This document shows positions 1 through 64,000 of a stretch of 64,000 nucleotides of DNA, piece by piece (within the stretch, counting starts at the first letter, position 1; each line of letters opens with the position of its first letter). The notes under the pieces were generated by a model. It did no database searches and was not told where the DNA came from. It worked only from the letters and a program-made list of their open reading frames with translations. Origin of the DNA: Octopus sinensis. Lineage: Eukaryota. The stretch spans positions 36,208,001 to 36,272,000 of the forward strand of contig NC_043015.1 of NCBI RefSeq assembly GCF_006345805.1. Direction: 5' to 3'. A program made the position numbers and the translations under genes.

Positions 1-295
1 TTAATAGAATCGATTTAATTTTAAATGATTGGTTCTTCTGTTCCCCCTGCATCGCTTACAACCCACCTCTCTCTCTATATATATCTCTCTCTCTCACACA
101 CACACATACACACACACACACACACACATGCATATGCACCAATGTAATACATACGTATTATACAAGGATGGATTCTAAAGAAATCAATGCAAATTCACAG
201 AGGAATTTCCAATCGTGACACACATCAACTCGTCTGGAAAATATAATACGATGAGCTTGAGCTGACAGAGTACATCGTCACGGTCTTATGCATAC

Positions 296-480
296 TGTTA
301 TTATCATCATTATTATTATTATTATCATTATTATTATTATCATTATTATTATTATTATCATTATTATTATCATCATTATTATTATTATTATCATTATTAT
401 TATTATCATTATTATTATTATCATTATTATTATTATCATTATTATTATCATCTTCATCATCATTATTATTATTATCATTA

Positions 481-519
<39 letters not shown>

Positions 520-552
520 GTTATTATATTATTATTATTATTATTATTATTA

Positions 553-598
<46 letters not shown>

Positions 599-621
599 CA
601 TTATTATCATTATTATTATTA

Positions 622-681
<60 letters not shown>

Positions 682-697
682 GTTATTATTATTATTA
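296..697. repeat. (ATT/ATC)n microsatellite, abutting the 3' end of the R4/Dong-like fragment
   Basis: Direct trinucleotide run; explains the poly-I/Y/L ORFs at 278-839. Confidence 0.97.
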
Positions 698-1285
698 TAC
701 AGTATTATTTTTATCACGTGCTTTCACCGCACTACTGAGCGCAACGCTGTGTGCTTTGGGTATTTACTGTGGTTTGTTATGGCTTGGTTATTTTCAGTGT
801 ATTGAAAGTGCGTTAGACAGAAATATGAGCGGTGCTTAGCGGTGCTATTTTCTGCAGTTTAAATATTTTCCCTAAGTTCTGGTGTGCTGGTCATATATTT
901 GTCTGTATATTTATTTTATTCATGCCTTTTGCATCTACTATCATAGGGATTGTATCTCTTTTTAGACTCCACAATCAGGTTATCTCTATTTCCATATCTT
1001 TGCATTGTATGAGTTTCTCCGTCGATTAGATGATCTTCATGATCTCTGACAACTATAACCGCTCTATTACCCTTCGTCTCTCTATCTGCGTGTATTAGCA
1101 TATCCCAGAGTTTCGTTGGTTTGTCATATTTTGGGAATTTTTCTGGCATATGCCTATACTCTCTTTTACCTTTTGCCATTCTATAGTGTTTGCATGACTC
1201 CCATTGTATATAGGTCCCAAATCAGTAATGTCTGTGGATATATTCCTTCTTAACCAGGAATTTTGCCATCACCAGTCATTTTTCA
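698..1285 (-). mobile_element. 5'-truncated R4/Dong-like non-LTR retrotransposon (restriction-like endonuclease C-terminus + 3'UTR), decayed
   Basis: Minus strand reads KKEYIHRHY*FGTYIQWESCKHY..YRHMPE..KLWDMLIHADRETKGNRAVIVVRD and, after frameshifts, LQKIAPLSTAHI. These match the RHD..HW..C / LWD..I.TD....NRPDIVV.D / LQK..LL.TAHI motifs of R4-clade RLE elements. (ATT)n lies on both sides. Confidence 0.85.
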
Positions 1286-1304
1286 GTTACTTATTGTTTT
1301 AATC

Positions 1305-1352
<48 letters not shown>

Positions 1353-1767
1353 GAGTGAGAGAGCAGTGCATGTCATCAAAGTGATACGGATAAAATATAC
1401 AAAGCCCAGTATATCCATCATGATTACACGTTAGATAAAACTACACCAGGCACATGCATCACAACCATACTTGAGCGACAAGATGATCTCATATTCAGAT
1501 AAATAGTGTATGACATTGCAGGTGGGACTCAGTTAGAATTTTTTCATGTTGAGTAGCCCATCCCACTGGGGTGAATTATCGAAACTCAAAACAAATCCTG
1601 TCAACACATGGCTATGATGCTCACCCACTACTTCTGTTCGTGATCATCAACATGCTTAACTGCTTATGGTCAAACAGCTGACACGAAAATCTGTGGTATT
1701 GAACAGAATATTTACTGTAGCCCATCTCTTACACCTACAACAAATATTCTGCTCAATACCACAGATT
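1353..1767 (-). mobile_element. Copy 1 of a ~545-bp non-coding ATT-anchored retroposon, truncated, with terminal inversion
   Basis: Starts gagtgagagagcagtgcatg immediately after (ATT)n and aligns by eye with 52715, 54187 and 54786. It ends in a fold-back at 1688-1767. Strand is inferred from the (AAT)n tail and truncation polarity. Confidence 0.85.
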
Positions 1768-1799
1768 ACAGTCACTACCATTATTAGTTATACTAATTC

Positions 1800-2260
1800 C
1801 AATGTATGCATAAGTCCAGCAATTTTGCGGCGCGGACTAATGTGATTACCCCTACTCCAGTACTTGATTGGAAATTATTTAATCGCCCCAGAAAAGATGA
1901 ATGGAATATATGACATCGATGTTATTTGAAATCAGAGCCTTAGGAGCCGGACGCAATTGCTGTTGATGATATCGTTCGGCGTTGCTAAATATTTGGCCAT
2001 CTTGCTTCCTAAGTAATCCTCCTTTCCTCCATAGGAGCAAGGCCTGAAACTTTGGGAGAAGGTGTTTGTCCATCACATTACCCAAGTACCTGACGTGCAT
2101 TTTATTTTTAGATCATGACATGATGATGATTCATTTGGTAACCTCGGCACCAATTCCAGGCAGATGCAATGTTTTACCGATCATTAATGGATAAAGTTGG
2201 CCTGAGGTGTGTCTAAACTGAGGAAGCTGAGTTGGAAGAAATACCCGAAAGCAATGTTTT
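1800..2260 (-). mobile_element. Two decayed copies of tRNA-headed SINE family B
   Basis: Contain the reverse complement of the family motifs (aaggcctgaaa..ttgggag, ccagtac.tgactgg, gaaagatgaa) seen intact at 51414-51649 and 37827-38037. Confidence 0.5.
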
Positions 2261-2490
2261 CAACATTGCCATGAGACTGCTAAAGTTATGTCCATCTTCA
2301 TTGTTTGCGTGTGTATGGAATAATATCAGATGAGGACTAATATGAAGATGATTATGATGATGGCAATGATGATGGTGATGATGATGAATGTGATGGTAAT
2401 GATAGCGATAATGTGATTTCTTGAAAGGAGTTCATGATCAACACGACAACGGTGATGATTTATTTAGTTGTGTTTGTTCTTATTCCTTAG

Positions 2491-2520
2491 AAGAAGATAA
2501 AATTGAAATTCATCAAGAAG
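2491..2520 (+). other. Candidate 30-nt microexon
   Basis: tgtttgttcttattccttAG | aagaagataaaattgaaattcatcaagaag | GTgaat. Frame-preserving, open in two frames (EEDKIEIHQE or KKIKLKFIKK). Supported by splice signals only. Confidence 0.3.
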
Positions 2521-4499
2521 GTGAATATGCTGGGGTTCTTCAGCGACCTCCTACTTCTCTACTCGTTCTTCTCATAATCTTCATACCTCCACCGCCGTCT
2601 TCGATATCATCATCGACACCACCCTTTGCCTCCTCCTCATCATCAACATAAATGTTTACAGCATGTGTTTTGCGTGTAATGTTGAGTCCCTGGGCAAATC
2701 CCTTCCTTTCCAAATGAATTTTTTTAAAAAGAGAGAATTCTGGATTGCTTTCCTTGCCATGGATCAATCATACTTGCGTGTGTTAAGACTTCCTACAAGA
2801 TATTGGATCGACAATACTCCTCCAAAAGTTCCTTATTGATTTAGTGTACCAAAGAGAAAGTAATCCGTATGTAATTTATCCTTTTTTGGAATTGTTTATA
2901 AGTTATCCTGAGTAGAAGAGGAAAAGCCCGCGATATTTTCATTTCGCAACCTGATGTACCGACGAAATTTCGAACGTTTCTTTCGTTCACTTCATTGGGC
3001 CACGTTGTCGATCAGAACTACACAAGTCATGTCTTACAATACATAATCCGTTCCCTTTGATTAAGATTTCGTGGAATATTTCAACTGAAATTTCTTAACT
3101 ACGTATCGAGCTTTTATAACGATGTTTCCGTCTCGCAACATTGTCATCGTCATTTTGAAGAGAGATATAAGCATTTGTGAAAAAATTAGCTTTTTGTTTG
3201 CCCATATATTCGATATTTGTAATCAGAACTACTCATTAGCTTTAAAAATTGCTATTAACTATAGAAAAATTGAAGCCTAAATACTCATGCACAAAATCAG
3301 CTGAGCGTTAGGCGGTTTGAGTCATTTGAGTGTAAAACACACTTCTTTCTCTCAGCAAAACAGAAGACAAAATCCTAGCTTTTGTGCAAAACTTTATCGT
3401 GTATTTGCTTCCACCCTCATATTGTGAACGTGGTTTCCTTTTCAAAATTGCCATAATTTCAAAGAAACGGACAGACAACGGAGAGATTGTTTTCATTTAT
3501 ATGATTTATTAGTTTTCTGCGGCTGGTTAAATGGAATTTATTAAAATTATCTACCTATGTTATTGTATTCTTATTTTTTACGGGTCTGCAGCCCTATAGA
3601 CATCATGAATCCCTTCCTACAGGGTCTTATTTTATTGTATTTTAAGGTAATGATAGTACCTCTATGCATTCACTCGTCTTTTCAGGAATTGTTCTATATC
3701 TTCCTTCGACCATAACCTGGCATATTTATGCAAACGTAATATTAGTAACTGCATTTTTATGAAGAAAGGCAATTCTTCGAAACGTTTGATTTTTCACCGA
3801 TCATAAGTAAAATCACTGAAATTTTGAGTAGATGTTTTTATAGATTAACTCTTAACGACTCAGACCATCTCGAGACTCGTGACATTTGGATTCTTACTTT
3901 GTATATTGTCACAGAGATGTTTTCGAATTTGAGCCTGAAATAAGAGAATGTTGAAACTCACCTGTCGATGTGAATACATTCCGTAGGAGTTTACAATCGC
4001 AACGCACCGACGTCGAGTATATCACAACCAATTATTATTATGTTTTTTTTGGTATTCTTACAATAAATTAGAAGCAAAAAATACTTTAATAGCAAACAAA
4101 GCAAAAATCAATATTGAGTGAGCTGGTAACGTGAGAACAGCGTGATGCACGATCTATTTCCAGCATGATAGTGAATTCTGTTAACATCATAGCAATTTAG
4201 TTAAAATATTTGGCATCAGTTTTATTACATGAAGACGAGAAGCGAAACAATGAGGACGAGAGAATAAAAAGCAGAAAAGAAAAGGAGAAAAAATGGAAAT
4301 ATAATTCCTAAACATGAAATAATTATTTAAATAAATCACTCTGTGAGCGAACGGTATTGTTTCCATCTTAATAATGTTCATTCTAATGCGCGTCTCCGCA
4401 TGATATATGACAGAATGGAGATATGATAGCTTTAAAAAAATGATTGCTATCAATTTTATGTGTGTTCATGTGTATGTATATGCGTATGCATGCATGCAT

Positions 4500-4545
4500 G
4501 TTTATATATATATATATATAATTCAGTATTCATGCATGTATATAT

Positions 4546-4605
<60 letters not shown>

Positions 4606-4715
4606 TATACATATATATACATATATGTATGTATATATATATACGAATTTATACACACAAGTGTGCTTAAACACACATACATACAAACACCCATGTATGT
4701 ATATGTGTATACATT
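4500..4715. repeat. (TA)n/(CA)n compound microsatellite
   Basis: Direct dinucleotide runs. Confidence 0.95.
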
Positions 4716-5009
4716 TATGTTTGTGTGCAAAAGGAAAACTGAATCTCCAATCTCCAGTAAATGTCAGTATTGCTATTATTATAACAGGAGAAAATAAAAA
4801 AAAATGAAGGCAAAATAAAAGATTGAAATATAACAAGAGAATATACAGTCTTGCTATAGCTTGCATAATGTTAATTCGTTGTACAGGAAACAGATGTAGC
4901 TCCTCCCCTTATGATAAACACAATATAACATGCTGCTTGCTCCGACACTAATAATATGGTGACGAGAAAAACAGAAAAGAAAAAAAAAGGCAAGATTCTG
5001 ATAATAACA

Positions 5010-5880
5010 ACATCACTACCTCTGTTACTACCACAAATATCAGCTTACCAAAGTCCTCCACCAATTCCACTCTCATTGCAGCCATCGCAGCCCATTTTGC
5101 TGCTATAACAATAACCATTCTGTCGTCTACAATAATGTCCGTCGGCAAAAGCCTTACAATTGCCACCAGTATCACAACCACTATCATCATCATCATCATC
5201 ATCAGCATCATCATCGTCATCATGTGTATCACAGCCACCAGTGCCTCCATCACAACAGTCCCTGCTATCAACCATAGTCCACTAACAATTCTATTACCAT
5301 GAAACCAGCAGAACAGCCACTACCACCACCAATACTACCACCAGCATCGACAACTATACCACCACCTCCATCCCTATCCCCAAATCCATTGTCAATATTA
5401 ACATTATCACTAAGCAACTAGCTCCCAATACGACCACCCACGACGACTACTATTGCTCCACTATCAACCATTGCCCTCATAGACCACACCCGACGCCACC
5501 CGACGCCACTCATCACCGCCACAACGTATTCTATTGCCACAATCATCTTTGACGTCCAAAGCTAAAGCTCTTCTTACTGCACATGTTTACCATTAAAATC
5601 ACGATTAGCAGCATCACTGTGATCACTCTTATTGCCTCCATCCCTAAAATTATTGCCATCAAAACCCATTTCCTCCACAACACGCCTTCACCACAACGAC
5701 AACCACTGTCATCTTCAACTCCACTGCCAAACAACACCACCTCTGTAACTTACTAACAACGCTACCATCATCATTAGCCACCGTTACAATCGTCTTACCA
5801 GCCCCTTCAGTGTAACCTTGTCATTGCCAAAACCACAAACATTAACATCGCACCGGCATCACCAGCAGCGTTGACATCTC
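5010..5880. repeat. Degenerate (CAC/CAT/CAA) low-complexity tract
   Basis: C/A-rich, G-poor decayed trinucleotide sequence with a (CAT)n core near 5183-5222. Confidence 0.7.
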
Positions 5881-6399
5881 GCCATACATTGTAGATAGGA
5901 TGTAGCTAGGAATAGCTGTAAATTTTGTTGTTTGGTTTTGAGGACATCAAAGATGACACAGATTTTGTTTTTAAATATTAATGTACCTAGGACTCCGTTT
6001 CCAAGTGTATTCTTGTATTATCACTTTTGTGAAAGAATTGATAATAAGGATCTTTCTACTGGGAAGTCGAGAAACACCTTAAAAGAGCTTCTTCAATTTG
6101 AGAATAATACCGATCGCAATTGTTGCTGGTAAACTCGTTCGCGCATCGAACAAACTGCATTGCAGTACAATTCTGGCCCCTGTTTAATTCTGTGACATTC
6201 TGGCCCTTTATACTCTGTGTCATTCCGCCGAAAGTTATTTTGTTTTGCCTCTCTCCGGTGTGTATGAAATATAATACTACAGAAATTCTGGGGTCGATTT
6301 AATGGACTAAATCCCTTTTGTTAAAATTTCTGGCCGGTTCTCCTTAAGCAACAACGAGTCCCTAGTTAGTACTTTGATGGTTGACAGCTTGGGAAACCT

Positions 6400-6545
6400 A
6401 GGGCAAAATGTTTAACGGCATTTCGTCTGTCTTTACGTCCTGAGGTCACATTCCACCGAGGACGACTTTACCTTTCATCATCCAGGGTCGTCTTCGAATA
6501 ACACTCTGCTCCAGAATTGAAGGCCTTGTGTCGAAAGAAGAGGGG
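6400..6545 (+). mobile_element. SINE family B fragment
   Basis: ggcatttcgtctgtctttacgtcctgag..ccgaggacgactttacctttcatc matches the 51414 copy. Confidence 0.65.
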
Positions 6546-6629
6546 ATTATTATTACGTTTATCATTATTGTTGTTGTTGTTGTTGATGTTGGTATTGTTG
6601 TTGTTGTTTCTGTTTTAACGCAGGTATTT

Positions 6630-6905
6630 ATGCTATCTGTCAGGTTTGCGAAACCACTTAATTACGAGAACGTAAACAAACCAATACTGGCCGTCAATCA
6701 GTGGCAGGGAACAAACACACACAAGCAGACACATCTTTCTCTACGCACGCACACAACGTTCTTTCGCCGAGATTCTGTCGATAAAATCCGCCCATAAGTA
6801 AATAGTCGGCTCTCGGCTATAGAAGAATCGCTCAGCATGCCATGCAGTGGAACTGAAACCGAAATCACGTGCTTGCAAAGCACAGTTCTTAAAACAACAT
6901 TCATG
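6630..6905 (-). mobile_element. SINE family A, decayed
   Basis: Reverse complement of family A motifs (cgtaaacaaacca, gctatagaaga, gcagtggaactgaaaccgaaatcacgtg). Confidence 0.6.
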
Positions 6906-7559
6906 CCATCAATCTATACGTTTTAATTGCGAGGAATGGTTAGAGTGTTGGAGGGAAGGTTTTATGATATGCGTTCCGCCTGTCCACGGTTTTTATTTCG
7001 AACCCTTAGCGGTCAAATTTGTCTTGCAACTTCTCAGCGTCAATAAGATAATTCTTCAACCAAGATGGAATGGCAAAACTGTTAGACCGTCCGATTTGAC
7101 GGAGACAACTTAGGAGATCTGTTCATGCTCATTCTGTTCCTAGTTCAAATTGTTCTTACTTTACCAAAAAAATAGGACTACTTTCCCAACAAAGAGAACC
7201 CCGCGTCAGAAACCAGAATTGGTCAGTGTGGAGAAGTAGTCCCCAAACTCATATTTACATGACGATAACTGCTAAAAAGAGAGTGTAATATAGCTGCTAT
7301 GTCTAGCATGGTAGGTGGTTACGTAATAGTTTCCGTGAGGGTTCGTATTTAAGCACTGTGGAATGTATGGAGGCGGTGATTATTAAATGTCGCTTTAAAT
7401 AACTCAAATGTGTTATTATTTGGATTATTTTTCTGGTACATTTGTTTATTTATCTAGTTTCTGCTATTGTATTACAATTATATCAAATTGACTCGGTTTA
7501 AAGCCCCTATTTACAATGCCAAAAGAATTTCGAGAAACGTGTAAACATCCATTAAACAT

Positions 7560-7786
7560 CCATATACACTGACACGCACACAAAGATACATGAATACACA
7601 CACATATACATACATGAATACATACATACACACACACATACATGCATACACACATACATACAAACACACATATAAACATACATACAATACAGAGAGAGAT
7701 TCATACAAAGCATTCTTTGATAATAGCAATAGTAATATTCCATATCACACACGCATATATACATATGTATGGATGGGTATGTATAA

Positions 7787-7856
<70 letters not shown>

Positions 7857-7985
7857 TATATATATATGTGTATGTATGTATACATATGAATATATGTGTG
7901 GCCATGTGTTACACACATACACACACATACTGCCGCACAGGCACATCGTCGCGCGCACCCGCACATACACTTATATACACACACT
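7560..7985. repeat. (CA)/(TA)/(TG) compound microsatellite
   Basis: Direct runs. Confidence 0.9.
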
Positions 7986-8660
7986 CAGGCATATGTCTCG
8001 TATGTGTTTTTGTGAATTTACGCAATAAATTTCTTTTCATCCTCATATCTTCTGTATTCTACGATTGAAACTCTCACGTTTGTAAACACCTCCGCCATTT
8101 AAACGGTAAAAAAAAATTGAAATATGTTTACATCTGATGAAAATCATAGAAAAAGTCAAACAAAAGAAGAATATAAAACAATAAAACGAGGACTAAAACA
8201 AAGGAAAGCTTAAAACACACATGGAACTATATACAACCACACACACACACACTCAGACTCATACACACCCACACATACACATGCATGCATGTATCTACAT
8301 GCTCGCATAGACATCACAGCCATAATTTGATATAAATAAATTTATAAATGGTAATTATTCGAATGGGGATTATTAAATTCTTTTGAAGATTTTAGCATTA
8401 AAAAGCGACCATTTTTGGCAAAAGGTAAATCTGACACAATGTATGCTTATGTACATAAACACACTTGCAAAGGCATGTCACGCGCATGCACAAGTTTTAT
8501 TATATAATATTCTATTCGCATATTATATTATATTAGAATATATTATATTATAAATGCATTTATCATTTATATATATTATTTTTATTATTAATTCAATTGG
8601 CCTTCTGCCCACGTTCAAAATTAATATTAATGCTGTCGTTTTTGTTGTGGTTGCTGCTGA

Positions 8661-8931
<271 letters not shown>

Positions 8932-9449
8932 GTTTTACTCGTACGAGTAGCATTTATAATATGAATTTTAATGCATATTTAAACTCTTCCTCACACCTCT
9001 GGTAACACCTTTTGATTAATTAAATAGACTTCTGGCAAAAATAACGAATTCAAATAAATCATTCGTCACCCGAAAGAAATATACAGCTGAAATATTGCTT
9101 ATGTCAAATGTCATAGGTCATAGGTTAATGTATTTGGGAAATATCTTACTGATTTCGGTAACATTATACTACAAAGACAAAAGAGAGATAAACATAAGTT
9201 CAATTAAACTATAAATATATTGACGCTACGTTGCTGTGTGGAGAGAAGATACGGTATTTAAAACCAAGACCACTTTTATCAACGGGAGCGCCAGAGCACA
9301 GAGCTATAGGGAAAAGCTCCAACGGGCGAGGGGAGGACAAAATAATATTATACACAATAGAAAATGTCTTACAGCTGTACAATAAGCCAGACGAGATATA
9401 TAGGTGTGTGTATGTGAGTTTGTGTGTATGTGAGTGTGTATTTGTGTGT

Positions 9450-9899
9450 ATGAGGTTGTATCAGAAAGCTCCTGGACGAATCATGTTTAATTACAACTAA
9501 CTTATTTCCCTAAGTTTTTAATCGTCACCTTGTGCAGCAATACACCGGTTCCAGCGTTCCTGCCAATTTAAGAAACCGGCCTAGCAATCGTTTTCCGTAA
9601 TTGAGTCGAGGACCTTCTGCGATTCGCTCTTCGTCTCGACAACGGTGTTAAAACGGTGACATTTGAACAGCATTTTCCTCTTGGGGGAAGAGATGCAAGG
9701 ATGCAGCTGCCAAATTTGGCGAATAAGGCAGGCGAGGAAGTAATAGCATGCTGTTTTGGGCGAGAAACTCACGAATGAGGAGAGCTCGGTGACAGGGTGA
9801 CTTCTCGTTGTGAAGAATCCAATTCTTCGCAGTGTTAGGATTGTCTGCAGAGACCAATGCAACGGACCAATAACATCAGCAATATTGATTGCCCGACAA

Positions 9900-9973
<74 letters not shown>

Positions 9974-10010
9974 GTTCTTTGCCTCACCTTGGTTTCGCTT
10001 CGATTGTAAA
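9450..10010 (-). pseudogene. Internally deleted mariner transposase remnant, interrupted by (TA)n at ~9902-9970
   Basis: KNWILHNEKSPCHRALLIREFLAQNSMLLLPRLPYSPNLA..LFP matches the mariner WxLHHDNAPxH...HPPYSPDLAP.DF.LFP motif. The downstream frame gives C-terminal GHRF..W.ERW.RCI-like sequence. Confidence 0.85.
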
Positions 10011-10079
10011 TTCAAACCACGATTGAAAAAATAGTAATTTTCTCACTTCGATTAACTAGTGGCCAGAGACATACAACGT

Positions 10080-10450
10080 TTTCGATTTCGACCATGCTGG
10101 GGCACTTCCATGAAATATTTTTGTTGAACGAATCAGCACTAGCATTAATATTTTATCAACCCCTTTTGATGAAACTTCTAGCTTACAGGGACGTAAACAA
10201 ACCAAAATGGGTTGCCAAGCGGTGATTAGGGACAAAAACAGACGCGCGCATGTTTACATATTTATAGACAGCCATACGTCAAACGCGACCTTCAGTGATC
10301 ATGAAGGAGTTAGATGGCTGTGGGTGTTTTCCGCCCACTAAATCTACTCACAGGCTTTTGGTTGGAGCAGGGTAAAGTAAATGGGACTTGCCCAAGTTGG
10401 GACCGAAACCAGGAACTTGTTCTTGGGAAGCAAAGTTCTTTACCACACGT
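10080..10450 (-). mobile_element. SINE family A, decayed
   Basis: ggggacgtaaac-like and aaatctactcacaggcttttggt motifs are the reverse complement of the 14490-14970 copy. Confidence 0.65.
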
Positions 10451-12139
10451 CCATTAAAGTAAACCTATTTTATAGCATACACTTCACTATAAATTTTATG
10501 GTGCAGCAAATACAGGATGCGACAGAAAGGCCTCCCATATATTACGAAGCTATTAATGCATCGCTCTTGATGTTAGGCGAGGGATAATGGTGCCTTCACG
10601 CTTTATCGCTTTTCCAATTCTAACCAACATTTTGAAGAGCGCAAACCTTATTTCGGCTGTTAAAACGCGTGTCTGCCTCTTAAATGGGGAGCGTTTACTT
10701 TGCTGTAATCTGTACGGTGTATTTTATTGTAAGTTTTATACAATAGAGTTTATGTAGAATCTATTTATTTGTTGCTTAACCTAGTTGAATATTTTATTGA
10801 ACGATTAATGGTATAAGAGAGATATGGATCAGTATATTTATCGATTAGTTTGCTATAACTTCTATGCAAACATACGTTCACAAGCATAAACACGGTACAT
10901 ATTGGCATGTTTGTGTGTGTGTGCATTCTACCCACACATATGTGTACGCACACGCGATCGCACACATATAATAACGTGTGTGTGTAAGATACATTTTGGC
11001 ATATTTGTTTGTATGTGTGTGTGTGTGTGCGTGCGTACGTGTCTGCATATCTGTATGGAAATTCCTTAAAGGTGAAAACGTCTGAGTCATTAGAAAAATA
11101 GATTTCTTTGCAAAATTTCCCCAGAAGCTCTTTGTTCTGAGTTCAAATCCTCACTTCGCTCTTATTACGAATTCAAAAGAAATTTATAGTTTTTCCTTAC
11201 CATTATCTTGTATCTATTGAATTTCAAATGGATTTTGTTACCGTATCTTCATTAAGGAACTGATGGTTATTGCCCTCAAGCATTTCTTCTGTTATCAGTC
11301 GCTCTCCGACAGTTTTCTGGTCGAGCCTGTGGCAGATGAGACCTCTGATATTCTTGACACCTGAATTATATCCCTGCTCACCTCTATCGGGATGGAAGCT
11401 ACTGTCCTCAAGTGCAAGCCCCATGAGGCCGAGCGGCTGTTCCAATGCATCACCATCGTATATCCTGCGTGGTAACGCCTTTTCTGTTTTGTAACCTGGT
11501 GCCGTCAGAAATGTTTCTATATTGTGAGAGCCAAGATTCTCCCTTAGTCTTTCTATTTAGGTTCCATAAACTAAGCACCAGTTGAGTAAGGGTGGTGGTA
11601 GGGGTCCATGTAATCAGCTTAGCCCCACTCTTCAAATTGCTGGCCTTGTGACTAAATTAGAAAGAATTAACTACTAATGTATTTTGGTCAATTACGCATT
11701 CCATCTCCAAGTTTTTTCCCCTCATATCTCATTTTATTTACTTCACGGTCAATGTTGCATTGGTACACTGACGTTCCAAACATACGGTAGTTCCTTTCAG
11801 CAAGCCATATTAATGGCCGCTACTCCCCTATTAGCTGCCTTGCAATCGGTCACCAATGTAATTTCATTCATCTTTTATTACCCGTTTCAGTCATTGGATT
11901 TCAACCATACTGGAGCACTGCCTTGAAGAGTTTTGCAGAAAAAATCGACTCCAAATACATTTGCAGAACGGAAACCGTGCAAGTCACAGGCGCATGGAAA
12001 ACAGACGTTACATGATTATGATGATGATGATAATGATGATATATATATATATATAGACGCAGGAGTGGCTGTATGGTAAGTAGCTTGCTTACCAAGCGGA
12101 CGTGTTTTTTTTTTCGCTCCGGCAAATGTCACGTTTTAA

Positions 12140-12730
12140 CGTGAATTATTGAACATTTTACGTCAACAGGTGGGGGCGTTCGAATATTGTTGGAAGCCTA
12201 ATGATGTTTATTGCCTGCCGTTAATACTTTTTAACATTAACAACGCTATTTAGTGTTAATAATGTTTGCGGGTAATATACTTCACTTTGCTTCGGATATA
12301 TTTTTCTACCTGTTGGCGTATTTAAAAGTCTCACCTTTTAGTGAGAAATTGTGATTTTTTGAGGAAGGCGTAGCCCCTCCTCAGAAATATTTTTGACTCA
12401 TTGGAGTACCAATTTTCACTTTTGGATTACCACACGTGGAATATTGAACTGTTTGGCAACAGCAGGTAGGACTTTTTGAATATTTTTAGAGGCTTAGCGA
12501 GGTTTATTGCCTGCCATTAATACTTTTTGGCGTCAACGTTAATTAGCGTTAATAATTTTTTGCGGGTAATAAAACTTCGCTTTGCTTCGGATATATTTTT
12601 CTGCCTGTTGTATTTAAAATCTCACGTTTTAGTGAGAAGTGTGTTTTTTGAAGAGGTGTAGCCCTCATCAAAAATAATTCGATTCATTGGAGCACCAATT
12701 TCGCTTTGGATTACCACACGTGGAATATTG
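12140..12730 (+). repeat. Two ~296-bp tandem monomers in the 5'UTR of the ORF1-only element
   Basis: gtttattgcctgcc at 12206 and 12502; ctttgcttcggatatattttt and tttggattaccacacgtggaatattg each occur twice. Confidence 0.9.
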
Positions 12731-13006
12731 CACATTTGGATTACCAGGAGGCACCAAGGATATTCGTGGACTGTTTTTACAAGCACCAGAATTACCAAGG
12801 ATTGCCGTGACGTTTGGCCTGGACTACCTTTTCGGCCAAAAAAAAAATAATTCTGTGCCACATTTGAACTTCTTCCTCTAGCTATCCTTCATTTGAACTC
12901 CGAACTGTTTTTATTGTAACTCTCGTTTCCATTTTGTTTTTTCTTCCCTCTTTCTATCACTTTTGTGTTTTTCCTATTCGAACTGTATTTATATTTTTTG
13001 TTAAAA

Positions 13007-14154
13007 ATGGCAAAGGAATTGATTGTTTGGGAGCTGGAAGCTCCCAAAAAATATGTCAAACAGCTCGAGGATAAGACCGTGGTACTGAGGACTTATTCAA
13101 GGTCGCTCAACGCTATCATGGTGTTTCCGAAGGCGAAAATTATTGAAGAGCTGGCAAACCACATGCCAGCCGTGAAATATATCACACGGGGAGCCAAATA
13201 CGCAACGGTTTGGTTGCTGTTTGACTCCCCAAAAGATGCTTGCGATTTTGCAAGCAAGCCCATTGAGGGCAAAGAAATCTTGTTTCTCCCTAGTTACAAG
13301 AGAGAAAAATTGACAAGACTATGGGTCTGCGGCCTGCCACCCGGCATTGAACCCGAGTGGATAGAAGACTCTATCCGCCGGGGTCTGGGTGACAGGGACG
13401 CAAAAATCCTAAATGTCAATATACAGCCTGCGGCTGATTGGGAGGGGTCTAAGGCTACCTTAACCCTATGGACCCAGTCAGCCAAGAGTCTGGTTTTGCC
13501 GGAATTTTTGAGAATGGCCGGGTCCAAGTATCCGGTGATGCTTGAGGGACGCCCACCAAGTGTCATCTGTGTTTGGAGACCGGCCACATCAAGAAGAGCT
13601 GCCCCAGGGACCAGAGTAGGATCCTGGAGCGGCTGATATTGGAGCCTCTCCCTGCCTCCTCAATGGAGGGAGAGAAGCAAATTGAGGGGGGAATCCTCCT
13701 CCAAAAGAAAGAGAAAGGTGGGGAGCAAAGGCGACCCACCAAAGGACCTGAAAACTGCGGGAGGGGAGAACCCGGTGCGCACAGCTCCGGAACCTCAGCC
13801 TCTCGTGGCCCAGGGCCAGAAGAAAAAGAAAAAAAGAGAAACGGAGCCCCGCCGGCGGATTGCTACACGCAGACGGCGGTTCCCGAGTATCCCGGGTCCT
13901 CTCAGGCGGGTGTGCCGCCTGAGGGACAATTCGTGGAAGATTTTGTGCTCCTCTTTTCTAAAGGAGAAAAGGTGGAAAGCACCGTAAGAAAAGTGAGAAA
14001 GAAAGGACGTTGGGAGATACTCCGAACCTGTACGGAGAACCCCGAGTGGCCTTCGCAGTTAGCTCCGGAGGTCGTGAGAAGGGCTGATGTACACAGGATC
14101 GTGGGTTCCTTCCCAGCGACTCCTTCGAGATTATACCTCTGGACACTGACCTGA
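13007..14154 (+). CDS. Tx1/L1-type ORF1 nucleic-acid chaperone (putative RRM-like region + CCHC zinc knuckle + basic tail), ~382 aa with one frameshift near 13557
   Basis: ATG at 13007 (aaaATGg). Frame 1 ends ..VMLEGRPP and the -1 frame continues KCHLCLETGHIKKSCP (CX2CX4HX4C at 13561-13602), open to TGA at 14154. GC content is higher than in the flanks. Confidence 0.8.
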
Positions 14155-14994
14155 CCAGCGAGTCTTGCCTCAATGAGGCAAGAGCGATGGTCGGCCGTGT
14201 CACATAGGTTGTGTAACATCTTTGTAACATGTGGAAGAGGAGGTTCATTGCCTCCTCTAAAATTTGTAAAATTTGTAATTGAATGTTAATTTTAACATTT
14301 TTGTAACAGATTGAAGAGGAGGTTTATTGCCTACTCTAAAATTTGTAATTTGTAATCATTGTATTAAATGTAATTATTGAACATTGTTTTAGAGAAGCGA
14401 GAGTCGGCGGGCGCTTTTCACCATCTTCATCCACCACCACCATCATCCATTAATGTCCTTGTCCAGCCCGTAGCAAAATTGTTGAAATAAAGTAGCTTGC
14501 TTACCAACCACATGTTTTCGGGTTCAGTCCCACTACGTGACACCTTCGGCAAGTGGTTTCTACTATAGCCTAGGGCCGACCAAAGCCTTGTGAGTGGATT
14601 TGGTAGACGGAAAACGAAAGAAGACCGTTGTATATATATAACTTATTAGTATGGCGATAACTATTATTTTCCGGAAACGCTGCCGTTGTTCTCTTTTAGA
14701 GAGACTTAGTAATTTTAATATCTCTATTATATATATATGTATATATGTACGTGTGTGTCTGTCTGTGTCTGATTTTGTCCCCCCAACATCGCTTGGCAAC
14801 CGATGGTGGTGTGTTTACGTCCCCGTAACTTAGCGGTTCGGCAAAAGATACCGATAGAATAAGTACTAGGCTTACAAATGACAAGTTCTGGGGTCGATTT
14901 TCTCGACCAAAGGCGGTGCTCCAGCATGGCCGCAATCAAATTACTAAAGCATGTAAAAGAGTAAAAGAGTATTTATATATATATATATCAAATA

Positions 14995-15135
14995 TAGGGC
15001 GGGATTCCACACAATTTCCACCTGCCAAATTCGCTCACAGAGCGACTCCTCGTTACAGAGGCCACGTAAGGCGACGCGTAAGGGACTGAATCCTGAACCA
15101 GGTTGTTTTCAAGGTAGACGCTTTACCATGCTGTC
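14995..15135 (-). mobile_element. SINE family A head fragment
   Basis: tttccacctgccaaattcgctcaca..gggactgaatcctgaacca is the reverse complement of the head and B box. Confidence 0.55.
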
Positions 15136-16081
15136 ATTAATGTTTACTTTTAATACAGTATATTGCATTCACTGTATGACGTCCAGTATTCCTATAGCCT
15201 GATGCAGTCAGCCATTATATCACAGAGACACATACAAAAAGGATAATTACGAGCAGCGTGAGATGAATGGAGTTCTAATATTTCATACAGGTGGATCGGT
15301 CTGGAAGTAATTATGTATGAGTTCTTGGGAGCAATAACGACAGCGTAATGAGAGTCTTCACTCTCTCTCTCTCTCTCTCTGCTGCACAAATTCCTGTATT
15401 TTTATTTTTAAAGAAGTTTTATTTCATTAACGGCATTTGCAGTTAATCGGTGATGTCTTTGGATTCTTCTAGTACTACTAGTTGATAGAAAAGAAAAAAA
15501 AAAGAAAAAGAGAATATGGTATATATATAGGAAGCAAATTAAACACGGGTTATTGAAGTCTGAGAGGTGTACAGATGTTTTGGTTATAATATTAGAGAAT
15601 GCTCTTCAGTTGGAAAGTTTTCGTTGCAAGAATACACTCTGAAGAATAAGAACAAAAAGAAGTGAAGAATACTTACGAGCAAACAAGCAAATATACCAAG
15701 GAAATGATTTTTATTAAAACGAAAAGAAGTAAAACATTTCGAGATTTTGGTAATTAGATTTAAAAACATGGTGGTTAAAATTTTCTAAATTCTTCATTTT
15801 TCTAATGTCGCTTGTTTTTGTTTGATATTTCAACGGATGTGTTGCAAATGTCATCACGTGAGAGGTTAACAGCATGGGATTATAAATTCGTATCTTAAAA
15901 GATTACAGCGAATGAAGAACTCTGCAGCTTCATTTTTGAGTTGAATTCTTGCGTTTGTTGCTAACCAAACGAAACTTGTTGCAAATTAGATAACGCCGAA
16001 TGTTTTCAGTGAATGAAAAACAGATACACCTGCATACACACAAACACAACACACACACAAACACACATATGTATGTATGTT

Positions 16082-16113
<32 letters not shown>

Positions 16114-17839
16114 CGTACGCGACCACCTATGCTTACATACTGAACTTGTATTTCATGTTAACGGAATATCGACTTTAGGAAAGAACGATATTTAACGCAT
16201 TATAAGCAATACATAGATATATTCTACACAAATACGAAAGTCTTCATAAACATCAAGTCTGCGCATTATATATGAGTATATATTCATCTGTATATGTATG
16301 CGTTTTTATGTAAACGCGTGTGTATGTATTTAACGATGCAACTGTATACACTTATGTGCAGACTTGATGTTTATGAAGACTTTCGTATTTGTGTAGAACA
16401 TATCTATGTAGTGCTTATAATGCGTTAAATATATATATAAATATATATGTACTACTAGTTTGCTAGTAGTATATACGAGGGCCATAGCAGTTGTTCCTGT
16501 AACAATACCCCAATCTCCTTTCCAAAATTCCGAGTTTAGATCCCATTCTCCACCCATAACAACTACCCACATCTTATACTTATTAAGCCATTTCTCCTTA
16601 ATATAACCCACCAACTCCCTTTAGCAAATGCCAGATATTTCAATCTTGAACCTAATTGAGAACACAGAGGACATAGTTATTTAACCCTATTTTTAGATTC
16701 CGGTCTAAAAAAATTTATTTTTAATTTAAATTTTAAGTTAATTTAATTTTATTTAATTTTTATTTTCCTTTTATACCATGGATCAGCTTTTATGATAATA
16801 CATATGAAGTAAAATTTAGTAAATATGTTGGGACATGCAGATTGTAACCATGGTAGTAATTAGCATGTGTTTAATTTTAATTTTTAATCTCGTAAAGGTT
16901 TGTGCTTTTGTGCTTTTGTCCTTTCGTGTATCTAAGGTGTAGAATTTACTTAGGAACGGGTACTCATTTACTTGTTCGTCCATTATTACCATCACTTGGA
17001 ATTTTACTGGCAATCTAGGATGCAGGATTCAGCATTTTTTGCAGTAATTCCATTAGCATGCATCACATGTACTAGTTGTCTCCCCTTAACTATAAAAAAT
17101 TACAGCAGTTTGACTGATAATATTTATCTATAGTTGCAGATATTAGAACTGTTAGATGTGATCTTTACATTTGTTCAAACAAAATCACTGTTTCAAGAAA
17201 TATGAAAAATATATAAGTAACTGCAAATTTTGTGCAGAATCCGCTCAGAATTTGATATCTGACTTGACCATTCACCCTTTAACTAACATTTAACCCTTTA
17301 ACATCTGACCCTAAAAAGTAACGCTATCCATTTCACGGATAACTTGGAATTTCAGTGACTAGCGATAGGTTAACACATCAATTTCATAAAATGGTGGATA
17401 ATTTTTTTAAAATATAAGTTTGTGGAAAGAAAAATAAACTTCATCAGAATGAAAATTCTGCTAATAAATTAAATACATACACAGACGAACATCCACCACC
17501 ACCACCACCACCCATCACATGTAGACACACACGTTAACGGATTGGCAGTCGTTTATAATTCACTTGTTAATTTAATGTGGAGTTTAATAGGATTTCGCCT
17601 TTCTCAATAAGAAATTAAGGAAGCATGTAGCTTCAATTAAAAAAGAAAAACAGAACAGTTATTGCAGACCTCAAAAGAGATATAGGAAGAATAGTGGAAC
17701 AAAACCAATTTAATTTGTTCCAAAAAACTTCTTAGTTTCCATTCCATTGCCTTTACATAAATATTTTTCTCTCTTGTAATATGTTCAAATTGAATAATTT
17801 TAATTTACAGAATCGATATCGTTCATAGAAAATACACAC

Positions 17840-17874
17840 AAATACACACACAAATATACATGTATATATATATA

Positions 17875-17907
<33 letters not shown>

Positions 17908-17976
17908 CATGTGTGTATAATTATATATATATACATGTATATATATATATATATATACATGTGTGTATATATATTC

Positions 17977-18007
<31 letters not shown>

Positions 18008-18030
18008 CAGAGAGAGAGAGAGAGAGAGAA
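17840..18030. repeat. (TA)n/(GA)n microsatellite
   Basis: Direct runs. Confidence 0.95.
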
Positions 18031-18755
18031 ACACATCGTGTCTTGGGAGATTCATATATACGTTTGTATGTATATATACATATCATTTGCTGTATCTATA
18101 TTTATATGCTTTCATGCACATAACTACTGGCAAGCAAAGATCAAATTTGCTCAGTTGCTATGTTTCATTTGATATTGATTAAGTTTCGCACATTTAAAAT
18201 TTAAAACTACAAATTCAAATTAACGAGTAGCTCTAATCAAAGAAAGAATAGCGTGTAAGAGTCAGTCTCAGGAATGTATACTTTCCATTTGAGGATTCGA
18301 TATTGGGAATAAAGTGGTCCTCAGCGAAATCCTCCATGGTGTTCTTTGTTCTCAATGGATGCAATACTTCATATTGGTAACTATCAAAGACTGACTAATA
18401 AATAGCAATATAGAATGCAGTTGGTGTAATGAATTTTATAAATTATGAGTGTGGTAGACTATACATTTTCCCCGGAAATTATGAGGAGGCAAAATATGTC
18501 TATAACTATGAACATGCATATATTGACAATATATATACTTCAGAATTGTAACCAAACGTGGGCCACTGACGATTTTCCTTCTTCTTCTTTGGACTTTTAC
18601 TTTTCTCCTTTCCGACGAAGAGCTATGCGCGAAACCTTTAAACTCTCTTCATTCACCGACCGTTAAACGAATACAATTCTTGTGCACGTTCACGTGTTTC
18701 TTTCTTTTTTCGTTTTTATTTGATCTTTGAATTGTTTGTTCATTGAAATGACTAC

Positions 18756-18766
18756 CACACACACAT

Positions 18767-18801
<35 letters not shown>

Positions 18802-18823
18802 ACACACACACACACACACACAC

Positions 18824-18892
<69 letters not shown>
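18756..18892. repeat. (CA)n(TA)n microsatellite
   Basis: Direct runs. Confidence 0.95.
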
Positions 18893-18895
<3 letters not shown>

Positions 18896-19299
18896 GTTTT
18901 ATTTATTAATAAAAAATTATTAATAAATAGGTATATAAAAATATATATATAAGCAGATAAATAAACGAATATATAAACATATCTGCTACAAACCTTTGAT
19001 AAATGTACGACAGGGAACGATAAAATAAAGAGATAAAAATATATAAAGGTCATGGATAGATAGGAAGCAATCTCAGAAGGGATTTTGCTGGGAACATTAG
19101 GAAGCGTCAGTGCAAAGGATTCCTGTCTCTTGTTAAAACATTTGTCTCTCCGAAGGATTTCTCATTCCATTACCCATGAAATCTAAACTTAATAAGGAGC
19201 TTCGGGTTTAATTAAGATTTCGTCTAGTTAAGCCTTACACTGAAATGTTAATCAAATCGTTTCATTACGGATGATTACACAAACACACACATATATAGG

Positions 19300-19490
19300 C
19301 ATACACATACATACATACATACATACATACATACATACATACATACATACATACATACATACATGCATGCATACATACATACATACATACATACATACAT
19401 ACATACATACATACATACATACATGCATGCATACATACATACATACATACATACATACATACATACACACATACACACATGCATGCATAC
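19300..19490. repeat. (TACA)n tetranucleotide array with 60-bp higher-order periodicity
   Basis: 19321-19380 is identical to 19381-19440, each carrying a catgcatg variant. Confidence 0.95.
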
Positions 19491-19820
19491 ATGTGTGGTT
19501 AAGCACTTCGCTTCGCATTCACGTGGTTTCAAGTTCAGTTCTTCTGTGCAGCATATTGGACAAGCGTATTATAATTTAGCCCCAGGCCAACTACTGCTTT
19601 GGGTGAATATGGTTCATGGAAACTGTGTGGAAGCTCATTGTATACGTGTGTGCGTTTGCCTTCCGCGCTTCGTAACCGGTGTTGATATGTTTACGTCTCC
19701 TCATCTTAGAAGTTGTGTATAAAAATACGATATGTTACGTACACACCTGTTGACTTGTTTGACAAAATATTTGAAGGCTGTGCTCCAGCATTGGCGCAGT
19801 CCTGAAAGATGGAACATAAA
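19490..19820 (+). mobile_element. SINE family A, decayed, uninterrupted head
   Basis: gtgtggttaag..gttcagtt..gctccagcattggcgcagtc is colinear with the 12056/14490 copy. Confidence 0.7.
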
Positions 19821-19852
19821 TACACGCGCATGCACAAAAGTACATGTGTATT

Positions 19853-19886
<34 letters not shown>

Positions 19887-21519
19887 TGTGTGTATGTGTG
19901 TGTGTCCGTGTGTGTGTGTTCAGAGATAGACAGACAAAGAAAGATAGAGACAAATAAATTTATAAAGGAACATGTAATGTTTTTCACATTAGCCAACACT
20001 ACAACTGATATTGTGTACATTATGAATCAAATTATTAATCGTATGTAATCACCACATTCTAAAAATGAAAATCGCAGCCACTGTGCAATCTATCTTTTCT
20101 TTCTATCGTACATTTCGCACGACCATTAATTTACACATCTAAATTTGATCGTTTTAATTAGCGGCGTTAGTAGAGCATACGATTTACATTCATTTCCTAT
20201 AAACTTTCAAATAAGATTTCTATCAATTGCTCATTCAATTTGATTAGCATTTCAATGTGAGGCTTAACTAGATGAAATTTTAATTAAATCCGGAGCTCAA
20301 ATATCACATTCATTTCTGTTTTCACTTTAGTAGCCACAGAGTTCATATATGTCTAGGGACAGGAAATATATTAAGTGTTACTTTTCTACATTGCATAACG
20401 GCCATTAATGGCTTGAATGAATTGAAATAGCAACATCAGGGGAATTGAATTACTGATGTGGTTTCCTTTTTAAAAGAGATTATTTGTAACTTCGTGACGA
20501 GTATCAATCCAAGGTTTCTCCTAGGATACTTTGAAGCTGCAAGAATAAAGACGGAAATAATTTTTCCATAAATATTTCAATTAAGATGAGAAATATAAAT
20601 GGCGATGATATTTAAAATTAATCAAAGTTGAATGAATATTACATTTCATTTAAAATCAATGTGAATATAAAGTAATGTTTTTGTTATTGATATTTGGTGT
20701 CATATTCTTTATTACGTAGAACAATAGTCAAAAGGATTCCGGTCAAATCTTTCTCAACCTCTATTTAAACACTGTGCATCAAGGACCACATTATCAGCCT
20801 TTTTTTTTCTGGGGCCTTAGTGTCGTTTCTCCGCTGAAATTTGCCTATACACCTTAAAGTTCCCTTAACGCATTTGAGACGGTACTAATGCTACGCTCCA
20901 TAGACAGGGAGATTCAGCTGCTATTTCTAGTATATCAGGTTATCATTTACATGTGGGCCCTTTCTTCGGACGAAAATATGGTTCCAGTAGAGGGGAGAAA
21001 TTGGGAACATTATATACTACACCATATCCACTTAGCGGCAAATAAATACCAAATTGTATATTACTCTAAACTGTGATCAAGACACGTAATTCTCATTAGT
21101 TCAGATCAGTTTGTTTTAAATAAGGTCCACGTAGCTGTAAAATTCACTATTCAAAATATTGCGTTCGGGGGGAAAAAACCGCACTCGAATCTCAAAAACT
21201 AAGTCCTCTTTAGACATTCGCGCTTGTGTCTGTAAGAAATATTGTGCCTCACAGAAATTCTGATTCTCCCCTGGAGAAGTACCACTTACCTGACTAGCAA
21301 TAACTCCCTAATTCAAATGCTTCAGTAGCTGGTCCACATGTACGCTGACCTCCTACCTCCCTGTTTGTCTGATTGTCTCTCTGTCTCTCTCTCTGAATGT
21401 CAGTCTATCTGTCTTTCTGTCTCTCCTATCGCTACTTTCAGCTTGAGTAAAACGTAAGCAACGTTTTGAACTATGAAGAATTTTTACCGGATGTGTGAAC
21501 GGAGTCCATTTGTATCTTC

Positions 21520-21790
21520 AGACACATTACTTTTTGTCGAATCACTAAGTTAAGGCAACATAAAATTAAATCTGTCAAGTTGTGTGAAATAAACTCAAAC
21601 GCACTCACACATCTTTACAGTGAAGAACTTCCGTGAGGTTCCAGTCGAACAGATTCTCACATGTGGCATTGGTCACTCTAAGTCTATAGTAGAAGAAACT
21701 GGGTGAAACCCCCAAGCGATGAGACGAAACCGGAATCACATTGCTGCGAAGACAACTTGCTAAGCACACAACCATGCCGGCGCCTGTAGA
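21520..21790 (-). mobile_element. SINE family A, decayed
   Basis: ctatagtagaagaaact..gaaaccggaatcacattg..accatgccggcgcct is the reverse complement of the head. Confidence 0.55.
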
Positions 21791-22794
21791 GATGCAATTA
21801 ACTGTCACGTGATTCTAATCAATCTTTCGAATCAATATTATATGTTTTGATAAGTTAAATTAGTAGAAAAAAAGTATGAAACACATTAGAAAACAAAAGC
21901 AAACATTAATTTGTTGGGCGAAAACCTATAAGTAAATGTAGAATGTCGTCAAGATAAATGTCCCCGTTGCAGACGATAAATATTTATCTAATGTCAGATC
22001 GGAAACTTAGTGGTATTATTGTTAAAATGGTGGCAAAACGTAACTTTATATCATTCTGACATATCAGCACATACACATATATTCAGACAGGCAATAGCAG
22101 AAGCACATACACACGCACGTTCATATAGAAGCTGACACCTCTACACATAGGCACAAAACCAAACACAAAGCCATATACACACAGACACGCACGCCCATGC
22201 ACGCACACACAGAGACACACAGGCACACATACACACACACACACACATACACACACACCACACACACATACACACACACACATACACACACACACACACG
22301 TGCTTCTGCCGGGAAGTTAGCAATGTGCTATTAAGAGATATATTATGGTATATATAAGCACAAAGGTACAAATATATATAAATGTATGTCGAGCCTTGCA
22401 TTGCACCGTTAAGTTCGTACTGAAGACTGCGTCCACGACTTACAGCGTATTTTGTGTACATATTTTTATACATGGCGTAGCGCGTACTGTCTCCACATTT
22501 GAACAAGAAATGAAGAGTGAAAGAAAGGGAGAAAACTCTACCCAGTTACTCAGTTGGTACTGTATTTTTATATCCTACACTAGGGAAGACAATGTAAAAG
22601 TGAGATCAGTGGTATGTAAGCTCAGGTAGCAGAGGACCGATGCCGTTACCGTAAAACAATATAGTGAACGATCTAAAACTGTTAATTAGACGCTAAATGA
22701 CTAATTGTTGTAATTACAATATATATCATTATTGTATAATAGTATGCATCACTATGTATGCAGGGATGGATCGATGCATTATGGCTGGGCATCT

Positions 22795-23205
22795 CTTTTA
22801 CCTTTAGTCTTTATCAGTCACTGGACTGCAGCCAAGTTAGGGTCCCACCTTCATTGGTTTGGTTGAACTAATCCACCTTAGTACTTACCTTTAATTCTGG
22901 TAAGGATTCTATCAGTTGCTTTTACGGAATTGTCAAGGTACCGTGACATAAACCACAGCCGGTTGTCAAACGTTGTTGGGCGACAAACACACACACACAC
23001 ACACACACACAATTACGCATGTATATACACAAGCATATATATATACATACCACACACCCGACAGATTTCCCTGCGGTATCTGTCTATCAAGGTCAGCCGG
23101 TGTTGTAATAGAAGGCACTTGCCTAAGGTGCCTCAAGAGTACAACGATCCTGGATTCGACCCAGCTTCTTTATGATCGTGAATTCCACAATCTGACCACC
23201 ACATC
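22795..23205 (-). mobile_element. SINE family A, decayed
   Basis: gactgcagcca, ctagtactta, ggttgtcaa, atagaaggcacttgcctaaggtgcc motifs. Confidence 0.65.
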
Positions 23206-23717
23206 AAACATCTTCCCATACGCACACATAGATTTATAGATGCGTTTGTACTTTACTGAACGTATACAAGAGCAGCAAGGAGAACTTTGAACACACATCT
23301 TCAACAATATTTTATGTTTCGGCAAGTCGACGGTGTCATGGCTAATGCTGAGGCTGCTGATGGTGACAATGTGAAATAACAAATGGCTCTCTTCTACTCC
23401 GACGTGTGTCAACACTTACTTTAATAAGAGACTCTGCTATAGTTTGGAGAGAAAATCGTCAAGAAATAAATATGCTTACGTCGCCATCAGCATCGCCATT
23501 GAAATGCTATCGCTGTTTCTTTGACTTATGATTAAACTGGAATGGGAAACAGCAGCTGACCAATGGTGTTGATATATTTGCTTTCCTACAAAATCGTGCA
23601 AAAGCAAACTTTTCATCACTTACTGCCGTTTTCTTAGCTTAGTGAAGATACTTCACTCTCAAAGGAATATGCACAAAAATATACATATAGTTATACGTAC
23701 ATACACGTATATATATA

Positions 23718-23763
<46 letters not shown>

Positions 23764-24043
23764 ACATAAAAGCACGTGTACATAGGCATACACATAGACA
23801 CACATTCGCACTCACATATATATGTATTTATATATCAATTGACGCAGCAGCAGCAGCAGACGCAAACACAAAATGTAAGAAGTGTTTTATTTCATTTCCT
23901 TAGAAACGTTCAGACTTGTATAAAGAAAAGGAAGCACACCTCCATTACTTCTAATACTTCTGTCATTAATTATAATTCCATGCATTTATAAACAAACACA
24001 TTATATATACATACATGCACATAAACACACACACACATACACA

Positions 24044-24109
<66 letters not shown>

Positions 24110-24759
24110 ATATATTTATCTTGTTTGCTCTACTAATTGAAGGCTTCCATCAAATAACTCCAGCGGAGCACTCTCGCTTTCCAAGTTTATCACATATTCT
24201 GTCCTCTCCTTTGCCGAAATCTTAAGTCACGTGCGGACTGAACAAACCAATAATCTCATTGAAGAGGTGTGATGGGAACAAACATCAATACCCTAGCCTG
24301 GGGTTACAGAGGAGGACACTCGCCTAAGTTTGCGAGCGCTGGGACCGAATGTGAAACCAGGTGATTGTGTCGTAAATCGTGATTCTCAACCTCGTTACCG
24401 TGTAAGTGTGTGTGTATTTATACACACAACACGCACATATACACACACACTGCATGGGTGCATATATGTGTGTGTGTGTGTTTGCGTGGTCAGTTTTGGC
24501 GCAGATTTCATCGACAAAATAGGCCTATTTTAGAATATACTTGGCGAAGCTTCAGTACACAGGACTGAACATGCAACACCTTGTTTGCGACGCCTATGTT
24601 TTGGTCACATTTACATACCTCCACCAAGGTAAATGTGTATGTAAATATACACACGCACGCATAATAGATATATAAGCATTTACTTATGTATATGCGCGCC
24701 GCACGTGAATATACATATATATATATATATATACAGGGAGAGTGTTTGTGTCTCTGTCT

Positions 24760-24885
<126 letters not shown>

Positions 24886-25124
24886 ACAGATATGGATAAG
24901 CATTAAGCCAGTTTTAAATGTGTAAAAGATTAATGTATTAAATGGAGGAAATAATAATTTAATAAAAATATCTGAAGAAAAAGACAAACAAACATAACAG
25001 ATGGATTATTATAAGAAAGGAAATGAGAAAAAATATCTGTCTGTATCTGATAGCAAAGATACTTTGTAGGGAAGAAAATGAGATTGGAGATAGTGAGAGT
25101 CGAAGAGAGATAGTAACAGGGAGG

Positions 25125-25155
<31 letters not shown>

Positions 25156-25296
25156 GGAGAGAGAAAGGGAAGGATGCACAAAATTTTCAGTGAAGGAATT
25201 GTTCCGGAGAATCCAATTTATTCAATAATAAATTGATGTCTGGACAACAATAAATGAAATGTCTATTTGTCTATCAAGCCATATATGTATATATAT

Positions 25297-25402
<106 letters not shown>

Positions 25403-25577
25403 TATATATGCATAACTATGCATGTATGGCTGTACGGCAGCAGTGCCATACTTACACATACATATCTGATAAGTCTCGAAAACGTGATTGATGAGTGAAA
25501 ATGATATTAAAAGTGGAAGACACATAGGAAGCGTAAACTTAATACACACACGCACACACACTCGCCTACACTGAAAT

Positions 25578-26149
25578 ACACTCAAATACACAAGCACGCT
25601 CATACACACACATACTCACATACACTCAAAAATACACAAGCACGCTCATACACGCACACACACACACACGCACATACACTCAAATACACAAGCACGCTCA
25701 TACACACACATACTCACATACACTCAAAAATACACAAGCACGCTCATACACGCACACACACACACACGCACATACACTCAAATACACAAGCACGCTCATA
25801 CACACACACATACTCACATACACTCAAAAATACACAAGCACGCTCATACACGCACACACACACACACGCACATACACTCAAATACACAAGCACGCTCATA
25901 CACACACACGCACACACACTCAAATACACAAGCACGCTCATACACACACACGCACACACACTCAAATACACTGAAATACACATGCACGTTCATACACTCA
26001 CATAAACTCAAATACACAAGCACGCTCATACACACACATACTCACATACACTCAAAAATACACAAGCACGCTCATACACGCACACACACACACGCACATA
26101 CACTCAAATACACAAGCACGCTCACACACGCACACACACATACACTCAA
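25578..26149. repeat. CA-derived minisatellite, ~12 units of 42-52 bp
   Basis: Core cactcaaa(aa)tacacaagcacgctcatacac recurs 11 times plus one variant, with alternating unit types. Confidence 0.95.
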
Positions 26150-26999
26150 TCGCGTGTAAACTAAGTGCATGCGCATAACCTGTCAGATAGTCTGGGAACC
26201 ACTTCGAGCCCTTGGGTTTCTTGGTAACAGTGTAGGTGTGATAAGATGTGTTGCTCTACTGATCTAAGTGTCAGCATAACTGAATAGTGTTCGAATATAT
26301 TTTACTATGAACAACTGTAATTTCTGTGGAAGGAAACTACAAATATTCTTGCAAAAAATAAATGTTTAAGGTTACTATTTTAAATTATTTTTAGGAGCAA
26401 AAAATCGTTGCTCCTGAGAGACGCAATTTCGATCAAATTTATCGTAAAATTCGCCTTGAGTGGGACTTTTATTTTCACTAGACTACTTCTTCATCTAACA
26501 CTGGTTGAATGAGACACGAGACCAAAATTAGAATCTTAGTCTAAAAAAATTTACCAATAACTATAAATTAGAAGTGCGTTAAAAATAAAAGAGGAACATC
26601 AAGGATTCTCCTGTGAGAGAAACGAGAGATAAAATATAAAATGAATAAACAAATAAATAGAATTAGAGAAAACTTTATTTACATACTGCATCCAGGTAGC
26701 TTGAATATGGCTGTATTATACATTTCCCACGATCCAGACACTATGTACAGCCTAGAACATTTAGCATAATCATACATTACCGTTATATTTTTCAGCCATT
26801 TTACTGTTAGCTGCGTTTGTTTTCACGCGGGGAGGCATTATTCAACGTAACAGAAGGTCAGTGTCAACAAATAACAATTACAGCAGGTTGACGAGCTGAA
26901 CGCATGAGTCTTAAATTTTAAAGCAGACCGGTCCAACGCGGAAGCATTTATTACGTAAGGTTAGAGTGTAAAATAATCCCATGTCTTTGTCCATAGACA

Positions 27000-27687
27000 C
27001 CCGGGTTTGAAATTTTGGGAAGGTGGGGCAAATCCATTATATCCTGAAAGAATGAATGACGGCCGTTATCCGTGGAATTAAAACCTCAGTAAAGCAGGAA
27101 GATATGCCAGTAAGCATTGTAACTGGGCGCTGACGATTTGACCAGCTCGCTGCCTTCAGGATCACAATAATGTTTTTTTCTACTATAAGTACAATGCCCT
27201 AAATCTTGCAGTTTAGTGGTCTAGTCGACCCCAATGCAGAACTGGTACGATTCGAAGAATATGAAAAGTAAATCCGACCTCCGTAGCATAAGAAATCAGA
27301 ATGAAAAACCGGAAGAAATGTTTGTTTAGTAATTTTTCTGGCTCGCAATGTTAATGGAAACGATTTAGCTGATTATATCGACACTAGTAGTTGACTGGAT
27401 TTTATGAAACTCGAAACCCTGAAAGAAGAAATGCATTATTATTCGTTGCACTCAAAATTTTCTCAGCTCACTGCCGCCTTAATAATATATGAACAAGGTC
27501 TGAAATTTTGGGGTATCGCTAATCGATTATATTAACCCCGGTGCTTGGCTGGTACTTATTTCATCGATTCCGAAAGGAAGAATGGCGAAGTCGACCTCGG
27601 CAGAATCTGAACTCAGATCGTATAGTCGTAAGATATGCCATTAGGCATTCTGTCTTGTGTGTTAACGACTTCACTAGATCGCTGCCT
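27000..27687 (-). mobile_element. Cluster of minus-strand SINE family B copies (best preserved 27494-27687)
   Basis: ctggtacttatttcatcgattccgaaagg..gtcgacctcggcagaatctgaactcaga, with repeated head ends (ctcgctgcct) at ~27155, ~27480 and ~27687. Confidence 0.75.
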
Positions 27688-27730
27688 AAATAATAATGAT
27701 TTTTTTTTTTTGCCAGTATTTAGATTTTGT

Positions 27731-27950
27731 ACGGCGGCAAGATGCCCGAATCGTTAGCACCCTCGGAAAAATGCTTCGCGGCATTTCGTCCGTGTTTGTG
27801 TTCAGAATTGAAATTCTGACGAAATCGAATTTTCTTTCGTCCCTTTCGGGTTCCATAGAAATTGGTGCCAGTTGCGCTCTTGCATTAATGTAATCGAGTA
27901 GCAGCCTCCTTTGAGATTGCCGGCCTTGTGCCAAAATTTGAAAGCAATAT
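27731..27950 (+). mobile_element. SINE family B
   Basis: ggcggcaagatgcccgaatcgttagcac..ggcatttcgtcc..ggccttgtgccaaaatttgaaa. Confidence 0.8.
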
Positions 27951-28479
27951 TCTTAATTGTAGTACGTCGTAAATATAAACTCCATGTTGGTTTCTCATTT
28001 ACATGTTTAACATTATGTCAACAGCAACTGAAATTAATATTCATTTGTGAGATCTAAGTGTAAATTATTGTAGAAAATTAGTGGTGCTTAGTCGCAGATC
28101 ACTTGATCACCTTCGACAGAACCAAATTCTTGAAATATTTTCTATATTGTTAAATTTTATATTTATTTTATCATTTCATTTTATTTATTTTACAGCCAAT
28201 GCTTTTATGAATGGTGTGAACACCATGCATTACCATTGCAGCATTGAATATGTAACCTTGAAACGAAGCGAACATAAAATCTCCAGGGAGAAAGTGGAAC
28301 ACAGGAAGAGGGTGGAAGGATTCGGGAGGAAGAGTGATACGGGAGAGAAAGAGAGGAAGGAAGGAGGGAATTATAATAGAGAAAGAAGAGTGGGAAGAAA
28401 AGTGAGAGAGAGGGGGTAGTTTACGGATGCTAGATGGCGAATGGGTGCAAGAAACAATGATCCAGAGAGGAAGAAATGT

Positions 28480-28512
28480 GGTGTGTGTGTATGTATATAT
28501 ATATACATATAC

Positions 28513-28584
<72 letters not shown>

Positions 28585-28640
28585 CTGTGTGTCTGTGTGC
28601 ATGTATGTATATGCGTATGTATATACATACATATACACAC
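28480..28640. repeat. (TA)n/(TG)n microsatellite
   Basis: Direct runs. Confidence 0.95.
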
Positions 28641-29834
28641 ATGTTTAATTACACATATACGTATATATACAGAGAAAGAGAGAGCGGAAGGAAACGTCTT
28701 AAAATAAAATACTGTATCATATAGGAAATGTAATCACAATATACCTCTCTCTCTTTCTCTCTCTCTCTCTCTGTTTTGTAGTCGAACTTTCATTTCTTTT
28801 CCCGTCTCTCTCCATGTCTTTTTTTCAAATCTTCAGCATTCTCTTTTTCTCTCTGTCTGTATTTCTTTATTAAATCCAACGCTTTTCTCGCTTTCTAAAC
28901 ACGAACACAAACACCATTCTTATTTCCCAACTTTTCAATTTCCCCCTACCCATCCTCCACCTCTCTCTGTCATTCTCTCCGTCTCTCCCCCCTCTCAAAT
29001 ACACGCACACAAACACAAACACACACACACACACACACACACTCTCGCACTCCTAATCTGACAAACGAGTTAATAGCAACAATAAAATGAAGAAAAAAAA
29101 CTGATCAACCTGAGCTACAACAGCTTGAATGACAATAAACGCCACAATAACAACACCTCCATCACCACCACCACCACCACAACAACAGCAACAACAACAG
29201 CAACAGTAACGATTGTCATCATCAGCAAAGGTTCCAATAATACCATCACCACCACCATCACCACCACCACCACCACCACTGCCACAACAGCAACAACAAA
29301 GATGGCAACGACGTCCATCTCTTATCCTCTTTACACAGAAGTGACTTTTTGTCATCTAACATCCTTCCAGATTTTTATGAAGATAAAAGAGAGAACGTGC
29401 GCAGTAAAATTAACGTTTAAGGATTTGTTAAAAAAATATTATGAGATTAAAAATATAAAAGCGAAGAGAGCAAACCAAGAGAAAATATATAACAAAAAAA
29501 CCCCTCTTAATTCTGTTTTCCTAACATTGTTAAGATTTTCAATTTGTAATATTTTTTCAAAAAAATACAACGAAAGAAAACCAAGAAAAATTCCATAAAT
29601 TCCCGTAAAAATACACAGAACGAAATCTGTATTGAAACTGTTAAAAATTAAATATTAACAATGATGGATTTAAAATCTGGCAGCCATTTGCGCCTGTTTG
29701 AAAAAAAATTGCTCTTGTACTAAAATTCTATTAGGCATTTGAGTTCTTGTTGCTATGTAATTGTCTTGCACTGAAGGCTTTTTTGGTTGTTGTTCTTTAC
29801 TAAATCTCATATGTCACCATAACTCCACGTAATT

Positions 29835-29878
<44 letters not shown>

Positions 29879-30159
29879 GATGTCGGTAATGTTATTTTAG
29901 AGGAAAAAAAAATCCATATTGTTGGAAGCAAGGATATAATGTGGGAAATATTATCGCGTTTATGTTGAATTAGTGCCTAGTAAATGGACATTATCGAATC
30001 AAACAAAACTCATTATATTTTCTTTATCCGTAACTAAATTAACGCGCCTATGATGATTATGATAATCCGTATCTCACTGTTATGATCATCATAACTATAA
30101 AACCAATATAACTAAAATAAATCAATAAATACATGAATAAAAAATACAACGGGTAATAA

Positions 30160-30285
30160 CGGTTTCCATTTTTGACACAAGGCCAGTAATTTCGCGGGAG
30201 CGTGAAAGTCGATTAAATCGAACCCAGTGCTCAACTGGTATTTGATTTATCGATCCCGAAAGAATGAAAGGCAAAGTGGACATTG
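30160..30285 (-). mobile_element. SINE family B 3' half
   Basis: cccagtgctcaactggtatttgatttatcgatcccgaaagaatgaaaggcaaagt. Confidence 0.7.
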
Positions 30286-31658
30286 TGTATAATGATTTCA
30301 AATTTCGGTCTAACGTTAGCAATTTTGAATGACGTGGGTTGGGGTTCAAATCAATCTCATTGAATCCAGCGCTTATCCGATAACTTAAATCTGCTTCAGA
30401 CAAAGATTAACTCAGGCCATGACTAATAGCAGTCCTTGATCGAGTCTGTTATTTTAAAGTCAAGTCTTGTGACGCATTGAAATAAGGTGTTGTTAGTGAC
30501 TGAGATGTGTTCAGGTAAAAAGGGCTTGTCTGTTCTCCCTTCAAGACATTTGCTGAGGGATTGCTTGACGTTGATGGGATCTTTTTCTTCTTTGATTTGT
30601 TCTCGAATATTGTTAAATAGAGCAGATCCTGTTGAGGAAAAGAAATTGTGTTGCAGGGTAAATATAAGTTGTGAGCCTGAATTGTGTAGTGGGGAGGGAG
30701 TAAGTCGATACCAGGCGCCACCAGTACATGACTGGTACTACTTCTATTGACCCTGAAGGAACACTAGTCATCGTCGGTATTTGTACTCAAATCTATATGC
30801 ACTCGCTCTCCCTCTCTCTCTCACTCACTCACTCTCTTTGAGGTGCAATAATAGCGGAACATCCATATCTATCATTCCTGCTCACAACGCGGTGAGTGGT
30901 TCTCTACTGGCCAGGGGCATTCAATATTCTTTAACACCCGGCGTCGTGTCGGGAGATTTTCCAAATCGCTGTTGCACAGCAAATTGGCGCATAAACAAAA
31001 CACATACACTGTGTATGTGCGACCGATGCTGTTAATATATACAGCTGCTTTTGATTCGAAATTTAATTCGGCATATGTATATATGTGTGTGTGTGTGTGT
31101 GTGTCTGTGTGTATGTGTTTGTGTCTGTATGTATGTATGCCTATGTATGTAAAGAGTGAGAGAGAGGAAGAGAGAGACATTTTACGTCATAGAATTTAGA
31201 AGCCTGGAGTAGACGTGAATTAATTTGTTTTAAGGGTTTAATTCGATGTAGATATAGCTAGCGGGAAAATATTGGGTAAAAAACCCCAACACGTTTGGTA
31301 TTCCATTTATTTTCTATCCTTGACATTATTAAAAAATTTTGGCAGAAAGGAAAACGTGTTTTCCATAAAGTGGCCTTTTTATAATCTATTCACAAAGAAC
31401 TACATCTCACTGCGTCACTGTATATTTTTTAATCCAATCAGATTATGAAAAAAGTAAAGGATTCGCTGAAGCCAATATACCACGACTCAACTTCATTTCA
31501 ATCTCGGAGCAATTAATTATATGCCGAACTAGACACAAGATAATTAAAAACTGTACAACTTTTAGAAACACTAAATTTTAGAAGAAATTGGCGAAATAAA
31601 GATAGAAACGAAAGCAGAAACATTTACAAAAATTGAAATGGTATACGTAGGCTGGAAC

Positions 31659-31960
31659 TGTGGTTCTCAAACGTATTTTTTATCCAGAGACCCCTTAGAT
31701 TACTATTTTATTCTAGTAGACCCCTTACCCACTGGGATATTTAAAAACTAGTTTCATAAATACTTCTCTCAAAATTCCTATTTTGCTTCTCACACTTGTA
31801 AGTTTATTTATATAAAATGTTAGGGAAAGAAACCGAGATGTTCGTTGCAATGAACATACCTAAATCAAAATATTTCATGGACCCTTAAAATACTACCGTG
31901 AAACCCAAATATTCTTCTATGGGCCTTCTGGGGTCTCATAGATCCCTGGATGACACATAC
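31659..31960. mobile_element. Possible hAT (Charlie-like) non-autonomous element
   Basis: Begins gtggttctcaaac and carries repeated gacccc subterminal motifs. The right end is badly decayed. Confidence 0.4.
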
Positions 31961-32529
31961 GTTGCAATAAATTCCCTGAAATCAGGATCATTCTATAAAC
32001 AGGATCATTCTATAAACAGGATTAAATGCAAAAATAGACTGGTCCGTGTTGAAAGTACGATGTCAGTTATAATGAGTTAAGGTTTAACTGAACTGAAAAA
32101 GCATCGAATGAAATAAACAAAAACACAAAAGGGTTAACGTTTATGATATGGTGTGCATCTTGCAGAGGAAAAAAGGGGCATGTTTTAAAGAGAGACCTAC
32201 TGTCAAATGATGACAAAGAAATTGGGAAATGGAGGACAAAGATGGAGAACTGCAGTGATGTATTTGAATGGCAAGGGTTTCGAGCTGTTGGAATTAAAAC
32301 AATTGCAACATGGAAGACAGAGCCACTGAGAAACGCACAAAAGTGTCAAATTCATTTTTTTTACTTGCACTATGTTGTCAAAAGTTTCGTCTTTCGAAAT
32401 TGTGTCACTGAAAAGCGATATTCTACTAAGGATGTAGAAAAACAACAAACCATTTATCTAGTTTCTACTGAAAAAGAAAAAATTACTAAGCAGAAACTAG
32501 TTTGGTTTTAAATTTGGGGATAAAAAAAA

Positions 32530-32715
32530 AGAAAAAAACTGCAAGTTTGGGAGACGGATTAAGTCAATTACAACGACCACAGTGTTCAGGTTGTTTTCTT
32601 TTTATCGATCCCGAATGAACGAAATTCAAAGTCGGCGGAATTTGAACTCAAAATACACAGGCAGCTGAAAATCCTCAAAGCAGTTTAACGTAACGCGTTA
32701 AAGATTCTGCCCGCG
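32530..32715 (-). mobile_element. SINE family B, decayed
   Basis: tttatcgatcccgaa..gtcggcggaatttgaactca. Confidence 0.65.
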
Positions 32716-33039
32716 AAGAGTCTCACAAAGAAGCGACTATATTAACAAGAAAGATTTTGCTAAAGACATGAGGGCAGTTTACTTCAGAATGACAAAACCG
32801 AAAAGAAGCCGTAATTCAAACATATATTTAATTAAAAAGTAATCTTTTGCAATAATTATGCTTTAAATGAGACACTGCTGTTGCCGTTGTTTTTGCTGTT
32901 GATGCAGTTGTTGTGTGAGGCAACTGTTGTCGTCTGGATATGGCTGCTAGGCAGGAAATGACTGCTGTAAGTCTGGTGAATATGCTGTTTTTATGGTGGG
33001 CATTATTGTTTTTATTGCCGTTAATATGGTGATCGTTAT

Positions 33040-33240
33040 TAAATGCAGCAGAATCGTTTCCATTCCGGATAAAATGCTTACCAACATTTCGTCCGTCTTT
33101 ACATTCTGAGCTCAAAGTCCGTCGAAATCGACTTTGCTTTTCATCTTTTCAGGGTCGATAAAATAAGTATCAGTTAAGCACAGGTGTCGATGTAAACCTC
33201 CTCCGAAACTGCTGGCCTTGTGCCAGAATTTGAAATCGAT
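33040..33240 (+). mobile_element. SINE family B
   Basis: gcagaatcgtt..catttcgtccgtctttacattctgag..gggtcgataaaataagta..ggccttgtgccagaatttgaaa. Confidence 0.8.
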
Positions 33241-35429
33241 ATGGCGATCATTATTGTTGTTATTCTTAATATGATGGTTATTCGGTTGTTTTTCCTGTTG
33301 ATATGCATGTCACGAGTGACGCTGCCACTACTCGTGTTGCTTTTATTGAAAAGATAGTTATCTAAGAAGCTGTTGTTTTTTTTTATAATGTGACGGATAC
33401 GTGTGAGGTTGTTTACATTTTAGTTGTTGTTGTTCTAGTGGTGGTGGCCGTTGTCGTTGTTGTGGAAACATGAATGCTTGTTGCTTGTGGCTATAATCTA
33501 TTTTATTTTCTTCTTCCTGTTTTTTTTTTCACGATGTTTCTTCTCGAATTCCAATGTCAAGGAATTAAAAAAAAAACGCTTCAACATATATTTGTGTATT
33601 TTTGTTTATTTTTCACTTATAAAGTTTAAATGACAGAGATTAAAGAATAATGGAAAACAAAACGGAAAATAAAATATACACCAACTTTGGAGGCAGCAAC
33701 CACAATAATAGTAACACCAGAATTCACAGAAACTGCAAAAAAAAATTAAATAATAAAAAAGAGACAAATATAATAATTAAAGAATGACAAGTGATTGAGT
33801 GAAAATGAAATCGTTTTTTGTTAATTCAATTTTGTTTTTTCTAAGAGATTTAGGCTGACAAAAGATTATTAAGGGAGCTTTTCAATTGATGAGTGACAGA
33901 TCTGTGCGCGTATATACATGTGAACGTATGTATGTATTTATGACCTTGTGTGTGTGTGAGTGTGTGTGAAAAATAAGGAAGTGGACGTGTGTAGACGAAG
34001 AAAGATTCAGGGATGGAATGATTCAATGAAATAATTCGGTAATTAATGCGTGTGTTTGAAAAAGATAAGAGGATAGAATAAGGAGAGCGCAGGATAACAG
34101 TTAGTAAGACTGCTGAGGAGTTAAGTGCTAAGAAAGCGAGCTGAGAGTGAAGGAAACACGATGTTTTCCATAGATACATCTATAATGTCTGTGTGCGAGT
34201 GATTTTATGTCGTGTCGAGTTCACTGGGATCCCATTAACTCGTGTCCTTTACGCTCTCTGATTTCGATCATCCCTGCAACACATTTTTCTTCTTCATTTT
34301 CAGAATTCTGTATCATCCAGGACTGTAGTATACATCTTCGATAATGTCTAGCATTATTTTTTTACTATATAAAAGGTCCCATAGTAAGTATTGCTAAATT
34401 ACAAGACATTATTGGTTGTAATCCGCGAAAAGATACTGAAAGCAAGTATTTCTGAAAAAAAAAAACAACAAACAATTTCAGTGAAACATACCGTTTCATA
34501 CACACTTACATGTTCGTATATGTACATGTGTGTGTGTGTTTGCACGTGTAAACAGCGTATACATTTGTTGCCTGCATCACAAACCTTCGATCAATTAATC
34601 GATGTTTAAAAGGCCACATAAAGGCGGGAGAAGAGAAAAAACATGATTTTTTTTACAGTTACAAAGATGGGAAAATATCATCTTATCGCACGAGAAAACT
34701 TCTTCTATTCCTACTGACGATGAGAGCAGGAAATTATTTGGCCGAAATATAGGTTAAGTGCCTATTTTTTTAAAAATGTTAGCAGTTCATGATAATAAAG
34801 TATATCTATTGTTTATTTATGGCGTTTAGGATGTGTTCTAAACCGATCCAAATTGCATGTGATACTCTTCATCACAGTCACGTTAGTCGAGGTAAAAAGA
34901 AATTTGCAGAGAAAAAATACAAAACTGTAGTTGTTATGTCTATGTGGTGTGTTGCAGTTTCTATATAGTGTGATGATACACAGAATACTCAAGCGATCAA
35001 GGAAGGCTGATCCAAATGTATGCATCGTTTGAACACAGACTATAATGCAAAAGCCGAAAACGTCTGTGAAAGGATTTATTGGGAAGACAGCAGCACAAAA
35101 AGAATCTCCAGATTGTCGAGGTCAAAATCGTTTGGCATAATGACCTGGTTTTGAACTACTGAAAATAGTTGAATGCGTAGAAAGATATTTCACAATCACA
35201 GCAAAGCGATCTCTGCGTGGCCTACATTTCTTGTTCTCAATTGTCACTGCAAATAAAATATTTTGGTCTGTTTATGGAGGAGTTTATTGTGGAACTGCTG
35301 AAGGATAAATTTAAAAGATGACAGAAATGTCTAAACAACGGCGCACATCATAATGTCAGTTATTTATTCGTTTGCTTGTTCTACATTCAAATTCTTGCGA
35401 GTGCATGATTGGATTTCGGTTCTAACATC

Positions 35430-36200
35430 TTACGTTATTGGAGGATAATCTTCGTTGCAAGGCCGCTGACATAGCAGCACAAGTTGACGTCAGTCCCACA
35501 ACAGCTGTCAGGAATCTCCAAAAATTGGTTTACTATGCCAGAGCAGCAAGAAGGAAGACACTTATTCGACAAGCCAACTTCAAGTAGAGAAAAGATTGGG
35601 CCAGTGAAATGGCAGAAAGGCCACTAGCATTTTCGAACACTGTCATATTCTCTGATGAGTCCAGATTTGCTGCATTTCCTGACAGTGTTCGAGTGTGGGT
35701 CTGGAGACTCTGTGATAGGAATTTGGGGTGAAAATATTGCAGCTAACAATGAATATGGCAGCTATTCTGTGATGGTTTGGGGAACATTTTGGAGCAATGT
35801 GTGTTGGAGTGTGAAGGAAGCATAAACTCTGATAAATATGTGACCATATTATAGAAATGAATCTCTCCAATCTTCTCCAATGGTGAAATAATTAAAGAAG
35901 ACAATTTATGGAAGATGGGGCTGCTTCTCACACAGCTAAAATTACCCAAGATTTGTTGAATAAGAATTACATTAAAAAGCTTCCATATCCAAGCCAGTCT
36001 CCATATACGAAACCTATTGAACACCTCTGGGACATAATGGACAGGAAATTTCATGGAAAGAACAAGAAAGCATCTTGAAAGAGATTATAGCATGAAACTT
36101 GACAAGAAACTCCTCAAGAGAATATTAGTCACGTGATTAGCAACGGGCCAAATAGTGTTCTTGCATTGAAATAGTGCAAAGGTTATGCCTACTAAATATT
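35430..36200 (+). pseudogene. Tc1 (DD34E) transposase remnant
   Basis: LLEDNLRCKAADIAAQVDVSPTTAVRNL..ARAARRK..RKDWA..VIFSDESRF..VWVWR..VMVWG..FMEDGAASHTA..PSQSPYTKPIEHLWD across stops and frameshifts. Confidence 0.9.
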
Positions 36201-37826
36201 GAATATCCACATTAAAACAATTAATAAATAATCTGAATGTATAATTTCAGATTTAAATAAATGTTAATGATTATAAGGGTGTCGATTTCCTTCTGTTATG
36301 TTTGTGTATATATTTATGTGCTACTTGGAACAAAATATGTGATTTGTAAAAACATGACATGTTAATGAATATTTGTATATGTACAAACGTCCAGATCCCT
36401 GAATAAATTAATTTTTCTAATATATACATATACATACACACACATACACACACACATACACACACACACACATATATATATGTATATACATACAAAAACA
36501 TATACACATAAACACGTATGTTTATATATAAATTTGACCGAGTAAATTATTGTTTTCGAAAGTCCTCAGCTTATGTCTGGAAGGTCGGCGTGTCAGTTCG
36601 ACCTGGCATCCATGTCACCGTCTAATTTGACCGCTGTGTCTGCTTATTCCGATCGCTTACACATGAAGACGTTACATCTTTGACACAGTACGGTTTAACT
36701 ACTGGGTTCCTGCTGTCTCTTACAGCTATTTCCTATTTTTATCAATCTCTGAACTGCCTTCGGCAAAATCGTGTTCTGTTAGAGGCGGGAAGAGTTTAGA
36801 TCTGGTAATTAAAGCAGTATTGTTAGAGTAAGTTCTGAAATTTTTTATTCAGATCTGCTGTTGTTGCCTTCCTCATTCACACATGGATACACAAAAAGAC
36901 ACACACGTACATAGACTTAAACACACACATTTTCACCATCAAAATATTCTCCATGTCGAACCAACTTAGGAAACTTTTATGATGCCGCAGTAAATGCTAA
37001 ACACAGCAGTTAAATTTCCCGAAGTTTATATGCTATCACATTAAAGAGGAATAACCTTGATGAAGATATCGTGGTTCAGATAACAGTGAAAGACGGTAAT
37101 CAATGTTCTTAACAAGAACAATAAAACAACGGCAATTGCGGGAAAATAGCAAAAGCAGCAGCAATAGCAACAACAATCATCGTAAACAAATTGGAGATAC
37201 GTAAATCATCATCTGTTCAACAACTTTAAACTATCATGGATATGGGGTACACAAATCTTTACGCGATAGACATTCATGTAGATGTTTGTGTGTGTCTGTG
37301 TGTTTTGTGTGTCTGTGTGTTTTGTGTGTTTATGTGTATGTATGTATGTATATATATATATATACATACACACACACATGTATATATATATATATATATA
37401 CATATATAATTATGAGAAGTATATAAAAATGATATCCTTAAAAACAACACAACTAATTTGCGCTCTTAAGAAGCAATAAGAATATAAGGCAAGAATGGAG
37501 AGAATTTCGAGTCCCTTTATCAAATTAAGTTACTTCGCATCATAGCCATATTCATATACAGCATCAATTCAAGTAAAGGCATACAAACCATGAAAGCATA
37601 TAAAACACAAAAGTACCTGCTTTAAAACATTCGGTGTTAAGCATTCAAATTTTACGAATCGACGAAGCGGTTAGAAGGTAAGAATCCGAGTATACGATGA
37701 ATTAGGAAGAACATTTAGTGAGTACATTTTCTAACAATCGTTTCGAAAAATTGTGGTTTGCAATGGGCGAGTTTCCCATCCATGACAATTCACAAAATAG
37801 ACCACATTTCTCTCGTCTAATATTCT

Positions 37827-38037
37827 TTTCTACTCTAGACACAAGGCCCGAAATATTTGGGGAGGGGGCAGTCGATTAGATCAACATTAGTATGCAACTG
37901 GTACTTAATTTATCGACTCCGAAACGATGAAATGCAAAATCCACCATAGCGGTATTTGAACTCAGAGGGTAGAGACAGACGAAATACCGCCAAATATTTC
38001 ACCCGGGTTGCTAACGTTTCAGCCAGCTCGCCGCCTT
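37827..38037 (-). mobile_element. SINE family B, near full length
   Basis: Ends gctaacgtttcagccagctcgccgcctt, the reverse complement of the head; contains actggtacttaatttatcgac. Confidence 0.9.
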
Positions 38038-38069
38038 AATTTGTTCTCTATTATTGCCTTATACGCACA

Positions 38070-38070
38070 T

Positions 38071-38107
<37 letters not shown>

Positions 38108-38126
38108 TATAGATATATATATACGT

Positions 38127-38204
<78 letters not shown>

Positions 38205-38293
38205 TTATGTATATAGGTGTATTTGAGTGTACAGACATTCAAAATTACATATGTATATATTTATATATACACACATCTATATATATATATATA

Positions 38294-38341
<48 letters not shown>

Positions 38342-38352
38342 TGTGTGTGTGT
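38070..38352. repeat. (TA)n/(TG)n microsatellite
   Basis: Direct runs. Confidence 0.95.
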
Positions 38353-39056
38353 ATTCTTTCACTTATTAGTAGATTAACTTCTTCAGATTTAACATCTTGA
38401 AATGGATTTGCCACATATATATGGCAACTCTCTCTCCCTCATTACTCGGCGCACTTGATTATAACAATAAACGAATGGTTTTTATAAACCAGCCATTCAC
38501 TTTTAACTGAACAGTAAAACGACACAAAATATATTTATTTAGGAATGGATTAGAAACATGCTACATAAAAGTCGTCGGAAATTTACTTAATAAATTGATC
38601 AGCAATTCTTTAACTAAATCTATACAACGCTATATATATATATATTATCTTAGGAATTTTTAAAGAAAAGGAAAGTGAATATAAGGACAAAAATATAGAA
38701 AAAATGTGATGGAACGGAACACGTATGAATTAGCGATTAAATTGGTGCTTATAGAAGGCGTACATAATTCCTTGTAGTCATTCTCAACTGCATAAAACGG
38801 CAAAGAAAATGGGTGGAACTATTGGATAGAAATTTAATGCAGTACCATTTATCGGTGCCATAAAAAGAGGCGAAATTTCAGATATTCAAACATTGATATG
38901 ATTTTAATGCTTTTAGAACGTTTGCAGATAAGATGTGCGTACATATACATAGAAATGAATAAATACGTACTTACATACCTATAAAAATACATACATACAC
39001 ACACACATATATATATATATATACATATACGTAAGTGTATATTTGTATATATATAT

Positions 39057-39106
<50 letters not shown>

Positions 39107-40289
39107 AGTACATATATATACTTTTATAAATATATATATATGTATACATATGAAATATCAATTAAAGAAGCCTCCATATGCATTATTGGCATACAAATAC
39201 ACACGGACACGAATGCGTTTGCATAGAGCCATACATGTGTTCTAAGTATTTGTGGCTTTGTGGATTCATTTAATGTTGCATAAAGTATTTGTTATTTATA
39301 TTATTACTTAGTTTAATATAATTAACACCTTGCGAAAGCATTCAGACTTCCTGCTTCTTCTTTTACCTTTCTCTCTCCCCCTCTTTCCCCCTCTCTCCCC
39401 CTTTCTCCCCCCTCTCTCTCTCTCATTTTCGTTTTTGTATTCCCGTGTTGTATCTTCCTTTTCTTTTCATCCCCTCTTTTGATGCCATGTTTAAAACAGT
39501 TCTGCTTTTGATGGTAAGTCGTGTCTTTGATAGTCCTCAATACGGTTTTATTAGAAACATAGCTTGAATGAAACCATCAGAAGCACCAAAGCATATTTTC
39601 ATACTTTTACCATTGAAAACGGTTTCATTGAAATGAGAATATATAAATAAATACATGCAACCAAAACATTAAATAAAATGAAAAATTAAACAAATAATAA
39701 ATACAAGCAAAATATAAGGAAACACGAAAGCATCGCCAACAAGGACAACAGCAGAAGCAAAAGCAGCCATAATGATTTTTGTAATTAACAAAAAATAAAT
39801 ATATTTATAAACGTGCTGAGTGTTGGTTGGTATTTCAAGTAGCATTCACTGCGAAGTCAACATTTATTCTCGTACAATAAGCGTAGCAGTCGTAGAACAA
39901 AATAGCACCACTGCTGTACTACAACACTGCTACAGGGTTGGCGAAAAAAAGTTTCCACTACGGAAATCAAAATGGCTACGTCAGCGTCAACGTCAGATAG
40001 ACATTAACAACAACAACAACAGCAACAAAAATGAAGCAAAAACCACAAAAAAAGAAAACAAACCAAACAAACATTATTTTCCGTCTTTTCGGATATTTTA
40101 ACGATCAATTTCCCAAAAGCTATTCTATTGGTCGCTTCTATTCATTAAGATGGTCAATAACTATAAATGCGTGTGCGTATGAGTGAAGGTGCGCGTGTTT
40201 GTGTACGCATGTGTGTGGGGGTGCGTGAGCCCACGTGTTATAATAATACATACATACACACCCACACACACACATAAATGTACGGATAT

Positions 40290-40315
40290 GGATATATATA
40301 CATATATATATATAC

Positions 40316-40381
<66 letters not shown>

Positions 40382-40520
40382 TATATATATGTATGTATAT
40401 ATGTATATGTGTATGTATATATGTGTATATATATATATGTTCATGTATATATATATACATATATATATATGTCTGTATATATGTATATATATATGGGTAT
40501 GTATATATGTGTATATATAT
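40290..40520. repeat. (TA)/(CA)/(TG) compound microsatellite
   Basis: Direct runs. Confidence 0.95.
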
Positions 40521-41097
40521 GAATACCTCCGCGCGTACACGAACATTCATACATACTGGATGTATGTATATCGAAATTTTTATTTAGGAACTTGGAATAA
40601 AATTCTGAGACATCTGTGAAATCTGCATTTTACTACTGTACCCCCTCTGTCACTATACATATATTATACATGTGTGTATATGCATATACGCATACAAACA
40701 TATACATACGCGCACGCATACCCACACGCAGACAGACAGATATTCACATGCACACACATAGCCACGTGTGTATTACTTTGTTATTAATGTTCAATCAATA
40801 TGTAGGAATAATAATTTGCGTGTTTGTGCCGACGAGGTATCCATCACGTGGTGTTTCAATGAAGAGCGCCAGCCTTTTCTGAAGCAATGGCTGCAGTGAC
40901 ACACTTTATTGAATAAAAAAAAAACATCAACATAAATACATAATAAATATATTCAATAAGTGATTTGCATAGCATCAACATTTTATTGATACTTTCTCAC
41001 GTTGTAGTTTCTGTATATCCCTACGCGTGAGTGCGACGTATTTATATATGCAGAAGGTTGAACGTAGGCGCTTGTACATGCAGGTGTGTGAATGGAA

Positions 41098-41175
<78 letters not shown>

Positions 41176-41180
41176 ATATA

Positions 41181-41543
41181 TCGTTGCTAGTCCAAAACGT
41201 TGCATTTTCAGAAAACGGAAAAATAGTTTCACCATTCCATTTCGTTTTTACATTAGCAACAGTTTCAGCTTAACAATAATATTTTGTTAGGTGCATAAAG
41301 TCGAAACTCCATGCATGTATCATATTTTCAGTCAGAAATAATAATTTTGAAAACTGTTTATTTGGGATTTACTACACTTTTTATAAATGCTAAACCGTTG
41401 TGCTACACTTTCACACTTTTTGATATCTTGGCATCTGAAGGCGCTGGAGATACGATAGTTTGACCAAGAGAACCGGCTATTGCAAGCAAAATTAAATATT
41501 GAAAAAAAAATACAGATTTGGCCAAATTTGGACATAATGCCAA

Positions 41544-41546
<3 letters not shown>
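41181..41546. mobile_element. Putative 366-bp MITE inserted in a (TA)n tract
   Basis: Left end tcgttgctagtccaaa; right end reverse complement tcgttggcattatgtccaaa. Pure (TA)n lies directly on both sides. Confidence 0.65.
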
Positions 41547-41738
<192 letters not shown>

Positions 41739-41974
41739 ACCTGCATATACTTATATAATTTTGTATACGCACATAAATCTCGATATGTATATGTTGTGTG
41801 TATATGCGTCTGAGTGTGTTTGTGTGTGAGTTTGTGTGTGTATGCGTATAATTCCAGGGGGATTATATATATTTTGAGATTTTTATTTATCTTTAGAATT
41901 TATGAATTAATAAACTTCTCTTCATCGTTTTTCACTGTATACCATTCAATAGAATACTTGTTTTTAATAACTGA

Positions 41975-42152
41975 TTTCAAATTTTGACTCAAGGCCAGCA
42001 GTTCGGTGGAGTGGGCAAGGCGATTAGATTGCTCCCAGTGATTGGCAGATTATTATTTTCTCGACCCTGAATGGATGAGTGGCGACGTCGACCTCTGCTG
42101 CATTTGATCTGGGAACGTAAAATAGGAAGACAAACTGCAAACCCGCCGCCTT
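41975..42152 (-). mobile_element. SINE family B, internally deleted
   Basis: tttcaaattttgactcaaggccagca..tcgaccctgaatggatga..gtcgacctc..cgccgcctt. Confidence 0.7.
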
Positions 42153-43481
42153 ATTTGTTTTATAGATCAATCAGTGAGTTTCCTTAAGATATATGATTTA
42201 TATCTGATTCATTGTAGACAGCTCTGCCTGTGATATTGAGACCATCTTTCTCGAGTAGACCCTTTACTCTCCCGAAAACAGAATATAATCTATAAGGCCT
42301 TAAAATCTTTTACGCTACAGTGGTTCTGTAAAACAAAAACACGGACTACTGGTCCTAAAGGTCAGTCATTCATCAATGCAATGTAGCTAATACGTGACAT
42401 TTCAAATACTAGACACAACAGGTCAGTCCTTTGCAAATCATATCTCTCTAACCAATTTTAAAAATGTCGCATTGGACATCGTAGTCGAACATATTTTGTT
42501 TTCTAAAATAATAAAACAGAAACAAGATAGGCAAGCGTGAAGCGCCTTCCTTCATTGGTCAGTTTGATCCGGGTCACCTGGAACTGAACTCCATCTGAAT
42601 CAACAACAATAACAATAAATTAGGAGGTTTAATGTACCATAGTAAATACAGCTATAGTGTGTTGATCAACCAAACGGTAGTTGATCAATTTGCGATTTAA
42701 CTGTTCCTCGGTTCAATTATCAAGACCGGTACTTCATCCAAAATGTGATATGCAAGTGTTCAGCACTTTGGATTAAACACTTTGGATCTGTAGACAAATC
42801 ATCCTTTATGAAAACATCCTTTTTATCGATTCTGCCACTTCTTTAAACTGCATAATCTCAATAAAAGTACTTCTCATCGACTGTCCTCAACGTTAAACAT
42901 ATTCATATAGTCAGGAAGTCAAGAAAAAGGCCTCACCAGTGTCATTCTATAGGATGGAAATTGCAAACAATTCTTCCTTATATCACACTACAGAAGCGTA
43001 TATTCATTAGATATATTGATCTGAATAACTCTAAAGATATGTGCGGGCCATAGCAAAAACGCAAAGAGAAATCTGCAGCAACCTCCACAGTCACAGCCCC
43101 ACCATAGCAACAGCAGCAGCAGCAGCAGAAGATGGACAAATTAGGATTGACTCCATATTGTGTACTTGACCTTTTTTTTTCAATAACATTATATGCTTAT
43201 AATAAATTTGGTTAGACTTACATTAACTTTGAGATTAATACTAATTAAAAGCGTGTCATTCATAAGGGTAGAAGATATTTTGTTGAACTAATCCCAGCAT
43301 TTCGATGCTGTATATTGATCTGGAATTGATGGAATCTAATATCAATACCTATAAATATTACACTTGGGAACTAAAGTGTTCAGCCAAAACTCTGCATGTT
43401 TTGTCCAACTGCCTGCAGTCGACTCATCGCATTGAAGATAGAATACTTGAAGTAGTAATAGTAGTGCAGAAGTAGCAACAA

Positions 43482-43482
<1 letters not shown>

Positions 43483-43560
<78 letters not shown>
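43483..43560. repeat. (TAG)n microsatellite
   Basis: Direct run. Confidence 0.97.
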
Positions 43561-43561
<1 letters not shown>

Positions 43562-44129
43562 AAGAAGCGGCAGCACAATGGTTTTCTCTCTCATAAGGTC
43601 ACACAATTTTGTAGAAAGGGGACAGACGATTGGATCGGTTCGGTTGTTGAGATGGTGCTTATACCCGTATTATCGATCTAAGTTATATAAATACAAAATA
43701 TGATCAATGCTGGTTTGCACCCGAGAACAGAAACTTAATGAATATGGGCAACATTCTTTGTTAGACGTTCTAAAAATTTCACCATTCGTTAATAATATTA
43801 ATAAACGTAACGGTTTCGAAATGATAACAAACAACAGCAACTGCGAGGAGAGGGGAGTTGTTGATAGCATCAAAATTAATTTATGTCGGGTCATTACGCC
43901 AATAATAATAACGCATGCGCGGTTCAATACCATTTCTTTATTGTCAGTCAAGGTCTCGAGACCCAAGGCAGACCTTGAAGAAAGGAGGCATGTTATTGAC
44001 GAGGCCACGAATTACAACGAAAGTATTTCAACGAACAGACAACCAACTGATTGTTTTACCAAAACATTAAACAGACGATCGACTAGTTAGCTGCATAGAT
44101 AACTAAACAACTAACTAGCAGTAGAGAAG

Positions 44130-44899
44130 TGTGATTTGCGAGTTGTGCAATCACTCATCGCCTCCTGTATTTCAGAGGCTGTAATCAGCTTTTCGCAGAA
44201 TCTCGCGTCCGTCACCGAAAGCCGTGGTAGGCTGTCTAGGTACGAATTAAATTTTGCTACCTTCGCCTACCCATCAACCTAACAAATACTCTGTCTAAAT
44301 ACAATCTGGATGACCCGTTGTGTTTATTCTATGTCCGCACTGGCATATCAGGGAAATCCAGTCGGTGCTTGTCAAGAAAGATGGAAAGTCCTGAGTAGGT
44401 TTTCGAGGCTTTTACACCCTGTTCTACTATGTGCTAAACCCAGACAGTCCTTTCGTGCTTCCAAAATACTATTCCAGTCCCCCACTATTACTAAAGTGCA
44501 AGACGTTCCCAAGAATATTTCTAGACGCCTGAAGAAATCTGGCCTTCCAGCCCCTGTTGGAGCATAAACCACCGCTAGTGTAAAGGCGCCACCCACACCT
44601 CCGTTCACGTTGAGGACCACCAACCTACCATCCGGATCCAAGAATATAGCCCGTACTTGGAGATCTAAGGATTTCCGGAGTAACACTGCTACACCACCAC
44701 CCGCTCCCGATAGACCACAAAATTAGAATAACTTGTAGTCTTCGAAAATGGATACTAGAGCTTATTTTCCGGAGCTCCTTCTTTCACTAATGGCAGCCAC
44801 ATGCAAATTAAGCGACCTGAGATCATTGAGCAGGTGACCTTGTTTCCAGGCCAATGCCAGGCCACGCACGCTCACACACCACATTCTCAGCACCGCCAT
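44130..44899 (-). pseudogene. Tx1/L1-like ORF2 remnant: APE endonuclease plus a short pre-RT segment
   Basis: MAVLRMWCVSVRGL..AAISE..GGVAVLLRK..DPDGRLVV..VYAPTG..FF..IVGDWN are the APE motifs. It then jumps to YLDSLPRLS..LITASEIQEAM..KS, which normally precedes the RT domain. Confidence 0.85.
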
Positions 44900-45039
44900 A
44901 CTAGTCGAAGAAAGAATATAAGGAGGTTACTCACCTTGGTCTTCGCGAAGCCCGAAAGTTCCGAGCTTATTTACTGGCGAAAAAGTTTTATAAAAGCCTT
45001 GCAACAGCGTTTTATCAATGGTTTTGTCAGCGTCTGACG

Positions 45040-46740
45040 ACATTTTAATTAAGGGTCTGTCCTTGGGGGTTTAGGGGGGTGGTGAAATTTTCAAATTCCT
45101 TTCACTTTGTCTGTATACTGTTTGTATTTTGATTTACAAAATCCCTCAGTTCATTGTTCTATTGGTTCACAACTGGGAAATTGATGGAGACATTTCGTCT
45201 ACAGTCTGATGATTATATTTTCGAAGTTCCCTAATCGGTTGCTTCTTTGTTTCTTTAATTTCATGCTGTTGTTGATGATGTCGCTGTTTTGAAGCTGTTG
45301 ATCTTTTTCTTGCTGTTTTTGTTGGAGTGGTTGTCAATTGTGTTGCAGTTGTGATTTCAGAAACAGTTTTCGTTAATTTCCTGAAGTAGGGCTATGTAAT
45401 CTCCTCCCCATTCGCCTACTCCCTTTTGTCATTGTGATCTGTTGATCATTCAGCTCTTTCTTTTCCATCTCATTGCAGCAGATGTTGGTTTGGGAGGTAG
45501 AGCATTCAGGAGAATATTGCTTTTCCGTGGCAAAAGAGGGCAGACTCCTTCTTTGTCTTGGTTTGGGAGTGGGTGTGAGCGTGGATGTGAGAGGAGGTGT
45601 AGGAGGCTTGTGCACTTGTCTATGATTTAGCACTTGTGGTATTTGTAATGTTGGCTGCGGTGAGATTTCATTTTACTTTTTTTCGGGGCAGGAAACCTTT
45701 GAGTGTTATGGCATTATGGCTTTCTACCCTCCTCAAACACTGACAGGTGAGTCTCATTTGGAAGGGAAGTTAGATGGAGCAGCTGGTCTATATGGACCTG
45801 CTTGCATTGTAAGGTCACTTCTATACCTATACCTAAACAGTTTTGCTGAGGTAAGTTCTTGACCTCCCGTATTGTGACTTCGTCTTCTTCTAAACCTACC
45901 AAGACAGCCGCCACTAACCAGGCAATGGATATTTCTGGCGGCACCTTCATCATCCTAATCCTGGAAAGATATTCGCCACGATAGTTCGGGATTATGAAAA
46001 TGTTGTCATTTATCAAAGTGGTTGCAGAATTACATTTAGCTCCTTCTTCCGTCCCAAATCTAACCTCAATGGTTCCAAACTTCCTTCCTCAGGTGATGTG
46101 GGTATTTTCTTCCCATACGTGCCCAATTCATTTTTTTATTTCGCTCTCCAGAGCATTTTCCACCCGCCAAAACTTGACTCCGGTGCAACGGTATGTGACC
46201 GTGTATCTTGCGATATTTTCTATCACGTCTGATGGAGGGTTTACAGCCACCCTTATCCCATCTCTTGTAACATTTTTCTAACAAATTTTGATTGTTCTTT
46301 ATTTGTGTGGATGCACTCCATATTTCTCGTCGCTGAAAGAAAGAGAAGCGATATTTGCTTTTTTATGTTTTATTTCTATTTTATTTGTTGCTGTTGTTGC
46401 TGCTGCTTCTGCTGTCACTGCTGCTGCTGATGTCACCGCTGCTGTTGTTGCCGTTGTTCTTCCCTTTGTCGACACCTAAAGTTTTGACGTTGCTTAGAGA
46501 CGAAATATTTTTCTCCCCGGTGACGTCATTATGTTTAGGCCATTCCAAATTGATATTCTCTTTTATTTCCTTGTTCTCAAAATTTCTGAAGGAATGCGTT
46601 CCTTTATCGAACATTATAATGATTACTTTATCTGCCATCTTTAGAAAATTACAGAAACTTGCGAAATATTTGTTTTTGCCGAAAGCAGTTAAAATTCAAA
46701 AATTATTTATGCATACCTCCTGCCAAACCGAGGATGTTTC
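45040..46740 (-). pseudogene. Tx1/L1-like 5'UTR + ORF1 remnant, same element as 44130-44899
   Basis: IIPNYRGEYLSRIRMMKVPPEISIAWL..EGRKP*CH followed by frameshifted HSKVSCP (broken CCHC knuckle), then a P/T/K-rich tail. Probable ATG at 46638. Confidence 0.75.
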
Positions 46741-46894
46741 CACACAAAAGTACTATCTGTACAGTCCAGACAATCTCCGAAATGTAATCATAACATCAGA
46801 AATGGAAAGACGGGGGTCTTAGAAGCCCGAAAAGATTACAAATACTTTTTCACCTTACGGAGTACCAATTTCCGTGATTTCAAATCATGGCCGC

Positions 46895-46941
46895 CATAAT
46901 AATGATAATAATAATTATAATAATAATAATAATAATAATAA

Positions 46942-47009
<68 letters not shown>

Positions 47010-47020
47010 ATGATGATAAT
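46895..47020. repeat. (TAA)n(TAG)n(TGA)n microsatellite
   Basis: Direct runs. Confidence 0.97.
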
Positions 47021-47947
47021 CTCACATTGCCAGTGAGAATTCGTAACGAGGGAGTATTGAGAGCAGAGTAAAAAAGGGAAACAAAAGAAGTACAAAAAGA
47101 CACGAAGAAGATTTACGCGGGAAGGGACGAGACAATCAACTCCATGTATCCACAACGGAAATTGCTGGAAAAAATAGGTGGGATTGGCTGATGAAAGGAA
47201 TGCTAAAGAAAGAGACCGAGAGCACTACACTGGCAGCGCAAGAGCAAACTTTGGCCAGGAACAGAAGGGTTAAACTTAGGAATGAACAAGTGTCCCCGCT
47301 GTGCCTCATCTGCAATGGATTAAACCATTGCCCATATCATGAATGAATTCCCTAGACTTGCGCCAAACCACTACAAGTTGTGGAGATACTATCAGGTAGC
47401 GAAAGTGCTACACTGAAAACTGTAAAAAGTGGAGGCTAAAGAGGGCAAGACGTGGTATGAGCACAAACCGCAGAGAATGAAGGAGTCACAGACGAGTAAA
47501 ACCCTCTGGGATTTTCCAATCCAAAACAGATCTGGAACTGGAGTATAACAGACCGGACCTAGTGGTGGTGGACAAGATGCGATACTTATGCTATGTAGTT
47601 CATGTTGCCTGCTGCTCTGACCCACAAATAGTCAAGAAGTGGAAAGGTAGATAAATAGGACCCTCTTAAGTACAAAATAGCCCGGCTATGGAAGATGAAG
47701 AATGTGAAAATAGTGCCAATTATTATTGAGTCTTTGAGAATAGTATCAGAAGGCACAAAGAGGAATATAAAGAAGCTTGGAATAGAGTGGCCAGTAGATC
47801 TCTTACAAAAGGTTTGCCTCCTTGGCACGGCCAGATTAATAAGGAAAAGAACGGATAGAATGGAATCGTAGGCTGCAGATAGTAAGACCGTTACGCATGT
47901 AAGACCCCAGGAATTCCCCCCTCCAAAAAACACCTGTGATAAAGAGA
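47021..47947 (+). mobile_element. 5'-truncated R4/Dong-like non-LTR element (CCHC + RLE C-terminus), decayed
   Basis: WDWLMKGMLKKETESTTLAAQEQ..CLICN..IAHI..WYEHKP..LWDFPIQ..NRPDLVVVDK..EKVDK..IARLWKMKNVKIVPIII..LQKVCLLGTARL. Microsatellites lie on both sides. Confidence 0.9.
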
Positions 47948-48002
47948 AATGATGATGATGATGATGATGATGATAATAATGATGATGATGATGATGATGA
48001 TG

Positions 48003-48048
<46 letters not shown>

Positions 48049-48096
48049 TAATAATAATAATAATATTGATAATAATAATAATAATAATAATAATAA
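47948..48096. repeat. (TGA)n(TAA)n microsatellite shared as tail by two convergent elements
   Basis: Direct runs. Confidence 0.95.
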
Positions 48097-48750
48097 TTCT
48101 CCTTCTGAACTCCTCCGGTTCAAAAAATGAATGATCAGAGTAGGTCCTTTTACACGGACCATCCCCACCGCATTTACCCACCTTTCAACAATTTTACTGG
48201 GGGGGGGGACATCCCCCTCTACTTCCGCTTTTCTTTCCAAGTGGAACTTGAAAAAATCGATGAGGGTTTCGCCGAATAGGTAAATATCTGTGTTCAGTCC
48301 TTTCAGTTTCGTCCACCAAACTCCTTAGTCATAGCCACCAGACAGAGGAAAACTCTCTTTCCTTCCCAGCCAAAGGAAGGCGGTGGAGCCATTTTCCCGA
48401 TGGACTCGCCTGATAACAGGATCCGTCCTACACGCGGTGACAGCTGTTCGACAAATCTCCACAAGCCAGTAATGCACGGACTCTGGACGAGTGCGTGCAG
48501 GGCGATTTTGTTGCCCAGCGCACTGCTCGAACAGCTCTGTCTGACAGTACTTCTGTATTTATAGAGCTTGTTTCGAACCGGCAGAGCTCCACGGTGGCAC
48601 TGATTTCTGGAAGGTATCCATAGGCCCCGTCGCCTCCATAGTCCTCTGGAAAAGACCATTTAAGTGATTCTTCCTGACGCCCAGAGTTTCATCAAGAAAT
48701 CGTCGCTCTTACCTGCCACTAACCCCCTAAAACAACCATTCCCCCCGCCG
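48097..48750 (-). pseudogene. Tx1-like ORF2 C-terminal (zinc-finger region) fragment
   Basis: RGALPVRNKLYK..SCSS..ALHALVQSP..LWRFVEQL..FLCLVAMTKE..ERWV resembles the decayed LPVRDKL..CP.C....E...HAL..C....W C-terminus of Tx1/L1 ORF2. Confidence 0.7.
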
Positions 48751-49577
48751 TTAAAGTGTTAAGCAAATATGGAAATTATTTTCCATTTCAGAGGATAAGT
48801 CTCAAAGCTAGTAAAACATTTGAATGGTCCTTCAACACTTTAACTGGCATTTTCTTTATTGTTACCATTTTCCTTGACTGCATGGCTCCATCAGAATTTG
48901 ATATCAATGTCACTAATTCTTTACCGACTGCGTTTGAATTCCAGTCTAATAATATCGACTTTCTTTCAGACATTATGAAATAGTTTCGCTGTTGCATCTG
49001 TCGTTAGATTGTTCTCCCCTGGGTGCTGCTGAGTATTTAAGTTATATTTTGCTATTAATATATCTTCCATTAACAATACCAAATGATATTAGTCTACCTA
49101 TATAAAATAACTGCATTATCAGTAAATATTTTTCAAACATTTCTTTTTGTATTGCCTCTATAATGTATCAAAATGACTTGTATATTGCAGTGTCAGCAGG
49201 CGAGAATGTGTTGTATTTGTATATCTTTTGCCACGTTTAGAAGAGCCACGTTTTACATCTGAATTTGCAAATGACGTTATTTAAATGATGTCTGTTCGAT
49301 GTCTGCCATGCTTGGGGTTTACTTTTGTAAAATAAATATTTATTTGCAAATATATAGATATGTGTGTGTGCGTGTGTGCATGTGTGTGTGTGTGTGTGGT
49401 CGTATCTAAATATTTAAGAATGTTGGTTTATGATTTCATATATTTTCTGTTTTAGATTAATTCATATCGTCTCTACCCATAATATATTTATGAATATGTT
49501 ATATACAGGATGAGATTTTGTTGCTATTGATGACGCAAACGATCTCTAAAAACAAAAAGAACAGGCAGATTCCCAGG

Positions 49578-49610
<33 letters not shown>

Positions 49611-49611
<1 letters not shown>

Positions 49612-49998
49612 TACCAGGATCGCCCGGCGTTGCTCGGGTTTGTTTCGATCCTTTAGAATTAGAATTTTTGAAAAGTAAAGATTTTGCATTATGTAGCTTG
49701 TTATTCTGTTTAAGTGAACAATTTTTCGGTTGAAATACACCGAAAAAGGGCGACACAGCAGTCAAAAAATCGTAAAAAATAGGGATTTTCATATAAAAAA
49801 AGCACCTTTTTGATGTAAATAATTTTAGGTCTTAACATAGTCCGATTTGTTTGTTTTTTCTTCTACGGAATGAAGAACAAGCTTTCTTCTATCATACTTT
49901 CAATTTTGGTCAACTTGCACCGCAGGGTCTCAGAGTAGATAGTGTTAGAAGGCTACCAAACCTGCCACACACACAGAGACAACTTCAGCTTTATATAT
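49611..49998 (-). mobile_element. Non-autonomous Helitron (~390 bp)
   Basis: Minus-strand 5' end tatatataaagctgaagttgtc; GC-rich hairpin cccgagcaacgccggg (49623-49638) 12 nt before a CTAG-like terminus (here GTAG). Inserted next to (TA)n. Confidence 0.75.
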
Positions 49999-50056
49999 AC
50001 ACACACATTATTAACAGGTAATCTTTGTACCCAACTTATGGACTCTTTATCGGGGT

Positions 50057-50368
50057 ACCGAATACTGCGTTATTAGCCGTGATAAATACATTGTTATAGA
50101 CGCTTGGTGCCTTAAAGTATACACACAGAGATCGTTGTAAACGAAAGTTGTCTGTCATGGACGCTGGAATTCCTACATTACATGATTTTGGTTTATTGCG
50201 CTTCATGAATGAGAATCGCCGGGAGATCCTGTCGACCGAAATCACGTGATGTGGGAATATTGGTGCACGTGACAGACGGCTTTCGTCTGCAACGATATAG
50301 GTGTAAGCTTTCATGCAACAAGTGTTTACAACAATTGATTTCTCACGGCTAATAACGCAATATTCAGT
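50057..50368. repeat. Long imperfect inverted repeat (foldback/MITE-like), arms ~135-140 bp
   Basis: accgaatactgcgttattagccgtgataaat.. pairs with ..atttctcacggctaataacgcaatattcagt; atcgttgtaaacgaaagttgtctgtca pairs with tgacagacggctttcgtctgcaacgat. Confidence 0.9.
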
Positions 50369-51413
50369 CTTCTCATATGGCATCCGTCTCTGGTTGGTTA
50401 TAACTATTACAATTTGGTATTAAGTCTACTTCTCTCGCTAATAACTAACATTTACTATTATTTTTCTGTGAGGCAATATTATATTTTCTGCTTTGGGATG
50501 TAGCAATTCAAAACGAATCTCATTTATATATTTCTAATTAAATGACATTACAGATTCAAAGTATAGTTTCGGAATCCATCTCATTGTAGCAATTAATAGC
50601 CACATTGGTAATCTAAGATTTACTCCTTCAACCAATCTATGACGAAACCTTCAAAGGAACCGTGTATTAGGCATATCTCTATGGTAAATGTGCAATGCAT
50701 AAGGTGAAGTAATGCAATCGTCATTTTCTTTTTAGATCAGTCATTTACTCTACGTTACTGACATCAACGGTGGTGAGATAATATCAATTTGAAAAGTGGA
50801 ATTATTGATTTATTCATTTGTATGTGCCGACCAAAATTTTCATTAAACATAAGTAAATATATCTCCATTTACCATTTGCAGAATATAGCTCAGTCAATAA
50901 ACTAAGGTGAAGCTAAGATCAATTTGATGCCATACGGAGGTGAAGCTGAGGCAACGCGTGACCACGATCAGGCCAAGGTAAGGACAAAATGAGGTGCTTT
51001 ATTCATTATAAATATACCAAACGAAGTTTAATAATTTCGAAGTACAATCATAGTATAAGCTTTCTTTCAGTCAAAATCTTTTGAATGTTTAAGCCTCTTC
51101 GTTTCCTTCATTTTATTCCTGTGATCTACGTTGGCCTCAAGCATTGTTTGGGACAAAACCGTATGTAATAAATGAGCCATAACAACTATATATCAATAAA
51201 ATCATGAAGCTTACGTGAAAGAAGACAAGATGCAATGCTGGGTGGGCGTATGAAACCGAACCGTATCAATTCCAGGAACTGAATCAAATTTATCCAATAA
51301 ACAGGTTCTATAGAATATTTTGAATTATCGAATCCGAAATCATGAGGTATCGAAAGTGATTTACTATTGTTGTTGTTGACATTCTTGTGGATAGTATTAT
51401 TATTACTATTATA

Positions 51414-52250
51414 TAAGGCGGCGAACTGGCAGAAACATTCGCACGCCGGGCGAAATACTTAGCGGTATTTCGTCTGCCGCTACATTCTGAGTTCATATTC
51501 AGCCGAGGTCGACTTTGCCTTTCATCCTTTCGGGGTCGATTAAATAAGTACCAGTTACGCACTGGGGTCGATATTGTCGGCTTAACCCGTTTGTCTGCCC
51601 TTGTTTGTCCTCTCTGTGTTTAGCCCCTTGTGGGTAGTAAAGAAATAGGTAGTTTGTCCCTCATTTCTTTTTGAGTTCAAATTCCGCCGTGGACGACTGC
51701 CGAGCTCGATAAAATAAGGACCAGTGTAACATTAGGGTCGGTGTAACCAACTGGTCCACCCTCTCCCAAAACTTAAGGTCTTGTGCCTAAAGTAGGCACT
51801 CTTATGGATAATGCGGCGAGCTGGCAGAATCATCTATATGCCGAACAAAATGTGTAGCGTAATTTCGTCCGTCTTTACGTTCCGATTCAGATGCTGCAAG
51901 GGTCAAATTTGCCTCTCATCCTTTCAACGTCTAAAAATTAGGCACCAGTTGACATCGGGGTCAATGTAATCGACTAAGTCACTTCCCAGTTGTTGCTGGC
52001 CTGGTGCCCAAATTTGAATCCCTTATCATTAATATTATTATCCGTAAAACGGCGAACTGGTGGAATAATTAGCACGCCTGACAAAATTCATAGTAGCATC
52101 TTTACGTTCCGAGATCGAACTCTGCCGAGGGCGACTATGCCTTTCCTGCTTGTGGGGTCGATAAAATAAGCACCAATCAAGCACTGGTATCGATGTAATC
52201 AACTGGGACACTTCCCTATAATTCCGAGCCGTATGCCAAAGTTCGAAACC
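51414..52250 (+). mobile_element. Head-to-tail cluster of four SINE family B copies (51414-51649 best preserved; ~51650-51795; 51812-52020; 52048-52250)
   Basis: Each has part or all of ggcggcga(a/g)ctggcagaa..gttcaaattc..gcctttcatcctttcggggtcgat.aaataagtaccagt. Confidence 0.88.
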
Positions 52251-52278
52251 GTTATTATTATTATTATTATTATTATTA

Positions 52279-52322
<44 letters not shown>

Positions 52323-52341
52323 TATTATTATATTATTATTA

Positions 52342-52425
<84 letters not shown>

Positions 52426-52436
52426 CATTATTATTA

Positions 52437-52524
<88 letters not shown>

Positions 52525-52556
52525 CATCATTATTATTATTGTTGTTTTTGTTGTTG
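52251..52556. repeat. (ATT)n microsatellite
   Basis: Direct run. Confidence 0.97.
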
Positions 52557-52714
52557 TAACAGGATGAGAGGATGCGCAGAGCTGGATTCTACCGGGAGGC
52601 CTGCCGGAAGAATCCAGCTCTACGCATGCGTGCTGGAGATTTCCAAGATGGTGTCACTACCTTTTTATTATCTTCTTCATCATCATCATCATTATAATAA
52701 TAATTATTATTATT

Positions 52715-53272
52715 CAGTGAGAGAGCAGCACATGCCGTCAAAGTAAGACTATGGTACAAATATACGAAGTCCAATATACCCATCATGACTACCCTTCTCA
52801 TAAGGGTACACCAAATACTTGTATCACAACCATATGTATGAGACATGGTGATCTCATATCAATATAAACAACGCATGAACTCGCAGCTGGGGCTCAGTTA
52901 GAATTTCCTTCAGGTCGAGTCGCCCATCTTGCTCAAAAGTTGTCCGAAGAGGCTTTATTTAAGGATGTTGAACGAAACCCCCATGTTTTCAGAGATGACT
53001 GATTCAACTCCCAAATAATTCCTCTTAACACATACCTATGATGCTCCCCGCCAACTACTTCTGCTCGTCATCAGAGACACATATATCATCAGTCATTAAG
53101 GGACATGCTCACGTGGTTGAGGTCAAGCAAGTGACAAGCAAATCTGTGGTATTGAGTAGAATATTTGTTGTAGGCCATCTTTTACACAAAAGGAAACTAA
53201 ATACAGGATAACATTTCCAATCGGTGAAGATCAGATGCCATAAGAGCCACCGCGCGTTCCTGTTTTAAGGCA
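52715..53272 (-). mobile_element. Copy 2 of the ~545-bp ATT-anchored retroposon (full length, diverged)
   Basis: cagtgagagagcag after ttattatt, through aagagccacc..aaggca, followed by (ATC)n. Confidence 0.88.
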
Positions 53273-54186
53273 TTTAAAATCATCATCCTCATCATCATCA
53301 TCATCATCATCTTCATCATCAACTTCATCCTCCTCCTCTTCCTCATCATCATCATCATCATCATTATCGTCATATTTTGGGTTTGCCTGAAATTAGTGAA
53401 AATGCCGATTCTTTCGTTCCATAAAAAATGTCTATTTTACATTAATAACAGACAATTAAGTCGGCAGAGAATAAAGAAACAGCCATTATCAATGCCATCA
53501 TGGCGGTAGATTTGACAAAATTCTTACACATCACACACCCTCACACATCCCCAAAATATTGCAGAATAAATTCAGAGCCACACATTTTAAAACTATTAGA
53601 CTGGAAGTGTTTAAAAAGAGAGACAGGAGGGGGAAAAAACCACTGCATAATACAACCGCATATAATCCAAAACACACATACACACACATGTACAGCCAAA
53701 GAAAACTTTCACACGCATGCGTACGCCTGCATTGACATTATTGATAATACACAATTCATATTAATCTAAATTGAACCAGATGCATTTTCCTGATTTGAAA
53801 TTAAAACCTGTTGACAATTATGCAAATAGGAACAGCAGAAAATAAAATGGAATCAAATCATAAAAAGAAAATAAATTTATTAAAAAAGGAAATAATGTTG
53901 ATTTTGTGGGTTGTGATTGTGATGATGATGGTGTGTGTTTAGTAATTGGATTACAATGATGGCGACTACGACGACTACGTCGACTACGTCGACGGTAATG
54001 ATGATGATGATGATGTTCGTGTCGATGACACTTTTGACGATTGTGCTAGAGATGAGTATAATGAGGATAATGGTGGTGGTGGTAGTAGTGAATGAGATAG
54101 AGAGAAAGAGGCGAACCCGTCTCCTGGAGCTGATGATTATGATGTTGACGATAATAATGATAAAAAAGATGTTTATTATTATTATT

Positions 54187-54730
54187 GAGTGAGTGAGCAG
54201 TGCATGCCATCAAAGTGAGACTAGGGTAAAATATACGAAGCCCAGTATACCCATCATGACTACCCGTCTCATAAGGGTACACCAGGCACAGTCATCACAA
54301 CCATATTGTGCGTGACAAAATAATCTCATTTCAAAATAAGCAGCACATGACTTTGCAGGTGGGGTTCAGTTAGAATTTTCTTCAGGTCCAGAAGAAAATA
54401 CCACTCGAATGAGGGTTATTTAAGGATGATGACGAACCACCCATGTTTCCAGAGGGGAATTATCCAAACCTCTAAGAATTTCGTTCAACACACGTTTATG
54501 ATGCTCCCCCACTATTTCTGCTCGTGATCAGAGATGCACATATCATCAGCCACCAAGGGACACGCTCAACTGGGTATGGTCAAACAATTGACAAGCAAAT
54601 CTGTGGTATTCAGCAGAATATTTGCCGTAGCCCATCTTTTATACCAAGACAAATCAATGTACATTGTAACACTTCCAATCAGCTAAGATCAGAAGCCACG
54701 AGAGCCACTGCCTGATATTTCATCAGGGCA
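54187..54730 (-). mobile_element. Copy 3 of the ~545-bp ATT-anchored retroposon (full length)
   Basis: ttattatt|gagtgagtgagcagtgcatgccatcaaagtg .. gagccactgcctgatatttcatcagggca|aattattatt. Confidence 0.92.
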
Positions 54731-54731
54731 A

Positions 54732-54763
<32 letters not shown>

Positions 54764-54785
54764 CATTATTATTATTATTATTATT

Positions 54786-55790
<1,005 letters not shown>

Positions 55791-56383
55791 CAGTAATGAT
55801 TGCAAGAATGGATGTAACAGTTACTTTCCTGGTGTTACTAGTGATTACGCTTATGATGATGATAACGGCGTCGATGTTGACAATAATTATCAAGAGGATC
55901 TTGATTAGGACGATGATGATGCTGGTAATGAACGTGACCTCATCTGTAGGAACTGCGATGTCGGTGATGTTATTGGTAACATCATCTTCTCAGTGCAAAT
56001 TTCTTCAGCATTAATTAAACTTGGTGATTCATTAAATGTTTTTAAAAAATGATTAACAAATCAATATTAATATAAAATATTAATATACCGGTTCTTATAA
56101 TTTAAAAAAACAACATGTTCGCTATTTGTAATATCGATTCTAAAGATTGACCGAATGCCATAGATTTAAGCAATGGTAGGGGTTATATTCAATACTATCG
56201 ATCTCCTGCTTATCATCAGAGTCGTTTTATCTAGCAGAAGGATTTGATCTCATAAAAACGAAAAAGGCGAAGAGAAGAAACGTGCCAGCCCTAGATATTG
56301 ATAATATACAGATTTTAACGAGGATATTCCTTTCGTATTAGTTTATATATATATATTTGTGTGTGAGTATGTGTATATGTATG

Positions 56384-56387
<4 letters not shown>

Positions 56388-56414
<27 letters not shown>

Positions 56415-56783
56415 GCATATGTGCACACGCACAGGCAGACAGACAGACATATATATCAAAATAGGAGCATTGATTATTTGACACTGAGTTTGAAGAACAG
56501 ATGCGATGACCTCTCCTCGCAAATGCTAATCAGACATAGAATATGTGTCGTTAGCCAACTAAAAGAGATGTCTCCTTTGGGCTATAAACGCCAGTAGTAC
56601 TCTCCCGTAAAGGACGCCACACTTAGTTGGCAATTATAGATTATATACACACACATTTTTAAAATGTGTTTTACGGAAAACGTCTTGAATATGCAAATAA
56701 AGCTGGCCACAGTCTAATGATGCTGACTGGTGAACCAGTTCTTACTCTTAAATCGAACTGTAACGATGTAATGTAAGATAAAT

Positions 56784-56871
<88 letters not shown>

Positions 56872-56872
56872 C

Positions 56873-56952
<80 letters not shown>

Positions 56953-58077
56953 CAGTAGTAGTAGTAGTAATCATCCGAAGTTTGGTTGAGTTATATTTGT
57001 ATTTCTGAGAGTATGTGGTGAGCAGAAGGCGAAGGTGATGGAAAGAAGGAGAGTCGTATTGGGAAGGATTTGCGTGGGGGATGATGGTTATATTTTGCTA
57101 TTCCGTCAGCAGATGCCAAGGATTGGTCGTACACTTCTTTGTTCGATCTCATATAAGACGCAGCTGTCTTCTAGGAATTCTGAAGTAAACAGGTCAACCG
57201 GTACAGCCACTACAGCTATCAGCTGAGATCGAACAAAGGACTGTGCGCTCCATCTTTGACACCTGCACACTGAATAGCAACATCGTCCGACATCGGCACA
57301 ATCTCATCCGTCCCCACATAACTACAATTATTTCCACCCTCCCCTTCTCCCTACCAAATACCCACTGATATACCCACGTAAAGCAGCCACCATGCGCACT
57401 AGTCAAACGGAGTAAACATCCCTCTGGTCATCATCCATTAATGTTATATCGCCTGAAGAAATGGATGCATGAAGACGATTTACTCGATGCTCATGGATAC
57501 TACTGACTACACTGAAATCATCCAAGGAATACAGACTGTGATCATAAGAGACATGTGATTTGAGTAAACGCGCGTAGAGATGCATTAAATCTTTTTAAAT
57601 TCCATCCGAGGATTAATGTTATTATTACCATATATATATATATATATATATATGTTATATATATATATATATATATATATATGCATATGTGCACACGCAC
57701 AGGCAGACAGACAGACATATATATCAAAATAGGAGCATTGATTATTTGACACTGAGTTTGAAGAACAGATGCGATGACCTCTCCTCGCAAATGCTAATCA
57801 GACATAGAATATGTGTCGTTAGCCAACTAAAAGAGATGTCTCCTTTGGGCTATAAACGCCAGTAGTACTCTCCCGTAAAGGACGCCACACTTAGTTGGCA
57901 ATTATAGATTATATACACACACATTTTTAAAATGTGTTTTACGGAAAACGTCTTGAATATGCAAATAAAGCTGGCCACAGTCTAATGATGCTGACTGGTG
58001 AACCAGTTCTTACTCTTAAATCGAACTGTAACGATGTAATGTAAGATAAATGAAGTAGTAGTAGTAGTAGTAGTAGT

Positions 58078-58130
<53 letters not shown>

Positions 58131-58131
58131 C

Positions 58132-58180
<49 letters not shown>

Positions 58181-58195
58181 AGTAGTAGTAGTAGT

Positions 58196-58264
<69 letters not shown>

Positions 58265-58950
58265 CAGTAGTAGTAGTAGTAATCATCCGAAGTTTGGTTG
58301 AGTTATATTTGTATTTCTGAGAGTATGTGGTGAGCAGAAGGCGAAGGTGATGGAAAGAAGGAGAGTCGTATTGGGAAGGATTTGCGTGGGGGATGATGGT
58401 TATATTTTGCTATTCCGTCAGCAGATGCCAAGGATTGGTCGTACACTTCTTTGTTCGATCTCATATAAGACGCAGCTGTCTTCTAGGAATTCTGAAGTAA
58501 ACAGGTCAACCGGTACAGCCACTACAGCTATCAGCTGAGATCGAACAAAGGACTGTGCGCTCCATCTTTGACACCTGCACACTGAATAGCAACATCGTCC
58601 GACATCGGCACAATCTCATCCGTCCCCACATAACTACAATTATTTCCACCCTCCCCTTCTCCCTACCAAATACCCACTGATATACCCACGTAAAGCAGCC
58701 ACCATGCGCACTAGTCAAACGGAGTAAACATCCCTCTGGTCATCATCCATTAATGTTATATCGCCTGAAGAAATGGATGCATGAAGACGATTTACTCGAT
58801 GCTCATGGATACTACTGACTACACTGAAATCATCCAAGGAATACAGACTGTGATCATAAGAGACATGTGATTTGAGTAAACGCGCGTAGAGATGCATTAA
58901 ATCTTTTTAAATTCCATCCGAGGATTAATGTTATTATTACCATATATATA
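56388..58950. repeat. Tandem duplication of a ~1.3-kb unit (~56388-57630 and ~57660-58942), each with an internal (TAG)n
   Basis: Unique sequence looks identical. Offset is 1268 before and 1312 after the (TAG)n tract, and identical ORFs appear in the track (57035/58347, 57194/58506, 57403/58715). Breakpoints lie in (TA)n. Confidence 0.97.
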
Positions 58951-58957
58951 TATATAA

Positions 58958-59065
<108 letters not shown>

Positions 59066-59583
59066 GTATGTATGTACGTATGTATGTATGTATATAAACG
59101 TGTGCTTGCGTGAGTGTGTGTGTTGTACATATATATGTATATACGTGTATGTATTTATGGTGTATTTATGATGATCTGACAATTGCAATTTCAATATGTA
59201 TTTTACATGTACTTCCAGAATTTGAACCCGAACCGAAAAAGAAAGAAATTAACTGAAAATGCAGAAGACAGTCACACTACAAATCCCGCTGCTTCATATG
59301 CCCGAGACAGATTCTGATAGATGCCACTTCGGTTCGTTTGCCGTCTTTAAAATACACTTAATTTTGAAATATTAATTCGGGTCACATTTCCTCCAATTCT
59401 TACACAATTGATTCGTTCAACGCCGAACTGTTCATACGCAAGAATATAATAAAGATGCCTCAAGCATCTCTTTAGATGCTTTTCCACGTTTTAATAATGC
59501 GAACCTTCAGCATTTCGCGAAGTCTTAAGAAAACTGAAGAAATAAGTGAAAGGCGGAGAACCGGAGAACTGTGTATATGTACA

Positions 59584-59584
<1 letters not shown>

Positions 59585-59642
<58 letters not shown>

Positions 59643-59735
59643 ATATTTACATAATGCATATTTCTTATGAAAAGAAATACACATTAATGTGTATTTACAC
59701 ACACACAAATGTACGTGAGTATATATATATGTATA

Positions 59736-59804
<69 letters not shown>

Positions 59805-59990
59805 TTATATATATATGTATATATGTGTATATATTAAAGTGTGTTTACATACACACAAATGTGCGTGAGTGTATATATATATATATGCATATGTATATAT
59901 ATATGTATATATATATATACATATATATATGTATATATATATATACATATATGTATATAGACACACACACACATATATATATACACATAC
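59585..59990. repeat. (CA)n/(TA)n tract with a short internal duplication (acacacaaatgt(a/g)cgtgagt twice)
   Basis: Direct runs; motif at ~59701 and ~59851. Confidence 0.9.
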
Positions 59991-60922
59991 ATGCTTGTCG
60001 CATTATAGCAATTGAAGGAGGAGAAACGTCATTCGTATTGAAAGAAATAAAGCCCATTACAAAATAAAGATTTAGCAGGCTTCAGGCTCTGAATGTCGGC
60101 GCAGCCTATATTCAGCGCACCTCATCGATAGATTAGTAGCTGAACATATACATTCATAATACAGACGGAAATTATATTCAAATAGAATAAGTAAACAGAT
60201 TCTACAGATTTCCGCCATATTGTATTAATATCGTTGTACTATTAATATTTTAATATATTCTTTATTTAAGTGAAGGAATATGTTGATTTATGAGAACGTG
60301 TAAGAATAAAGTGTTAAAATTCTTTATTGAATAAATTTATTCACAAAACGTTATTGTTAACCTGGATTAATTTTCAGATATGAATTCATTTCTGTGTATT
60401 TTATACTGGAAAACATGACATGAAAATCAGCATTTTTCTTTCATCATTTCTCAAATATGCTTCCGACATTTTAAGCAAAACACGAATGGATAATTTCCAC
60501 GTTCAGACAATATTTTTTTCTTTTACGCTGTAACGATATTCGTTGCCATTAAAAACTATACCAATTGTAATATTAGGGATAATATTGAAAAACATTTTTT
60601 CTGAGTATGGAGACTATCATGAGAAAATCTGCTTATCTCCAAGAAAGATAGAAATCATACAAATTCTTTAGTTTTGAATTATTTTCTTTCCCGGATATTA
60701 GGAATATTCCGTTTCTATGGCATATTTTGATTTCTTAAGAAAAATGTTTAGGAGTTATATTTTTTGATAACGTTTTTCATTAATCTCGCTATCTTTATGC
60801 ATCATAAATAGATTAATAGGTATTTATGTGGTGTATGTGTGTATAATACATACATGCATACTTACACACACAAACACGCACACACATGCATACATACATA
60901 CACACATACATACATACATACA

Positions 60923-60992
<70 letters not shown>

Positions 60993-61177
60993 CGTGTGTG
61001 TATATATATATATATCACGGTATCACAGTAAAGACCAGACCAAGAATATTGGACGTTGTTGTATATCGCTTGCCACAATACTCTTCACATAGTTTTCACC
61101 TACGAATGATGCCACACCACTGACCGTATAAGCCAAGATTTCCCCTGATCAAAAAGCTATTTCTTTGTAGTGTTACC

Positions 61178-61249
61178 TAAGAAGAAGAAGGAGAAGAAGA
61201 AGAAGAAGAAGAAGAAGAAGAAGAAAGAAGAAGAAGAGAAGTAGAAGAA

Positions 61250-61296
<47 letters not shown>

Positions 61297-61515
61297 AGAA
61301 GGAGAAGAAGAAGTAGAAGAAGAGGAGGAAGAAGGAGAGGAGGAAGAAGAAGAAGAATAAGGAGAAGAAGAAGAAGAAGAAGAAGAAAAAGAGGAGGAAG
61401 AAGGAGAGGACGAAGAAGAAGAAGAAGAAGAAGAAGAGGAGGAAGAAGGAGAGGAAGAAGAAGAAGAAGAAGAAGAAGAAGAAGAAGAAGAAGAAGAAGA
61501 AGAGAAAGATGAAGA
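61178..61515. repeat. (GAA/GAG)n polypurine tract
   Basis: About 335 bp of almost pure purines on the + strand. Confidence 0.97.
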
Positions 61516-61829
61516 CGAGTTGAGAATGTGGGATAGTGAGCACAAGTGCAGGCTAAAAGATTATTACTGGGCAATGGAGAAGGGCTTAATCGATGAAATC
61601 TACCCAAGGGCTTACTTGTGGAGGAGTCGGGTACTACTATACGTTTCTGTTGCTGCACTGCGATATACAGTAACGTAAACAAAGAAACGAACAGCAATAA
61701 TGAAGAATGGGAGGACACACACACACACACACCAACACGCACTCAACACACGCACTCACGCAGGCAAACACACGCACACACGCACATGTAGGTATACATA
61801 CACACACACACACACACACATACACACGC

Positions 61830-61975
61830 AGTCACTTATACACGACGAAATTCCTCACCGTTGCCGGCTACCAAATTCATTGTCATTTCATCGGATGGCC
61901 TGGATTTGTGCCTCACAGTAGGACTGAACATGGATTCACGTGGTTGTACAGTGAGGTTTTAAACACAGCCACCAT
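61830..61975 (-). mobile_element. SINE family A head fragment
   Basis: ctaccaaattca..gtgcctcacagtaggactgaac..cacgtggttg..acacagccac. Confidence 0.6.
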
Positions 61976-62564
61976 TAGCTAAATGCAAAAGTTATAATAT
62001 TCAGAAATCTAAAGACGCCTACCAAAGATATACAAAGAAGAACAAACTGCATCATTCGTCATCTGCCTTGAGTCACCTGGTTTATTACAAGTTCTGTGAC
62101 GTTTGTTCACTTTCTTCGATATAAAAAAAACATTTGTGAGAGACTTGCTTTCATCTGTTGGATTCGTGAATGTGATTTTTCTCTGAAGAACGACAAGAGA
62201 GTCTCAGAGAATCAGTCGTTTTATATATATTTCTATATTTCTCTGATTTCTCCCTATGTATCTATAATGATATCTGTTTAATTCAGCAATCATCAATGCA
62301 GTGGCATAGATAAGAAAGATCATGTCTGTAGCATCGCTTAAAAAGACACAAGTCTCCCTTAATTCTATACTTTTCTATGCTGCAACGAAAAAGCAAGAAA
62401 AAAGACAAGGAAAGAAAAAGATAAAGAAAGAAGGACAGAAACAGACAAAGAAAGAAAGAGAGAAAGAAAAAGGCAAAGAAAGAAAGAAAAAAACAACTTT
62501 AAATCAACTTATCTCATCTACGATTCACTTCAGTTTATCTTCTTAGCTGCGTCTTTAGATTTCC

Positions 62565-62845
62565 CCACCACCACAACCACCACCACCACCACCACCTCCA
62601 CTACGACCGCCATCATCATCATCATTATCATCGTCGTCGTCGTTGTCGTCGCTGTTGTCGTTATCAGCATCATCATCATTATAGTCAGCATGAGCAATAC
62701 CACACCAACAATCAACATCCTCACCGCTAACACAAGCCACAACCCGTCACACCCCCACCACCACCACCACCGCCGCCACCACCACCACCACCACCACCGT
62801 TGTCGTGGTTCTTCTTCTTCTTCTTCTTCTTCTTCTTCTTCTTCT
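62565..62845. repeat. (CAC)/(CAT)/(CGT)/(CTT) compound microsatellite
   Basis: Direct runs. Confidence 0.9.
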
Positions 62846-63585
62846 CTCCACCTTTTTCCATCCAATTCTTATTCTGCATTCTGCATTCTGCATTCTTATT
62901 CCGTCTTCCCGTCGTTCTTCAGTTTCCTCTCGCCAGTTTCCTTTCCATATTCCAAAGATACACCTATTCACGTCCTCCTCGAAGCTTCCAATTCCTCGAT
63001 TCAAACAACTGGAATAATTGCAGTAATATATATTCAACAAACAAGAAAAGGAACACGACAGTTCCTACGCTAATTCCACTTCTTTTTGCCAGGATTACTC
63101 ACCTAACATCGACGCAAACAAGTTCTGACAACAAATCGTTGTTGTTAAGCATGTTTCTCAACACACTTATTACATTTTATAGTCTCTCCTCTCAGTTAGA
63201 ATCCTAAATTGACAGATGCATATACCCTGAAGTATTTTCCGATTTCCAACTGGTAAATATGTCCTCTTTATGCAAATGCGACTCTTCCATAAACATGGTC
63301 TACAGCAAACTGGATTCAAATCACCATTTGTTTGAACAATGACGCACTTTATGAATATTTATAATGCTAATGAATATTTATAAGGTTAATGAAGACAAAA
63401 TAAGGAGAGACCGGGAGCTGAATCCACACCAAACACAAAATAAAAAATACTTAAGATCAAAAATTTAGAAAATAAACGTGTTTATATGCAATCAGCAGAA
63501 AAGCTAGACAAGCAGTTCAATGCTAAATTTTCTTTACAAAGTACATAACGCGTTTTGATACTCGAGTTTATTTTCGATGGATTAT

Positions 63586-63589
<4 letters not shown>

Positions 63590-63680
<91 letters not shown>
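63590..63680. repeat. (TA)n microsatellite
   Basis: Direct run. Confidence 0.97.
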
Positions 63681-63683
<3 letters not shown>

Positions 63684-64000
63684 GTCGGAAGGAAGGGGTG
63701 GCCATGGCAAGGAATACGTTCCTCATGTGTTTTTACACAATTAGGTCTAACCTGTGGTAAAATTACATCAACGACACGCATTATTCTGTACGTGATTTAA
63801 CTGACACGGTTTCCAATCAAAGCAGGGTGCATCTACGTATGTGAATGCGTTTATATATGTGTGTCCGTACCTGCTCGTATGTACCTGAGTGTTAGAGAGT
63901 GTGTGCTTGCATTTACCTGTGTCTTCACATTGATTCGCATTGTGGTGTGTGTGGATTGACATGCAAACTACATAGCCATCCAAGAACACTCAGAAAATGT

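Follow-up and report, generated by a model that had tools for sequence, protein, structure and literature searches.

Several LINEs of the Tx1 clade are sequence specific, among them Tx1L in Tx1D, Keno in U2, Kibi in (TC)n, and Koshi in (TTC)n (PMC4494074), and the clade is described as having a Type I ORF1 with RRM and CCHC domains (PMC5203782). In crocodilians, Tx1-Mar LINEs occur with SINEU passengers in Mariner-N4_AMi (PMC4494074). In octopus, tRNA-derived SINEs include OK, OR1, and OR2 (cited in PMC4758252).

In the 64,000-nucleotide stretch of Octopus sinensis DNA analyzed here (the window), a tRNA-like SINE is interrupted by an insert of 2,394 bp. We consider it very probable that the insert belongs, as a broken copy, to an old non-LTR family that encodes ORF1 only (the passenger) and is found at one base of the SINE head; target-primed reverse transcription likely brought it there, with both enzymes, endonuclease and reverse transcriptase, supplied by an intact element of L1/Tx1 type (the partner) located at the same base. 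The comparisons that follow concern the parts of the cited papers drawn on here. As with Tx1-Mar and SINEU, a target-preferring, probably Tx1-type LINE is combined with a passenger that is non-autonomous and with a further transposon that serves as the landing site; unlike that case, ORF1 is encoded and under selection in the octopus passengers, a tRNA-like SINE head is the target, and one base was used in 26 of 26 ends, whereas Tx1-Mar prefers two regions (PMC4494074). Like mammalian HAL1, the passengers are non-autonomous, encode ORF1p only, and have multiple origins (at least two lineages in octopus), but their ORF1 is of the RRM and CCHC kind (Type I) rather than the mammalian type, they have no poly(A), and their target is strict, with none reported for HAL1 in PMC5753468. 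The likeness to Tx1-clade LINEs lies in the APE-RT ORF2, the Type I ORF1, and the fixed target (PMC4494074, PMC5203782), and 7 of 16 sister-lineage copies run into (TC)n, the target of Kibi; PMC4494074 names no SINE head as a target, and the octopus partner is tentatively placed in the clade by its anatomy. The SIDEs of R2 and R1 are likewise non-autonomous, inherit the helper's site through a shared 3' end, and involve template jumps, but they are non-coding and lie in rDNA, whereas the octopus target exists as tens of thousands of dispersed copies (PMC3414825). Each component has precedent; the literature searched gave none for ORF1-only passengers that code for protein and take over a helper's single-base targeting.

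Structure of the insert and its flanks

The insert is bounded by two copies of AAGTAGCTTGCTTACCAA (Table 1), the only two matches to this sequence in the window with 3 mismatches allowed (0.04 expected), and the distance between them agrees with the length given in an earlier sequence-only reading. The left flank consists of SINE nucleotides 1 to 22, including the A-box-like TGGCTGTATGG, and the SINE resumes in the right flank, which contains the B-box-like GGTTCAGTCCC; both motifs were labeled by the A- and B-box consensus. The insertion point lies between 12077 and 12078, so the proposed split of the SINE between its boxes was confirmed.

The repeats had been described as a perfect 18-bp target site duplication. 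They are indeed identical, but 18 bp is atypical, as none of 89 flanked entries gave a longer exact left/right match (mode 9, next peak 15 to 16; a few mis-paired heads are included unfiltered), and the left repeat is partly element encoded, since sister copies bear the inherited left end AAGTAGCTTTCTCACCGAA. The insert had also been said to end at AATAAA without poly(A). Poly(A) is absent, the junction A-run being exactly 3 in 131 of 132 junctions, but AATAAA is not inside the insert: it straddles the junction because the first two A's of the right repeat complete it.

The 24 nt missing from the window copy hold the terminal hairpin of the family, so the hairpin was either lost after insertion or is dispensable. 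No RNA run was listed among the sequencing runs that carry the sequence. One assembled contig spans 12106 to 14512; the sequencing run is presumed to be RNA, which does not in itself prove expression. Contig joints that skip the insert match empty SINE copies anywhere in the genome and show no empty allele of the window locus.

Table 1. Features of the insert and its host SINE (window coordinates)
Position	Strand	Feature	Comment
12056..12077	+	Host SINE 5' end, tRNA-like head with A-box-like motif (12066-12076)	Nearly every copy has this head upstream
12078..12095	+	Left repeat: target duplication, part of which is, in sister copies, a target mimic brought by the element's own 5' end	
12139..12733	+	5' UTR, two monomers of ~295 bp, 81% alike; putative promoter	
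13007..14154	+	ORF1, broken in window copy near 13551, 13690, and 14117	Unbroken relatives: two predicted RRM folds, CCHC knuckle, basic low-complexity tail
14214..14348	+	3' UTR duplication, 79-bp-spaced, 89% alike	
14460..14489	+	3' end ...TTGAAATA, common to the autonomous partner; 24 nt missing at 14474/14475 in window copy	
14490..14507	+	Right repeat = target sequence	First AA completes AATAAA
14508..14971	+	Remaining host SINE: B-box-like motif (14521-14531), body to ~14640, microsatellite, conserved part ~14751-14971	

Insertion at a single base of a SINE head

The SINE head had been suggested as a target, and tabulation of the flanks bore this out. All 30 of the best DNA matches (window included) and all 30 of the best protein matches lay at the same base; the two sets overlap, and only the best candidates were scored, so that old off-target copies could escape. 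Genome-wide, 26 of 26 exact 3' ends, selected without reference to the target, stopped at this one base of the head, followed by the SINE body in 21 and by the next element in 5. Exact copies of the site numbered 48,177 in the empty state and 341 in the filled state, the target being short, non-coding, and dispersed. The second conserved part of the SINE followed 33 of 44 empty heads.

Of the 23 distinct tRNA genes taken from the genome for comparison, tRNA-Lys(TTT) gave the best alignment to the head (z about 5), whose A- and B-like motifs are 32 nt apart; ARAGORN and Rfam called no tRNA in the window or in an intact SINE head. Ohshima and Okada reportedly described the octopus SINEs OK, OR1, and OR2 in 1994, OK being said to be of tRNA-Lys type. 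The target resembles OK in its abundance in octopus and in a head that comes nearest to tRNA-Lys.

Eleven of 60 sampled insertions were 5'-truncated (110 to 1,498 bp) directly behind an intact SINE head, which together with the fixed 3' end and the target duplication fits target-primed reverse transcription. Full-length copies do resemble attL/attR junctions around a 9-bp core, and the gag-like knuckle and lack of poly(A) would also suit a circular intermediate recombined site-specifically at the AAGTAGCTT core by a DIRS-like tyrosine recombinase. We regard this as extremely unlikely, given that truncated copies with variable duplication (0 to 17 bp) could not arise by recombination at a fixed core and that the autonomous element at the site has an APE endonuclease and reverse transcriptase, with no recombinase match.

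An ORF1-only family under selection

A search with the insert DNA returned at least 94 matches from the best 40 of 1,882 candidates, and elements of the passenger type occupied 32 of 60 sampled filled sites. The absence of reverse transcriptase and endonuclease claimed for the insert was upheld, as tblastn with the partner ORF2 matched nothing in loci L001 to L030. Nor did any ORF2 stand behind a passenger-type ORF1 in 120 loci, which were chosen by ORF1 or element sequence and gave 2 ORF2 matches, neither inside a passenger. L140, considered as an autonomous passenger, proved to be a passenger with an unrelated LINE nested inside, and the long units of the C7 array and L309 were likewise checked and rejected. 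A second ORF1-only lineage shares the insertion base and 3' hairpin of the window family; 3 of its 30 copies (L067, L080, and L081) had no visible junction within 1.5-kb flanks.

The single protein of about 382 aa proposed for the insert was not found in one frame. ORF1 of the window copy is read in two pieces (13007 to 13636 and 13546 to 14154), its three breaks being defined against three sister copies and possibly reflecting homopolymer assembly errors, and unbroken full-length relatives have 393 to 409 aa. The proposed CX2CX4HX4C knuckle is present. For the passenger ORF1, Pfam gave weak knuckle matches only, a PDB sequence search matched the knuckle alone, and the mammalian-type Transposase_22 gave no match; the RRM folds are model predictions. 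In the Atlas, ZCCHC3-type RBD/CCHC clusters appeared at 0.88 to 0.93 for part of this ORF1, which we note as a lead only. A poly(A) tail is one of the features of a strict mammalian HAL1, and the octopus passenger, having neither it nor Transposase_22, falls outside that definition. The broader HAL1-like designation is nevertheless apt for a multi-copy, ORF1-only family that spreads as a unit of its own, with a selected ORF1 homologous to that of an L1-group LINE.

The passenger ORF1 was 23 to 25% identical to that of the partner (E of 1e-18 between both), and no DNA similarity was found between the two elements. In a quick, midpoint-rooted tree, it formed its own long-branch clade (SH-aLRT 100) nested in no sampled autonomous lineage. 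The dN/dS had a median of 0.22 and a maximum of 0.29 (45 pairs), indicating purifying selection between subfamilies. Because of this low identity, separate clade, and dN/dS of about 0.22, the passenger is, by its sequence, an old, long-lived lineage and not a one-off deletion. The family had been called young; the window copy, which differs by 2.4% from the copy nearest to it, is fairly recent, but dS between subfamilies reaches 1.8. An internal deletion of a single ORF1+ORF2 element, as the single-copy view within the window might suggest, has a negligible chance of explaining the insert, being refuted by the number and divergence of the matches, the share of sampled sites occupied, and the selection. 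The copies examined were neither at unrelated sites, nor single-copy, nor one-off deletions, the outcomes that the sequence-only reading had named as refuting it.

An intact partner at the same base

The autonomous element predicted to share the 3' end and target was found: an intact element of 5.4 kb with ORF1 and ORF2 occupies this very base. L227 has an unbroken ORF1 (467 aa) and ORF2 (1,130 aa; Exo_endo_phos, RVT_1, and zf-RVT), the latter comprising an APE endonuclease, a reverse transcriptase, and a C-terminal zinc finger, with L1 ORF2p as its closest solved relative. Its ORF1 contains zf-CCHC, the RRM fold being predicted in the passenger homologue only. The partner is of L1/Tx1 type and probably belongs to the Tx1 clade, as judged by domain anatomy (Type I ORF1) and sequence-specific insertion; no named Tx1 reference appeared among the database matches. 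All 29 partner-lineage copies ended on the SINE site, and ORF2 sequence was present at 16 of 60 sampled filled sites, near full length in 8. Scanning metagenomes with a relative of ORF2 turned up no locus. The SINE target, the ORF1-only family, and the intact element at a single base make up the three-tier system that had been proposed.

Passenger and partner ends share a TGCC-N5-GGCA hairpin. Of 163 3' ends examined, 141 bore the motif, with TGCC/GGCA in 117 and TGTC/GACA in 4; the latter double change may represent a single event. This hairpin has just 4 pairs, and several passenger ends take another structure as their minimum-energy fold. The shared site, the 3' motif, and the ages of the copies suggest that passengers are mobilized in trans by the partner ORF2p.

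In the same tree, the passenger ORF1 was no closer to the L227-type partner than to other lineages, so another helper is possible, namely a different autonomous element, unfound or extinct, with the same target. The low ORF1 identity, the lack of DNA similarity, and the older ORF2 subfamilies at the site (L122, L138, L142, and L180, at 66 to 81%) would suit such a helper. We nonetheless judge it unlikely, as the 120 passenger-type loci yielded no ORF2 of their own, the ORF2 at the last unit of the 60 sampled sites was in all cases of the partner's lineage, and the ages overlap, distances to the nearest copy being 0.6 to 1.3% for the partner and 1 to 2.5% for young passengers.

Mixed arrays and a proposed mechanism

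The families stack in mixed arrays whose order differs between arrays. Position 4 of the repeat tracks the SINE subtype on both sides (T/T in 69, A/A in 4, discordant in 2), and this, together with the differing array orders, indicates that the insertions are independent events. Some multi-unit blocks recur at separate loci (L315 and L316, 1.1 to 1.3% apart), which suggests some co-copying. These blocks, and the shared head upstream of almost every copy, could also be explained if one insertion in a SINE master copy had been amplified as a SINE-plus-insert composite, with no true targeting. This is very unlikely, since three deeply split ORF1 lineages occupy the identical base, the SINE subtype varies within a single element subfamily, array orders and ages differ, and 5'-truncated copies behind intact heads contradict it. 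An origin of all arrays as single-event concatemers is possible. Within an array, the distance of a unit to its nearest copy ranges between about 1% and 10%, and only in roughly half of the arrays does the youngest unit lie nearest the head.

For insertion with the help of the partner, we propose the following steps. The passenger would likely be transcribed from its 5' monomers, starting inside the target mimic, as the inherited left ends observed would suggest. Its ORF1p, with two predicted RRMs and the knuckle, is under selection and would likely coat its own RNA in cis, and the partner ORF2p likely recognizes the common hairpin. Nicking by the endonuclease would fall on the bottom strand, at GGT^AAGTAGC, and the junction AATAAA would place RNA cleavage some bases into the downstream SINE copy; the RNA 3' end, reaching into the SINE, would then pair with the nick, giving an exact junction and no poly(A). 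Second-strand joining would produce a duplication of 0 to 18 bp, with the 5' mimic recreating the target, and further elements could thereby stack in the arrays observed.

A wider picture is possible, and is offered tentatively. The site may be a self-renewing landing strip, rebuilt by the 5' target mimic of every family, so that a filled site would attract insertion far better than an empty SINE does. A single helper would then sustain several unrelated hyperparasites, long-lived and limited to ORF1, which are about twice as numerous as the helper and pay for their own ORF1p. They would pile up in mixed arrays of at least 10 units, and every first hit would break the promoter of a SINE that is abundant in octopus.

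In octopus genomes, repeat annotation will mistake such copies for genes, and relatives already stand in the databases as uncharacterized Octopus proteins. The system also supplies an APE-type element, intact and recent, whose single defined site and brief 3' signal make it of interest for target choice by such endonucleases and as a possible insertion tool in cephalopods. The system splits the two LINE proteins, with ORF1 under selection in elements that must borrow ORF2, and this natural pair makes it testable why half-L1 elements keep ORF1, in terms of a cis-acting ORF1p and a trans-acting ORF2p.

Structure and target of the window insert

The sequence-only reading had described a 2,394-bp insert in a SINE, bounded by identical 18-bp repeats, and this was confirmed: the two repeats are the sole matches to the repeat sequence within the window, and the host repeat is split with its first 22 nt to the left of the insert and the remainder to the right. 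The 18-bp length is not typical of the family, being the longest of the 89 left/right matches compared. The single continuous ORF was not borne out, as the ORF1 frame is interrupted at three points relative to three sister copies. Because the first break sits in a C run whose length differs among all eight closest copies, it is possibly an assembly error. The second part of the SINE family also occurs on the minus strand just upstream of the insert, forming an inverted pair around it, and decayed fragments of related ORF2s were found elsewhere in the window.

Features of the window and of related loci (L numbers, loci extracted from the genome assembly; G000:C handles, its contigs)
Feature	Location	Strand	Remarks
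SINE second part, upstream	window 11878-11956	-	inverted pair
Left repeat	window 12078-12095		18 bp
ORF1 of window copy	window, starts 13007		breaks near 13551, 13690, 14117
Right repeat	window 14490-14507		18 bp
SINE second part, downstream	window 14889-14956		inverted pair
ORF2 fragment, endonuclease part	window 44278-44899	-	40%
ORF2 fragment, C-terminal part	window 48178-48696	-	27-46%
Largest array	L303-L305, G000:C7:10436000-10465999		about 25 kb
ORF1-like unit	L309:1182-2900		~1.7 kb, about 500 codons
Second ORF1-only lineage	L061-L090, e.g. G000:C12161:17487-18686		~1.45-1.5 kb
Non-coding miniature	L041, G000:C9746		466 bp
Intact partner	L227, G000:C8		about 5,446 bp
Unrelated LINE	L140, oriented 4470-7640		about 3.2 kb

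Among 23 distinct tRNA genes (drawn from 30 of 46 tRNA hits), tRNA-Lys(TTT) gave the best alignment to the intact SINE head (z about 5), the similarity lying largely in the T arm and the acceptor stem; a search of the head against Rfam gave no tRNA call. The insertion point lies directly past an A-box-like motif, in a stretch unlike the tRNA gene. The A and B motifs, 32 nt apart in the intact head, are about 2.4 kb apart with the insert, a separation that would silence the SINE promoter.

A family with a single-base target

With the insert as query against the 2.72-Gb genome, 94 matches were obtained from the 40 scored of 1,882 candidates, and the insert is therefore multi-copy. GAAATA followed by AAGTAG was present at the 3' end in 30/30 top DNA-matched loci, the window among them, and in 30/30 loci picked by ORF1 protein, a set overlapping the first; upstream of the latter was a SINE head in 26 and another element's end in 3 (29/30 in all). 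The least biased test was a genome-wide search with a 27-nt pattern of the 3' end that contained no target letters. This gave 26 matches, with the exact target next in 24 and one change in 2, and beyond these ends lay SINE body in 21 and, directly, the next element in 5. The suggested targeting of the SINE head thus held at all 26 of these ends, and this ORF1-only (HAL1-like) family, here called the passenger, has a single-base target. Genome-wide there were 48,177 exact empty sites and 341 exact filled junctions. The named homologues are Octopus proteins, which points to an octopus as the probable host.

A second ORF1-only lineage had the on-site junction in 27/30 loci. Its ORF1 has an N-terminal extension, and it also occupies the AAGAAG SINE subtype at the same base. 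The miniature L041, which keeps only an element's 5' and 3' ends at this base, resembles a SIDE.

The probable autonomous partner

The survey of filled junctions (341 in total) took 60 of the first 64 listed, all on contigs 1-3, and covered 8 kb upstream of each. The last unit, typed by eye, was of passenger type at 32 sites, ORF2-bearing at 16 (8 near full length), of the second ORF1-only type at 1, and too short or decayed at 11. The autonomous element sharing target and 3' end that had been predicted was found as an intact copy, L227, with an ORF1 of 467 aa and an ORF2 of 1,130 aa containing Exo_endo_phos, RVT_1 and zf-RVT domains, the closest solved relative of the latter being human L1 ORF2p. 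Copies of this partner lineage with at least 80% identity ended on site in 29/29 cases; sister-lineage copies (65-68%, n=16) were off site, running into (TC)n in 7 and other sequence in 7, with 2 ends not displayed. All tiers of the proposed system of autonomous LINE, ORF1-only passenger and SINE landing pad are therefore present.

Among the sister autonomous lineages (L211-L226), several have an unbroken 1,129-aa ORF2 and one runs into (TC)n, as Kibi does; L219 and L223 share an identical 25 nt beyond the 3' end, perhaps another fixed target. An unrelated RT-bearing LINE was nested inside a passenger copy (L140).

Age and predicted fold of the passenger ORF1

The passenger ORF1 is 23-25% identical to that of the partner, with no DNA similarity. 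A quick tree built from 63 unbroken ORF1s placed the passenger in a clade of its own (SH-aLRT 100) and the second ORF1-only lineage in another (95), neither nested within the partner clade. Across the region from the N-terminus to the knuckle, dN/dS was 0.14-0.29 (median 0.22, dS up to 1.8) for 45 nonindependent pairs of 10 chosen copies, and about 0.20 for the second lineage (15 pairs, likewise nonindependent). The passenger is thus an old lineage with selection on ORF1 and not a one-off internal deletion. In a model of an unbroken ORF1, the N-terminal 210 residues were confident (pLDDT about 80-93 per block after residue 10) and matched tandem-RRM proteins (E about 2e-4), indicating a predicted Type I ORF1p, the kind occurring in Tx1 elements (PMC5203782). 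One 5' end was joined to ORF1s of distant subfamilies (L148, L161 and L174 versus L243 and L255), suggesting 5' UTR exchange.

Mechanism of insertion

At 11/60 sampled sites, the element was 5'-truncated (110-1,498 bp) and immediately followed an intact head; its left and right sides matched over 0-17 bp. Truncations and variable matches are the signature of target-primed reverse transcription, as had been claimed, and they exclude recombination at a fixed core. The 3' junction does not vary, its A-run being exactly 3 long in 131/132 cases. Changes specific to a subfamily are frequent in the left repeat of full-length copies, regardless of the right repeat (AAGTAGCTTCTTA in 12 copies, AAGTAGCTTTCTCACC-type left ends in 5), and repeat position 4 matches the SINE subtype on both sides in 73/75. 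The first few bases of the left repeat thus derive from the target, and those after them derive from a mimic within the element RNA.

A terminal motif containing a hairpin of 4 pairs is common to all three families, as TGCC-N5-GGCA in 117/141 ends and as TGTC/GACA in 4; the hairpin is missing from the window copy. Such stem-loops characterise stringent LINE/SINE pairs (PMC3747384). We infer that the passenger is mobilised in trans by the partner, whose machinery would recognise the shared hairpin, with read-through priming at insertion and ORF1p acting in cis on its own RNA.

Arrays

Elements also occur in head-to-tail stacks of mixed family order, with one repeat between units. The largest has at least 11 junctions behind one SINE head and several ORF1 types; in one of its units, an ORF1 that is 72% like the partner's is not followed by an ORF2, and this unit may represent a third ORF1-only lineage. 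Another ORF1-like frame lies upstream of a passenger copy at the same site (L309). A further unit was found upstream at 4/60 sampled sites versus an occupancy of 0.7% (p about 9e-4), so the excess of stacking over single-site occupancy is real. The excess may stem from occupied sites being hot, from co-copying by read-through or from template jumps. By a rough proxy, units within one array differ in age.

Relation to known systems

A three-tier case has been published, Tx1-Mar and SINEU in a Mariner element, as have the site-specific Tx1 families Tx1L, Keno, Kibi and Koshi (PMC4494074), the ORF1-only type HAL1 (PMC5753468) and the inheritance of R1/R2 sites by SIDEs (PMC3414825). For Octopus vulgaris, recent activity has been listed for L1-Tx1 families, whose target the available text does not describe (PMC13282606). 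No report of this system turned up in the literature searched (including PMC12988792, PMC9115989, PMC4758252 and PMC8869645); the families may already carry names in Repbase, Dfam or subscription papers (Kojima and Fujiwara 2004; Bao and Jurka 2010). The system of inserts in the SINE head is real and is a variant of a kind already known: it has a passenger family under selection on ORF1, a target of one base that an intact LINE also uses, truncated copies, a shared 3' motif and arrays. The site may be of some benefit to the inserted elements.
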